From Vitrella brassicaformis CCMP3155 (taxonomy: Eukaryota; Protista; Chromerida), in NCBI GenBank assembly GCA_001179505.1, contig CDMY01000130.1, positions 1-64,000 on the forward strand: DNA of 64,000 bases, read 5' to 3'. This document shows positions 1-64,000 of the stretch, in pieces; within the stretch, counting starts at the first letter, position 1; every line of letters begins with the position of its first letter. The position numbers and the translations under genes were made by a program. The notes beneath the pieces are model-generated. The model searched no databases. It had not been told where the DNA came from and saw only the letters and a program-made list of their open reading frames with translations.

Positions 1-12
1 ACCCTTGTGCAG

Positions 13-591
13 ATCTCAAACACCACCAGTGGCGAAGCTACAATCGGTACCATGCTTCGATCGTCGCCGCACAGGGCCTCACTTATCCGTACGACGGCTT
101 GCCTCGGCGGAGGCCCCGAGGGCCATTTTCAGGACCGGATGAATGGTTTGGACATCATGTTCTCAGGAGATCACTTGGAAATTCAGAGATATGGAAGCAG
201 GTACGGGACGACAGCATTAATCGAAGTATCACATCGACAGTATGTTTGCCTGCCCATGCAGGTGAACGGTGGCTTGTGAACCAATTACACCGACCGGTGT
301 GATGACGAAATCCTCACCGAGTTCTGCGATACGAAGACCTGTTGGGCGCCATATACCTGCGGCTATGGCGTCGGGCGCCGCTGTTCTCCCAGCGGCCCGC
401 TTTGCTTCTCTTCTCTTAATCTGACCAAACTGACGGAGACTATCTCTTCCAGGCACCCGCTCTTTTTCAGGAAAGTCACGCCAGATGCAACGCTTTTCGA
501 TGAGGGTGGAAGAGAGGTGGGTAGGGTGACTGACTTGCTAATATCACTCACTCAAAACTACAGCAGGCCCGTGTCAGTCACGAGTATATGA
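13..591 (+). pseudogene. 3' part of a GT14 / Core-2-I-branching (Branch, DUF266-like) glycosyltransferase with one in-frame TGA (277-279); 5' end lies before the window
   Basis: Exon 13-200, GT-AG intron 201-261, exon 262-591 translate as ...KHHQWRSYNRYHASIVAA...GPDEWFGHHVL...KQ/VNGGL*TNYTDRC...PLCFSSLNLTKL...HPLFFRKV. This matches Branch-family motifs K.SQW..L.R.HA, PDEH/DE.y and LFARKF (recalled family knowledge). Confidence 0.65.
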
Positions 592-1084
592 GCATGTGTG
601 TGTTGTCTCCTGTCTCTTTTTCCGATTTACTGTCTTTCTGCCGGCTAGTGCTAGCATTCCCTTGCACTGTCCTGGGTGGTTGATTCGTCGTATGTCTGAT
701 TGTATTGGTGTGATGGCGGTCGATGAGAGGGAAGATGGATTGAGTGACTATGGTGTTCATATCGTAATTCACACGGTACAGTAGGCCTATGTCGTAGGTA
801 CAAAATTAAATGGAGTTAGGACAATATGTTTTTTCTCAGTCGCATGGTGCCGTGCCTTGCTGCAATTGCTTCCTTCCTGCCGTAATGTCCGGCGAATTCA
901 GTGTTGTCTCTATGCGCATTGTCTGCATCGGCCTGCCTTGCTGTCTGCCATCGACTGATCGGTGATGGCTGCGAAGTGTGCATGACTGAGGGAATGACGA
1001 GTGTACGGTCTGCGGCATTTTCCGCCGCATCGGTTGGTGCTGTGCTTTTGTGTGGTGGTGTGGCGTAGTGTTGGACACGTGCAG

Positions 1085-1512
1085 ATGATAAATCTGTGTC
1101 ATCTTTCCAACGCGACCCCAGACACATCAAGCCTGAGGTCACGGCACGATGGCTTTCGCAACAGGATCCAGATCTGTTGGTCGTCTTCACTGATGGGTGG
1201 GTGTGGTAGAAGAGACGGTGCGCAAGAGCCCCTTTCTTAATCTCTTACCCACAGGTACGACACGCTGCTGCGGGTGCCAAATGAAGAGCTGGAGCGACGT
1301 GTGCGTCTGCTCATACCTGACAATAACAACACGACCATCATCGTCTCCAGGTGTTTAAGTGATTTCAGTCACCACTCACGGAAACCTTCTGTCTGTCTGT
1401 CTGTCTGTCTGTCTGTGTCTCTGCGTTCTGCCAATGGCCCCGACTCGACAGCGAGCTTGGTATAGCGCCCGCGATAGACATAAGACAAATGACACAACTG
1501 ACGAAAAACTGA
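1085..1512 (+). pseudogene. Fragment of a PLOD/LH3-type (procollagen galactosyltransferase-like) GT-A domain, apparently truncated
   Basis: Exons 1085-1196, 1255-1350, 1452-1512 give ...WLSQQDPDLLVVFTDGYDTLL...TTIIVSSELGIAP..., matching the D.vvlFTD.yD and iifSAE..cwP motifs. The frame stops at 1510-1512, I found no downstream LNSG motif, and the 5' exons are unresolved. Confidence 0.55.
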
Positions 1513-1744
1513 CACTGTACAGCCCCAACCGACCGACAAGTCGGAGCCATCCACACCGACCGACATTCATTGCCAATCGTCTGGTGTCCCTGATTCTGAA
1601 ACTCACCGAAAGACAGACGGTCAAATACTACGAGCACAAAGCACCAAAAAGAGCTAGGCATAGAGACGTGCCGACATACGGCCTCGCGCACACAGCACAG
1701 GACTAGCAGCCATGTATGTATCTCAATTGGCTGCCTCGTCCCAT

Positions 1745-2965
1745 TCACTCGACACGCACGCGGAAAGATGACGGTCGTGGGATGGGCCAATTAGGGAAGG
1801 CCTCTCTAAGGAAATTGAGGCATGCTGAACGCTTCGCATAGTGATCGCCGCGCTTGGACAGAGACTCTTTGCCAGGAGAGAGACCATGCACAGGCGAATC
1901 CTCCACAAACACACCTGCACCATGCACCACCATGCATCGGTATGTGTAGGGATTGCCTGCCCGCCCGCCCGCCTGTGAGTGCTCACATGATTCTTGTTCG
2001 TCGCCACTGACGTAAGCAGCGAGCCAGTTGAAAAGGAGGTCTTCGCAGTTCCGCTCGCAACTTGTCACATCAACCACCTGTCTGAATGATGCATGCATGA
2101 AAGCAAGCAAAGGTACGCGTAGGCAAACGACATTGAGCTAGTGTGTACCGACCGAGGCACAAGCTTCATGTGGTCCAACATGAGCGACGTTGGCCACAAG
2201 AGCCGCGTCCGTCAGAGCAAGATTGTCTTGGCCGGTGCCATAGTACAGGGCCTTTGTGCCATCCACACACTGGCGAATCGACCTCCGAGTGTCGGGGCCA
2301 CTGATTATCCGCCTCGGAAATAGCCTTGCTGCCAATAGCAAGTTCTGGATTGTGGCTGCAGGCATGGAAAACAGGTCGAGGAACGAGCAGCAGATCCCAT
2401 ACATATCGACCCCCCAGTCTGCGTGCGTACCGCACTGCCAGTCGAAGATCGTGTCATCGTCTAAAACGAACGTGAAGGGTGTATCGATGGACTCGGCGAC
2501 ATAAAACCTCTCACCCAGGTCCCTCTCTCCCGGGAGCACTCGAGTCTTCGTCGAGTTGAGCCCTGTTAGTTGCTCTTGCAGCACCCCTCGGAAGTCATCG
2601 ATGGACTGGCCGGGCGGCACCCACGTGTCAAGCACGACTTCCTTGACGAGGACGCATTTCTCGAGCTTGCGGACGTAACGATTGATTCAGCGCTCCGAAC
2701 AAAAAGGGCCCATCGTCACAGCCACAGTAACTGAGTCCTGCATTGAACGGCGGGAGAGAGCAGGGGCAACAGTGTCTGTCTGTCAGTCTGTCTGTCTGTC
2801 TGTCTGTCGCAGTGATGAATCACCTGTAAGTTGTCTGTGTTGGATTCGTTTCTCCGCAGTGTCAGCGTGGTCTGGCTGCTGAAAGGCACGTACGAATGAC
2901 GACGACAGAACGACATCCCCATTGACATCACCAAGCACAGACACTAAAGGCAGCAAAAGCGCCAT
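1745..2965 (-). pseudogene. GT64 (EXTL2/EXT C-terminal-like) alpha-HexNAc transferase with one in-frame TGA (2689-2687)
   Basis: Spliced model about 2965-2824, 2730-~2152, 2077-1987, 1914-1745. Motifs: LGERF...IDTPFTFVLDDD (DxD), FPRRII, LALTDAA, NCEDLLFNWL, HYAKRSACLN.L..AFPNWP, all typical of GT64. The hydrophobic N-terminus is MALLLPLVSVLG. Confidence 0.75.
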
Positions 2966-4153
2966 CCACCCACATATCCAGACCGTTGCGAAGCCTCACG
3001 ATGGCACCCAAAAAAGTCAAAAGGCCATGCATATGGAAATCTCTGCAGGCAGAAAATGTGACTGACGGCTTGGAAGCCGTCAGCACTCTCTACAAGCACT
3101 CGTCCTATGTCTTAGCTAACGCAAGGCCCGATCCAGCCGATTCACCATCTTCACTTCTAGAGCCTTGAGGGCCACAATCTCGCCCTGCTGCCATCACTTT
3201 TCTTTTCCAGTGCATCGGCCTTCCGCTGGAGTGCCCGCGCCACGATCATCGTCTGACACAACGGTCGACAGACGTGGGACAGCACAGGAGCGCAGCTGCG
3301 GAATGTGAAGCGCATGTTTGTGTGCTTACGTGTGATAGAGGAATTGATTTGTTTCGACGTAGAGGGAAGGGCTGTCCTCAGCCTCGCTGCCGTGCAGGCC
3401 CGCATACAGTTCCTTGTCCAGAGGCCCAGTGCGTCGTATGTCTCGCTCCTCCTGAGACCCACTCCCCGTCTCCTCCTCTGTTTTTGACGACACACAAACG
3501 GAGACATCACATTCACCAATGCACTCATCCCGTCCGTTGCCTGTTCTCTTGCTCGTCCGCGTGCGTGCCTGCCGTGTATGTGTGCCTCTTGTGTCCTTGA
3601 AGCGTTCGTAGATGTCTCCCAACTCTTGCTCGGGCGTGGCATCGACTGTGGAGAAGCTGGTGACGGTGACCTCGCTGGTTCGGACAAAAATCCTCTCGCT
3701 CCATATTGCCTTGATCGCGTTTGCTGCCAAAACCCACATCAAGAGGCAAATTTGTGGGTGAAGCCACAGGTTCATGAAATTTCAGTGGCTCTCACCTCGC
3801 CTTGTCCGCCAACCAACTCCCAGTTGTTTTCGTCTGCTGTGAGGATATGTGAGGAAAGCAGGGTCGGGCAAGCTGTCCCCAGGCCTGCGGCACATTGCGG
3901 CACTCCCATTCCTGTCGCATACGTAAGTACACGTCCACGCGCGTGCCGTACCTTGTCCTTTTTGTGTTTTGTCAGTCCCGATTGGAGCGTCGTGTTCCCC
4001 GACAGTCCATCGCACCAGAGCGCCTTGATTGCGCCGACTTGCGGAGGGGAAGGCGTGCGCTGACCAGTGGAACCACAAGCCGTGAGAGGCAAGATCTGTA
4101 CAGGGTGCACAGCCGTTAGCCGGGAAAGGGGTTTGGAATTTTTTCTTGGGTGG

Positions 4154-6048
4154 ATGTCCGGAATCCGACACACATTCTTCCTCGTTCACCTGTCCGTCTT
4201 GGCTCTTTTGGTTGCAAAAGATGCCTCTCCTGCTGCCGCGCTCGAGCAGAAAGCGATGCACTCCATCGAGGTCCGCATACACACGGAGGATCACCACTTC
4301 GCCACAACAAGTGTGCGTCTGTCTGTCTGTCTGTACGTGTGTGTGAGTGACTGCAGGACATGTTATGCTTTATCTTCCCCGAGACCTGCCCTCTGCCACT
4401 CACTCCGTAGGCGCACGAGTGACCACACAAGCGAAGCAAACGCTGGTGCTGTCCCCATTCCAGGTCGCCGTTCCTCACTGCGCGGCACTTGAGTTACGAG
4501 CCAGGTGAGAGAGGCTGGCTACTAGAGGTGCCCGACTGTCGATGCCCGCTTCATCAGACATGAGCGACGAGTTCGACAGCAGGGGATTGAATGAGTCCAG
4601 ATGGGATCTGCGAAGAGACGATTGCGGCATCGGCAATGACACGATCTGCTCCCCTGAGAATGTGATGGTCGAGGGAGGTCTCCTCAAGCTCAGGGGGAGG
4701 CTGGATGGTCCTCTGGCCCTTGGTGCTGGCATTGTCGCGAAAACGCCGATGACGCATGGCGCGTGCGAGGTGAAGCTGCGCTTTAAGGACAGGTGAGCAC
4801 AGCAGAAGCAAATCGTCCGTGGGAAATATGGCAACGTACAATGTGTTTGTCCAGATTTGGGTGGCACGAGGTGGGCAGATACACTTCACAGTGTCTGTAT
4901 GTGGGCCTCTGCATCTACCTGGCTCCCCGCTTGCAGGCTGCGTGGGCGAGGGGCGTCCCTGCAATGGCATCTCGTGGGGACTTCGATTGGGGAGCATTCA
5001 ATCGGCTAGAGATTGACATGTTCGAAGTACGACACAGACGGCACATATGGATGGCACACATGATGGCTCTCTGCGTCTTTCGTAAGGCCGTGTGTTGCGC
5101 GTGTCTTGTTTAGAATTGGTTCAACGGGCACATGACGCAAGGGGGCTACATGTGGCTGGGAGAGGAGGAAACAGCACGAGCAATGGACAAGCCCTTTTTC
5201 CGCGCCGAAGGCAAGACATTCGTCGGCCACCTGCCTTTCACAGGCAACGACTATCCTTACTCAGCTATCCCTCGTCCCCACAAGTGGCACATCTACGGGT
5301 ATGAAGCGAATGATAAGTATTGGGCCTTCTATATCGGCGGCAAGCTCATGTACGGGGGCAAGAAAGAGATTATCGACGTAAGGGACATCTACTCTCTTCC
5401 AAACTTCCGCCCACAAGTGAGCGACTCAGTGACCTACTCGGGCTGAGTAGGTGTGTATTGTGTGTGTCTTGATCAGCATTTTGTCATGTTCAACGTCTTA
5501 GCGACGAAGGGTCAGTCTCTGCGTGACGGTATCGAGCCTACCGCTGGCATGGACGTAGATTGGGTCCGATGCTACTCCTACAATGATCAGGAGGGAGCCG
5601 CCAGCGCCCACATGTCGGGCATTTGGGAGACCTATCCCCGGCTGATGCCGGAATGCATCAGCGATCCTACGCGCGTGGATGACCCGGAGTGGACCAACGG
5701 TTCATGCAGGTCGGCACGAGACACAGAGACAGAGATAGATAGCCACTCAGCAACAGAGACATGCTGTCACGCTCATGAGATTTCGCGCATGGATGTTTCA
5801 GGAGGCAAGACGTGGTCGCTGGGGCCGGCCCTGATGGTGGCCAGACAGCCACATGGTACCAGCTGGCCATTAAACTGATGCAACGCTTGCGGAACGAGAC
5901 TGGGATGACTTCTGAGGACATCGCGCCTATTTGCCAGCAGCTGGACGGGGGCAGGGGCGAGCGGCGTGTGACGATGGGCAATGAGTCGTGGGTGCCGCTC
6001 GCGTATGCCGTTTGTGCAAGCAGGGTGCTCCCGCGTGCCCTAAAATGA
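4154..6048 (+). CDS. Secreted glycoside hydrolase family 16 (beta-glucanase/galactanase-like); the junction between the 5' exons and the catalytic exons is unresolved
   Basis: Signal peptide MSGIRHTFFLVHLSVLALLVA (4154). Exons carry MSDEFD, ENVMVEGGLLKL, the catalytic motif LEIDMFE (ExDxxE, ~5008-5026), HIYGYE..W.FYIGG and MDVDWVRCY. A C-terminal extension ends at stop 6046-6048. Confidence 0.85.
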
Positions 6049-6703
6049 TCGTTGTACGGCTAATCGGCAGCATTTGTGTTTTCTGTGCGTTTTCCCGGCT
6101 TTCATATATTTGTGTAGAGTGCCCCTTTGAGAACCCCAATAGGGGTTGGCGTTTTTGTATTTTGTGCACGTGCTGTGCTTGCAAGCTGCTGGTGGATGGG
6201 GTGAATGCGTGTATGCACAAAGATGCATTCTGCAGTTTGCTTGACAATGATAGAGATACATTGAGATATGTCCCGTCAGGCACGGAATTATTAATGCACA
6301 TCTATCGTCGTCACTAATTATGATGATGCAACTCGACAGTAATGCTGTAAACCGTCCATCCGTCTCACTGCCGTCTCTGCGGCACGTCAGCTATGCCTGC
6401 AGCCATGCCTGCCTGCCTGCCTGTCTGTGCTGGTGTGACCATTGCACTCACCCGCTCCAGCACCACGTGAGTCAATGCATCCACAGGATTAGATAACTCG
6501 CCAAGCAAAAACAACAGAGGGAAATCTACTAACGACAAATGTCAAATACACGTACACAGCTGCTCGAATTCCGCATCAATGTGCTCGTTCGGCAAAACAA
6601 AGACACATTTTGGAGCGGCACACAGCACAATCCTGTATGCGCTGCATGCGTAGAGTGGCGTCTATAGACCCCCTTGCCTTCCCCCTCTCCCTCTCATTTA
6701 CTC

Positions 6704-8378
6704 TCAGTGCAGTATGACTGCGTCCGGCGCTATTGTGATGCCCACATTGGCGATCGGCGTCGCTATGCCGCGGAGTGAGACAAGGTCAGGGTGGCAAGCG
6801 CCATCATGATCTTGCACCACGTAGCGCTGCATACGAGCACACACACATACACACACACGCGCACACACACAAGATGAGCAAACAAGTGTCCCTGCTAGCA
6901 CAAGGCAGCTCACCACTCGGCATCTGCCGTCGCTGGGCGCCGAGAAGCAGTAGACCTGCCGAAATGCAGTCCACAACAAAGGCAGATATGGGCGACTGAC
7001 GCGTGACGTCGCTACCTTGACGGAGACGCCTTCATCAGGGTCGCCGTGGAAGCCACCAACATCGATGACCACCGAATCCTACATAGTCACGTCACACAGG
7101 TGCACATGTGAACAAGAATTAAGGCGACAAGACAATGCCTGACTGACGCGCACCTCGAATGTGCCCTCCCCATCAGACAGGGCTCCAGAGTATGCACACC
7201 TAGTGTCGACACGGCCCCTATAACGACGAAACAAAAGTCAGCGATTGAGTGCGAGGATGGGGTCGTTGCTTGCGGCATGTTCGTCCGTACTTGTTGTCTC
7301 TGTCGCAGACGTGCAGGTCAACGTCTCCCTCGAGAGAATCGGCAGCTGACCAGCCAGGGGAATGATGGACATCGAGCAACCAGACGCACGGGAAGGATGA
7401 AAGCATATGCAGTAGGCGTACCTACGACGATCCATGGGTACGTGAACTCGTCTGGCCAGTTGATCTTCAAATAGATGGACTCCTTCGCCTCCAAAGCCAA
7501 CTCGATGTCGGCCGGCGGCGCTACACAGCACACAAGCGCAGCAAATATTTGACGAATGAACACTCTCGCCACATGATGGTCAAGCTCACGTGGGCAGGTG
7601 GTCTCGCTGGGACTGGGGTAATTCATCTCTGCATTAACGAAAAGCACATTCGAAGGCAATGCAGTTCCTGCCTATCAAACACGTACCAGAGATGGCATCC
7701 ACATCACTCCATGTCAGCTCGTTCTGTATATCTCCTCTGGGCTTGCTCGTCAGCGAGAAAGTGTCACCGGTCTTCTTGATCGTCAAGTCAGTCCTGCTAT
7801 CCAGAAGAGCCTCCTTGAGCTGCGCCGGGTCGTCCAGACTGACAGGAACAAATCAACAAATCAGCAAATATCGAGTCCGACAGACGAGTCTATTACTGAG
7901 GAAGCACTCACTCCATGTGGCGCTTCTCCTCCTTGGTGTCTTTCTTTTGGTCCTTTGGGTGCTTGATCTCGTCTGCGTCTGTTGTGCCCTCGTCTTTCTT
8001 GTCCTTGTCACCTTTGTCTTGTTTCTTGTCACCTTTGTCTTCTTTCTTGTTATCCTTCGGGTGCTTCAAGACGTCGGTCGGATGCTTGATCTCGTCGGGT
8101 TTCATATCTTTGTCAGCCAACTCGTTCTTGTCCTCTTTCTTGTCGTCTTTCTTCTCCTTCGGGATCTTCAGCACGTCCTTCGGTTGCTCGACGTCGTTCT
8201 TCTCCTCCGTGTCCCCGGCGTCGTATGTCATCCTTGCTGTCATCATCACTTCGGAATCCCATAGCCGGAGCAGGCGAGCCAGTTCAATGTCGATGGAATG
8301 GCCTTCGTCGACAATTTGTGCAAGCGAGAGGGCGACCCAAAGGCCGCAACAGGCGAGAACTAGCGCACGGGAAGCCAT
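6704..8378 (-). CDS. Secreted protein: K/D/E-rich repeat region followed by a PPC (pre-peptidase C-terminal)-like beta domain
   Basis: Signal peptide MASRALVLACCGLWVALSLA. Repeats of the type DEIKHP.D..K.PKD.KKEDK at ~7915-8200. About 8 GT-AG-joined exons end ...WIVVAADSLEGDVDLHVCDRD...GTFEDSVVIDV...DAVILH*. The PPC resemblance (GD.DL.V motif) is an inference. Confidence 0.7.
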
Positions 8379-8497
8379 CGATTTGACGTGTATCGGAAAT
8401 TTACAAGCTAACTCTGTACGGACTCGCAACGGGAAAATATCATTTTGGGAAAACAGCCACGAAAGGCAGACAGGCCGGCACTCTCTCAATTAGCATC

Positions 8498-9287
8498 ATG
8501 AAGAGCCTGTCGTTTGCCGTCCTCGCCATGCTCGCCGCCTTTACCATGGCTCAGGTAAGTGACGTGTTGGCAAGGGAGAGGAGCCGGGCAGGATACACGC
8601 CGACGCGCTGGTTTTACTTGTGATATGTGCTTGCGTGCAGAGGGCCGCGGCCGCCGTGGATGAGACCACACGTGAGTGAGACACGTTACAGCGCCATGCT
8701 CAGTCTGCACACGATGTCATCTCGATGGCCCGTCCATGTGTGCTCTGGCGCAGCCAAGCCAGCCGAGGAGGAGAAGTGCTGCTGGGAGTGCCATCTCTTC
8801 GACTTCCATTGCTGGAAAAACGAGTGCCGATGGGACGCCTGCACTGAGGAGTGGAAAGAGGAGCATCCCGAGGAGGCGGCCCTGGCCGAACAGAAGATGG
8901 AGGCATGCGCACACCTGCAGAATGGGGGTAGCGAAGCATGTAAGTACGTAGGTCTTAATTAAATGCCAAGGCGCGATGGATACCTACCGGCAAGGCAACC
9001 CCGCACATGTTCGTTCGTGTGTTTGTCATGTCTGTTTGCAGATGCTCAGCTCCGCCTGGGCAATTCGGCACCTCTCAGCGTGACGCGAACGGAGTGCGAG
9101 GCCCTCAGGATGAACATCGAAGCAGCCACGCGCCCTCGTACGTTCAACCAGCAGAGGCATACGCGTGTGTGTGAGCCGACCATTGTGTATGTCAGGTGAT
9201 GACTTCGGTGACTGCTGCTGGAAGTGTCAGATCTGGGACCATGATAGCGACTGCTTTGAAGACTGCTTCTGGAAGATGTGGTGCTAA
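8498..9287 (+). CDS. Small secreted Cys/Trp-rich protein (paralog A) with two CCWxC modules
   Basis: MKSLSFAVLAMLAAFTMAQ; exons give KCCWECHLFDFHCWKNECRWDAC...EHPEEAALAEQKMEAC...RTECEALRMNI...DCCWKCQIWDHDSDCFEDCFWKMWC*. Splice sites are canonical and it is homologous to 32478-34017. Confidence 0.8.
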
Positions 9288-9571
9288 TTCTGCGCACCCT
9301 GGTACTCATTAATGCTGATCGCACGTGACAACTCATATGCGTCGACCGTCCTGCTTGCAGGTCAAGGGCGCATCCATCCAGGCACGCCATCTCATGGGTG
9401 CCTGCCTTGTGGCTCCACTGTAATATTTTTCTCGCCTTTCATACAAAGGGGGGAGAGAGCGCAGGGCTGCTCGTGCGCCTGTCTGTGCATGTGTGCGTGG
9501 GGGGGTGGGTGAGTGCGAGTCCTTGTCCGTTGTGTCTTTGACCGTGCCGCCTGTCATGTCCGCTTGGGTGT

Positions 9572-10515
9572 CTATTTGTCTGCTGTGACGAGAAAGTGGC
9601 ACACGTGTATTTCACATGATGGTTGATGCACAATTAGCAAGCTGCATCTCTCCTCTCTGGCCCTTTTCTGAGTGGTATTGGTGGATGGGGCCACCGCCCA
9701 TGATTTTCTTCTTGCCTCTTGCTTTGCTCTTGCTTTTTCGCTGGCTATTTGTCGTTTCCTGCATACAGACTCACGCTCGTACTCACACTTGTGGTCTTTC
9801 CGTTTTCCTTCTGTCTGTCGCTTGCGAATGTCTGTCATTTGCGTGATGGTCTGTCTCCTATTTTTCAGGGAGACTTCTCTCTGGCTTCTCTTTGACGAAA
9901 GCCCTTACCTACGAGATAGCGGTATGTGCCTGACCAGGGCGATCGACATACGTACGTACATACCTGCATGTCATGTGGATGCTCACACATGGACACGCTC
10001 CTCCTCTGTGCTTGCTTCTTTTTCCGCTCGGTATTTCTCGTCTCACGGGACGCATGTATGCGTCAAGGTTCTTGTGGCACTGCCTCCTTTCCGCTTCTTC
10101 CTGTTGCTTGCGAATGTCATTTGCACAACGGCTTGGGTGTGCTATTTTCTCCCGCTTGCAGAGATGGCGTTGTCTGTTCGGTGCGTGTTGCTGTTCGTGA
10201 ATGAGAGAGGCAGATGAATGAGTGAATGCAGAGACCCAAGAGATGGAAATACCGGCATGTTGTGCGTGATGCTTGTGCGTGAGTTGTGCGTCTGCGTCAT
10301 GTCGTGTGTGGATGTTTGTTGGCCGGTTTGGCATGCTCCAAATCGAGTGCCTCACCGGTCGGTTGGCTCACTGATGGCTGCTGCATGGAGACAGACAGAC
10401 ACTGGATTGACGGCAATGAAATGACTGACACATGGAGGTCTTCTTCCTTGGCTGGACCGAATACATGTGGCACAAATGGCATCTCGCGGACGGCAGAAAT
10501 CGAGAAGGCAGACAT
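9572..10515 (-). other. Possible spliced K/R/E-rich gene remnant
   Basis: Several open segments flanked by GT/AG, including two related pieces DIRKQQEEAERR (~10085) and DIRKRQTEGKRK (~9810). I could not build a consistent model. Confidence 0.25.
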
Positions 10516-11345
10516 GTGATGAAACAGAGAGGTGTGAGTGGCTGTCGACCAGTCAGTCTGCTTGAGAGAAAGGTGTCAATCTGAAATGAAACTAATAGAC
10601 GAGAGGGGCCGACAGCCACTGCTCTGTTGCGCTTTGCTTCTTTCAATACGGTCGGGTTTCGCACACCACACATTCAAGCCCATTCACGATTCACTGGTCA
10701 GTTCGATTGTCTCACGTCTCACAGTCGCATCACTGTGTCTCTTTCCCCAATCATTTTTGTCCCTCGTCAAACGCTCACAAACATGCCGGCCATCAGCCAA
10801 CGAGCCGGCTCCTCCATTTTGGAGGAGCCCTCGCTGATTTGCTGATAGCACATCAGCCACACTAGACATGAATGAAACACCACCGCGAACAAGACACACA
10901 ACAGCAGCTGCACGCCCGCCCGAGGATAAAACATTCACATGCACACAGCCGTCACTCGCGTCACGTGCGTGCCTCATATTCTACTGCGTCTCTGTCTCTG
11001 GCTATCTGTCTATAGAAGCACAGCAACGACGAAAAAGAGCACACTGCTGCAGCACAGTATCCGCAGCGAGCGCAACACAGCACTCGATGCGACGAAAAAT
11101 GCCCTCGCCACTCACCAATCGCAGCGTAAGTCACAGGCATACCCGATGAATTAAAGACAAACAAGGATATACACATGGATGTACGGCCAGACCGAACGAA
11201 AAGAAAAGCAATCACACACGGTCAGACACGTGTGGTCGGCCGCAGAAACAGAACCCTCACTACCCTCATCGATGTAGACAAGACATCCGTGCACAGAAGG
11301 TGCATATATCCATGAGTGGGGCGCATCATTTTGGCGCCCAAGCAC

Positions 11346-12070
11346 TCAGCAGTCGCACCAACACACCCACTCATAGTAGCAATAGGCACCCGCGCACAAC
11401 CATTCTTCGTAGCAAACCTCATCACAAGGCCAACAATCCTGCTCTGTCGTCACTTGATTATCTGATGTCGAAGAAGGAAAGCAGGGAAGGCAAGTGCGGC
11501 GGGACAGCAACGAGTTTTGTCACCGATCACATACCTGTCTGGTTGACAGATGCGGTTGCGCCCTGTGTAGGTGAACAAAGAGGCAAGGAATCCATCACAT
11601 GGCACGCGCAGCAATCACTCACCTCGGCCTTCCAGACTGTGTGCGTGATATCGTCGGAAGCTTGGTACACGGTCTTCTTCAACCCGCTGCCCGCCGGCAG
11701 CTCGTCAATGTTGTCGCCCTTCCGGACCCTCGAAATCAGCCCCTCAGCGAAGATTTGCTGCTGCTTTGTCAGGCGGTCAGGCCCGAACGACGCCTCAACG
11801 TTCTCGGCCGCAAACTGCAGCCTGGCAATGGACATGGCCTGGTCTCGCGACACATCACCTTTGGCCTTCAGGACACCGAAGCGCTTCGGCAGGGAGAGGC
11901 ACTGCGGCGCGTCGTCTGACTCACCTGCACACACGCAAGAAACGCTCAAGTCACTCAGTTGAGGTAGTAGACATTGCACTCTGACCTGCAGGCCGCGCCA
12001 GTTTGCGAAGCTGACCGTGACCGACGCCAGCCAGGGCCAATAGGAGGAGGAGGCAGAGCACACGCGACAT
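11346..12070 (-). CDS. Secreted protein (gene E) with a C-terminal Cys/Trp/Tyr-rich tail
   Basis: MSRVLCLLLLLALAGVGHG-QLRKLA; 4 exons with canonical splice sites; ends QDCWPCDEVCYEEWLCAGAYCYYEWVCWCDC* (TGA 11348-11346). Confidence 0.75.
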
Positions 12071-12188
12071 CAGAGCGAGGGATGAGGGCAAGGGGAGATG
12101 GGCAGGGGGGAAGGTTCGCGCAAGGAAGAGCCTCAAGTGGGGGCGAAGAGCGGAGAGGGAGAAGTGTGCTTTCTGGTTCTGTAATGAT

Positions 12189-12243
12189 CTCCGTTGCGGT
12201 GCTCTCCTCCGTTGCGGTCTCCCATTGCGGCGCTCCGTTGCGG
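12189..12243. promoter_or_regulatory. Cluster of CTCCGTTGCGG (AACGG-core) motifs in the divergent E/C promoter
   Basis: Exact copies at 12189, 12207 and 12233, plus the variant CTCCCATTGCGG at 12219. Confidence 0.5.
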
Positions 12244-12448
12244 GTAAAAGCCAAAAGCTCGCGTGTAAATGTAAATGTACGGATGTAAACGAGCGAAGTC
12301 AAATTGTGGCAAAATCGAGAGCTGGGGTCTTTGAAGAGCAAGTGACCCGGCGAACAAAGACCATCTGATTCTGTTGCATCTCTTTCGGCCTCAAAGACTG
12401 TTTTCCATATGGCAGGAGAGGCGATCCGCATGCGAATTCAAGAGAGAG

Positions 12449-12481
12449 GGTAACGGAAGGGAGTAACGGAAACCGGTAGCG
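12449..12481 (+). promoter_or_regulatory. Tandem GTAACGG...CCGGTAGCG motif ~140 nt upstream of gene C, conserved upstream of paralog D (31081-31118)
   Basis: ggtaacggaagggagtaacggaaaccggtagcg versus the reverse complement of 31081-31118, gcaacggaagcagtaacgggagcgggagccggtagcg. Confidence 0.55.
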
Positions 12482-14110
12482 CCTCCCCCATCCTCATCCT
12501 CCGTTCCTTCGTCCGGCACATTTCATCCAGGCGGCAGCTCCCCCTTCTCCCTCGCTGTGAATCTTTCTCTGCTCATCTCTTTCGCTCCTTCCTTCTAGCC
12601 GCCACCGTCCCCCACGACGATGTTTGCTCGCGTCCTTGGGCTCCTGTTCCTCGTGACTCTCACGGTCGGCGCCTCCTCCCCTCTACGCAAACTCGCACCC
12701 GAAGGTGCATATGATGGTGAGCCACGCCACGGTTGCACGCAGATCTGACGTGCCCTCACTATCCTCCTGGTCCTCTCTCTTGTCTTTCCCCAGGTGATTC
12801 CCCCGACGACGAACTCACCACCACTGAAGAGCCGTCTACCACCACTGAAGAGCCGCCCTATGTCCGAACCGCGGGAAAGCCGTCCATTCTGTCAGTGGTC
12901 ACTGAATGCGACCCGACTGACCTGGACTGCATGCCCCTGGCGCCCGGAGGTAAGCGAGCGAAGTCAATTGTGACCATCGAGAAATGGCTTTCTGTCTCTC
13001 CGCTTCTGTGTGCCGTCAGCCGTCCGTTTCATCTCCCCTACAATTCATGTCGCGCAGAACGATTCCAGCATCAGTAAGCAAGCGAAACACTGGCGTCGCG
13101 TGTGTTTCTCATTCTTCGCCGCCACACTCGCTTCCAGGTGAGGCAGGTGCTGCGCGTGTAATTTGCAACGACAGAGACTCAGCCTGCGCTTCGGTAGAGG
13201 GTACGTCATTCCAGAGATTATGTGGTCGCTTGTTGTTCACGCATTGGGTTTCTCTCACTCAGCCCAATTCAAGGCCCGGCAAGTCGCAATAGACAATCCT
13301 CTTAGTCCTGGGGAAGACATCTTTGTGGATCGCTGCAACATAGCAGGGAACTTATTCACTTGCAACAAACCTGCTGCCGACGTGAGAAAAACAAAGCAAG
13401 CGATTTGATGTATTGCGATGCGTTGTGTTTTCCCATTGACAGGAATACTGCAGACAAAAAGTAAAAAATTCCATCACGGCAATATCCTGGTCTGAGTCAA
13501 CTTGCTCAAGAACGTACCATCTCATCGGCGGTACCATCTGCACCTCTTTTCTCGGTTGCTGGTGCTTCGGCTCCATCGATTGCCAGACTGTCTGAACTTG
13601 CTGTCTGACTATGTATGGATGGATGTTCTGGCTGCTGTGGATGGGCTGGATGTGGGTGATCGGCTGACTTGTCACTTTTCCGGCCATGCTGGCCGCGCAC
13701 GAGCGCTCTCCCAGACATGCGAAGCGGGCATGTGTGAGAGGGTCCTCCTCGTGCGCCAGCTGACTGTCATTGACTTTGGATGCACACCTTGCACGCACAC
13801 ATGGACCCTGCGCGCGCCGTCCATTCGTGCGTCTCTGCCGAGTCTGCTTCTTTTGCGCGACGCACACCTGTCCGCCAGCAGCGCACAGGGTCGGGGGAGG
13901 GGGTCATCGCCCGCAGCTTGCCACCCCTCACTGTCTGTTTCTTGCTTTTCCCATGTGTATCTCCTGCCGTGTATGCCATATGTGGTGAGGCCGCGTGCTG
14001 TGTTTTGTGTGGGTGTCTGTCTGTCGGTCTGTCGGTCTGTCCGTCGTACTCGAAAAGGGAGGGACAGGCCGATCGACGAGCTGCCCACTGCACACATGCG
14101 TGGCTGACGC
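12450..14110. repeat. Arm 1 of an inverted segmental duplication (partner ~29065-31118)
   Basis: Long reverse-complement matches in the signal-peptide exon, introns and 3' flank, e.g. 13040-13100 vs ~30480-30560, 13370-13450 vs 30120-30200, 13600-13900 vs 29640-29990, 14010-14110 vs 29470-29570. Confidence 0.9.
12620..13595 (+). CDS. Secreted Cys-rich protein (gene C) with an acidic/Thr-rich linker
   Basis: MFARVLGLLFLVTLTVGASS-PLRKLAPE; about 6 exons; ...ECDPTDLDC...VICNDRDSAC...DRCN...FTCNKPAAD/EYCRQ...TCSR...ICTSFLGCWCFGSIDCQTV*. Exon/intron structure matches 29980-30939. Confidence 0.8.
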
Positions 14111-14689
14111 ACTCAAACTGTAGTGCGGACGCAGCCATGAATTACGCCATGTGTTGTGACACAAATTTGTGTTGCCTGCACAGTGTAAAAACACGGCTAG
14201 CTCACGTGTGGTACTTGAGATTCAGGGGCGTGGCATGGAAAGGATGGATGATGGTGTCTCGTCGGCGGGTCTCTCTTCTGGCGATTGATTGCATCGACCT
14301 GCTCTTCTACATCACACTGTTGATTGTGGGGATTGATTCATGGGGATTGCCCTGAGTGAACAAATACATGCCACCAGTGTACATCGTGAATACAGATGTC
14401 ATGAAGCCATGCAGCAGGCACGCACGCACGCACACACACGAGCTTTGCATCAATATGTGGACGTGCAGATATCAACACCAACCCATATGCAATCGCACAC
14501 ACACGCTGCACCAGGCTTGTTTGAAGCCCCTATTACTGTGCGTAAGGATTGATCGCTATACATGCACACCAAGCCATCCGCATCGCAAAATCGGCTGCGC
14601 GAATTCGCTCAGGCAAAAAGGGGTATGACGAGACAACACAGACAGGGAAAAGAATTCATCCATTGCAAGGGCACCCCTACTACCCTATC

Positions 14690-17600
14690 CTAGCCCCCCT
14701 CTGCTTGCGCCTGCCGTCCTGTTGCGGGCGGCAGGAAGGTGCTGCTCGCGACCATCGCACCCGGCTCCTCATCCAATGTGCTTCCACTGGTCGTCGTCTG
14801 CAGACAATGCGACGACCCATTCACTGTCGCCTCCTTGTCCACACCTCCAATGCTCAACGTCGCGTAGAACGGCGACGACCCGGGCTCCGCCACATCGACC
14901 GCGTCAACCGAGCCTTGCTGCTGTCCCTCCCTCTTGTGTTGCCGTCTGGCAAGCAGGGATGATGGCCCGACCGGCTCGGCGATGTCACGCCTCCCCGCAT
15001 CCACATGAAGAGACGACGGCACGCCTGTTGGCTCGTCGACGAGAGACACGTAGTCGTCGCTGTCTTGTTGGTCCTCCTGCACACTGCTGACGGGCGGAAG
15101 ATGGGTCTTCCGCTGTCTGCTGGGTCGTCTAGAATGGGTGAGCCATGGCGGCCACTCTGCTGCTGGGTGAGGCTTCTGCGCTCGGATGGGGGGGCTCCTG
15201 GCTGCTGCTGCTGCTGCCGTACTGTACGATGGGGGAAACTCCAGCTCAAACAGATTGAGGGAGTCCAGGGAAGGGCTCTGCATGTCGGCCTGCACCCATC
15301 CATCCATCCATCCACCGACACAATTATCATATCAGCGCACGTACAATTGCGCGTATGTGTCGTACCTGGTTGCTTTTCTGAGTGCCGAAGGGCATCCGCT
15401 CAGATAATGGGGGCGAGGGAACGGGCTCTGCCAAACCCACACAGACACCACACAAATGATGAACACCCTCTTCTGTGTTGTGATGCATGCATCCATCCAT
15501 CCATTCATCCGTGTTCCCTCCTCCCTCTCCACCTCACCTGTTCCCCTCCGCTTGCCCCCAACGCGCCGGGCCCCTCCCCCCTGCCCAAGGTGGGCAGACA
15601 GCTCACGCAGCCTAAGGTCCCACTGGGCGCTCTGCAGCGTCCTAGTTATGGCCTTCACAGAGCCCCCATGTGCCTCGCAGAACGGATTGGGCGTGTGATC
15701 GAGGTTCGGGTTGGTCTCTGAGCGCTTCAGGATGCCCCTTGGCGGCCGGGCAGAGAAAAATGATGGAGGGATGGGATGGGCGAAGAACGTCTGCCGTGTC
15801 TGCGGCTGGCGGGTGGTGTGGGTATGCGTGTCGTCGTTTGGGTTGTCGGGTGGCTGCCATGGGTGTGAGGGCAGGTAAGGGGAGCCGCCAGAGGGAGTGG
15901 CCGAACAGTGGGGGGAGGGAGAATCTAATGGACACCAGACACGCGAAGATCCCAACGTGTGATCGTGTCTGCGTACGTATGTCTTGTGTGTGCGTACTTT
16001 CTCCCCGGCGGCTGGGCGGCTTGTCGGCGTTCTTTGGCGACGACGGGGGAGTGGGCGTCAGCTCGACCGCTGGCGTGTCGGGGTCCTGGGGACGCATCAC
16101 ATGCATGCACCACACACATCCATCCATCTGTACCCATTTGCGCACTCTGTCTGTTTGTATGCGTACCGTCAGCAGCCGCCTGTGTGCCTTGATGATCCGC
16201 TGCTGGGGGCCGGGCGCCGGCACCGTCGTGCGGATCTGTGTGCGCACAGAGCGCATGTGGGGATTCATTCATCCGTCGATCGAAGTGCATGTTGCTGGGG
16301 ACTCACTGTGTGTTCCGTCATATCGATAACGTCCTGCTTTGTGCATATGTGGTTATCCAAGAACTTCCGACGCCTGACAACGCAGAAATGCATTACGGAT
16401 GGATGGATGGATAAACGGAAACGCCATACATTCAGATGGTGCAATATATCCCTCCGCTCACCACGGCTCCTTCAATCCGAGGTCGGCCAGGAACTCCTCC
16501 ACAAAGCAGTCCCCTGTAGTGGCCTCCCCATCCCTCTCCTCACACGACGTATGGCCCGTCTCGCCATTCACCGCTGCACATGCGCCCGCGTCCCCGCACC
16601 TCGCCGGCCCACCTGTGCCGTTCTCCGTCTTGACGTCTATTCTCGTCTCGTCGGATTGTTGCTCCTTGTCTCTGTCGAAGGACGACTGGCCCTCGTAGTA
16701 GAAGGACGTGCCGGGCGGGCCTGATATGCGAGTGGGGCGGGCGGGGCGCGGGGAGGGGGCGGGGAAGGCCTGGAAATCACCAAGGGGACATACACGGACA
16801 AAGAGAGAAAAATGGGGGGGGGGGGGGGGGCCNNNNNNNNNNNNNNNNNNNNNNNNNNNNNNNNNNNNNNNNNNNNNNNNNNNNNNNNNNNNNNNNNNNN
16901 NNNNNNNNNNNNNNNNNNNNNNNNNNNNNNNNNNNNNNNNNNNNNNNNNNNNNNNNNNNNNNNNNNNNNNNNNNNNNNNNNNNNNNNNNNNNNNNNNNNN
17001 NNNNNNNNNNNNNNNNNNNNNNNNNNNNNNNNNNNNNNNNNNNNNNNNNNNNNNNNNNNNNNNNNNNNNNNNNNNNNNNNNNNNNNNNNNNNNNNNNNNN
17101 NNNNNNNNNNNNNNNNNNNNNNNNNNNNNNNNGGGGGGGGGGCCCGGACCGTTCTGAGTAGGAACAGGATGATGAGCGTGACAATGATGAGCGAACAGAT
17201 GATGAACGTCCCGGTGTGGTTCTCTGACACAGCCACAGGCATACAACAGATGGATGCATGTGCACACGTGCTGTTGGTAGTTCGCATACTGAATACGAGC
17301 GAGAATCTGCAGTAGACGAGCACCGATGCGCAGAGCATCACCGAAATCGTCCCCGTGTAGAAGAGCTCTCGCGCCAACGTCGTGAGGCGCTTGCAGTGAC
17401 ACTGGCGAACACACCAGAAGGCACCACATCACATCACACGACAGCGCACAGAAGTGAGAAAACAAACGACTTGTTGGTTGCCTCCTTCCTAGCCCACCCT
17501 ACCCTGTAGAACTCCTCGAAGGTTGAGTGTCTCAGTCCGCATGGCCTGTAGATGATCTCTCGCTGGGCTATCACATACTTGCTCATGCGGCTTTGCACCG

Positions 17601-17835
17601 CCATCGCGAACCACACCTGTGGAGCATGGATGCACACTGACATTGCTGATGGTTGCCTGTGTGTCTCTTGCCTCCCTCACCGACCGATAGAAACAATGAG
17701 CAGAGGGCCGTGCTGAAAAAGATGGAGAATACGATGAGAATCCAGGTCTGGTCGGCATGCAGATCGGGATCGTTCTCGGGGATCAACTGCATGCCCTGCA
17801 CACATCAAAACGACATGTACAGCACTCACTCACAT

Positions 17836-17867
<32 letters not shown>

Positions 17868-18911
17868 ACGGATGGATGGATGGACGGATGGATGGATGGC
17901 CGGATGGATGGATGGATGTGGGCCTGTGAGTATTGACCTCGACTAGCAGTGAGAAGCAGCAGCCGAACATGAGAGTGTCCACAATCATGAGCGTGTTGGT
18001 CTTCTGCGTCCGCTGGGACAACATGTCACGCATCTCCTCACGACTGCATCCATCCCCACACAACCCAACGCACCCATACAGAGAGCAAAAGGCGATATGG
18101 GCCATCTGTACATATGCTCGCTGCGTTTCCTTTGTTTCGGCCATCGTACCGAGCGAACTCCCTGTCGATTGAGCGCGCCTCTCTATGCAGCACATGGGCA
18201 TGCTGCAGCGCATCTTTGTGCAGCTTGCGGCTCTGCAGCCATCCATACACACATTCACACCGAGGCATCCATCGGCCCGTATGCCGTCCATTCACCACTC
18301 GCCCCTCATTCGCCCACCTGTTCCAGCCCCATGCGCGTGATCTCCTCCGCATGCTCTAGGCTCTTGATGAACAGGTTCTGCGACTGGAGAATCGACTCCT
18401 GCAGTCACGTCAATACACAGGGAGGAAGGCCATTCAGACGCTCCGGTTGCTTGTGGCGAGTGGCTGTGCTGACCAGGTGCTGTTCCTGCGCCAGATGGAT
18501 CCCCTCTGTGTGCAGCTTCTCCCCTTGCTGCAGTGACTGTCGATGCAACTCCCTGAACACACGAGCGACTCACATCCATCAAATGAGATGACAAGCCTCG
18601 TCTGTCTTTCTGTCCTGTCTGTCCCACCTGGTGGCGAGCAGCTGCTGCTGATGCAGCCATTTCTCCCAGGCGAGTTCCCTCTCGTGTGCCGTCTTGGTGA
18701 CACCAATCTGCTCCTCGTGCTGTGCTTTCTCGAGCTCAATCTCCTCCCTGTGGAAGGCCCTGTCCTGTTCGATGCTCTCCTGATGCAGCCGCTGGTCCTG
18801 GATGATCTGCTCGCGGTGCAGGCGCTGGTCATGCACTATGGGCAGCACCGTGGGCACTAAAGGCGCCACATACTCGGACGCCAGCCGGATGTAGCTGAAT
18901 GGATTCGACAT
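14690..18911 (-). CDS. Orai/CRAC-like four-transmembrane protein with an N-terminal 11-mer His repeat and a long disordered C-tail (spans the gap)
   Basis: Spliced TM1 [23 protein letters not shown]2 [25 protein letters not shown], loop SRMSKY...[18 protein letters not shown]3 [24 protein letters not shown]4 [18 protein letters not shown]. The TM1 Glu and TM3 pattern resemble Orai (inference). The 3' exons are low complexity and approximate. Confidence 0.65.
16833..17131. other. Assembly gap (N run) flanked by G homopolymers
   Basis: Run of n bases with poly-G on both sides, inside an intron region of the Orai-like gene. Confidence 0.98.
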
Positions 18912-19303
18912 CGTGGCAATCGTGGCGCGCTGAGAGCAAGGCTGAGGGCGGCGGAAGGAGGGCTGCCTCAGTCCCTCCTGCTATTCGCTGAGGGCGTTAC
19001 TGCTTGACTGCAGCCGTCATCACTCGGAACGATCAAGTGAAGCTAAGACGACATCCTGCAGACCCTCGCGCCACCTCCGGGTTTTTCGCGTGACGTGTCG
19101 TCATCTGCGAGTGCGAGCTTAACGCTTTTCCCCTTGTTCTCTACGAGAGAGTGAAAGGAATCAGGCTCCCGGACGCCCTCAGGTACCAAGAAATAGAGCC
19201 ATGTGCCAAAGGAAATCGCTCATCGGTCTCGCTCATCTTTTTTTCTGGCAGGCGAATCTATGTGTGTTGAGGCGCATCAATGACAAGACAGCACCAGACA
19301 GCA

Positions 19304-20331
19304 ATGGCACCTCATCATGTGTTCCCCACCCTCTTCCCCTTGCACCAGCACGCCGCATACATATCTCTCATTTGCGTCGCCGTGCTGCTCAAAGACACCC
19401 AATGGATGGAGGAGAGGTGGCAAGCCATGAACGACAGGTTCAGCGAATGGGTTATTGTCTGCTTGGTCGGCAACTCGCTGGCCGTGGCCGTGTTCTGGGT
19501 GCACTCGCTCGTGTTGATGGCCGTTGCGTGGCTGCTGCCCCAGTGGACGGAGAGGCATCGCCTGCAGTCAGAGAAGCGCATGTCAAGGCGGGACTATGTT
19601 GTTGTAGCCACTGGGTGAGACGAGGGGAGAAACGAGGTCACGAGAGCTTGTGTATCCATTGATCTCTCTGCTCTGCTCTCATTGCAGAGTGCTGCTCAAC
19701 CAGTTCGTCTGGACGCTGCCTGTGTTGTGTGTCTACTTCCCACTATGGCGGCTTCGGGGCTGCAGGGTGCGCCTCCCCTTCCCGTCGTCTGTCAGCGTGT
19801 TGCGCGACCTTACTGTCTTCTCTATGTTTGAGGAGTTGCTATTCTACTGGACCCATCGCCTCCTGCACCATCCGCGATTGTACCGGCACATCCACAAGCA
19901 ACATCACGAGTACAGCGCACCTGAGGGCATATGTGCGGAGTACGCCCATCCTGTCGAACACGTACTGAACAATCTGCTGCCCATCCTGGCTGGACCGCTA
20001 GTTGCTGGTGAGCGACACCACAGGCAGATAGCAACACCGATGAATGTTGCAGATCTCAGTGCTGGTGGCGTGCGTGTCTTGTTGCTCTTTCTCAGGTACG
20101 CATGGGTTCACTTTGGCTCTGTGGATCGTGTTTGCCATCTTCACGACAGTGCACACGCACAGCGGCCTCTCGCTGACCGGCTTCCCGTGTGCATCGCACC
20201 ACGACTATCATCACCGATCCCTTTGCGGCTGCTATGGGGTCTTGGGTGTCCTCGACTGGCTCCATGGGACTGACAAGGGATACAAGAGGGAAATCGCAAG
20301 AGAGAAGGGAATTGTCGATGTTGATACGTGA
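19304..20331 (+). CDS. Fatty acid hydroxylase / sterol desaturase superfamily membrane enzyme (FAXDC2/C4-methyl oxidase-like)
   Basis: His boxes FYWTHRLLH, HIHKQHH, YAHPVEH, HTHSG and HHDYHH, and C-terminal YGVLGVLDWLHGTD; 3 exons. Confidence 0.92.
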
Positions 20332-20560
20332 GAGGACCCACGGATTCGTGTATGGCAGGTAAGTCAGTTTGTTGCCTGTAAAGTTTTTCCGTTGCTCTGT
20401 TGACAGTTTTTCGTCGTTGGACTGTTGATACGGGAATGCGATGGTTGTGAGTGACAACAGAACTGACATCGTAGAGTCACTCATGTACACTGATTAAAAA
20501 CTAGTCAAGAAACCGTGCAAGTGAAAGTCTGGCCACGCAGCGCAAGTCAACATCCGCAGA

Positions 20561-21439
20561 TCACTTGCCCTTTGCCCATGATATCTTCAGTTCGCACTCG
20601 GGCGTCACCTTGAAGCCATTCAGCCCGTGCATGGCGACCTCCGCCTGCATGACACCCAGACAGTCACCACCAGTTGGTTTTGTTTCTTCTTCTCCCATGT
20701 CAGTGCATAGCTGGTGTGCGGTCAAAATCACCTGCATCGACTCCTCGTAGTCCACAAACGCAACATGACGACCCTCAATCAATCGCGCCTGATGGAAACA
20801 CACGAAAGCCCCGTGCTAAGTGAGCGAACCTCTCTCTCTGTCTGCTTTGAGTGCGCACCTCGACAAATCCCGGGTATTGCCCAAACAGAGCATTGAGTGC
20901 CTCAACTGTGATCCTCTCCTCCAGGTTCTCCACAAATATCGTGTGCGGTGCGCCTGGAGCCGCCTGCGATGGCGGCGCGGCAGCCGCTGTGGGCTTCCTC
21001 TTGGCTTGCGCTTGCTGCTTGTCGGCTCCCTTGTCTTGGTCCTTGCGCTTCTTGGGCAGGTAGGTGCCTCTGTCCTTGAGCACGGCGTCGGACTGTGTCT
21101 TGGCGTACGCCAGCTTCAGCGGCTTCTCCAGGAAATCCTGACCCTGAACGAATGGAGCGGCCACAACACAGCGTGCCGGTGTGGATCGAGCAGACGTGTG
21201 CAGATGTCTGTCCGTCCTACCTGCAGGCTCCTGAGTGCCGTGGTGGCGCTCATGATGTCCCGAAAGACAATGAACGCCTGACCTCGCTTGGATGGCGTCT
21301 TCTGGGCTTGGATGTCGAGGATCTCGCCGAACTGGCTGAACAGCTCGAAGAGGTTGACTCGCATGTCAGGCAGCTTGGTCTTGTCGTTGAGGTTGCTCAC
21401 GTAGAGCGTCTGGTTGGGAGGAATGTCGCCTGCCAGCAT
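20561..21439 (-). CDS. SNRPB2: U2 snRNP B''/U1A-family protein with two RRMs
   Basis: DIPPNQTLYVSNLNDK...LFSQFGEILDI.AQKT..KRGQAFIVF...LAYAKTQSD, then a second RRM IFVENL...LFGQYPGFVE...GFKVTP..LKISWAK. The DIQAQKT loop is closer to U2B'' than U1A, but the split is not certain. Confidence 0.9.
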
Positions 21440-21615
21440 TGTCAGGAGGAAATTAAGACGGCGAATGAGATAGATGATCACAGAGGAAGGAGCGAGGCAA
21501 GGCAGATCAAAGCTTGTGCACGCTGCGGTTTCACGGTTTTCACGAGCTCAGAGGCTTGTACGGAATAAAGTGCAGCCGAAGTGAGTTACCTTCCTGGTCT
21601 CGGTATTCCAACACG

Positions 21616-22725
21616 ATGCTGACTTTGTTGATCCTTGGGCTGCTTTGCAAGGCACAGATGGCCTTCTCTGGAGCCGATCCTCGCCTCCGTACACGCTTTC
21701 TCACTTGGGGCGACAAGAGGCCGGCTTCTGGTGCGGTTGCCGCTCAGCAAATCGGCAATAACGTCATCCGGAGCGGCAACCAGACACTGTGGGAACCTGC
21801 GCCAGGTGATACCCAGACGTGCCCTCCAGCTTAGCGCTGCTTTTCTGTGGATTGTCCTCTGGTTGGTTTGTGCGTGCAGGACCTCAGAGGGAGCAGGACG
21901 ACTGCATCAAGAGCCAAGCTGGGACGTGCTGTGGGCTCGTCGTCGGGCAGTTCTTGATGGAAGGCGGCCAATCCCTAGCCATCGAAGTCGATCTGGTACA
22001 GACAGACGGAAAGGTTCCTCACCGCAGGAGTTGCTGTCAACACACGTATCTCCGCAGAACGACGCTGCCGACAAAAACGCCTCGAGGGTGATAATTGCTG
22101 CGGACACGGCAACAGGAGGTAGGTATGAGGAGGTAATGAACCGATAAAGACAGCCACACTGATGTGTGTCTCCGTGCTCTATTTCCCTTCCCCCACAGAG
22201 GCCGATATATTTGTCGATGTCGATGGGTCGGTGGAACTAGAAGCAAACGAGGATTGTTGACATTGTCTACCTACGTCTTCCCTCCCTCTCCTCGATCAAT
22301 TGTGTGCAGGGCCTTCTACGAGAGCTCCACCAATCCGACTGACGACTCTCGCAACTTTGAAGACTATGTCAGCGTGCCTGTGACGGAAGGTGACAGTCTT
22401 TCCGCAGACGTTGTGGCGATCGGCGGTCAGCCCGCTGACGTGGTGAGCGCGTGTGCCGCAGACAGTGCGAAAGACGCGACAAGCATTACAAAAGACTCAT
22501 GCAGCAAACGCCTCCGTGCCGTGCGTGTGGTTGTATTCATACCATGCAGTTCATATCTGTCTTTCCAGACGTTGACGGCTGCATCCCGGCGCCGGCCTGT
22601 CCGCCAGGGGCCCTCTTCTGTCTCGCTGGTGGGGGCGGATGGGATGGAGACAGAGATTTTGAAGAGCCGGACCGACGCACGCTGGGCGTCGACCGTCTTT
22701 GATCAATCGATCGACGTAGGAAGCT
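21616..22725 (+). CDS. Secreted protein with a PPC-like domain, paralogous to 6704-8378 (3' end uncertain)
   Basis: MLTLLILGLLCKAQMAFSG. Spliced ...RVIIAADTATGEADIFVDVDG...RNFEDYVSVPV aligns with WIVVAADSLEGDVDLHV...TFEDSVVIDV. Confidence 0.65.
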
Positions 22726-23699
22726 GCCTCCCTGCCTTCATGCTTGGCTGCTTGGCTGCCGTACTCTCACTTACCCCTCATTGCTGCTTACCTATCCATA
22801 ATGTGCGTGTATGTGTATTTGTGTGTGTGCGTGTGCGAGCGTCTTTTGATTGATAAGTTCATCTAGTCAGCACTCTATCCGAATGTCTGTTACTTCTCAT
22901 CGACCGGGAGACGACGTCTGTAGGACACACATGCTTTGTGGGCGAGAAGCCTTAGACTCCACACCCTTGCTGTCTGTGTATTGGTTCGTGTCTTTGCGAG
23001 AGGGAGGCGTCTATCTGTGTGGATTTTGCATGCAGATAGAGGCATATGCCCGGAGACAGTGTAGCTGCACTTCTGCGTGTGGGGATCGATGGGAAGTCAC
23101 TCTTGTATCGTGTTTCTTTTGCCGTATGCGACTGTCAGCAACCAAGTCAGTGTTCTTCCTACTCGATTGGAGACAATAGCTGTTGGACACGTCAGTGCAC
23201 CACACATGAAGTGTGTGCGAGCCATTGATCATGGTGGATGAGTGAGACCTTACGAAAGACTATCATCAAGGCGTTCATGTTGTTCATGTCCCGTGTATCG
23301 GGATGGTGTCTCATTCGTGGTCCCTTTGTGTCAGCCCACCCGACCCGCCACCCAATGTGCTCCCATCCATCCATCCATCTATCCATCCATCCATCCGTCA
23401 TGCATGCAAGCATCCATCCATAGGCACTGATTGATTGCATTGGCCTGCTCCTGTTCCGTCTATGCAAGTGAGAGAGACGTCTCTCGGCTTGCAGCACGCC
23501 TCTCTCCGGCAGCATACACGCACCGTCTCACGTCATACGCACAAAGCCGCCTGACTGACTTGACTGACTGATCGTCATTGCCACAGAATGTACGGAGAAA
23601 AGTACGGGCCACGGAAACAGACAGACGAACCAACACACCATGAGAGCGAGACAAATGACTCTGCCAACGCAATTCAGCGGCGTAAGAGAATGACCGATT

Positions 23700-24095
23700 A
23701 CACACTGATGGCATCGCAATACGACACAAAGGGAAGACAAATGCCGATCGGGGTAACATCTGCAGGCCAGCCACAGAGAGATAGATTCATTCACACAATA
23801 CATGCTGCCCTTCGGTCGATTCGTTGCTTTCTGCAATGGAGCGATGTCGCACAACACCCACCGTTGCACTCGTCGGTGTAGAAGTGGCACTCTACGTTGC
23901 GGCGGCACCGACGTCTGTACCTGCGCTCCACTGTTGGTGTTCATTGGCTGATGCACCTGGCCGAGCGTCAACCGAGTGTGTGTCTGCGGTCGGTGCTCAC
24001 AAAAGCCATGTCTGCAGAAGTGGTGTCGAACGCAGTCGTGGTCATCATGGCAGCTGTGAAGGTCATCATCACTCTCGTCATCACCCCTTTCGCCT
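23700..24095 (-). CDS. Cys-rich exons of a probable secreted protein (5' end not found)
   Basis: GT-AG-bounded exons read DDDLHSCHDDHDCVRHHFCRHGF and RRRCRRNVECHFYTDECNGGCCATSLHC, with a CxxDxDCxxxxxC-type repeat. Confidence 0.45.
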
Positions 24096-24742
24096 GCACA
24101 TCACAGGAGGGAGGCAAGGATGATACCTGTGGCATGGGTGTGCATTTGGGGGCTTACAGCAGTCATGTATGCAGTGATTGTAAAAATGCACACCTGTCGC
24201 CAATAGTCCTGGACAGCCGAGGCGAGCTTATAGCATGCGTGACCTGATCATCCCTCTTCAAGTTTATAGCTGTGATCTTCCTCGTTGTGACGAGGAGACA
24301 CCAGATATTGCTCTGTTTGTTTGTGTTTCTCAATCTGCGCATGTATGCGTCTCGATGTCTGGTCTTCCATTCATATGAACTCGTCATCCCTGGTCATGCA
24401 CGTGCGGACGGGCCACGCATAGAGACAGACAAAGAGACAGACAGGCAGTCGAAAGGCGGAAGCGAGCTGAGGGTTTAAGCAAATCCGCCAACACCTTCAC
24501 CACACCAGCCAGTGAAGACTGCCTATTAGCGAAACACCATCAGAGTGGCAGCTAGAGATCAGATAGACAGACAAACAGACAGCGCCCGTCATCACACCAT
24601 CACGAAAGTGAGAAAAACAGACCGCCCGGCTGGTTCAGAGAGAAATCACTCCAGTGGCACCCGCTGCAATCCGACGCCAATCTTTCCTGCAAACAAAAAA
24701 AACACATAAATCACCACATACCTCAGTCTCAATCTATTGGTC

Positions 24743-25095
24743 TCAATTGAAGAGTTGTGATACACACATTTTGTCCATCCGGTCACATACTTTTTTTGTT
24801 GAAAAACGCTGGTGTCGTAAGTTTGAGTCCTGTCTCTTCAGTGAGCTCGATGAAGCGTTTGAAGAGGAGGCTTTTAGCTTGGTCTTTTTTGAGGAAGCAG
24901 AGATCCACTGAAAGGCTTTCCTGGGGCGAACAGACCGTGCCCTTAATTGGCTTCTCACACTCGCATGCATGGCCCTCGAAGAAACCCTGAAAAATCAGAC
25001 CACCCGTCGCCCCATGAATGCTCGTTCACTCAATGGTCACATACAGGAACGTTGTTGACGACGACCATACCGCGCTGTTGCACATTACAGCCACA

Positions 25096-25131
<36 letters not shown>

Positions 25132-25141
25132 CAAATATTGC

Positions 25142-25172
<31 letters not shown>

Positions 25173-26341
25173 TTCTCCATGGAAAGGATGGCGAATCGCT
25201 GCCGCACTCCGAACACATATTACCGGAGCGAGGAGCGAATGCATGTTTTGCCAGAAAGACGTCATGATCTTGTACTGCGGCAGTATGTACTTGCGCGTGT
25301 CTGCGATGCTCATATTACCCAAGTGATACGTCATGGTATTCCAAAAGAGGTCCTGCCGGATATTAATACGAGAAGAAAGATTACATAAGTGCAATATCTA
25401 TTTCACTCAGTTTCAGACCTGAGGGCAGTACACGAGTACGATGAGCTTGAAGTCTATTGCTTGAAGTGGTTGAGTGGCAGTCCGAGTTCCGAGTTAGCAG
25501 ATTTCACCTGCACTCATGGGGAGAGAGATATCCAGTCAAAGTGTGGGCACTGTTGTTTGATCCGATAGTATACCCACCTGCTGAGTATCAGTGAGGTCGA
25601 GCTGCCAGAAGTCGGGCAAGGGGAATTTCCTCAGTTTGGACCAGGTAAACTCATCATCGTATCTCGATTTGTCCCAGTCTGATGAGCGACTTAGCATATC
25701 GATATTCGATATGAGGATACAGGTAAACTCACCGAATACTCACCGTTAGCATCTTTGACGTCGTGGGCTGCCGTCTCAAACTGCACCACTTTCTCGTTTG
25801 CCGAGTATCCCTTCAGCCTGCGCGGCAGCGTCGCATCCAAGTCGTAGTCGATGAACGCAACCGACTTGAGAAGATCCTCAATCTTCCTGTGGACAACGTA
25901 TTGGAGACGCATCCGAGTAGCATCCGAGCGCATGCACAGCATCAACATGCGAGGCATACCGAACATGCAGAGGAGGGGTTAGGTGCTTGAGATAATACGT
26001 CAGCTCTCTTTCCTTCCCCTTCGGGAGGCCGAAAAAAAAGTGCTCTGCATGTTGCCCAAGGCCGTGAACGGGGGAGTGGCATCCTGCACTATCAAAAGCA
26101 TTCATGTTGCATGCATGCAACGAAGTCGATGGAATGGCTGTTTGCGCGCACCGAGTAGAATATCAGGAACATCATCCGTGGCAAGGTAAGTGTGCTGGTG
26201 AAGGAAGCCGTCACGGCGGCCGGCGTTGGCAATGCTCATGCCGAAGGAGACATCGTGGCGCCAGCCCAGAGTCACCGGAAGGCAGCCCAGCAATGTCAGC
26301 ACGTGGAAGGACGCCAAAACAACACAATAATGGGGCGACAT
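24743..26341 (-). pseudogene. Multi-exon secreted protein of unknown function with probable frameshifts
   Basis: Signal peptide MSPHYCVVLASFHVLTLLGCLPVTLG. Exons ...VQDATPPFTALGNMQSTF/FGLPK...HVRKIEDLLKSVAFIDYDL...FTWSKLRKFPLPDFWQLDL...DFKLIVLVYCPQ/DLFWNTMTYHLG.... Frame continuity needs +1 nt in the A8 run (26032-26039) and another shift near 25450-25500. Confidence 0.45.
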
Positions 26342-26540
26342 CGTGACGAAAGGCTGCTTTAAACGAGGAGAGACTTGGAGCTTCTCTTTTTCCAGCTCGC
26401 ATCGTGGGGGCGTCTCACTTTTCCGCCATTTAGCCAGAGGGTGCTCACGCCGAAAATGGTCCCCACGCGAAATAAGCAGTGGGGATGAAGGTAGAGGACC
26501 GTGGTAGAGCAGTGGAAAAATACAACAGTTCACATGTACA

Positions 26541-26582
26541 CTCCGTACACAACCGTTAGCGCGACCTCCGTACACAACCGTT
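26541..26582. repeat. 17-bp direct repeat CTCCGTACACAACCGTT x2 in a divergent promoter
   Basis: Exact copies at 26541-26557 and 26566-26582, each containing AACGG on the minus strand; ~60 nt upstream of the GT43 ATG. Confidence 0.8.
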
Positions 26583-26641
26583 TTTCGCTGTGAAGCATGG
26601 ATTGTCCTGACCCCGTCGTGAAGCAATCAGTGCTTCGAGCG

Positions 26642-27951
26642 ATGCGCCCTCGCTTCGGTGCGCCGTGTGTGCTCTCTGTGTTAGTGGTCGCCCCACTCTA
26701 CTTCTTATGTTTTTTCCTGATCAAGCGACAGTGCGGTCCGCTACCCCTGATGCTGACGCGGCTATGCTCTGTGGGCGTGATGCTGGATGGCGACAAGCGC
26801 GGCAACTCGAGAATGGCGCATCTTGAGGTGTTCAGCAGCTCGGCTGACTCGTCGCCACTTCATGACACGAAGAGAAGAAGGAAGGTCCTGGAGCGGCCCT
26901 TTGCCCACATTGTCCGACATGCCTCTGTGATCCGTGAGTCTGATTCGCCATCCCTCTTTCCCTCCCATCACTGGGTGCCCGGCCTGCGGTTTGTGTTCGT
27001 CATCACTCCGACGTACAGGCGAATCACGCAGCGGCTGGACCTGACGCGGCTCTTCAACACATTCGCTCTCGCAGCCAGTAACGTGCACATGATTGTTGTG
27101 GAGGACAGCGTCAACAGGACAGCCAAAGTCGAGAGATGGCTGAATGACAGCCTCCTATTGCATTGGTCTCACCTGAACGTCAGCAGCTCATCTGGATTGA
27201 GGACCAGGGGGGCAGAGCAGAGGAACGAGGCCATTCGGCTGATACGGGAGATTGTGCTAAATGAGGCCGATGCGGAGCTGAAGAGAGCATATGAGGTGCA
27301 CAAACACCAATGCACACAGCAGACAATCGGGGGATTGTCTCCTTTCTGTTGCAGGATTCCGTTGTGTATTTTGCTGATGACGACAATGCATATGATATTC
27401 GCATTCTCGATGAGCTGCGAAAGGTCCGCAACGTCGGCACTTGGCCTGTGGGTCTGACGGCAGGACCCAGAGTAGCTCAGTACTGTGACGTCAACTCGAC
27501 CACCGGCAAAATCAAGAAGTACAACGCATGGGGGGTGAGCGAACGAGCAACATGCGAACACGAACGGCGGGTAGATCCGACCAATGCTCATGTCGTTTCC
27601 TTTCTGTGTGGATCTGTGTGTATCTGCATAGGGGCATCGTCCGTACACGATTGACACGGCAGGCTTTGGCGTGCACGTGAGGCACTTTCTGCGGGACCCC
27701 CCAGTGCTGTGGAATCCCAAAAGTAGGAAGGCCTATTCGGAGAGCGATTTCCTCGGACAGACGAATGTCAGCAAGTGGGACATCGAACCACTCGCAGACA
27801 ACTGCACAAAGGTGTGTGCGCGATGAGCAAGCCAAATTGTGCTGTGCGCAGATGGTTCCTGTTTGTCGTTCAGGTGTATACATGGCACGTGAAGACCCAT
27901 ATTGGGGACAAGAAGCGGCCAGCTGACTTCGATAAGAAATTCGACGTCTAG
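26642..27951 (+). CDS. GT43 beta-1,3-glucuronosyltransferase (GlcAT-I/B3GAT3-like), type II membrane protein, intact
   Basis: N-terminal TM; FVITPTY, IVVED, RGAEQRN.AI, VVYFADDDNAY, VGTWPVGL, RPYTIDTAGF, EPLADNCTKVYTWHVKT; 4 exons in frame. Confidence 0.95.
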
Positions 27952-29064
27952 AAGCGACACGAGCATTTGTGTCATGGTGCATTCATTCCTGATGCACTGA
28001 CATTCGTACGTGTCTGTCTGCGTGCTTTTCATGTCTATCAGATGTAATTAGCAGGATCTGACTGCCTCCAGTGGCCTAGAGAGGCGGAGGCAAGCAGTGT
28101 GTTGATGTGAGTGATGGTATTTGTAGGCGTGCCCGTCCGTAGAGCGATGCTTGGGTCCTCTTGTCAGCTGGCCCTTGTGACTGATCGCAATGCATGCGAA
28201 GTGTGCATGTGTAGACTTACGAGTGTGCATGTGTGGTTAGTCAGCCGGGCGCTCGATCAGGTCTCTTTTTCGTCGCATCGATCTCGTGACATACACACGT
28301 GGTGTTTACTCCCAGGCAGGCAGGTGTTTTTGAATCAGTTTCTCTTTCCTCTTGGTGTCACACGCGCTCTCATGGTGGGCTGCTCAGCTATCGGGCGACT
28401 GGTTTGGGAATCCAGTGCGTGTTTTTGCTTTCATGTCTCTCTCTCGGTTTCTTCTTTCATGTCTCTCCCCACATCCATACACTGGAACGGATCTGAATCT
28501 GTCGGTTGTGTCATTTGTCGGATGTCTATCGGCGGACTGGTTCGTGCTTTTGCATTCTTGTCTCTCTCGTGCATGTCGACATGTGCAGCTGCGTTGTACT
28601 GTGTTTTGGTTCTCGCGTCGTGCGTGCCATGCAGTGTCGAAATGTGCCGTCTTGTCGATATGGATGCTGACTGATATATCGAGCGCTGCATTCCTATCGT
28701 ACGACTTTTTCCGCACGAGTCGTGATTGCTCTATGGAAGACGCTCGTGTTGAAGTAGGTGTTGGGCCTCAGCTGACTGACTGATATGGGCGAACAGTCAA
28801 TCAATGCACAGACGAAGGCGTATTCGTTTTGCGTGAATTATGCAGATACATGCCGAGAGGAAGTAACTCACAGGGAATCAATCCAGTGCGACTCACTCAC
28901 ATGTCTCCTCCGTTTTTTGGCATCCGAAAGAACGAAAGGCAGCCAGACAAAGCAGCAGCGCCAACACTATCTACCGCTTGCTTACCGCGCCTTCCCCTGT
29001 GATTTGTCATGCCGATTTCTTGATTGAGCTGGCATCATTACGTGGATACGGTCAAACAGATTCT

Positions 29065-29600
29065 CACACACACAGAATGACGTCAGACACGCATCTGTGC
29101 AGTGGGCAGCCAATCGATCGGCCTGTCCATCCCTTTTCGACGAACCGAGAGACAGACAGACAGACAGACAGCGACCCACACAACACAGCACGTGACCTCA
29201 CGACACATACATAATCCTTCTGCGCTCCAGACCTGGCCCTGCCATGCATGGATTTGTATCGACCGACCGACGGGCGGATGGGTTTAAATTGTTCGTCAAT
29301 GAGTCTCCTGCCTCGACTGTGCATTCATTCATTCATGCGACGATGGTTGTTACTTGCGTCCACGTGTTGTTTATGTTAGTGCTCTCATTCCCATGTCCCC
29401 CTGGTCCCATGTCTCTGTCTCCCCACCTCCCCCCGCGATGGACAAACGGATTCACACACACACGGAATAACGTCAGAGACGCATCTGTGCAGTGGGCAGC
29501 CAGTCGATCGGCCTGTGCATCCCTTTTCGAGTACAATTGACAGACCGACAGACAGCCACCCACACAACACGTGGCCTCACGACAGACGCACACAACACGG
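29065..29600. repeat. Two direct copies (~130-150 bp; ~29065-29215 and ~29465-29600) of a non-coding element also present inverted at ~14000-14110
   Basis: Shared core acgtcaga.acgcatctgtgcagtgggcagcca.tcgatcggcctgt.catcccttttcga followed by (ACAG)n and acccacacaacac. Confidence 0.85.
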
Positions 29601-29979
29601 CACGAGACACGCATGGATAAATCAAGAAACAGACCAGTGAGTGATTGGTGGCAAGCTGCGGGCGATGACCCGCCTCCCCCTCCCCTGTGCGCGGCTGGCG
29701 GACAGGTGTCCGTCGCGCAAAAGAAAGAGATGCACAAATGAAAGCGGTGTGTGCAGGGTCCGAGGTTGTGCGCATGCATTAAAGTCAGTGGAAGTCAGCT
29801 GGCGCGTGAGGAAGTCCCTCCCACACATGCCCGCTTCGCATGTGTGGGAGAGCGCTCGTGCGCGGCCAGCATGGACGCAAAAATGACAAGTCAGCCGATC
29901 ATGCTCATCCAGCCCATCCGCAGCAGGCAGCCAGCCAGAACATCCATACATAGTCAGACAGCAAGTTCAGACAGCAAGT

Positions 29980-30939
29980 TCAGAACTGGCAATCGATCCT
30001 GCTGAAGCAGCCACAGAGATTGAAGCAGAACGAAAAGTCGCCCAGTCGGAAACCTGATGGGCAGATGTCAATTGCAAAGCCGTTGGGAGCTGCCTGGATT
30101 GAACTCGGTATTAATATTCTGCAGAACTCCTGTCAATGGGAAAACACAACGAATCGCAATGCATCAAATCGCTTGCTTTGCTTTCTCACGTCGGCAGCGG
30201 TTTGGCCGCAAGAGCTAAAATCAGGGATGATTCCAGCAAATGGATCTCGGTTGCAAGAATCTATACGCTGCCCTGCGCTTGTGGCGGGGAGGTTGAAAGT
30301 GGGGACCGTTGGAAAGTCGAATTGATTCACTCGGGCTGAGTGAGAGAGAAGCCAATGCGTGAACAACAGGCGACCACATAATTTCTACAATGACGTACCC
30401 GCCATCGAAGCGCAGGCTGAGTCTCCTTCATTGCAAACCACACGCGCAGCACCTGGCCCACCTGGAAGCGTGTGTGGCGGCTCAAGTAAGAAACACGCGA
30501 CGCCAGTGTCTCGCTTGCTTACTGATTCTGGAATCGTTCGTCGCGAGATGAAGTACAGGGGAGATGAAACGGATGGCTGATGGCACACAGAAAAAGAGAC
30601 AGAGAACCAGCTCTCGATTTGACTTCGCTCGCTTACCTCCGGGCGCCAGCGGCAGGCAGTCCAGGTCGGTCGGGTCGCATTCAGCGGTTCGTCCATTGGG
30701 CGGCTCCTCGGTGGTGGTGAGGTCGGCGTCGGGGGAATCACCTGGGAAATATTCGGCGTCGGGAGAATCACCTGGGAAAAGAAAGGACCAGGAGAAGGAG
30801 AGGGCACGTTGCAGATCTGCGTGCAACCGTGGCGTGGCTCACCATCGTCTTCGGGTGCGAGTTTGCGGAGAGGGGAGGGGCCGCCGACCGCGAGAGTCAC
30901 GAGGAACAGGAGCCCAAGGACGCGAGCAAACATCGTCAT
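29980..30939 (-). CDS. Secreted Cys-rich protein (gene D), inverted paralog of gene C
   Basis: MTMFARVLGLLFLVTLAVGGPS-PLRKLAPE...ECDPTDLDC...VVCNEGDSAC...DSCN...SSCGQTAAD/EFCRIL...DICPSG...FCFNLCGCFSRIDCQF*. Confidence 0.8.
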
Positions 30940-31372
30940 GAGGGAGGCTGGCTCAGCTGAGAAGGAAGGAACGAGGCGAGAAGGAAAGGAGGGGAGAGGG
31001 GAAGAGAAAGACACACAACCAGGGAGGAAGGAGACCTGCGGGAAGGATGGGGAAATTTGCCGTACGTGAATGAGAAATGACGCTACCGGCTCCCGCTCCC
31101 GTTACTGCTTCCGTTGCTCTGCGCTCCCTCACAGAAACAAAAACAAAAACAAATTCGTGTTTCCGTACTGGCCAGGATGGCCGTTAATTTCCAAATCCTC
31201 CTCCCAGCATATTTCACTCGGGTCACAATGGGGTTTCCTCTCCACCGATCTATCACGATCAGACAGCTGGGCAATCGACGTTCAGAGACGGCTGGTGTTG
31301 CTGGTGGCCTGCTAACCTGCTGCCACACGTGCTGCATGAGCTGCGAGATGAGGCTCAGCTCTTGGCGGACAT

Positions 31373-31466
31373 CATACATGTAAAGCTGCCTTCCGGTGAG
31401 CAACAGTCTTATGAAGGCATACATGTAAAGCTGCCTTCCGGTGAGCAACAGTCTTATGAAGGCATA
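31373..31466. repeat. Exact 45-bp tandem duplication, in frame in a minus-strand ORF (YAFIRLLLTGRQLYM x2)
   Basis: catacatgtaaagctgccttccggtgagcaacagtcttatgaagg at 31373-31417 and 31418-31462. Confidence 0.9.
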
Positions 31467-32477
31467 GACGGCTGACGCGCTCGTTGTTTCGCTCCCGTCT
31501 GCCGTGCCGTGCTTACCTCCACCCCGCATGCATGCTTACCTCCTGCGGCTTACTTCCTTACCTCCCTGTCATTGCAATGGAGAATCAACACAACAAAAGT
31601 CCCGGCCATCGTGACGAAGGTGCTCGCCCTTATGGTAGGAATCTCGATAGCTGCCAGCAGTGGCGTTTTTTGTTCGTGTTTGTCTTTCTGATCGTTGCCG
31701 ACGACTCGTGCGCGGATCGATTGACAATAATCCAACACCTGCTTCTCATCATGCGTGTGTCTCCATGTCACCGACAATCCCGCCCGTATATGAGCCAGCT
31801 ACATAATCTGTCAGCCGACAGTCGCCATGCAACAGAGAAGATGACATGGATGAGTTCGGCCACACGCACACGCGCATTTCCACGCGACTTGCTTAACTGC
31901 TTGTGACGCGGGCTGTGCGAAAAGACATAGAAAAGAAACACGAAGAACAAGAACGAACGAAGAGGGAGATACTCTAATTGGTGGAGAGACCGCTCTCAAA
32001 AACAAACAGAGGCCAACAAGAGGGGAAAGACAAGAAAAGGACAATTGTGTGCGCGAGCGAGCAGGCCCCGCCCCCACCTCCCATCCCCCATGGTGACTGT
32101 ACACACACGTGTTTGCCTGGTCCAGTGTGCACTGGCGCATCAGTGACGGAGCGTGCTCGTTTAGCCTACAGCCTCCCTCACACATCGCCAGATCAGTCAG
32201 GTCCCGCCAGGCCTGCTCACATCCACCGACGAGGACATACGCTACACTCCTTGACCGACAATGACATCAAGCACACAGACACGCAATCCGTTGTGTGAAG
32301 ACCAGCCCAGTGTTGCTATAGACACAAGCAAGAGACATATGCACGATGTCCAGGACGATCTACGGGACCCTTCACTCTGCAGGGCCACGACAAAACAAAA
32401 CGTACACCAACACCAGGCTTGTCGGTGTATTTTTCTATTGCACTTACAAGTGCACTAATTGAGGGCTGCATCCTCAC

Positions 32478-33531
32478 TTAGTACACCTGTTGCGCAGCCA
32501 GGATGTTGCGCTCGAGGGCCGTGCATTCCACTCTGGCCAGGCTGTTTCCCTGCCGCAGAGAACGATCACCTGAGGCACGCGCAGATAACAAGACATGAAA
32601 CAGAAACAACAGTGTGTGTATGTGTGTGTGTGTGTGTGTGTTTTCCCACTCGTGTGTACCTGTCAGGCGGGCACATGCCTGCAGCTTCTGCTCGGCGGCT
32701 GCTTGCATATCGGGATGCTCGTGTGCCCACACATGGTCACATGAGGCCCTGAAGACCACATACATCCAAACTCCCGGTCCTTCCCCTTGTCTGCCTGTCT
32801 GCCTGCCTGCCTGTCTGCCTGTCGTCTGTGTGCCCATCAGGTACCAACCAGGAGCAGTCGCGCTTCCAGCAGTAATGATCGAAGAGGTGGCACTCCCAAC
32901 AGCACTTGCCATCTGGCTTCGCTGCAGAAAGAGAGACGAAGCACGGAGCGAACAAACGCACACACCCATGAGGTCTGTTTGAGCGCCTGTGTGCACGTGG
33001 GATTGACATACGGGTTGGGGCTGGTGCGGGCGTCGTTTTCTCGCGGCCGTCACGCTTGTCACGACGATGGCAGGCGGAAAAGGAGCACTCGTATTTCCAG
33101 CAATCGTGGTCTGAACGCCAACAAACCGGAGGCAAGCATTAGTGGCCAAGCATGTGGTGCCAACAAGGAGCTCTCTTGATCCCTGCTTGTTGTCTGTCGT
33201 GTCCTGCTGTGTAGTTTCCGTACCGAAGAGGTGACAGTGGAAGCAGCACTTGTCCCTATCACCATCATCAGGGAACTTGTCACGGGGAGGCTTCTCTGCA
33301 GCGCACAAGAGCGACACACAGTCAGGCAGATGTCGGCCATGCGGTGGGTAGAGCAGCCAGGAAAGGCGTGTGTCCTACTGGTCGTGGTGGGAGGAGCTGG
33401 GGTTGTAGTTGCCTCAGGGGTCGTCTCGGCAGGCGTCGTCGCATCAGGTGTGGGTGTAGGCGTATCGTCCACCAAGGGAGTGGTCGGCGTGACTTCCTCT
33501 GCCGGGGTCGGGCACACACACACACACACAC

Positions 33532-33565
<34 letters not shown>

Positions 33566-34017
33566 AGGCAGGGAGGCAGGACACACACCACATGGCACAT
33601 GGCACATGTCTCATGCCCTCCCGCCCCCCTCCCGTCCCTACTGGTCGTGGTCTCGGGCTCCGGTGTGGTGGTGGGCTCGGGCGTGGTGGGCTCAGGCGTA
33701 GTGGGCTCAGGCGTGGTGGGCTCAGGCGTGGTGGGCTCAGGCGGAGGACGGCAATCAGGGTGCTCGGGCGTCGCAGCGCAGTCGACGGTCTCCGCTGCGC
33801 AATCAGGGTGCTCGGGTGTCGCAGCGCAGTCGACGGTCTCCGCTGCGCAATCAGGGTGCTCGGGATCCGCAAGACAGTCAGGAGACCCATTCTGGAGCCG
33901 ACGTGCAGGCACGCCGGCGCGAGGCACTTCCTGTGCCGCCGCCAAGGCGAGCAGGCCGACTAGTGGCTGAGCAACACTCAAGGCGACAAGCATGGCGAAG
34001 ATCAGCAGGCTCCTCAT
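32478..34017 (-). CDS. Secreted mucin-like Cys-rich protein (paralog B) with two CC[WF]xC modules
   Basis: MRSLLIFAMLVALSVAQP...ARRLQ; 48-bp repeats (PEHPDCAAETVDCAAT); PEPTT repeats; modules KCCFHCHLFDHDCWKYECSFSAC and KCCWECHLFDHYCWKRDCSWASC; tail EHPDMQAAAEQKLQAC...RVECTALERNI homologous to gene A. Confidence 0.85.
33660..33865. repeat. Coding tandem repeats: 15-bp (PEPTT) x~5 and 48-bp x~2.4
   Basis: gcaatcagggtgctcggg... recurs at 33751, 33799 and 33847; gggctcaggcgtggt units at ~33670-33740. Confidence 0.9.
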
Positions 34018-34449
34018 GATGAACTCAAGCAGCTGGATGGAAGAGAGGGCGCCTTCTTCTTCTCCTTTTCCCCCCTTTCCACGTCGGTTAGCGCCGGAAT
34101 CCGAAACGTACGCCAGTAACGCATCTTCGTAAACTGCGCCAATCCGCACCTCAAGGAAGCCTCTTCAATGAGTAAGGGATGTTCGTGACGTGGGAAGATC
34201 CGCTCCCGCTTGGGACGTGCCATCTCCGCCTGAGGTGAGTCCGTCAGTCAAGTTCGCCTCACACCGACTGATCTTATCTGCTTGTCTTTGTTCAGGATGA
34301 GCGCCCGAGGCCGATAGGCCTCGCCAAGAGAGAGAGCGGCCTTCATCCAGAAGATCATGAGATGATTGGGCTCCCGTTAAACTCTTTGCAGAGGCGAAGC
34401 TTGTTTGGGGCAGGCGATCCATTTCAGAATTCATCCTGAATACTACATA

Positions 34450-37400
34450 CACACAAGGAGTCGACGATACGACGCACGAAACTCATTCAGTCATTCATAC
34501 AGAGCAAGGTTGAGGCACACGTGTAGAAGATAATTAGCAGCTTGAAGAGAGGAAGGCTTAATACATCTCTGCTCCCCCTACCTACTGTACCAACCTAGCT
34601 ACCGCCCACACTCGTCTCTCCGTCGGTCTGCCTCGTCTCGTCTCGCTTCCAGTCCACCCACCTCGCTCCCTTGCTTGCTCGCTCGCTTCCTCCGTTGGTC
34701 ATGCTTGCAGACAGTCAGTCAGTCAGTCACGCACATCCACATCATGCTTATAAGTGAATCACGCACACACATGAAGGCCAGCCGTTTGTCGCACATGCAT
34801 GCACAAAACACCCGACTAGACACAACACACGCACAGACATACATACATACAGGCGGACAGGAAGGCAGTCAGTCAGTCAGTCAGAAAGGCGTGCATGCAT
34901 TCAGGCAGGATGAAGAAGGCTTATAAATAGCTCACAAGACAGACAGACAGACAGACAGTGGTCGGCCGGTCGCATCCAGTCGTTTCCGGTCCTCTCTCTT
35001 TCCATGATAGCATACAGGAGGCAGGCCTGACCGACAGAGCTAGGTAGGTAGGAAGGGAGAAAGGTAGGGAGGAAGGTACGTATGTGGGTAGCTGCGGAGC
35101 TTTGCTTATAAATAGTTACACCAACGATGACAAGAACACGCAATCACACTCACTCATTCACACGGGAAACACGCTAACAGACAGACAGACGTGCAGACAT
35201 GAATGACATGTACAAATTGTATAAATAGCTATATAAAGAGTACGTGGTGGGGAAACCATCAGGTCCCTCACACGCATCCATCCATGCATCCATCCATGCA
35301 TCCATGCAGCCAGTGAGTCAGCCCGTCCGTCGCTCCTCTCATGACTGTTGATTGCCCGCCCTGCCCACAGCCGCATCCACAACACTCAATAACAGGACAT
35401 ACGGGGACAGACAGACAAAGAGAGAGCTCGATCCAGAACCATCTAGATCTGTCTTCCCCGCCCAACACATCAGGCGTCTCTTCTTGACGTTGCACGCCCA
35501 ACACAGACAGACAGACAGACAGACTCAGAGACCCCGGGCGGACAATGCTCACGCAGCGAGCCGCACACGACAGCGCAAGCACAACACCGTCACGTAGCGG
35601 GGAGGGGAGAGTGCGGGAGCGAAAATGAACTCAGAGCCATCATGGAATGGAATGCGCCAAGGAGAGAAAAAGGCGAGGGAACAAAACAGACATGATGCCA
35701 TGCACGAATGCATGCATTCACGTGTCGCAAAAAGATATTAGCGAGCAGAGGACTCGGGCAAAAAGGAACACAGGCGATCAAAAAGGATACAGGCGCTTTG
35801 GTGGGCCGGCCGCACGGACAGATAATGGACGAGGAGAGTCAAAAGAGCGAGGGGCGGGAGGGGCGGGGTGATGAATCGAGGCCTGCAGAGAATTCAAATA
35901 CCCACATTAGCACGCACACACCCACGCACCCACTCAGGTGGAAGAAAACACCGAAAGGAGCTCTCTTAGAAAATGACGTCTAACTCATCCATCCATTCAT
36001 CGATCCACCGACCCACGTCGAAAAAGACTTATAGCCAGTTATCGTCCAATCATAACACAACAGACACACACACCACACTAGGCCAGAAAAGAGAGCACGG
36101 ACAATCGGAGGGAGAGAGGGGAGGGAGGGGGGGAAGGGGCTGGAAAAAAAACTGCTGGGCCGCAGACGAAAAGAATCACAGTCACATACACAGAGAATGT
36201 CGCACATTCATTCCGAGCATCCATCCATCCATCCGGTGGTGCCCTCGCTCGCCCGCATGTGATGCGACGCACTAAATGGCGGCCGCTGTCCAATCCACGC
36301 CATCCATGTACACACACAACACGCCATCCATGTACGTACACCATACCACAGACCCCACATGCCCTCCCTCCCTCCCTCCCTCCCTCCCCTCCTTGCGTCT
36401 CCTCTGCCATTGACAGAGAGTAAGGACGCACACACGGACGGCCAAAGAAAGGCGGACGACTCACAGAAGACCAAACAGGCCAGGGCGAGGCCTAGCCAGC
36501 TCGGTACGTTTAGACAGAAGACGGCACATACAATGCAATGCGACTGTCGCGGCGATGGATGGGTGGGTGGGTGGGTGGGTGTCTGTATGTCTGTCTGTCG
36601 TCCTCTCTCCCTTTTCCTTCCTCTCCCTAGCTAGCTACGATCAATCACTAAATGGATTGACTGGTGGCATGGATGCCAAAGCATGGCAGCTAGGAGGACA
36701 CCAGACAAGGAGAGAGAAGAGAAGTGACGTACACGGTGCGATGGATGCCAAAAGGATGAAGGCCTCTCCCGCTGCCCTCTCTCCCACTACCCTGGCTGTG
36801 TGATGTGTGAGCACGAAAGCAGTCATTGATCAGTCAGTGGGCGGGGGCATGCAGCCGACAGCGAGTACAATAAGGAAATACCATGTGTGCGTGCGATGGG
36901 TCCGTGTGTGAACGTTCAAATGTGAATGGGACTCCCTCACTCCCTCACTCCCTCTCCCTGTCCCTCTCTCTGCGACTGTATGGGTGCTATGGAATGTGTG
37001 GCTGGCAAGACGAATAATACCCCACGTGAACTATCAACCGGAATACATACACGCAACGCAACAGTGCATCCGTCCGTCCACCCATTCGTCTCTGGCCACC
37101 GTCATCCATCCATCCATACACACAGACATACACGCACACGACCGCGCGGGGGGCAGCATCGCGTGCGTGTACCCTTGCCTGTGACCGGCATCATTCATTC
37201 GTCCATTCATTTCATTCTGCGTACGTATGGATGTATGTGTGCATGTGTACGCTTGCAGCGAAAAAAACTGCCAAAAGCACCAATATTGTGACTCTCAGTC
37301 GATGTGCGATGTGCGATGTGTAAGCAGGTCAGTGTGTTCCCCCTCTCTGCCCGTGTGTATGTCTCGTACGGCCACGAGTTCATCCATCCATCCATCCGCG

Positions 37401-38450
37401 ACACAACAAAGTGTCGAAACGAAGAATCTGGCAGAAACAAAACAAAAACAACATCAAACAAACGATCATGACACACGGCAGCACCAGCAGCACACGCACA
37501 GCAGCAAAGGAGGGGGTCGACCGGCACGAACACACGACAGACACATAACGCAACAATACAACACACAGGTGGGTGCACCACGGCGGCAAGCACGTAGGCA
37601 GGCAGGCAGACAGGCAAGAGGGCGATTTAACTTACAGGAAAGGGCCACTATGCAACCATCCATCCATCCATCCATTAGTACTAGGCAGACAAACGACATT
37701 CATTCATTTAGCAGATGGACAGACAGACAGATCGACTGACTGGCGTGAACAGGCAGCAGGCGGACAGCCAGGCATGCATCCGCCGACCAACACGACAGAG
37801 AGCGAGCGAGCGACGATGAGAGATCCGAGATGCGATGCCAACGAGCCGGGCAGGCAGACCGACGCGAGGGAAAGTGAGCTAGCTCAATCAAACCAACCAA
37901 CCAACCAACCATTCACGGACACAAACTTACCCCACAACCAATCATCCCATCCATCAACTTACCCAACCAACCATGCACACACCCACTCACCCACAGTCAC
38001 CCATTCCGCATCCCTCCTGTCCCCCGTGCCCCTCTCTCCTTCCCTCCCCCCCTCCCCGCCCCTGTAAGAGGACGTCACTAGTCCAATCAGCCACCCATGG
38101 ACAGACGATTAATTACTCACCTTACATCCATCCATCCATCCCAGCCAGACATACAGTCAGTAGTACCAATCACTCTTTCGGTCACGGATATTCTCGTCCA
38201 CATCTCGTTCGTTCAGATCATTCCTCGTATTTCTCGGGCTCAAGCTTCTTCAGATCTGACGCACGCACGGATGGGCGAGCCAGCCAACGCACACACATCT
38301 CATCTATCTGTTTGTCAGTCGGTCTGCTGTGTCTCTCTCTGTGTCTGGGCACCGACCTTCTGCCGTCATGTGGCTGCTGAGGCGCTCCAACTCGGGATTG
38401 ATAAGCGGGGGAGACTGGTTACGTCACCAACACACGCACACAGACAGAGA
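34450..38450. repeat. Long microsatellite-rich non-coding stretch ((ACAG)n, (ATCC)n, (GGGA)n, (AACC)n)
   Basis: No convincing spliced ORF; dense tetranucleotide tracts. Confidence 0.6.
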
Positions 38451-38501
38451 GAACCAAGGGCGAGTGTCTATCCTGACTGTGGCTCCTTTGCTCGTCCGTC
38501 C

Positions 38502-41500
38502 TCAGTGCTCACTCACCGGCAGCCGTCCAGACCTCCTCTCTGCTCTCGGTGGGGCTGGAGCTGGGGCGGGAGAGGCCTCCCCAGCACCGCCTGCATCACC
38601 AGCCCCCCCTGGGAACAGCTGCTGAAACGACAGACTCGACACGCCGCTCCCAGGCGAGCCACCGCTCGCACCCAATGGCGGCTCGGGGACACGCAGCCTA
38701 GGGGCGGGCGAGAAGGGCCGCATGGTGGCCATCATGCCGCTCTTGGCCGAAAGATATCCCCCTGGGCCCGGCACCTCGGCCATGGACGACGGCATGGACG
38801 GCTGGGAGACGGTGGTGGCGCCTGAGACGCTGAGGCCGACGGTGGTGGTGGTGGTGGTTCCGGCCGACGACACGCCCGTCGTGGGCATCCCTCCTTCGTG
38901 CATATCCCTGTAGACATTGAGGAATGCCGTCCCCGAGAAGCCCCGCCTGGGGGTGCCGCTCTCAGCGGCAGCTGCCGGCAGACTGGTCGACCGGGGGATA
39001 GGGGCCACATCGGGCTGCGACGCAGCTATGGGGCTTGCCACCTCCTTGGGACTCGATGACGCATCCTTGGTCGACCGTATGCGGCCCGGCCGGGCGGGAG
39101 GTGGGGGTGGGGGCGGTGGGAGGGTGGTCGGAGAGATGTACCGGGGCTGGCGCAGGGGCTGCGCCACGGGCATGTCGGGGAGCAGCTGATAGGTGTCTAC
39201 TCCTCCCGCGCTCTGCTTGGACGGCCTGGACGGGTGGAAGCGCCTGCTGGTTCGACGGGTGTCGCCGTGCGGCCGCTTGAAGCCGCCGTCGCCGTCATCC
39301 TCCATCGCCACAGTGTCAATAGACTCCAGGGACGCCCCGGCGCCCCCCACATCGACCGACGGCAGGGAGGTCTGTGATGAAGACGGAAGAGCACCTGTGT
39401 TTTATGTGCAGAAGGACAGACAGCATGAGTGCACGCATTCGGTTGTGGGACGGTCTTCCCTCCGTCCCTCATTGACAAACAGACTGACAGACTGACTTGC
39501 TTGCATCATGGTGGTGCTCGTGAGCGATCCGTAGGGCGTGGACGTGAGGGCGCTGGATGTGCGCGACAGGCTGGGAGGGGGAGGCGGCGGCGCCCACAAC
39601 GGACGACCGGTCGCCGACGTCAGGGGCAGAGGCAGCCCACGCGACGGCCCCCTCACGGACGGATGCAGACTCCCGGACAGAACGTGACCCATCGTGTCTG
39701 GCACCACTGGTTGGTTGATCAATCCACCCACCCACCGACACACACAATACATACAGCACCAAAACACGCACCAATTCCAATGCGCCCATCCATTGCTCCC
39801 TCCCTACTCTTCCGTGTGTACCTGTTCGTATAGCCTGGTCGCTGCGGCTTCTTTCCTCTTCCCGTTGCCTCTCCGCCACCACCCGGGCGATGGTCTCGGG
39901 GGAGGGCGTGATGGGCAGCGAAACCGCCACCAGAGGGACGTCTCTGCCCAGGTTAGGAGGCCCAGGCTCCACAAACCCGCCCCCTGCAGCCGTCCTGGGG
40001 TGCCTGCTGGGCGGGGGCGGGGGCGGCTGAATGAATCGCGGTCGCCTCAAGTCCTCAATGCTGGGCAGACGGGGCATCATGATCGACCCGTAAGCCTCGC
40101 CGGCCTCCGGGAGCTCGTGCAGACTGCTGGGCCTCGCCTGGCCGTGAGCGAGAGACATGGCGGGAGGGGGAGGAGGGGGAGGGGCCGGGCCAGACGGGAG
40201 GGACGCGATGGTCGGTGAAGGGCCGGCGGATAGGGGGGGCTGGGCTGGCCTCGGAGGCGCGAAGAGCGCGCGAGCTCTGACGCGTTTGGATGGGCGCTGC
40301 CTCCTCCTGACGGAGGGTTCTGATGGTGCGTGCTGAGCGGCGGGTGTGGCGGCGGTGATGATGACTTGTGGGGGCGGGAAGTCGGGAGCCGGGGGGGACA
40401 AGGGCTCCTCCTCTTCTTCTTCCTCCCCCTCTTCGATGGCATGAGGCACTGATGGTGGTGGTGGCTGCAGTGCACACACACACACACACACACACCCGGT
40501 TGTCGTGTATCTCTGTGGGTTGCATATCTCTCACTCACCGGCTGTTCTGGTTCCTCCCCTGTGGTAGTGGTCTCCTCCGCGACGCCCAGCAGCCGCCCGG
40601 CAATCTCGTTGTTGCTGCTCTCCAGCGGCAGAGAGCTGAACCCAGACACAGGCGACTCACTCACCGACAGCGACGACGTCGTCTCAACCTCCCTGCCCCT
40701 CAGCTGCCGGGGCGGCTCCACCCTCTTGTGCTGTGGCGGGGGCGCCACACGCCCGAGGGCCGGCGCCTCGGGAGAAGTCTGTGTCTGCGCGTCCGCGAAC
40801 CCCTCGCCCGTCGCCTCTGGCTCCCGTGCGGTGGGTCTGGGTGTTGTGAGCGTCTCGAAGCTGCTGGCTGATAATGATTCGGCGACGTGCTCGGGGTGGA
40901 GCCGCTGCATGGTGGCGGCGAGGGCCATTGGCGGCCGGGCACGCGCATGGACGGGGGCGCCGCCGGGCGGGAAGGGGGGAGGGTGGATTGAGAGGACGCT
41001 GCGAGATAAGTCGCCGGGTGGCGAGGGGAATGCAAATGGGGATGAGGTGGCCATGCGGTCGGTGCCCAGGTCGGATGTGGATGCGGCAGCGAACTCGGCC
41101 GAGACGGGGATGTGTGGGATGGATGGGATGGATGGGGGGATGGGTGGGAGAGGCGGATAGGGCGATGGGATGGGCGGCGGGTGTGGTGGTGTCAATACGA
41201 CCGCAGAGGTCGGGCGAGCGGAGGGAACTGACGGCAGTGGAGGGGGCGGGGGCGGGTATCGTGGAGCGGGGACAGAGGGCGGCGCCTTGCCGGACACAAA
41301 GAAGCTCTGCTTCGGACGCAGCTCCTCCACACCTGAGCGAGCGAGCGAGGCAGCGGGCAGCCATCCGCACTGGTATGTCAGGCTTCTTGTGTTGTAAATA
41401 ACACGTAGGTACCGTGTGCATGTCTGCAGAATTGTCCTCTCTTGCAGGTGCCTCTTTTCCAGAAGACGCACAGCGATGTCTTGTAGAAGTCATCGGTCGA

Positions 41501-42313
41501 CCGCAGCTCGTCCTCACCTGCACAGTCCACACGCAGTCCATGCATACGCGCCAAGGTCAATTGCTTCGTGCCAATCAGTCAGTCCCATTGCTTTCCATCT
41601 GTCCGTATTTACCGTGTGCAAAAGCACAGTGTGGGTCTAAGCATTCGCCCTTCTGGAAGTTCTCACACAGCCGGGTCTGTGTCGCGCCCACACCACAGCA
41701 CAGCACAGCCATCGATCCAGACACGCGTGGGAACATGTGCTGTTTCTGTCTGTCTGTCTGTCTGTCTGTCTCTGTCTTATCATCTCTGCAGTGACTGACA
41801 GACCTTGGTAAGGTCGGGTCTGGTTCGAACTTCGCTCTCGGAGTGGGCGTACCGGCAACTCTCACCCCTGGTGCACTCTCCCTGACCAGAAAGAGAGAAA
41901 GACACACAAAGCGAGCAGGAATGAGGTCATGAGACGCTGGCGGCTGGCTGTCCACATGAGTACATCAAGTGACTGACGCTCACCTGTTGCCAGAATCTGA
42001 TGAAAAGACAAAAGCACAGACAGCAGAAAAAAGAAACACAGGCAAACGAATGAACGAACGAGGAGTGAACATCTTTCCTTCTCGTGTGAGTGTCTTTGTG
42101 ACTGACTGACTGACTGACTGGGTGTGACTGACTGACTGGGTCACATACACACACATATATGTACATACATACATACACGTGTACATACTTGCAGATTCTG
42201 GTTTTGTAGAATTGTGAGGCGGCAGCACTGGACGAGGCTGGGTGGGCCGAGGCCTCTCCACCAGTGACTGGCGGAACTGGATCGGCCGTCTTCACCTCAA
42301 ATACGGACGACAC
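38502..42313 (-). CDS. Triple CCCH zinc-finger RNA-binding protein with a very long Pro/Ser-rich C-terminus (5' exon unresolved)
   Basis: Spliced [80 protein letters not shown], the alveolate 3xCCCH pattern. Confidence 0.88.
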
Positions 42314-43649
42314 TAGGCCAATCTAGCTACCTAGCCGCCGACCTACCGCCACTCTCTACTTATATGTACCGATGTATGCGTGTGAAACAGATACGCACGC
42401 TAGGCTGACTGTATTGGGCTGTCTTGCTTTGCCTCCCTCGCCACCCCTCTTGTCTGTCTGTCTGGCTGTCTGTGCCCCTATGTGCGTATGTACGTATGTG
42501 TGTATGTAAGTATGCGTACAGATGATGATACACGAATACTCGTACGTATGTATGTATTTGTGTGTATGTATGCCCGATCCTCTTGTCTACGGCTGTGCGC
42601 ACCGATCTGTGTGTGTACGAATGCGTCTGACTAGGTGCCCACACACACACACACACACACTCGGAAAGACAGTCAGACAAACAGACAGTCAGTCAGACCA
42701 GACAGTCAGAAAGGCAGGCAGACAGTCAATCCCCCCCTATCCCTCTCGCGAACCCGTACCACGTGTCAATCAAGTCAGTCACAGCACTTGCCTCACTCTC
42801 CCGCCTCTGCTGCCCGGCATGCACCCACCCGCTTCTGGCTCTACAGTCTCAGAAAGCAGACAGAGGTCAAGCAGCCGGCCACTGAGCCACCGACCAGACA
42901 TCCACGCATCCACACACGCCACGCACCCGAAAGCAACACACCACAGAGAGGGAGCAACACACGAGCAAGATAGATCTGGCGCGCGTTGCCTCGAAAATGC
43001 GTTCCGACGCCTGGGTTGGGGATGGCAGCAGACAGGAGGCGTGGCGTCGTCCCCCAAACAAGGGATCTCTGCAGGGAAGAATGGATCGCCTCTGCGAGCT
43101 AAGAAGGGAGGGTGAGAGAGGCGGATGGCGTTTGTGTGTTTGTTGAAGGCCGCTTGTGGATGAGCACGCAGCAGGGGAAGGAGGGCGTGATTGCAGATCT
43201 TCCGCAGACACTCACACCACTGTCCGAGGCGGGTAAGTAAGGAGGAACCAAGGGCTCACCACTCACTACACGCACGCGACAAGAGTCATCCGTGACTTTA
43301 TGGATGCTGCTGCTGTGCTGTGATGTGCGTGCGCTCGCCTTGCTTCGCCGCGCTTGCAGGCCCTTTCCCAGCATCGTTGCTTCATCAGACCCATCCAGAT
43401 GTTGCTCCGTCAGCACCGCCTCCGCTTCACGAGGGCATGCCGGGTCAGTCAATTAGCGAGCGACAGAATCAGCCGCCACGATATGCATATCAAAATGTAT
43501 CTATCTCTCTCTCTCTGCTGTGGGCCATGTGCGTCGCCTTGTGTGTATTGCGGGCACTGATTGCAGCAGCCACCCCTCCCCCCACTCGCCTTTTCCCTCC
43601 ACCCTCTGCCCGCCCTCCGTCCCTGACCGAGCCGCCAGACACCGCTGCC

Positions 43650-45584
43650 ATGCCATACGAGGCAGCAGCGCGCGCGTCTCGCGACCCACCGCCTTACGAG
43701 GCACACGGTGACCCCCTCTGCAGGGCCTCACCACAGCCCACACAGCAACCAACCTATCCACCACCCTCGGCATCATCGGCAGCGACAGCAACAGGAGGAG
43801 GGAGAGCACCAGGGCCGAACTATCGACCCCCGCCTCCCTCAGTGCACCAGCGGATGACTCCCCCTCCCCCACCGCCACCGCCCCCACCGCCACCACCACC
43901 GTCGATGCCCCTCCAGCAGAGAGAGCGAGGCGGTGCTGAGAGGGTCAGGGCCGGGAGGCCGCCGCGGACCGACCCGCTGCGGCATCTGAACCATAGGCGT
44001 GTATACCACACTGCAGGTGGGCAGGCTGAGTTCGTTTGCCGTCGTAAGGTGCTGGACGAGCCCAACTGGGAGGGGTACTTCGAGTGCGAGTGGGAATTCG
44101 TCTATGTGCCGCCCGGTAGGCCTACCGCCAGGGAAAGGTGAAAGAAAGAAGGTATCTGGCCATCTGTGAATGTCGACCGTTGTTGTGGTGGCGCGTGCAT
44201 TGCATTGTATGTTTGAACAGATTTCAAGATAGTGTGGAGTGCGGGTGACGATCCGATGGAGTATCGGCTGGTGCTCAGGGACGAGATCAACCAACGCATG
44301 AGCCAACTGGATGACAGAATACAGAAGCTGCAGGTAAGCAGAGCAGACCGGACAGACAGGCCTCAGAGAGCACTCTACTCACATGCCATGACCCTTTCCT
44401 TGTGTTGGTTTGCAGAAGAAAAACGACGCCCTGACAGAGGAGGTGAAGCGGCTGCGTGAGACGGCCGCGCCAACCCCTCCGCCGCCCGAAGACCACCCGG
44501 CCATCGAGTACTGGCGGACCAGATACCTCGCACTCGCCAATGCCGTCAGGCTCGGTGCAGTACAGCCCGGAGACGCAGCGGCACACGCCCAAATGGTGAA
44601 CAAGGAGACCAAAGACACACAGAAAAGGTCGTCACTCACTGTGATGTTATGCTTGTGTGTATGTGGGTGACTCTCTGTTGTTTGCAGCCGCCTGCTGTGC
44701 CGCCTCACCGCGCGCCACCCCCGTTGATGCGGCCACCTGGGATCGACCAGCCCCCACAGCACCCACTGAGGCCCTCGGCCGCTCCGCAGACACAGACGCC
44801 CGAGATGGAGAGGCTGGGTGTCCAGACGCAGTTGCAGGGGAGCTGGCAAGGGCCCCCTCCGTCTGACCTGCCGTCGTCTCCATTCACTCTCAAGGAGAGG
44901 GCGCTGCAACACCAGCACCATCAGCTGCAGCAGATGCCCGCGTACCCTGTGTCAGCAGAGGCCCAGCAGCAGCAGCAGCAGGTCCCACCCGGCTTTGCGC
45001 AGGAGGCTGCTCAGGGCTGGTTGGGGGGTAGTGGTGCGCCAGGGCCACTACCACCAGCAGCAGCAGCAGCGGCAGCAGCAACAGGATCTGCTTCAGGTGG
45101 TGCAGCGACAGGTGGCGGTGGGGTGTCGACTAAGTATGGCGGGCAGCTGGCTGTGTGCGTGGGGGCCTTCGATGCTGTCGAAGACACAGAACTCAGACTC
45201 AGAGAAGGTCAGTCAGTGAGTGAGGCTAGTGAGAGCAGGGCAAGACAGCGGGCCGGGCCGACGTGTATGTGTATGTGTATGTGTATGTCTGCATGTGTTC
45301 TCTGTCCCCTTAGGTGACATAGTGGAGGTGTTGTCATCCCATCCCCGGGGATGGAGCTGGGGGCGACTCGTCTCATCAGGGTGAGGGACGGAGGGAGGGA
45401 GGGAGGGAGAATACATTCTTTGGGCGAATTCAAGGATGGCTCTCTGTCTGTCTGATGGATGGATGTCAGTGTGGTTGGCGGCGAAGGCGGCGGCCCGTCA
45501 TTCGGTTGGTTTCCCGCAGAGCTGCTGCGGCCCTATCATGAAGCCCAGGCTGGTGGTGCAGCTGCTGGGAGGGGGGAGGGGTAG
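43650..45584 (+). CDS. Pro-rich, coiled-coil, C-terminal SH3-domain protein (start approximate)
   Basis: Poly-Pro tracts; coiled coil EINQRMSQLDDRIQKLQKKNDALTEEVKRLRE; spliced SH3 AFDAVEDTELRLREGDIVEVLSSHPRGWSWGR...GWFPAELL. Confidence 0.8.
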
Positions 45585-48243
45585 CGTAGGTTAGGGTAGG
45601 GTAGCTAGTGCCATGTGTGGTGTGGTGTGCCTGCGGGGTGGGATGGGAAGAATGCGTGTATATGGGTGGGCAACGGGTGGATGTGAGTGGGTGGGTGCAC
45701 TGGGGCGGGGGGCGCCTGTCTGTCTGACTGTCTGTCTGTCTGTCTGTCGTCCGCCTGCCTGTCTGTGCGCGCGAGAAAGATGGTGTGAGCCATTTCCGTC
45801 TTCACATGCCTGTCGGTCTGTGTGTGTGTCTTTATTACGTTTATTGCCTTTTGTGTGTCTTTTGTTGTGTTGTCTGTGTTCGGCGTCCGCTTTCTCGGTT
45901 GCTCACTCACTTGTAATCTCTTTCAACCAACCAACCAACCAACCAGCCAGTCGCTTGCTTGCACAGCTTTATCACACTGCCATAAAGTGTGTGTGCATGG
46001 GTGGGGGATTTGTTGCTCGTGTGTCGCCTTACACCGCATCAGTGCGTGAGAGAGTCAGTGAGTCAGTGAGCGAGAGACTGCAACAATGGCGCGCATGCGT
46101 GTCTCTGTCTGTCTGTCTGTATGTGGTGGGTGGGTCATTATGTGTGCCGATGAGTTTATTGACAGGGGCCCTTCCAGGCACTGGCATACAGACAGACAGA
46201 CAGACAGACATGATTGCCCCCGTGTCTTGTCGTTTCTCGTCCTACTCACCTGTTGTTCCTTTTGTCAACCGACCAGTCGCTCGCTCGCTCGCTCGCCCCC
46301 TCGGGCAGCGATTGTCGTCCTTCTTTCTTGCCCTAGTCGCGATGTCGCACGTGTTTTGTTGCACTTAAGCACCTCACTTAGTGACAGTGGTCCCACGCCC
46401 AGAGAGAGACAGTGAGAGAGAGAGCGTCAGAAAGCGTCAAAAGACAGTGTCACTCTGGTCGAGTCGTGCTTAGCCCTCTCTGCCTGCCTGCCTGCCTGCC
46501 TCTCCCTCCTCCCCTCTCTGCCCTTTTCCTGAATGAATGCATGAATGCACCCATGGCATATGATAATGGATGGGCCACGTTTAGTAGTGAGTGAGTGAAT
46601 GATGCCAAACGACCCGACCCCCCTCCCGCACCCATACGTCTGTCTGTCTGTCTGTCTCGTGTCACGCTGCCCTGGCCTCGTATTTTTGGATTCCTCTTTC
46701 CACACAATCTATCTCTTGCCTTTCTATCTATCTGCCTGTTTGCCTGACTGCCCGTCTGCCTGTCGACGATCCGCCGAGCGCTCGTGAGCAAAGCAGCCAA
46801 GGAGAAAGACGAGAAGGACAAAGGAAAGGGCCCGTCCGCTCGTCCGCTGGCTGATTTCAACCCCTCTCATCTCTTGTCGCCCCTTGATTGATTGAGGCGG
46901 GTATTTTTTAACACATACCATACGTACACACATATGTACGCACGAGATGACAATGAATGGTGCGTTTAGACGTACGTACGTACGCGCATCGCATAGGTGG
47001 GGCGGGTGTGTGTGATGGCCGCACTTATGCGCCAGGTTTTGAGTGAGTGACTGAGTGAGTGAATGAGTGAATGGTTCATATGGGCAGACGGGGGTGGGGG
47101 GCAGGCAGCCAGGGAGGGAGGGAGGGAGGGGGGAAGGGAGGGGCCTGGATGTGGGATTCGTGTCCGTGCCGTCGATGTATCTGCTGCATGTGGTCGATTG
47201 TTTTATAATTCTTACAATGACTCGTGGGGTTCATGTGGCTGTGCACGTAAGCGTGTCTGAATGTTTTATAATTCCTACGACTCACTGACTGACCACCTGC
47301 ATGGCATGGCGTCGTGGCGCTCTCTCCCGTAGAGCGCTTTCGTGTGTGCATGGGCGGGTGGGTGGGCCTGGAGAGAGGGAGGGAGGGAGGGAGCGGGGTG
47401 GTGTTGCAGTGAGTGTCTGAGTGATTGATAGAGTCAGTTCAGAGGAGATTGCATCATAGGCCATTCTTCATTCATCGATTCGTTGTCAATGTTCCCGGGA
47501 TGTGACTTCCTGCATTCGCTGATGGGCGGGCGGACGGGCGGGTGCGTGCGTGCGTGCGTGAGAGTGAGGAGGGTATTTGATAATAACAATAAGTCAAGTA
47601 CATATCTCGATTGACCGGCCTCAATACATACGTACGCTACTGAGTGAAACGAATATTCGAGTGAGTCGCCTTGCCTCTCTCTGTGAGTCTGACCTAGTGC
47701 CTGTGTGACCACTGACTGACAAGAAATGCATTCTGTGTGTGCAGGTGAGTTCCTCCTGTCTGTCTGTCTGAGTGTCTGCGGGAGGGACTGACTCACTGAC
47801 ACGGATTGAGGCAGTCCCTCCTGCCTGCCTGCCTGCCTGCCAAGATGGATGTTTGCTCGCCGATGGGAGTTTTTCACCTGTAAGTCTTTCTCACTGGTGG
47901 GTCTGATGCATGCTGGGCTGTGGTGTGTTGTGTTGTGCTCCGTTGTGTTGCGTCGCGTTTGTCACTGACTGCCTGCCTTGCCTTCTGTCCCCTCTCTCTA
48001 TGTGCAGGTTTGTCATGACGAAACTCCTTCCATGGTGCGTGTCTGTGTGTATGGGAATTAGCACTCATTCAACTCGATTCTTCCAAACAGTCAGTCGGTC
48101 GGTCGGTAAGTCAATCAGTGATGTAACCAATCGTGTCTTTCGGTCGCATTTCGCCACTTGGTTCGTGTTGAAGAAAAAGGCACATTTATCAAATGTACAC
48201 CGGCCGTCGTCGTATTTCGGTCACATTCACACCATTCGCTCGC

Positions 48244-48816
48244 TCACTTCCTCTCCTTGTCCAGCAAGTCGTGCTGCGTCTGGCTTGTCGTCTTGTCCTC
48301 CGGCAAATCGTCTGCACCGCACCCCAAACCACACACAGCGCACATCCCATGATGCGTTCCTCAGCGCATCGCATCACGGCCCCCCTTGGCTCAGCTCACC
48401 TCCCAGGTAGTCCTTGATGAGTATCTTGTCGTCGAGCCCCATGAGCATCTCGAGGTGCACCATGGAGCTCTTCATACCCGGCAGCCGCCGAATCGTCGAA
48501 GCCATCTGCCGCTCGACCTGCGTCTTCATCGCCAAACCTGGGCCGTACAGAAAGGCGTCGCGCTTGACCTTGCTCTCCTCGTGACGACGCACACCCTGAC
48601 ACACAGACGACACACAAGACAACACATCAGCCAATCAGCAAAAGAAACAGCCTGATCTGTGCGTGCGTTGCTTGTGCTGCCTGGTGCAGTGCTCACATTG
48701 GTCTGCATCTCCTCCACAGGGTGCTTGCGGTGCGCGTCGAGGGTGATGTTGCGAAAACCGTCGCGCATCATGTCCAGGGGCTGGACCCCTACCTGGGACA
48801 AGTCCTTCTCGTCCAT
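48244..48816 (-). CDS. UMP1: Proteasome maturation factor UMP1/POMP
   Basis: MMRDGF...HPVE...AFLYGPGLAMKTQVERQMASTIRRLPGMKSSMVHLEMLMGLDDKI..KDYLG; 3 exons. Confidence 0.85.
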
Positions 48817-49003
48817 CGCTGCCGTCTCGCGCGCCGTCTTTCTCCTCCTGCGGCTTCTGCACAGGAAGCGTTTCGTTTCACACCCTAAGCTCCATAAGGA
48901 GGTTCAACCCTCTCATCGCCCAACCAACCTCCGCAGCAGTCGAGAAATGGAAATAATGATGATGGCGCTGGGCGGGAGGTAGCAGTGCAGCTTCTCAGCT
49001 CAT

Positions 49004-49749
49004 ATGTCCGAGAGAGGGCGGTTCTACGGCGAGCAAGAGTTCACTCCGTGGCTGACCATCAGCCAGATCCTCTACCTGCAGGCCGTCTTCTGGTTTTCTT
49101 ACGTCATCTTGGGCTCAGCTTTCGCGTTTCTGGGCGGCCTCCCCCTCTCGCTCTTTCCCTTCTTCTCCTATGTCCACTACTCATTCAGCTATGACAGGGG
49201 AATCGTGCTCTTCTTTGCCCTGCTCGCAAACTCCATCTTCGTCATGTGAGTGAGTAGAGTCGCCAGAGAGAGCCTAGCGGTGCTGACTGTCTGCCTGTCT
49301 GTCTGTCTGCCTGTCTGGCTGGCTGTCTGTCTATGTGGTCTCTCTGTCAGGGGCTATGTGGTTGCGGGGGCGGTCGAGCGGGCCAAGAAGTGTCTCGATT
49401 TCGTCTTCACCTGCCACTGCATCCATCTCGTCACTTGCTGGGGAGTCGGGGGATTCCCGCTGTCATGTAAGTAAGACGCACCCAGTATGCACACACGCGT
49501 CACACTGCTCGTTGATTGCTGGTGGTCAATGCATTGTGTGTGTGCTGCATCCATTCCATCCATTACGTTTGCATATCATCAGTTGGCTGGTGGATATCGA
49601 ATATTTTGGCGGCCGTGTTTGCCACCATTATGTCGGAGTGCATCTGCGTGCGGTACGAGCTGCAGGAGATCAAGCTGCGGCACCACTCGGACGCGCAGAG
49701 CTCAACTTCAGCTTCAGCAAGCGCCATGAACGGCAGCAACATGGTGTAG
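49004..49749 (+). CDS. SYS1: SYS1 Golgi integral membrane protein
   Basis: FYG...ISQILYLQAVFW...VERAKKCLDFVFTCHCIHLVTCW..GGFPLSWW...IMSECICVRYELQEI; 3 exons. Confidence 0.88.
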
Positions 49750-50397
49750 ATCCGCCGACCAGAGGAAGAGAAGGGCAGTGTGGGTGGGTGTCGATAGAAA
49801 GGGCGGCTGTCCGTCTGTGTGTGTGGTGGTGAATTCACTCGAGTGCACACTGACTGACTGACTGACTGACTTACTGGCTGGCTGACGTCCCTGTGGCGAT
49901 AATTGGTGCGTGCGTCATGTGGCCGTGCGGTCAAATCAATCAATTGACTGACGGCAGGAGAGGTGATTGATGGATTGATTGATTTGTTGTGCACGAGAGA
50001 GTCAGATAAGGAAGAAGATAGATGTGCCTGCCTGCCTGCCTGCCTGCCGATGACTCGTCATGAATGAGACGAAGGGTTTATTTGTGTTGACGCTCCATCT
50101 CATAGGGGACTGCTACCCGGGTGGGTGCACGGTGCTCTTTGTCAATGATGCATTCGGATACACATGCTTTTCTGCATGGCTGCATGCTGAGGCTGAGCAT
50201 TCGGTGCTAGTGATTCCTCGTGTAAGTGGTCTGAGTGAGTGACAAAACGAGTAACCCATCAGCACAAGCACGGAAAATGTGCCCCAACTCACGAGGCGTG
50301 AAACGGACAAATGGGCGTTAACGAAAACCGCAACGCCACGAGAAGAGGGGGGAAGGAACCCTGGTTGTACCGACACATTCCCTTCTCGCCACCTGCC

Positions 50398-52429
50398 ATG
50401 ATGAACCGCGGCTCGTTGACCCTTGCCCTGGTGGCTGTTGCACTGTGCTTCGCTGACCTGCCTGCACAGGCCGAACCGGCATCCGGCTCTCATCATGACT
50501 CCACGGTCCGTACGGGGAGTGCGGTGTACATGTATCACCCATCACATCGTATGTGTGTCTTGCTGATGGTGTGCGCGTTTCATGCAGGACACCGCAACTG
50601 ACGAACTGGTTGACGTCGGCATATTGGCGTTCTGTCGCAATGTGCTTGAAGACCCTGCCCAGCCTGGCGAGTATTTCTATGAGCTCAATAATCTGACCCC
50701 CGACCGCCCCAAGCAGCGCGTCTACCTGCCTGATGAAGTCGTCCACGGCAGTGTCAAGTGAGGCCGCAACACAACACAGTTCTGTGTGCCACCAACTGAG
50801 ATCTGTGATGTCTGCCCAGCTTCTACACCACAGACGAGCACGGCCGCAAAACACTATTTCCCAAGGGCGTGGCGCCAGCCGTGCGTCTGGCCGCCTGGGC
50901 ATCCGGCTCTAATGACTCCGCCGTCACTCAAACGGTCGGTACGGGGCGGGCCGTGTATCATCCATCACATCGTATGTGTGTCTTGCTGACGGTGTGCGCG
51001 TGTCACGCAGAGCACCGCAACTGACAAACTGGATGACGTCGGCACGTTGGAGTTCTGTCGCAATGTGCTTGAAGACCCTGCCCAGCCTGGCGAGTATTTC
51101 TATGTGCTCAACAGACTGATCTCCGACCGCCCCGAGGAGCGCGTCTACCTGCCGACCGATATCGCCCGCGCCAGTGTCCATTGTCAGCTAGATCATGTCA
51201 CTGAGCGGCGCTGTCACAATCAATGGCCTGCTGTCTGATTTGTGCTCACACAGTCTACATAACGGACACGAGCGGCCGCACAACAATGTTGAAAAAAGGC
51301 GTGCTGCCAAATGAAGAGACGTACGACGACATTGGCTGCACCAACACACGACGGGCAGACGGGCTCAGATCGATTGTGCTTTGTGTGTGTCGTCTTGTTG
51401 CCAGTGAGGGTGTGGCCAACAAAGGCGGCGTCACTGCACTGCAAGACCGGCAGGACGAGGGCTCATCATCATCATCATCATCATCATCATCGCTCGATGC
51501 CGCCATTCAGAGCCTCCAGAGCCGAGTGAGCGATCTCCAGGGTCTCCAGGAACGAGTGAACAATCTCGAGCAGCAGCTGGCCAAGGTGGGGGCCCTCTCC
51601 AGGGAGGCTGACGGCAATCTCGAGCAGCAGCTGGCCAAGGTTGGGGCGCTGTCCAGGGAGGCTGATGCGATGTTGGGTAAGGGGCTTCTCAGGCTAGGGC
51701 AGAGGGATGCTGAGACCGCTCCGGCCGTTGAGCAGGTCCGTCCATCCACACGGCCAGGCAGGCAGGCAGGCAGGCAGGCAGACAGGGGGTGTGGTGTGTC
51801 ATGCATGCCTGGGTGACATCCATCGTGTCGTGTTGGTTGTGATGCAGGCCTCGTCACTGGCTGCGTCCTTCCATGTCCTGAAAGCGCGAGTGGGAGATCT
51901 GGAACACCAAGTGTCCAACGTCGCGACGTCACTTGGGGAGGTGTACCTCAACAGTCTTTCACTTGGGGACGAGGCGGGTGCTCAGAAGGCCCCTCCGGCT
52001 GGCGAGGGTTATCCTCCGGATGTCAAAGCCACCACCACAACTCCACCACCTCCAACCACCACAACTCCACCACCTCCAACCACCACGGAGCAACCGACGA
52101 CGACCACCGCTGCCACCACTGAGCCGGCAACGACGACTGAGCCACCCACCACAACGGGTATGTCCTAAGCAAGACACTGCTGACTGACACCTGGCTGCTT
52201 GGTGTTTTGCTGGTATCCTGCAGACGAACCTGAGGAGCCTGAGAAGCCCGAAGAGCCCGAGAAGCCTGAGAAGCCCTATAATGAAGACAAGGCGGCCTCA
52301 GGGGGGCTGAGGGGTGCAGTGGAGCCGTCTGCTGTCGCGCACACCATCAATGCGACCTCCTCCTACCTCGAGAGAGCGTACCAGGGCCTCAAGTCGCTCA
52401 AGGCCTACCTGGGCCTGGGTGGCAACTGA
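50398..52429 (+). CDS. Secreted protein: two tandem copies of an unknown ~95-aa domain, a coiled coil, a Thr/Pro mucin tract and a PEK repeat
   Basis: MMNRGSLTLALVAVALCFA; FCRNVLEDPAQPGEYFY.LN.L..DRP..RVYLP x2; NLEQQLAKVGALSREAD x2 (54-bp unit); TTTTPPPP repeats; stop at 52427-52429. Confidence 0.8.
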
Positions 52430-53345
52430 CTGACAGACAGACGACACGGGCACACCTAATACCACCTGATACTAGTTAACTAGTCGGAGGGGTGTGCGCG
52501 TGTGTGTGTGGGGGGGGGGGTCTTTGTGAATGTGTTGATGCATTGCATGTCACTGCATGTCGGTTGGCTGAGAATTTTCCCTGCGCGAGGGTGACCACCG
52601 TGACCGCCGAAGACGCGTGGGTGATGGCTCTCTTGCAGGTTGTTTCCTTGTTTGTCCGCTGGCTGAGCAATTCATAGATCGAATGGTTTGTGGCTGGCTG
52701 CCTGGTTGTCTGTCGATAACGATGCGATTGTGGGCTGCGTGCCGGGGAGGGGAGGGTCCGCAGGTAGAGAAGGCTGAACGTTGTTGTGAGGCATCCGTGC
52801 AGTTAGCTAGCTAGTCGTCACGGTCCACTAGTGGTGTTTTATTCTTGTGCTGTCTGTACCAAGTGCGTCCAGTCGCTGTGTACAGGAATGGAAGACTGAG
52901 GAGTGACTGAGTGAGAGAGTGCATCCACCTAGTGCAGTGCATCCACGTAGCGAGCGGTATTTTGTGTATATGTGTGGGTCAAGAGTAGGGCAGTCGCGCT
53001 AATCGGTGTGCGCGGGAGCGAGTGAGGGATGCATCGGCGAGGTACGTGTGCGTGTTTGCATGGGGGCTGTATCCAATCTCATACATGTACACATCGATGA
53101 CAACCGGGATGCCATGGGAAGACACACACGGGCGCAAGGATGAAAATTACCATCGCACTCATTCGCCTCAGTGCAATGGTTTTTCGGATTCTCGACGTGG
53201 GGACGTCACATTTGTTGATCCGAAGTCATGCATCACACACACACACACACACACGAATTCATGTATCAGTCACGCCTTGGCACTTGCTGTGTCTCCCACA
53301 CTCACACCACGCCACACTCGTTGGCATTCTCATCGGTCTGGGCAG

Positions 53346-55128
53346 CTACCACCTGCCCCTGCCCCTGGTCTCGCCGCTGTGTGTGTACATGTTGCCAGGC
53401 CCCCCATGAGACAAACGGTGCGACTCCTCTGTCAACACGATGGGCGGCCACCTGTGTGTACAGACACACGCAACAGACACGGGATGAGTGTCAGCCCCTA
53501 TTTTGTCCCGATCTCTGCGTACCAGTCTTGGTCGCACACATTGCCTGCGCCGTCTTCTGCATGTCGGTCGTCGCTCACGGCCTCCTGTCTCTGTGTGAGG
53601 GAGATCAGCGAATGCAGCTCCGGGCTGTGCGACAGCCCACACTGCGCCAAGATCGATAAACGCCCGACGGATGCGCGGACACAAGGCGGGGAGTGGCATT
53701 CTGTTCCGCATTTTTCATTCACTCGCCCACTCACCCGTTTGTATGCGTCGATGAGGGCCGTGTAGAGCCGCATTGGCAGGCGGATCCGCGTCGCCGCAGC
53801 ATGGGTCATCAAGTGATAACCTACACCGCACATGGTCATGTCGATACGCATGGTCTGTGTTGGTGACTGTCTCGACGTATGTATGTACCGAGTTCTAGGT
53901 TTTGCTTCTGGATGCATCCGTCCATGAGGGTGGCGTAGAGGCTGTGGGTGACGTAGGCGCCGAGAGGTGTCGACTGCAGCGACAGGAACAACTGAATCGA
54001 CCAACACACAAAAGAGGGAGGCACAGAGACATACACGGCTCAATATGTATGTGGGTGGATGCATTTCGGCGTGACGCTCTCCATCCATGTGTGTCTACCC
54101 CCATTGCGTCTTTGAGGAGTCCGCACTGGACCAAGCCCTGTCAACACGTTGCGCAACGGAAAGTGTCACGTTGCGCATCTATCAGCCCTGCAGAGGCCAT
54201 ATATACATACATACATACTTGTACGGCGCTTTCGTAGAAGTGAATGTCAGGTGTGACGGCCTGGTCTTGCTTCATGCTGTCCACCACCTAAAGCATGAAG
54301 TGAACACCAAGCAAGGTACACGAAAACATACACGAAAGCACACACCTAGGTGTACCTTTGCGACGCCTTGTCCGTCGCCCGCATTGGCGTACGCTTTGAT
54401 GAGGGCCGTGTAGGTCAGCACAGACGGCGGGATGGACGAGGCAGACATCTCGGACAACACCTAAACACACCCATGGGTCGGTACCCACAACACACACGCC
54501 CTGGTCGCTTACCGTCTTGGCCATTCCGATATCACCGCACCTCGCGCACGCGAGCAGCAGGCCGTCGACCACGGCCAGCAGGTCAACCGTGTTCACGGGA
54601 GTGATGCACCGCCGCATCTCCGCAAACGAAGATAGAGACGCATCCAGCTGCCCTGAGAGAGCGTAAGCCTGCACGCATGACGGGACACACGCATAATGCG
54701 TACATGGGAATGCCGCATCATGTGTGTATGCTTGTGTCTCAATGAGGTAGGTGTACGTGCCTTGCACATGATCAGATGTGTGGTGGCGTTTGGCCGGACA
54801 CGATCGCGCTTCATCATGCCCAGCAGCTTGCGCGCGTGCTGCATGTCGTTGCATCGCGCGGATGCGTCGATGCACAGGTTGTGGGTGAGCACATCGGCTT
54901 TCAGCCCCATCTCACGCATCTCATCCACCAACTGCAGGAGCATACGCGCATATGATATGTGCGGATGTGCAGATTGTGTGCGACACTGACTGACCTGCAT
55001 GCATCTGTCGAGGCGTCCCATCCCGCCCTCCATCTTTATCAGGGCGTTGTACACGCGGCCGTTGCCCACCACACGCCGCCCCTGCATCTCTTGAAACAAA
55101 GCAACAGCCGTCTCGTCTGCATTGGCTG

Positions 55129-55159
<31 letters not shown>

Positions 55160-58100
55160 AACATACAATACACATTCACCGTGATGATATCTGTCTCTGT
55201 TGAAAGCAGAGGCCACATCCCACCTTCGACAGCTCCCCAGATGAGGTTGGAGTAGATGAGGCTGTCGGTCAGCAGACCAGAGGCCTCCAACTCGTCTTTC
55301 AACGCAAGAGCGCGCGGCAATGTGACAGGCGACAGAACATACGCCTGTCACCGATTGACCCACCAGACAGAGAGGCGAATGTTTAAAGTCCTCTCTGGCG
55401 GATTCAGTTACTTTGATGAGTATGGAGTAGGTGACGATGGATGACGGTGTGATGCCCGCGTCGAGCATGCGGTTGAAGACCTCCTCGGCCCTGTCGACCT
55501 TCCCAAACGTCACGCACGCATCCATCAACGACGCAAATAACACCTGCACGATCGAAACAGAACCATATACACTTCTCTCCCTATGTGTGTGTGAGAGAGA
55601 AAGAGAGAGGGAGAGTATGTTTGTTTACCTCGTCGGGCATGATGTTTTGCCTCCGCATGTCCTCCAGGCACTGGAAGCCCTTGGTCAGGTGCTCATTCTC
55701 ACTGCCAGGATGTGATGACGTGTGCCTGCAGATACAAAGGGATGATGTATGCACACGCTCACAGAGTGGGACACATTTGAACTTGCTTGTATATTTTGAG
55801 GCCTTTGATGAGTGTCGAGTAGGTGACGCTGTCAGGAGACACGCCCTGGGCCTTCATCGTCTCCAGCAGCTGCCACGCACCTTCACACAGGCACACATAC
55901 ACACAATATGCAGACACCTGCATGTGTGTCCTTGCTTGTTTTATATATGTGTGTACTTTCGACTTGTTTGGCCTTGACGCATCCGCACATGAGTGAGTTG
56001 TACGTCACCACGTCGGGCTCGATGCCCTCTTGCTGCATCGTCCCCAGCAAGTCAAACGCACGATCCAAACTCTGCAGACATGTACGCACACAAATACACA
56101 AACGGATACGTTTGCGTACGTTTGGGTGTAGTGAAGGTGTGTAAGAGCCAAGTCACTGACCCCGTTGGTGTAGTGTGCGCGCATCATGATGTTGTACGTC
56201 AGCCGAGAGGGCTTCACCTGCACAGTTGCACACAGGCACAATCCAGAAGATGCACACGTGACGTGCACATCGACACAAATCCAGTGAGTGCGTGCATGTG
56301 TGCAGGCAGGGCTGTAGTACGCTTTTCTCCTTCATGCGCTCGAACAGCTCGATGGCTCTGTGCGGCTGCCGGCAGTGTATGCACACGTCCAGCAGACAGT
56401 TGTACATACCGCTGTCAGGCGTCCGGCCCAAACTGACACGACACGCACACACACCAACACCACAACAAACGTAAGTATGAGCTCAAACCACGGAAACCCT
56501 GTTACCCCTACACTACATACCTTTCCCAGACTTGGAAGATGCCCTCTGCCTTTTCCGCCTCGCCGATCTGTCCGGCGCACCGCATGAGTGTCATGAAGGA
56601 GGAGATGCTGGGTGAGGGATCGTGCAGCCATGGCCGAGGGTCGCACAACAACTGAAGGACAGACACGCGAGACAGACAGAACGGAGTCACATGGATGCTT
56701 CTCATCTTTGTCTGTCGGTGTGATGGGTGCATGCATTCACGAACCCACCTTAGCAGCGTCTCTTTTGCGGCCCACTTCCACCAGTTTGGACACCAGCAGC
56801 GTGCAGATGTTCAGATTGGCAAAGCCTGAAGAGACGAAAAAGCTGTGCCCGTGTCTGGCGTCCATGTCTCTAGTTGAAATGCGGACGTACCTCGCTCGTT
56901 CATTTCTGCGAACCACCTCATGGCGTCGTCGAGCCGCTCGCGATACGTCAGGTTGCGCACCAGCTGGGCGTAGAGGGCCAGAGACGCCTTGTTGGACTGA
57001 CGCGCCTCCTGCACAGCACACAGCACACAGCACACATACGTCACGTGCGCTTGGTCGGTTGTTTTGAAGGGTCACCTGGAACGTCTGGAAGACCCTCTGC
57101 ATGTTGCCCGTGGCGAAGTACAGCTCAAGCATCGATATGTAGAAGGGGGTCGACAGATCCATTTTCAATGACAACATGTCTGCACAGCCATAGACACATA
57201 CATTTGTGTGTGTGGGTGAGTGTACGTGGGCAATTTTCTTCTTCGCTTCTTCGTTTTTCTGTTTCCGTGAGTGCCTCCGCTCGACTCACCCTGTTTCAGC
57301 TCTTCGACACGGCGCACTTGTTTCCTGCTGGCGTAGAGCTTCACCAGCAGATAATACGAATACTCGTCAAGCGGCAAATCTGACCAAACACAGCCGGTGC
57401 ACATGACACGGAGGAAATCTGAGTGCCTTCCTGTCTCGTCCTGACTGTTCTGCCAGCTCTGCTGCACGATCATCTCAGCCTTGCGCAGATCTCCAGTCTC
57501 CATGGCAACCTGCGTCGCAGACACAGAGGATACAAGGCCCAACTATGCTCAAGCACGCAAGCTCACTTTGAGCATGAGGTTTCGTTTGCTGATTGCCGTG
57601 AAGGTGTCAGACTCCTTCGCCTCGGTCACCAGCTGGTACATCTTCTCACACGGCATCGGGTGGCTGCCCCTCGTGTCACCGCTCACCTGAGGAAGCCAGT
57701 CAGTTAGCGCATGCAGACAAAGATGCACACACACGTGTGCATGCGATTCATAGACATGGACACGTACACACGTGGATGCTTACGGAGTCCATGGATGGCT
57801 GCGATGGCGTGGTGAGCAGTGCAGTGGTGTCCTCTCCCTCTGACGTCCGCTGCCCGTCATTGTCCTTCGACCGGCCGCCGCGGACCACCTCTGGCCCTGT
57901 CGACGCGAAACACACATTCGGAGGGATTCCTCTGGACACACGTATGTTTGGTTGGTGGTACCGGCGGCCTTGATCGGGTCGAATCCAGGGGGAGGGAAGG
58001 GACTCGGAACAGTGAAGGAGGGATCGATCTGAGTGCCTGTTGGCAAGGAGGGAGAAGACACGCATGTCTCGATGAGTGCATGTGCGTATCCTTGTCTGCA

Positions 58101-59579
58101 ACGGACCTGATCGCGCTGTCACCTCACGTATGACGTACTGGTACAGCCGCGTGCTCGCCACGCCGCGCTCGCCAGCCTCCTGCACACAGGCACAGATACT
58201 CATATTCGCAGATGAAAAGACGGTCCAATATGATGCGATGCAAGTGGCATGCGGACCTTGAGGAACTCCTCCGCCATTTTCTTTTCGTTTGAGTTGATCG
58301 AGCACTTGATGAGCGACTCATAGAAGTGCTCAGTCGGTGGCAGGGGGGGCATCCGATGAGAGGATATGCCCTGCGCACATACAGGAATACGCAGAAAAGT
58401 GTCGTGATAGATGGACATCCACATTATCTGTGTTTGTCTGTGTATGTGTGAATCCCACCTTGACCATGGTGGCGAACTCGAGCCGGTCGGTGTTGCCCAG
58501 GGTGATCGTCAGGCGATACACTACATCGGCATCAACTTGCAACAACAACGCTGAGGCAGAACAGAGGCAAAAGTGATGTCTCTCTCGGATACTTTTCGTG
58601 CATTCATACCATCTGCAGGGCAAAGGGGCGTCTCCCCGGTGATGAGATGGCTGACCACATGCATGAGGATCCACCCAACACACAAGCCATCGCCCCTTGC
58701 CTTCAGGCACGCGTTCACGAGCAGCACCGCCACCCCCCACGCCTCATGCCCCCCCTCGCCCCCGTCCAGATACCCACACACGTCACGTTTCGTCAACAGA
58801 AGCGTCAGGGCATCCAGCAGCTGACGCAGGGCATCAGCGTCGAGAGGCCCGGAGGGGAACTGCATACCGGTCGCGTCGCTGTCTCTGTCTTTGTTGAGGA
58901 ATATGCCGGTGCCAGTTGGAATCTTCTTGGACTGCAGGATGGTAGCGTTGACTAGCAGTATCCACCACTCGACGGCAAACGATGGGCTCGGAAGCATCGA
59001 TTGTCCTGTGCTCTAAACCGATCACATAAGCAATCAGAGCATTGGGTCATGTGAAGCTTAGTCTCTGTGGGGCTCACCGTAGTGAGTGTTGCGATGGAGT
59101 TCCACAGCCGCCAGAGCTCCTCCACCCGGCCCTCACGCAACAGCCGCTGGCCGTCCCTGACCCAGCAAAGCGACAAGGCCCCCGAACTCATATCAACTAC
59201 CTGCATACACTCAGCACACGAGGAGGAGACACACAATCCTGTGGCTCACGAAGACCGACCTATCTGTGTGAACACTCACCTCGTCCCGAGCAACGAAGTC
59301 ATGGTTGTTGCTCAAGCTAGTGGCTCCTTGGTCATGGCCGTGGATCGACGCTGCTGCCGCACAAGCGTCGTCCTTATGTCGTGCCTCAGGCTTTTGGCCT
59401 GGCTGCTGCGGCTCGTGCGCTCCCCGTCTGTTGCAGAGAGAGAGGAGACAGGTGAGGGGCCACGAGAGCACCGCCATGATAGTCTCGTCCGCATACATCC
59501 TGCGGCACATGTAGAGCTGCACACACACAGAAGGAGGGCGCCCGAAAAAGAGTGCGGATTCATTCTTAAGGCCTTCCAT
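53346..59579 (-). CDS. Large pentatricopeptide-repeat (PPR) protein, more than 20 exons; start uncertain
   Basis: Many 35-aa PPR units, e.g. PDSGMYNCLLDVCIH, PSRLTYNIMMRAH, EPDVVTYNSLMCGC, PDSVTYSTLIKG, LFASLMDACVTFGKVDRAEEVFNRM, RVYNALIKMEG, PSVLTYTALIKAYANAGD. Confidence 0.92.
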
Positions 59580-60032
59580 TCCTCACCGCTAGGCAGCAGC
59601 ATTGCGTAATGATGAGAATCTGGACGCACTCGGTGAGGATACCGGAATAGCTGCCGCTCAGAAATCGCCACCAGTCCATCATCATCATCCCTATTCACCA
59701 CCAAGGGACTTAAATCCTCAGGGGAACGCCGTTAAAGCAGAAACGCCGACGAATACGTGTACATGGGTGGGCTGCTGTATGGGGAAGGCGCTGTGAAGCT
59801 GTTCTGCAACGCAATTCTGCTCGTCTTGGGTCTCAGTGAAAGAGGAGGAAGACGGAAGGCTTCAGAGTCTCAGGCGCTTCTGCACTGCAGAGGAGGCAGG
59901 GAACAAGACAAGGGATGGAAAAGGAGCTCAATGGCAGATAGAGGCGCCACGGGGGGCAAGAAAGCCCGGAAAACGTGTACCGTTTGGGGGAATGAGGGAG
60001 CGAAAAATGCCAAATGGAAAAATGATGGGACC

Positions 60033-62856
60033 ATGAAGAGGTAAAGGTTCTGCGTAGAGCTGCATGGCTCATCGTTTGCTTGTGCTTGACAACGATCAGT
60101 CCACCGTAACGGTTTGCTTCTGTTGGTTGTGCGCGGTGTAGGTACGAGGCAGAGTTCGACGAGGTGAAGGTGTGTTTGGTTCATGCAAGAGGGGGGCAAG
60201 GTTTGATGTCTGTGCAGTGCACACGGCGTGTGTGTTTTATGCAGGTGCTCGGCAAGGGCAGTCAGGGGAAGGCGGTGTTGCTGCAGGTCAACGAAACTCG
60301 CTCTCAGAGCATAGCGTCTCCTCTCAGTGAGTACTTGTGCTTTGCAGAGAATAGCCACTGGCGAGTACCTGGTCGGCAAGAGGATTGTGACCAAGCTGGA
60401 GAGAAAAGACAAGACCAAATGCATTCAAGAGGTGAGCAACACAGAGACCAAGTGATTGATCAAGTGCCCCTTGTATCAAGTGCCCCTCGTGTCGCACACC
60501 TTTCCAGATTCAGCTGATGCAGCGTCTAAAGCATCCCCTCTTGGCTGCTTATCAAGGTGCCTTGTATCTTTCTGACGATGAATTGGTTATACTGATGAAG
60601 TACTACCCTGGTCGGCAAAGAGACACATTCAAATCAAGCAAACACTTTCTCTTTCTCGTGCTCTGATCAGGGGGGAACATGGCCACTCTCATATACAACA
60701 GGACCGAGCCATTCTTGGAGTCTCAGGTGTTGAATTATGTCACGCAGCTTCTGATCGCGCTCGAGTTCATTCACAATCACAAAGTCATCCATCGGAATGT
60801 GAAACCATCGAATGTCTTCGTCTCGCAGAATGACAATGTTGGCAAGGCAGAAAAGACAGATAGAGAGTTGTGCAGTCATTATGGTGTGCGTTCTTTTCCT
60901 TTCTGTAATGCAGATATGCCTTGGTGACTTGGGCGTGTCTCGTCAGCTCGAGTCAACAGGCAAGCCGGAAGCGTACTACGTCAGGTGTGGCACAGACATA
61001 GAGAGCAAGTGAAGAACGTACAGAATTCAATTGCTTGGTGTGTCAGCCCAGAGGTCTGCGAGGGAGGCCTGTATTCATTTGCGTCGGACATCTGGGGTGT
61101 TGGTGCAATTGCATGTGAGATGCTTACACTGGAGGTGCGCGCATCTCCGGTGCATTTGCACATGCGTTGAGTTGATACAAACAACGTGCCTTCCTTCAGA
61201 AACCGTACGATTCCATTGCCGACATCATGAAATGCGAGACGCCACTGCACTTGCCTGATTCGGTGAATGACGGGACAATCAGCATGGATTGCGCCCGAGG
61301 GACGACGCGTTGTTGATGGGTGTCAGGTGTCACCAGGAATGCACGCTCTCGTCCAGTAGGCGCTCTCTCCTTCTAGTGGACGCCGATGTGTCATGTTATG
61401 GGTACTGACAGGTGTCTCATGCATCTTGACCCCAATCAAAGGCCCACAGCTAAGGCGCTGCTCGATCATCCACTCATTCTGCCATTCAGGCAAGTGCTTA
61501 CCCTCTGGAAAGGTATGGGAAGCATGCAGTAATGGCCAACATTGCAACAGCATTGCACATTTTTCTACGTCATATAGTGTCCGACTATGTGGTGTCATGT
61601 CCACTTGTTTCCAGACAAGCTTGACCGTTTGTCAAGTGATGATGCCCTGCAGTACGTGTCACAGACTGACGCAGCTGCACGGGAGGCAGCCTCTCACGCC
61701 TGCGACGCAGGGACAGTCGATTGGCAGCCAAGTAGAAGCGGAGACTCGCCCACACCTGCAAGACCACTGCAAGTGAGTAAGTCCCCATGATATGCTCATG
61801 AAGTGCATTGACTCTCTCCGTGTTTGTGTTCGTTTCTCTTAGCAAGCGAAAGAGGCCGTTGCGCGCTATGCAGCCCCTGCAGCTCTGCAGTCGCCTCCGA
61901 AGCACTGGAGGGATTTCGCGACCAGCAGGGGCTCGTCCATGGCGGACGAGCTGCAGAGGAGCGGGAATGCAATGGGTGGGTGACAGATGATGCTGCCATC
62001 CTCTTGGCTGCGACACAACATGGGGTTTCTCTCCATTTCGCTGGACAGACAGTCCCACTGCGTGTCGCAGTAAGACTTCATCTGATGCTCATCCCGCTGA
62101 TGCCACAGGCGTCCCACCACAATTGCGGACACAAAGGAGACACTCAAGCGCACCGCCAAAGAATGACAGCCAGGCGGTAAGTCCGCATCCACTAAGAGGT
62201 ATACATAAGCCAGCTGACCACGTGTCTCTTCCGCAGGATGGGTCATTGCAAAGGATAGTCGAGGGTGGTCTGCTCAATATGGAGAGCGTTGCAAATGCAA
62301 CACGGCCCCGCGGCAAGATAGATGTCATCAAAGATGTCGTTCTCAATGGCGAGCTCTCTGGATGGCATGATACTGCCGTGGACTTCTTAGGTATCCATAC
62401 AGGGAGAAGAGAAGGAGCACTTACATCACTGACTCACTTGTCATGCAGTCTCTCCATACCCCTCTTCGCGTCCCCCCCGTCCCCCATCCGCCCCGCCACG
62501 CACACGATTCGACGACAAAAAGAAGAGACCGAAGAACAATCAATCACAAGAATGCACGGTGGGCATGTCGGCATGAGACATGAGACATGACGCATTTTCA
62601 TTTCATTGTTCAGTCGCCGGTGTTGCGTCGCCAAGTCACGTCTGATACCGACGAGTCGCGTGTGCCTCACACCGCAGCACTCACGCCTCAAGAGATGATC
62701 CAGCTGCTCAAGAAGGGGCTGGGCATCATCGATGAAAACAGCAGGACGGGCAAAAGGAAGAGCGGTAGGAACAAGAAGAGAGAAAGGGCCGCATGCCCTT
62801 CTTCGTCGTCTAGCGCGTCGTCGTGTGTACGGGAGGAGGCGGAAGGGGATGCATGA
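60033..62856 (+). CDS. NEK-like Ser/Thr kinase-domain protein with catalytic HRD->HRN (predicted pseudokinase) and a long C-tail
   Basis: Spliced VLGKGSQGKAVL...LVGKRI...IQEIQLMQRLKHP...HKVIHRNVKPSNVF...LGDLGVSR...SPEVCEGGLYSFASDIWGVG...LDPNQRPTAKALLDHP. Upstream in-frame ATGs are possible (e.g. 59931). Confidence 0.88.
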
Positions 62857-63577
62857 CGGCAATGTTCCACATGGGGGGGGGCTTATTGGTCGACGTAGTA
62901 GACACTGAACACTTGCTTACGGCTACCCTCTCCTCGTTTCTGCGTGCGTGTCGTAGATTCTCATTTGTCTTGTTTCTCTTCTCTCTGACGCGCCGCCTTG
63001 TGTGCTTGCGACAGTACTTCGATTGCTTCGCGAAGCGTGCGTCGTCTGAAAAAGGCACGTGTCTCTTCAAGGACTTAGCCTTGAGAGAGACACGTCGTTG
63101 CTGCTGTGGGGTGGTATGCTACTTAAGAAAGTAAGGTACACGACCGAACAAAGAAGGATTCGTGAGCGTTCACGGGTGAGTCGTGCCATATTTGCTTAGA
63201 CAGGAAGTGCGCGCTCTAAAAATTGACCAACTTTGTTGACGTTCTAGTCTAAGGGCAATGCTCTCTGTTGCCATCTCTTTGTTCGCCGGTGCCAGTGTAG
63301 GAAGGGGGAGACTGGCCGCCTCAAGCGGAACAACAAGAACGTCGCGCTTCAATCCGTGACCGTCCTGGTCCGTCCGCACGTCGCGCCTTTCTCGCCAGCC
63401 AGCCAGCCAGCCAGCCAACCAGCCAGCCAGCCAACCAGCCAGCCAGCCAGGCAGGCAGGCAGGCAGCGGGTGCTCTAACGGTGTGTGTCGGAGTGTCCTT
63501 TCTGTCGGAGGCAGACAGTCAGAGAGGACCAGAAACCCCCACGAAAAACTGTGTTCCTTGCTTTGTTTGCGCTACAG

Positions 63578-64000
63578 GAGCCACAGAAAGATGCGCAGAG
63601 GCCAGAAGTACGACAACGTCACGTCGTAGATTCGTACCTATCCGTCGGCGGCGTCGTGATTTGCTTGTGGGCCTTCGTGCTTCTATCGACCGGTGCTCTG
63701 GGACGTATTGGCTTCCAGAAAGTAGGCGGGAACACCATGACTACTATGAGGCCGGATGGCTGCCTCCCCAGAAGTTACGTCATCCCTGATGACGACGACT
63801 GCCCTATTTGCCTCGATGCCCTTCGGGACAAGACAGACTTGGTGCGGCTCACGTGTGGTCACTTTCTTTGCTATGAGGTTCGTGTACAGCACTGGAAGGG
63901 CAGACAGTGTGTTTCTTCCTGTTCTCGCGTCTGCAGCTGTTTCTTCTGCTTGTTTCTTGTCATCTTTGTGCAGTGCCTGAAGCGCGAGACAGGTTCTTTC
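63578..64000 (+). CDS. Internal exons of a transmembrane RING-finger (C3HC4-like) E3 ligase, running off the window end
   Basis: Exon 63578-63877: ...YLSVGGVVICLWAFVLLSTGAL...DDDCPICLDALRDKTDLVRLTCGHFLCYE, spliced to 63974 CLKRE. This frame is not in the ORF track. Confidence 0.75.

Follow-up and report, generated by a model that had tools for sequence, protein, structure and literature searches.

Genes C and D of Vitrella brassicaformis form a mosaic pair. Their leader exon, introns and 3' flank are closely similar, while the cores of their last two coding exons can hardly be aligned, and the same arrangement, with synonymous and replacement divergence rising together in the last two exons, was found in three neighbouring pairs of one gene family. 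In the reading that we favour, to which we give a probability of about one half, the members of such a pair are old duplicates that were homogenised by gene conversion outside the domain exons, which would have escaped it. Both genes were found in a window of 64,000 nucleotides at the beginning of contig C130, which exact matches of the encoded proteins assign to strain CCMP3155.

C and D have six exons each and constitute a tail-to-tail inverted pair with a spacing of 16 kb. Gene C (CEL93011.1, 213 aa) occupies positions 12620-13595 on the forward strand, and gene D (CEL93019.1) positions 30933-29980 on the reverse strand. Their proteins are unnamed or "uncharacterized" in the databases, and records P0004 and P0005 of a public collection agree with the exon models of C and D. 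Exon 1 (C, 12620-12716; D, 30843-30933) is an in-frame model that carries the start codon and a signal-peptide-like leader. It is 94.5% identical between the genes (Jukes-Cantor K 0.06), and the first 14 residues, Met-Phe-Ala-Arg and then a hydrophobic run, are the same; judged by inspection of this leader, both proteins probably enter the secretory path. Exon 2 (C, 12794-12949; D, 30637-30771) encodes an acidic linker rich in Thr, Glu and Pro and a C-D-P-x4-C motif, and its two copies differ chiefly by indels within the low-complexity linker. Exon 3 (C, 13020-13073; D, 30523-30576) is 54 nt long with phase 1-1 and is kept across the paralogues; a five-exon model without it was ruled out by the family alignment and by an RNA contig. 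Exon 4 (C, 13138-13200; D, 30399-30461) bears a Cys-x7-Cys pair. The first half of the variable domain lies in exon 5 (C, 13263-13381; D, 30190-30335; the C copy is 27 nt shorter), and the second half, with six cysteines in C, lies in exon 6, which includes the stop codon (C, 13443-13595; D, 29980-30129). Between them is intron 5 (C, 13382-13442; D, 30189-30130), which in C has GT..AG ends and is removed in RNA.

The gene models were compared with RNA contigs. A 630-nt spliced contig matched C with 0 differences, contained five GT..AG joints (12716/12794, 12949/13020, 13073/13138, 13200/13263 and 13381/13443) and reached the stop codon at 13595, and both variable exons of C are thus present in mRNA. 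The transcript of D is represented by a second contig, which aligns to C only as far as exon 4. The exon boundaries of D come from the model; exon 3 lies within the D transcript contig, and the letters of exon 2 lie between RNA contig joints. Exon 2 of D contains a 30-nt tandem duplication, which creates two equivalent acceptors, 30771 and 30741; in the D transcript contig the upstream one (30771) is in use, adding ten residues. The letters of D exon 6 were also those of a loose end at 13454 in a metagenome run. The reading frames of C and D are intact.

Downstream of the stop codon, C has a 3' UTR and flank (13596-14109) that is common to D (29979-29471), is covered by RNA contigs and ends at a (GTCT)n repeat. 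Several other repeated elements were observed in this region. The 3' UTR contains an element of about 84 nt that is common to C (13653-13734), D (29842-29928) and the more distant paralogue G (L014, about 1910-1995), with 78-82% identity, and that can form a near-perfect hairpin with the stem CACACATGC / GCATGTGTG. The (GTCT)n-type repeat that closes the block shared by C and D (13975-14045) had very high depth in every run, and in D the final 135 bp or so of the shared block occur in two copies (29050-29186 and 29440-29570, 86% identity). Elsewhere in the window, a direct repeat with no relation to these elements was seen (50531-50755 and 50954-51178; about 225 bp, 88% identity).

Self-BLASTN of the window, with indels counted in the identities, aligned C to D in three blocks: 12582-13265 with 30974-30333 (81%), 13366-13454 with 30204-30118 (92%), and 13588-14109 with 29974-29471 (81%). 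The two intervening stretches of C, 13266-13365 in exon 5 and 13455-13587 in exon 6, gave no alignment to D in this search. Intron 5, which separates these two cores, matched at 57 of 60 sites (95%, K 0.05). Across all introns, K between C and D was 0.05-0.13 (0.06-0.13 for the introns other than intron 5), with 23 mismatches in 311 aligned sites, and in the 515 bp of 3' flank it was 0.12-0.13. A sliding window along the two genes revealed two troughs in which identity fell to 0.2-0.45, with edges no more than about 15 nt from exon or CDS borders. Within the variable core, only 14 of 68 aligned residues were identical (21%), which is among the lowest values of the 28 family pairs, and D was no nearer to C than other paralogues are. 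Even in the most favourable Cys-anchored codon alignment of the two cores, the mismatch at all three codon positions was that of shuffled codons, while the cysteine framework was kept. The contrast between exons 5 and 6 and the introns is therefore real and far beyond chance. The original prediction, made from the DNA letters alone, had described just this: a near-identical intron 5, a conserved leader exon, other introns and several hundred base pairs of 3' flank, and two exons barely alignable save for their cysteines and ends. All of this was confirmed, as were its six-exon numbering and its treatment of exons 5 and 6 as coding exons, and the peptides that it quoted are the true translations.

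Substitution rates were estimated for the coding exons. In exons 3 and 4 together, dN was 0.20 and dS 0.09 between C and D (omega 2.2). In exon 5, dN was 0.73 and dS 1.25, and in exon 6, dN was 0.68 and dS 0.98; these exons are rich in indels and saturated, which makes the codon alignments uncertain, inflates dS and leaves the dN/dS test weak there.

Exons 5 and 6 jointly encode one disulfide-rich domain of 85-90 residues, whose landmarks are Asn-Pro, Asp-x-Cys, Cys-Gly-x-Pro-Ala-Ala-Asp-x-[FY]-Cys and Phe-x2-Ile-x-Cys. When a profile of the last exon from Vitrella was compared with 1.84 billion representative proteins, eight matches were obtained, three of them outside Vitrella (E 5.8e-6 to 5.5e-4). 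These three proteins contain, in tandem, a unit of about 78 residues that matches exons 5 and 6, and we conclude from this match that the two exons build a single domain. A widened profile collected 50 proteins, with E values down to 2.7e-53 and a domain-wise alignment spanning hmm positions 3-80. The named relatives are hypothetical proteins from Oligoflexia, Pseudobdellovibrionaceae and metagenome-assembled genomes (MAGs) of Alphaproteobacteria; by profile matching, the relatives of the domain are distant and mainly bacterial. Those recorded as P0006, P0007, P0008 and P0019-P0022 come mostly from MAGs of predatory or deltaproteobacteria-like organisms and of Alphaproteobacteria and often have two tandem copies. 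P0007 also ends in a hydrophobic C-terminal tail rich in Arg and has a thrombospondin type 3 repeat that scores just below the cut-off of Pfam. The contigs on which the non-Vitrella relatives are encoded were too short to show their gene neighbourhood. This bacterial and environmental domain, with the motif C-G-x-P-A-A-D-A-[FY]-C, is matched by the Vitrella exons over its full length, and the agreement takes in the positions Asn-Pro, Asp-x-Cys, Ala-Ala-Asp-x-[FY]-Cys and Phe-x2-Ile-x-Cys. In contrast to the bacterial proteins, which contain one or two tandem domains, the Vitrella copies have diverged much further, possess one additional Cys pair, and are preceded by a Vitrella-specific leader and the module of exons 2-4.

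A word-based protein search with the domain region of C matched C alone, and no Pfam family was found at E values up to 1 with the exons, the whole proteins or 43 domain segments. Together with the uncharacterized status of the proteins and the Vitrella loci described below, this bears out the claim of an undescribed family. Several candidate assignments were rejected. YecR was a Pfam match only under its cutoff. Two bacterial relatives carry a match to PAN/Apple PF14295 (PAN_4), but their aligned domain segments alone give none, which suggests that PAN_4 lies next to the domain in these proteins. The idea that the module of exons 2-4 is a degenerate half-copy of the domain received an hhalign probability of 10%. 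The AlphaFold model of the C domain was poor and its fold search uninformative when built from 11 rows (pLDDT 60), and was of high score with a 43-row alignment (pLDDT 91.6, pTM 0.82). This second model is an alpha/beta fold made up of strands, a single helix, a long hairpin and, at the end, one more strand. The Atlas's own model matched bacterial hypothetical proteins with TM 0.76-0.83, which is a comparison of models only, and a Foldseek search of the PDB with the pLDDT 91.6 model found nothing. The best structural scores in the PDB were those of the SRCR domains of enteropeptidase and hepsin (Z 4.9, rmsd 3.1 Å, 74 residues). SRCR (PF00530) was nevertheless rejected, with no Pfam match and with a Z of 4.9 that is below the level separating relatives from common arrangements. 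The domain could serve as a binding module that is secreted and stabilised by disulfides.

When the whole assembly (72.7 Mb, 1064 contigs) was searched with baits, first DNA and later exon profiles, at least nine Vitrella loci of this family were detected; profiles were needed to reach the divergent members, and single last exons used as protein queries against the genome each matched only themselves. In addition to C and D, the family has three members on contig C212 (E, H and F, where H is upstream of E at a distance of 3 kb), two on C659 (G and K, separated by 2.4 kb), and single members on C243 (I) and C644 (J). The exon plan and 12 cysteines are common to all members, and so is the layout of a conserved 5' module followed by a hyperdivergent, Cys-framed C-terminal domain. 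Four of the nine members have apparent defects: H has an in-frame TAG in exon 3 (L016, 1076-1129), G has a start ATG out of frame and GA instead of GT as the exon-3 donor (L014, 613-700 and 1120), K has an exon 2b without an acceptor AG (L030, about 1080-1100), and I is free of a stop only if an additional 45-nt intron is assumed (L017, reverse strand, 1166-1344). A weak exon-5-like match with an internal TGA at C485:35350-35418 (L031, E 0.007) may be a tenth, dead member. A relic was observed 475 bp downstream of the stop codon of H (L016, about 2140-2520, on C212), consisting of the last 15 nt or so of an E-like exon 6 and its 3' UTR block, and the spacer between H and E contains several further copies of the same E-like 3' block; these relic blocks point to unequal recombination in the array.

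Two further pairs, E-H and G-K, display the C-D mosaic at what would, by their divergence, be younger ages. Between E and H, K was 0.04-0.17 in the introns, while dS was 0.74-0.89 and dN 0.55-0.59 in exons 5 and 6 (omega 0.66-0.74). Between G and K, the non-coding sequence had 20 mismatches in 462 sites, and one intron was identical at 68 of 68 sites while the adjoining introns differ. In this pair, dS and dN were 0.16 and 0.19 in exon 5 and 0.50 and 0.48 in exon 6, which also has three indels (omega 0.96-1.18 over the two exons), and the ratio of replacement to silent changes in exons 3 and 4 was 5:0. A unique insert is common to both the G and K copies of exon 6, and these copies are thus old diverged sisters rather than swapped cassettes. 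Omega in exons 5 and 6 of C-D was 0.59-0.69, and across the three pairs dS in these exons was 4- to 14-fold higher than divergence in the introns. The original prediction had proposed a diversifying secreted family driven by positive selection or by exon-targeted conversion. The hyperdivergent, Cys-framed domain and, by inspection, the leader agree with such a family, but positive selection was not borne out: synonymous sites are equally raised, and pairwise dN/dS in exons 5 and 6 was 0.6-0.7 in C-D, 0.7 in E-H and about 1 in G-K, the range in which the prediction itself gave up its claim, though saturation weakens the test. Conversion from donor cassettes received no support either: profiles run over the whole assembly found only the family's own full genes.

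Old duplication with gene conversion is favoured because dS and dN rise together in the three pairs and because a simulation with selection only does not reach the observed third positions. C and D would be old duplicates within a Vitrella-specific family, and conversion between close copies would re-homogenise the promoter-proximal part, exons 1-4, the introns and the 3' UTR, while the cores of exons 5 and 6 escape. Escape may have come about in two ways: converted variants could have been selected against, so that diversity of a binding surface was kept, or the cores could already have been too diverged to pair, which is a homology barrier. One of the two must be added to conversion, because neutral tracts would not respect exon or CDS borders; it counts against conversion that each of the four edges of the C-D islands is no more than about 15 nt from such a border, and a further cause is also needed because the islands coincide with the same two exons in the three pairs. 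Non-coding K varies between blocks, and this unevenness and the relic 3' blocks of the H-E array point to repeated recombination. On the other side, the conserved C-D blocks are fairly similar in K, as they would be after one duplication event.

Such similar blocks, and borders of divergence that match exon and CDS borders, would also be expected if C and D had duplicated recently (introns K about 0.05-0.1) and adaptive substitution had then accelerated in the domain exons, as in venom genes. This explanation has a precedent in pairs of snake serum and venom genes (PMC6609765). It is also consistent with the replacement excess in exons 3 and 4 of C-D and G-K, which hints at some positive selection and is not significant. 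In the tree of the variable domain, moreover, C and D are sisters on very long branches with weak support (92/30). The selection-only simulation was started from a duplication dated by the introns (K 0.09-0.13) and tuned to the observed 21% identity of the core. It predicted a third-position mismatch of 0.24-0.30 and the same codon at 87% of identical residues, whereas 0.53 and 57% were observed, and it fell short of the observed third-position divergence at omega values up to 25. Recent duplication would require a domain-wide omega of 10-25, while omega in exons 5 and 6 is at most 1.2 in the three pairs and dS there far exceeds that of the introns. Furthermore, the divergent zone of G-K begins about 20 nt inside intron 5, outside the coding sequence. 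Recent duplication with acceleration is thus a serious but unlikely alternative. Phylogeny provides no proof of the mosaic, because C and D are sisters in the domain tree and because AU tests of the constant against the variable part did not reject congruence (p-AU 0.23 for E+H and 0.18 for C+D+G). GC3 differed little and uninformatively between constant and variable exons, and synonymous differences at family-invariant residues were too few to separate the models.

The equal rise of the three codon positions is what a mutational cause would give, either local hypermutation or patch conversion templated by silent donor cassettes. Yet stand-alone cassettes of exon 5 or exon 6 were found nowhere in the 72.7-Mb assembly, where last-exon and profile searches matched the nine full genes and weak sequences at chance level. 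The 61-nt intron between the two cores has been spared, unlike what transcription-linked mutagenesis would produce. C and D were also unchanged in four runs from 2012 to 2025, including a marine sediment metagenome of 2025, and no allelic variation was seen in them across these runs; since the same sequences recur, the difference between C and D is stable and not somatic. Mutation targeted to the exons is accordingly very improbable.

It is likewise improbable, if not quite to that degree, that the locus is simply old and that purifying selection on regulatory or structural RNA elements has held the introns, UTRs and leader in place. The hairpin element in the 3' UTRs of C, D and G would fit such a constraint, as would the somewhat better preservation of the introns than of the 3' flank. 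But about 1.3 kb would have to be constrained in three separate pairs, and the non-coding DNA is alike within each pair only, not across the family. The intron of G-K that is fully identical beside differing introns looks rather like recent copying. The least probable explanation is that one copy is under relaxed constraint or is decaying as a pseudogene. Defects do exist in H, G and K; the frames of C and D, however, are intact, splicing is seen for C and transcription for D, all 12 of 12 cysteines are kept, and neutral decay cannot outrun the divergence of the flanking introns.

Under old duplication with conversion, Vitrella would have a small family of its own in which a secreted repertoire diversifies in one domain and the rest of the gene is kept uniform. 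The pairs G-K, E-H and C-D offer three natural replicates of different age, which make the process datable, and a domain without a name, so far mostly bacterial, is put on the map. A more speculative reading, which we regard as quite doubtful, is that these proteins are a panel of secreted recognition proteins whose binding domain is held or driven apart between neighbours while conversion standardises the rest. If it were true, the alga would have taken its own route to a diversified repertoire of extracellular recognition, directed to bacteria, the coral host or mating partners, from a mostly bacterial domain. Among photosynthetic organisms, chromerids are the most closely related to apicomplexan parasites, in which interaction with the host depends centrally on extracellular recognition proteins.

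The pattern was compared with known systems. In conopeptide precursor genes, the signal and introns are conserved, the mature toxin of 10-40 residues is hypervariable, and synonymous sites are raised too. The likeness to conotoxins seen by the original prediction holds for the gene layout, in which a hyperdivergent coding region framed by cysteines is surrounded by a leader exon and introns that are conserved. It does not extend to the product: the variable part in Vitrella is not a short peptide, but a domain of 85-90 residues, predicted to be folded, that is spread over two exons and has bacterial relatives. Omega in the variable region is not above 1, with the test weak in the saturated C-D pair, no dibasic site or other evident propeptide cleavage was seen before the variable domain, and Vitrella is a free-living, coral-associated alga without a venom context. 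In snake venom PLA2 and small serum protein genes, introns of young duplicate pairs (KN 0.05-0.065) are far better kept than coding exons (KA/KS 1.5-1.7), and the arrays include an inverted segment, as in Vitrella (PMC6609765). The Vitrella pairs differ in their omega of 0.6-1.2 and in a far deeper divergence, C-D being saturated. In MHC class I and II genes, recombination and conversion homogenise the introns, and the ligand-binding exons are anciently divergent under balancing selection. Homogenised introns and flanks beside old divergent exons are what we favour for Vitrella, with the difference that the MHC concerns alleles and Vitrella neighbouring paralogues. The Vitrella genome paper noted chromerid-specific extracellular proteins and did not use the terms "gene conversion" or "hypervariable" (PMC4501334). 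The Vitrella protein lies outside the conopeptide, snake venom and MHC families and belongs to an undescribed domain family.
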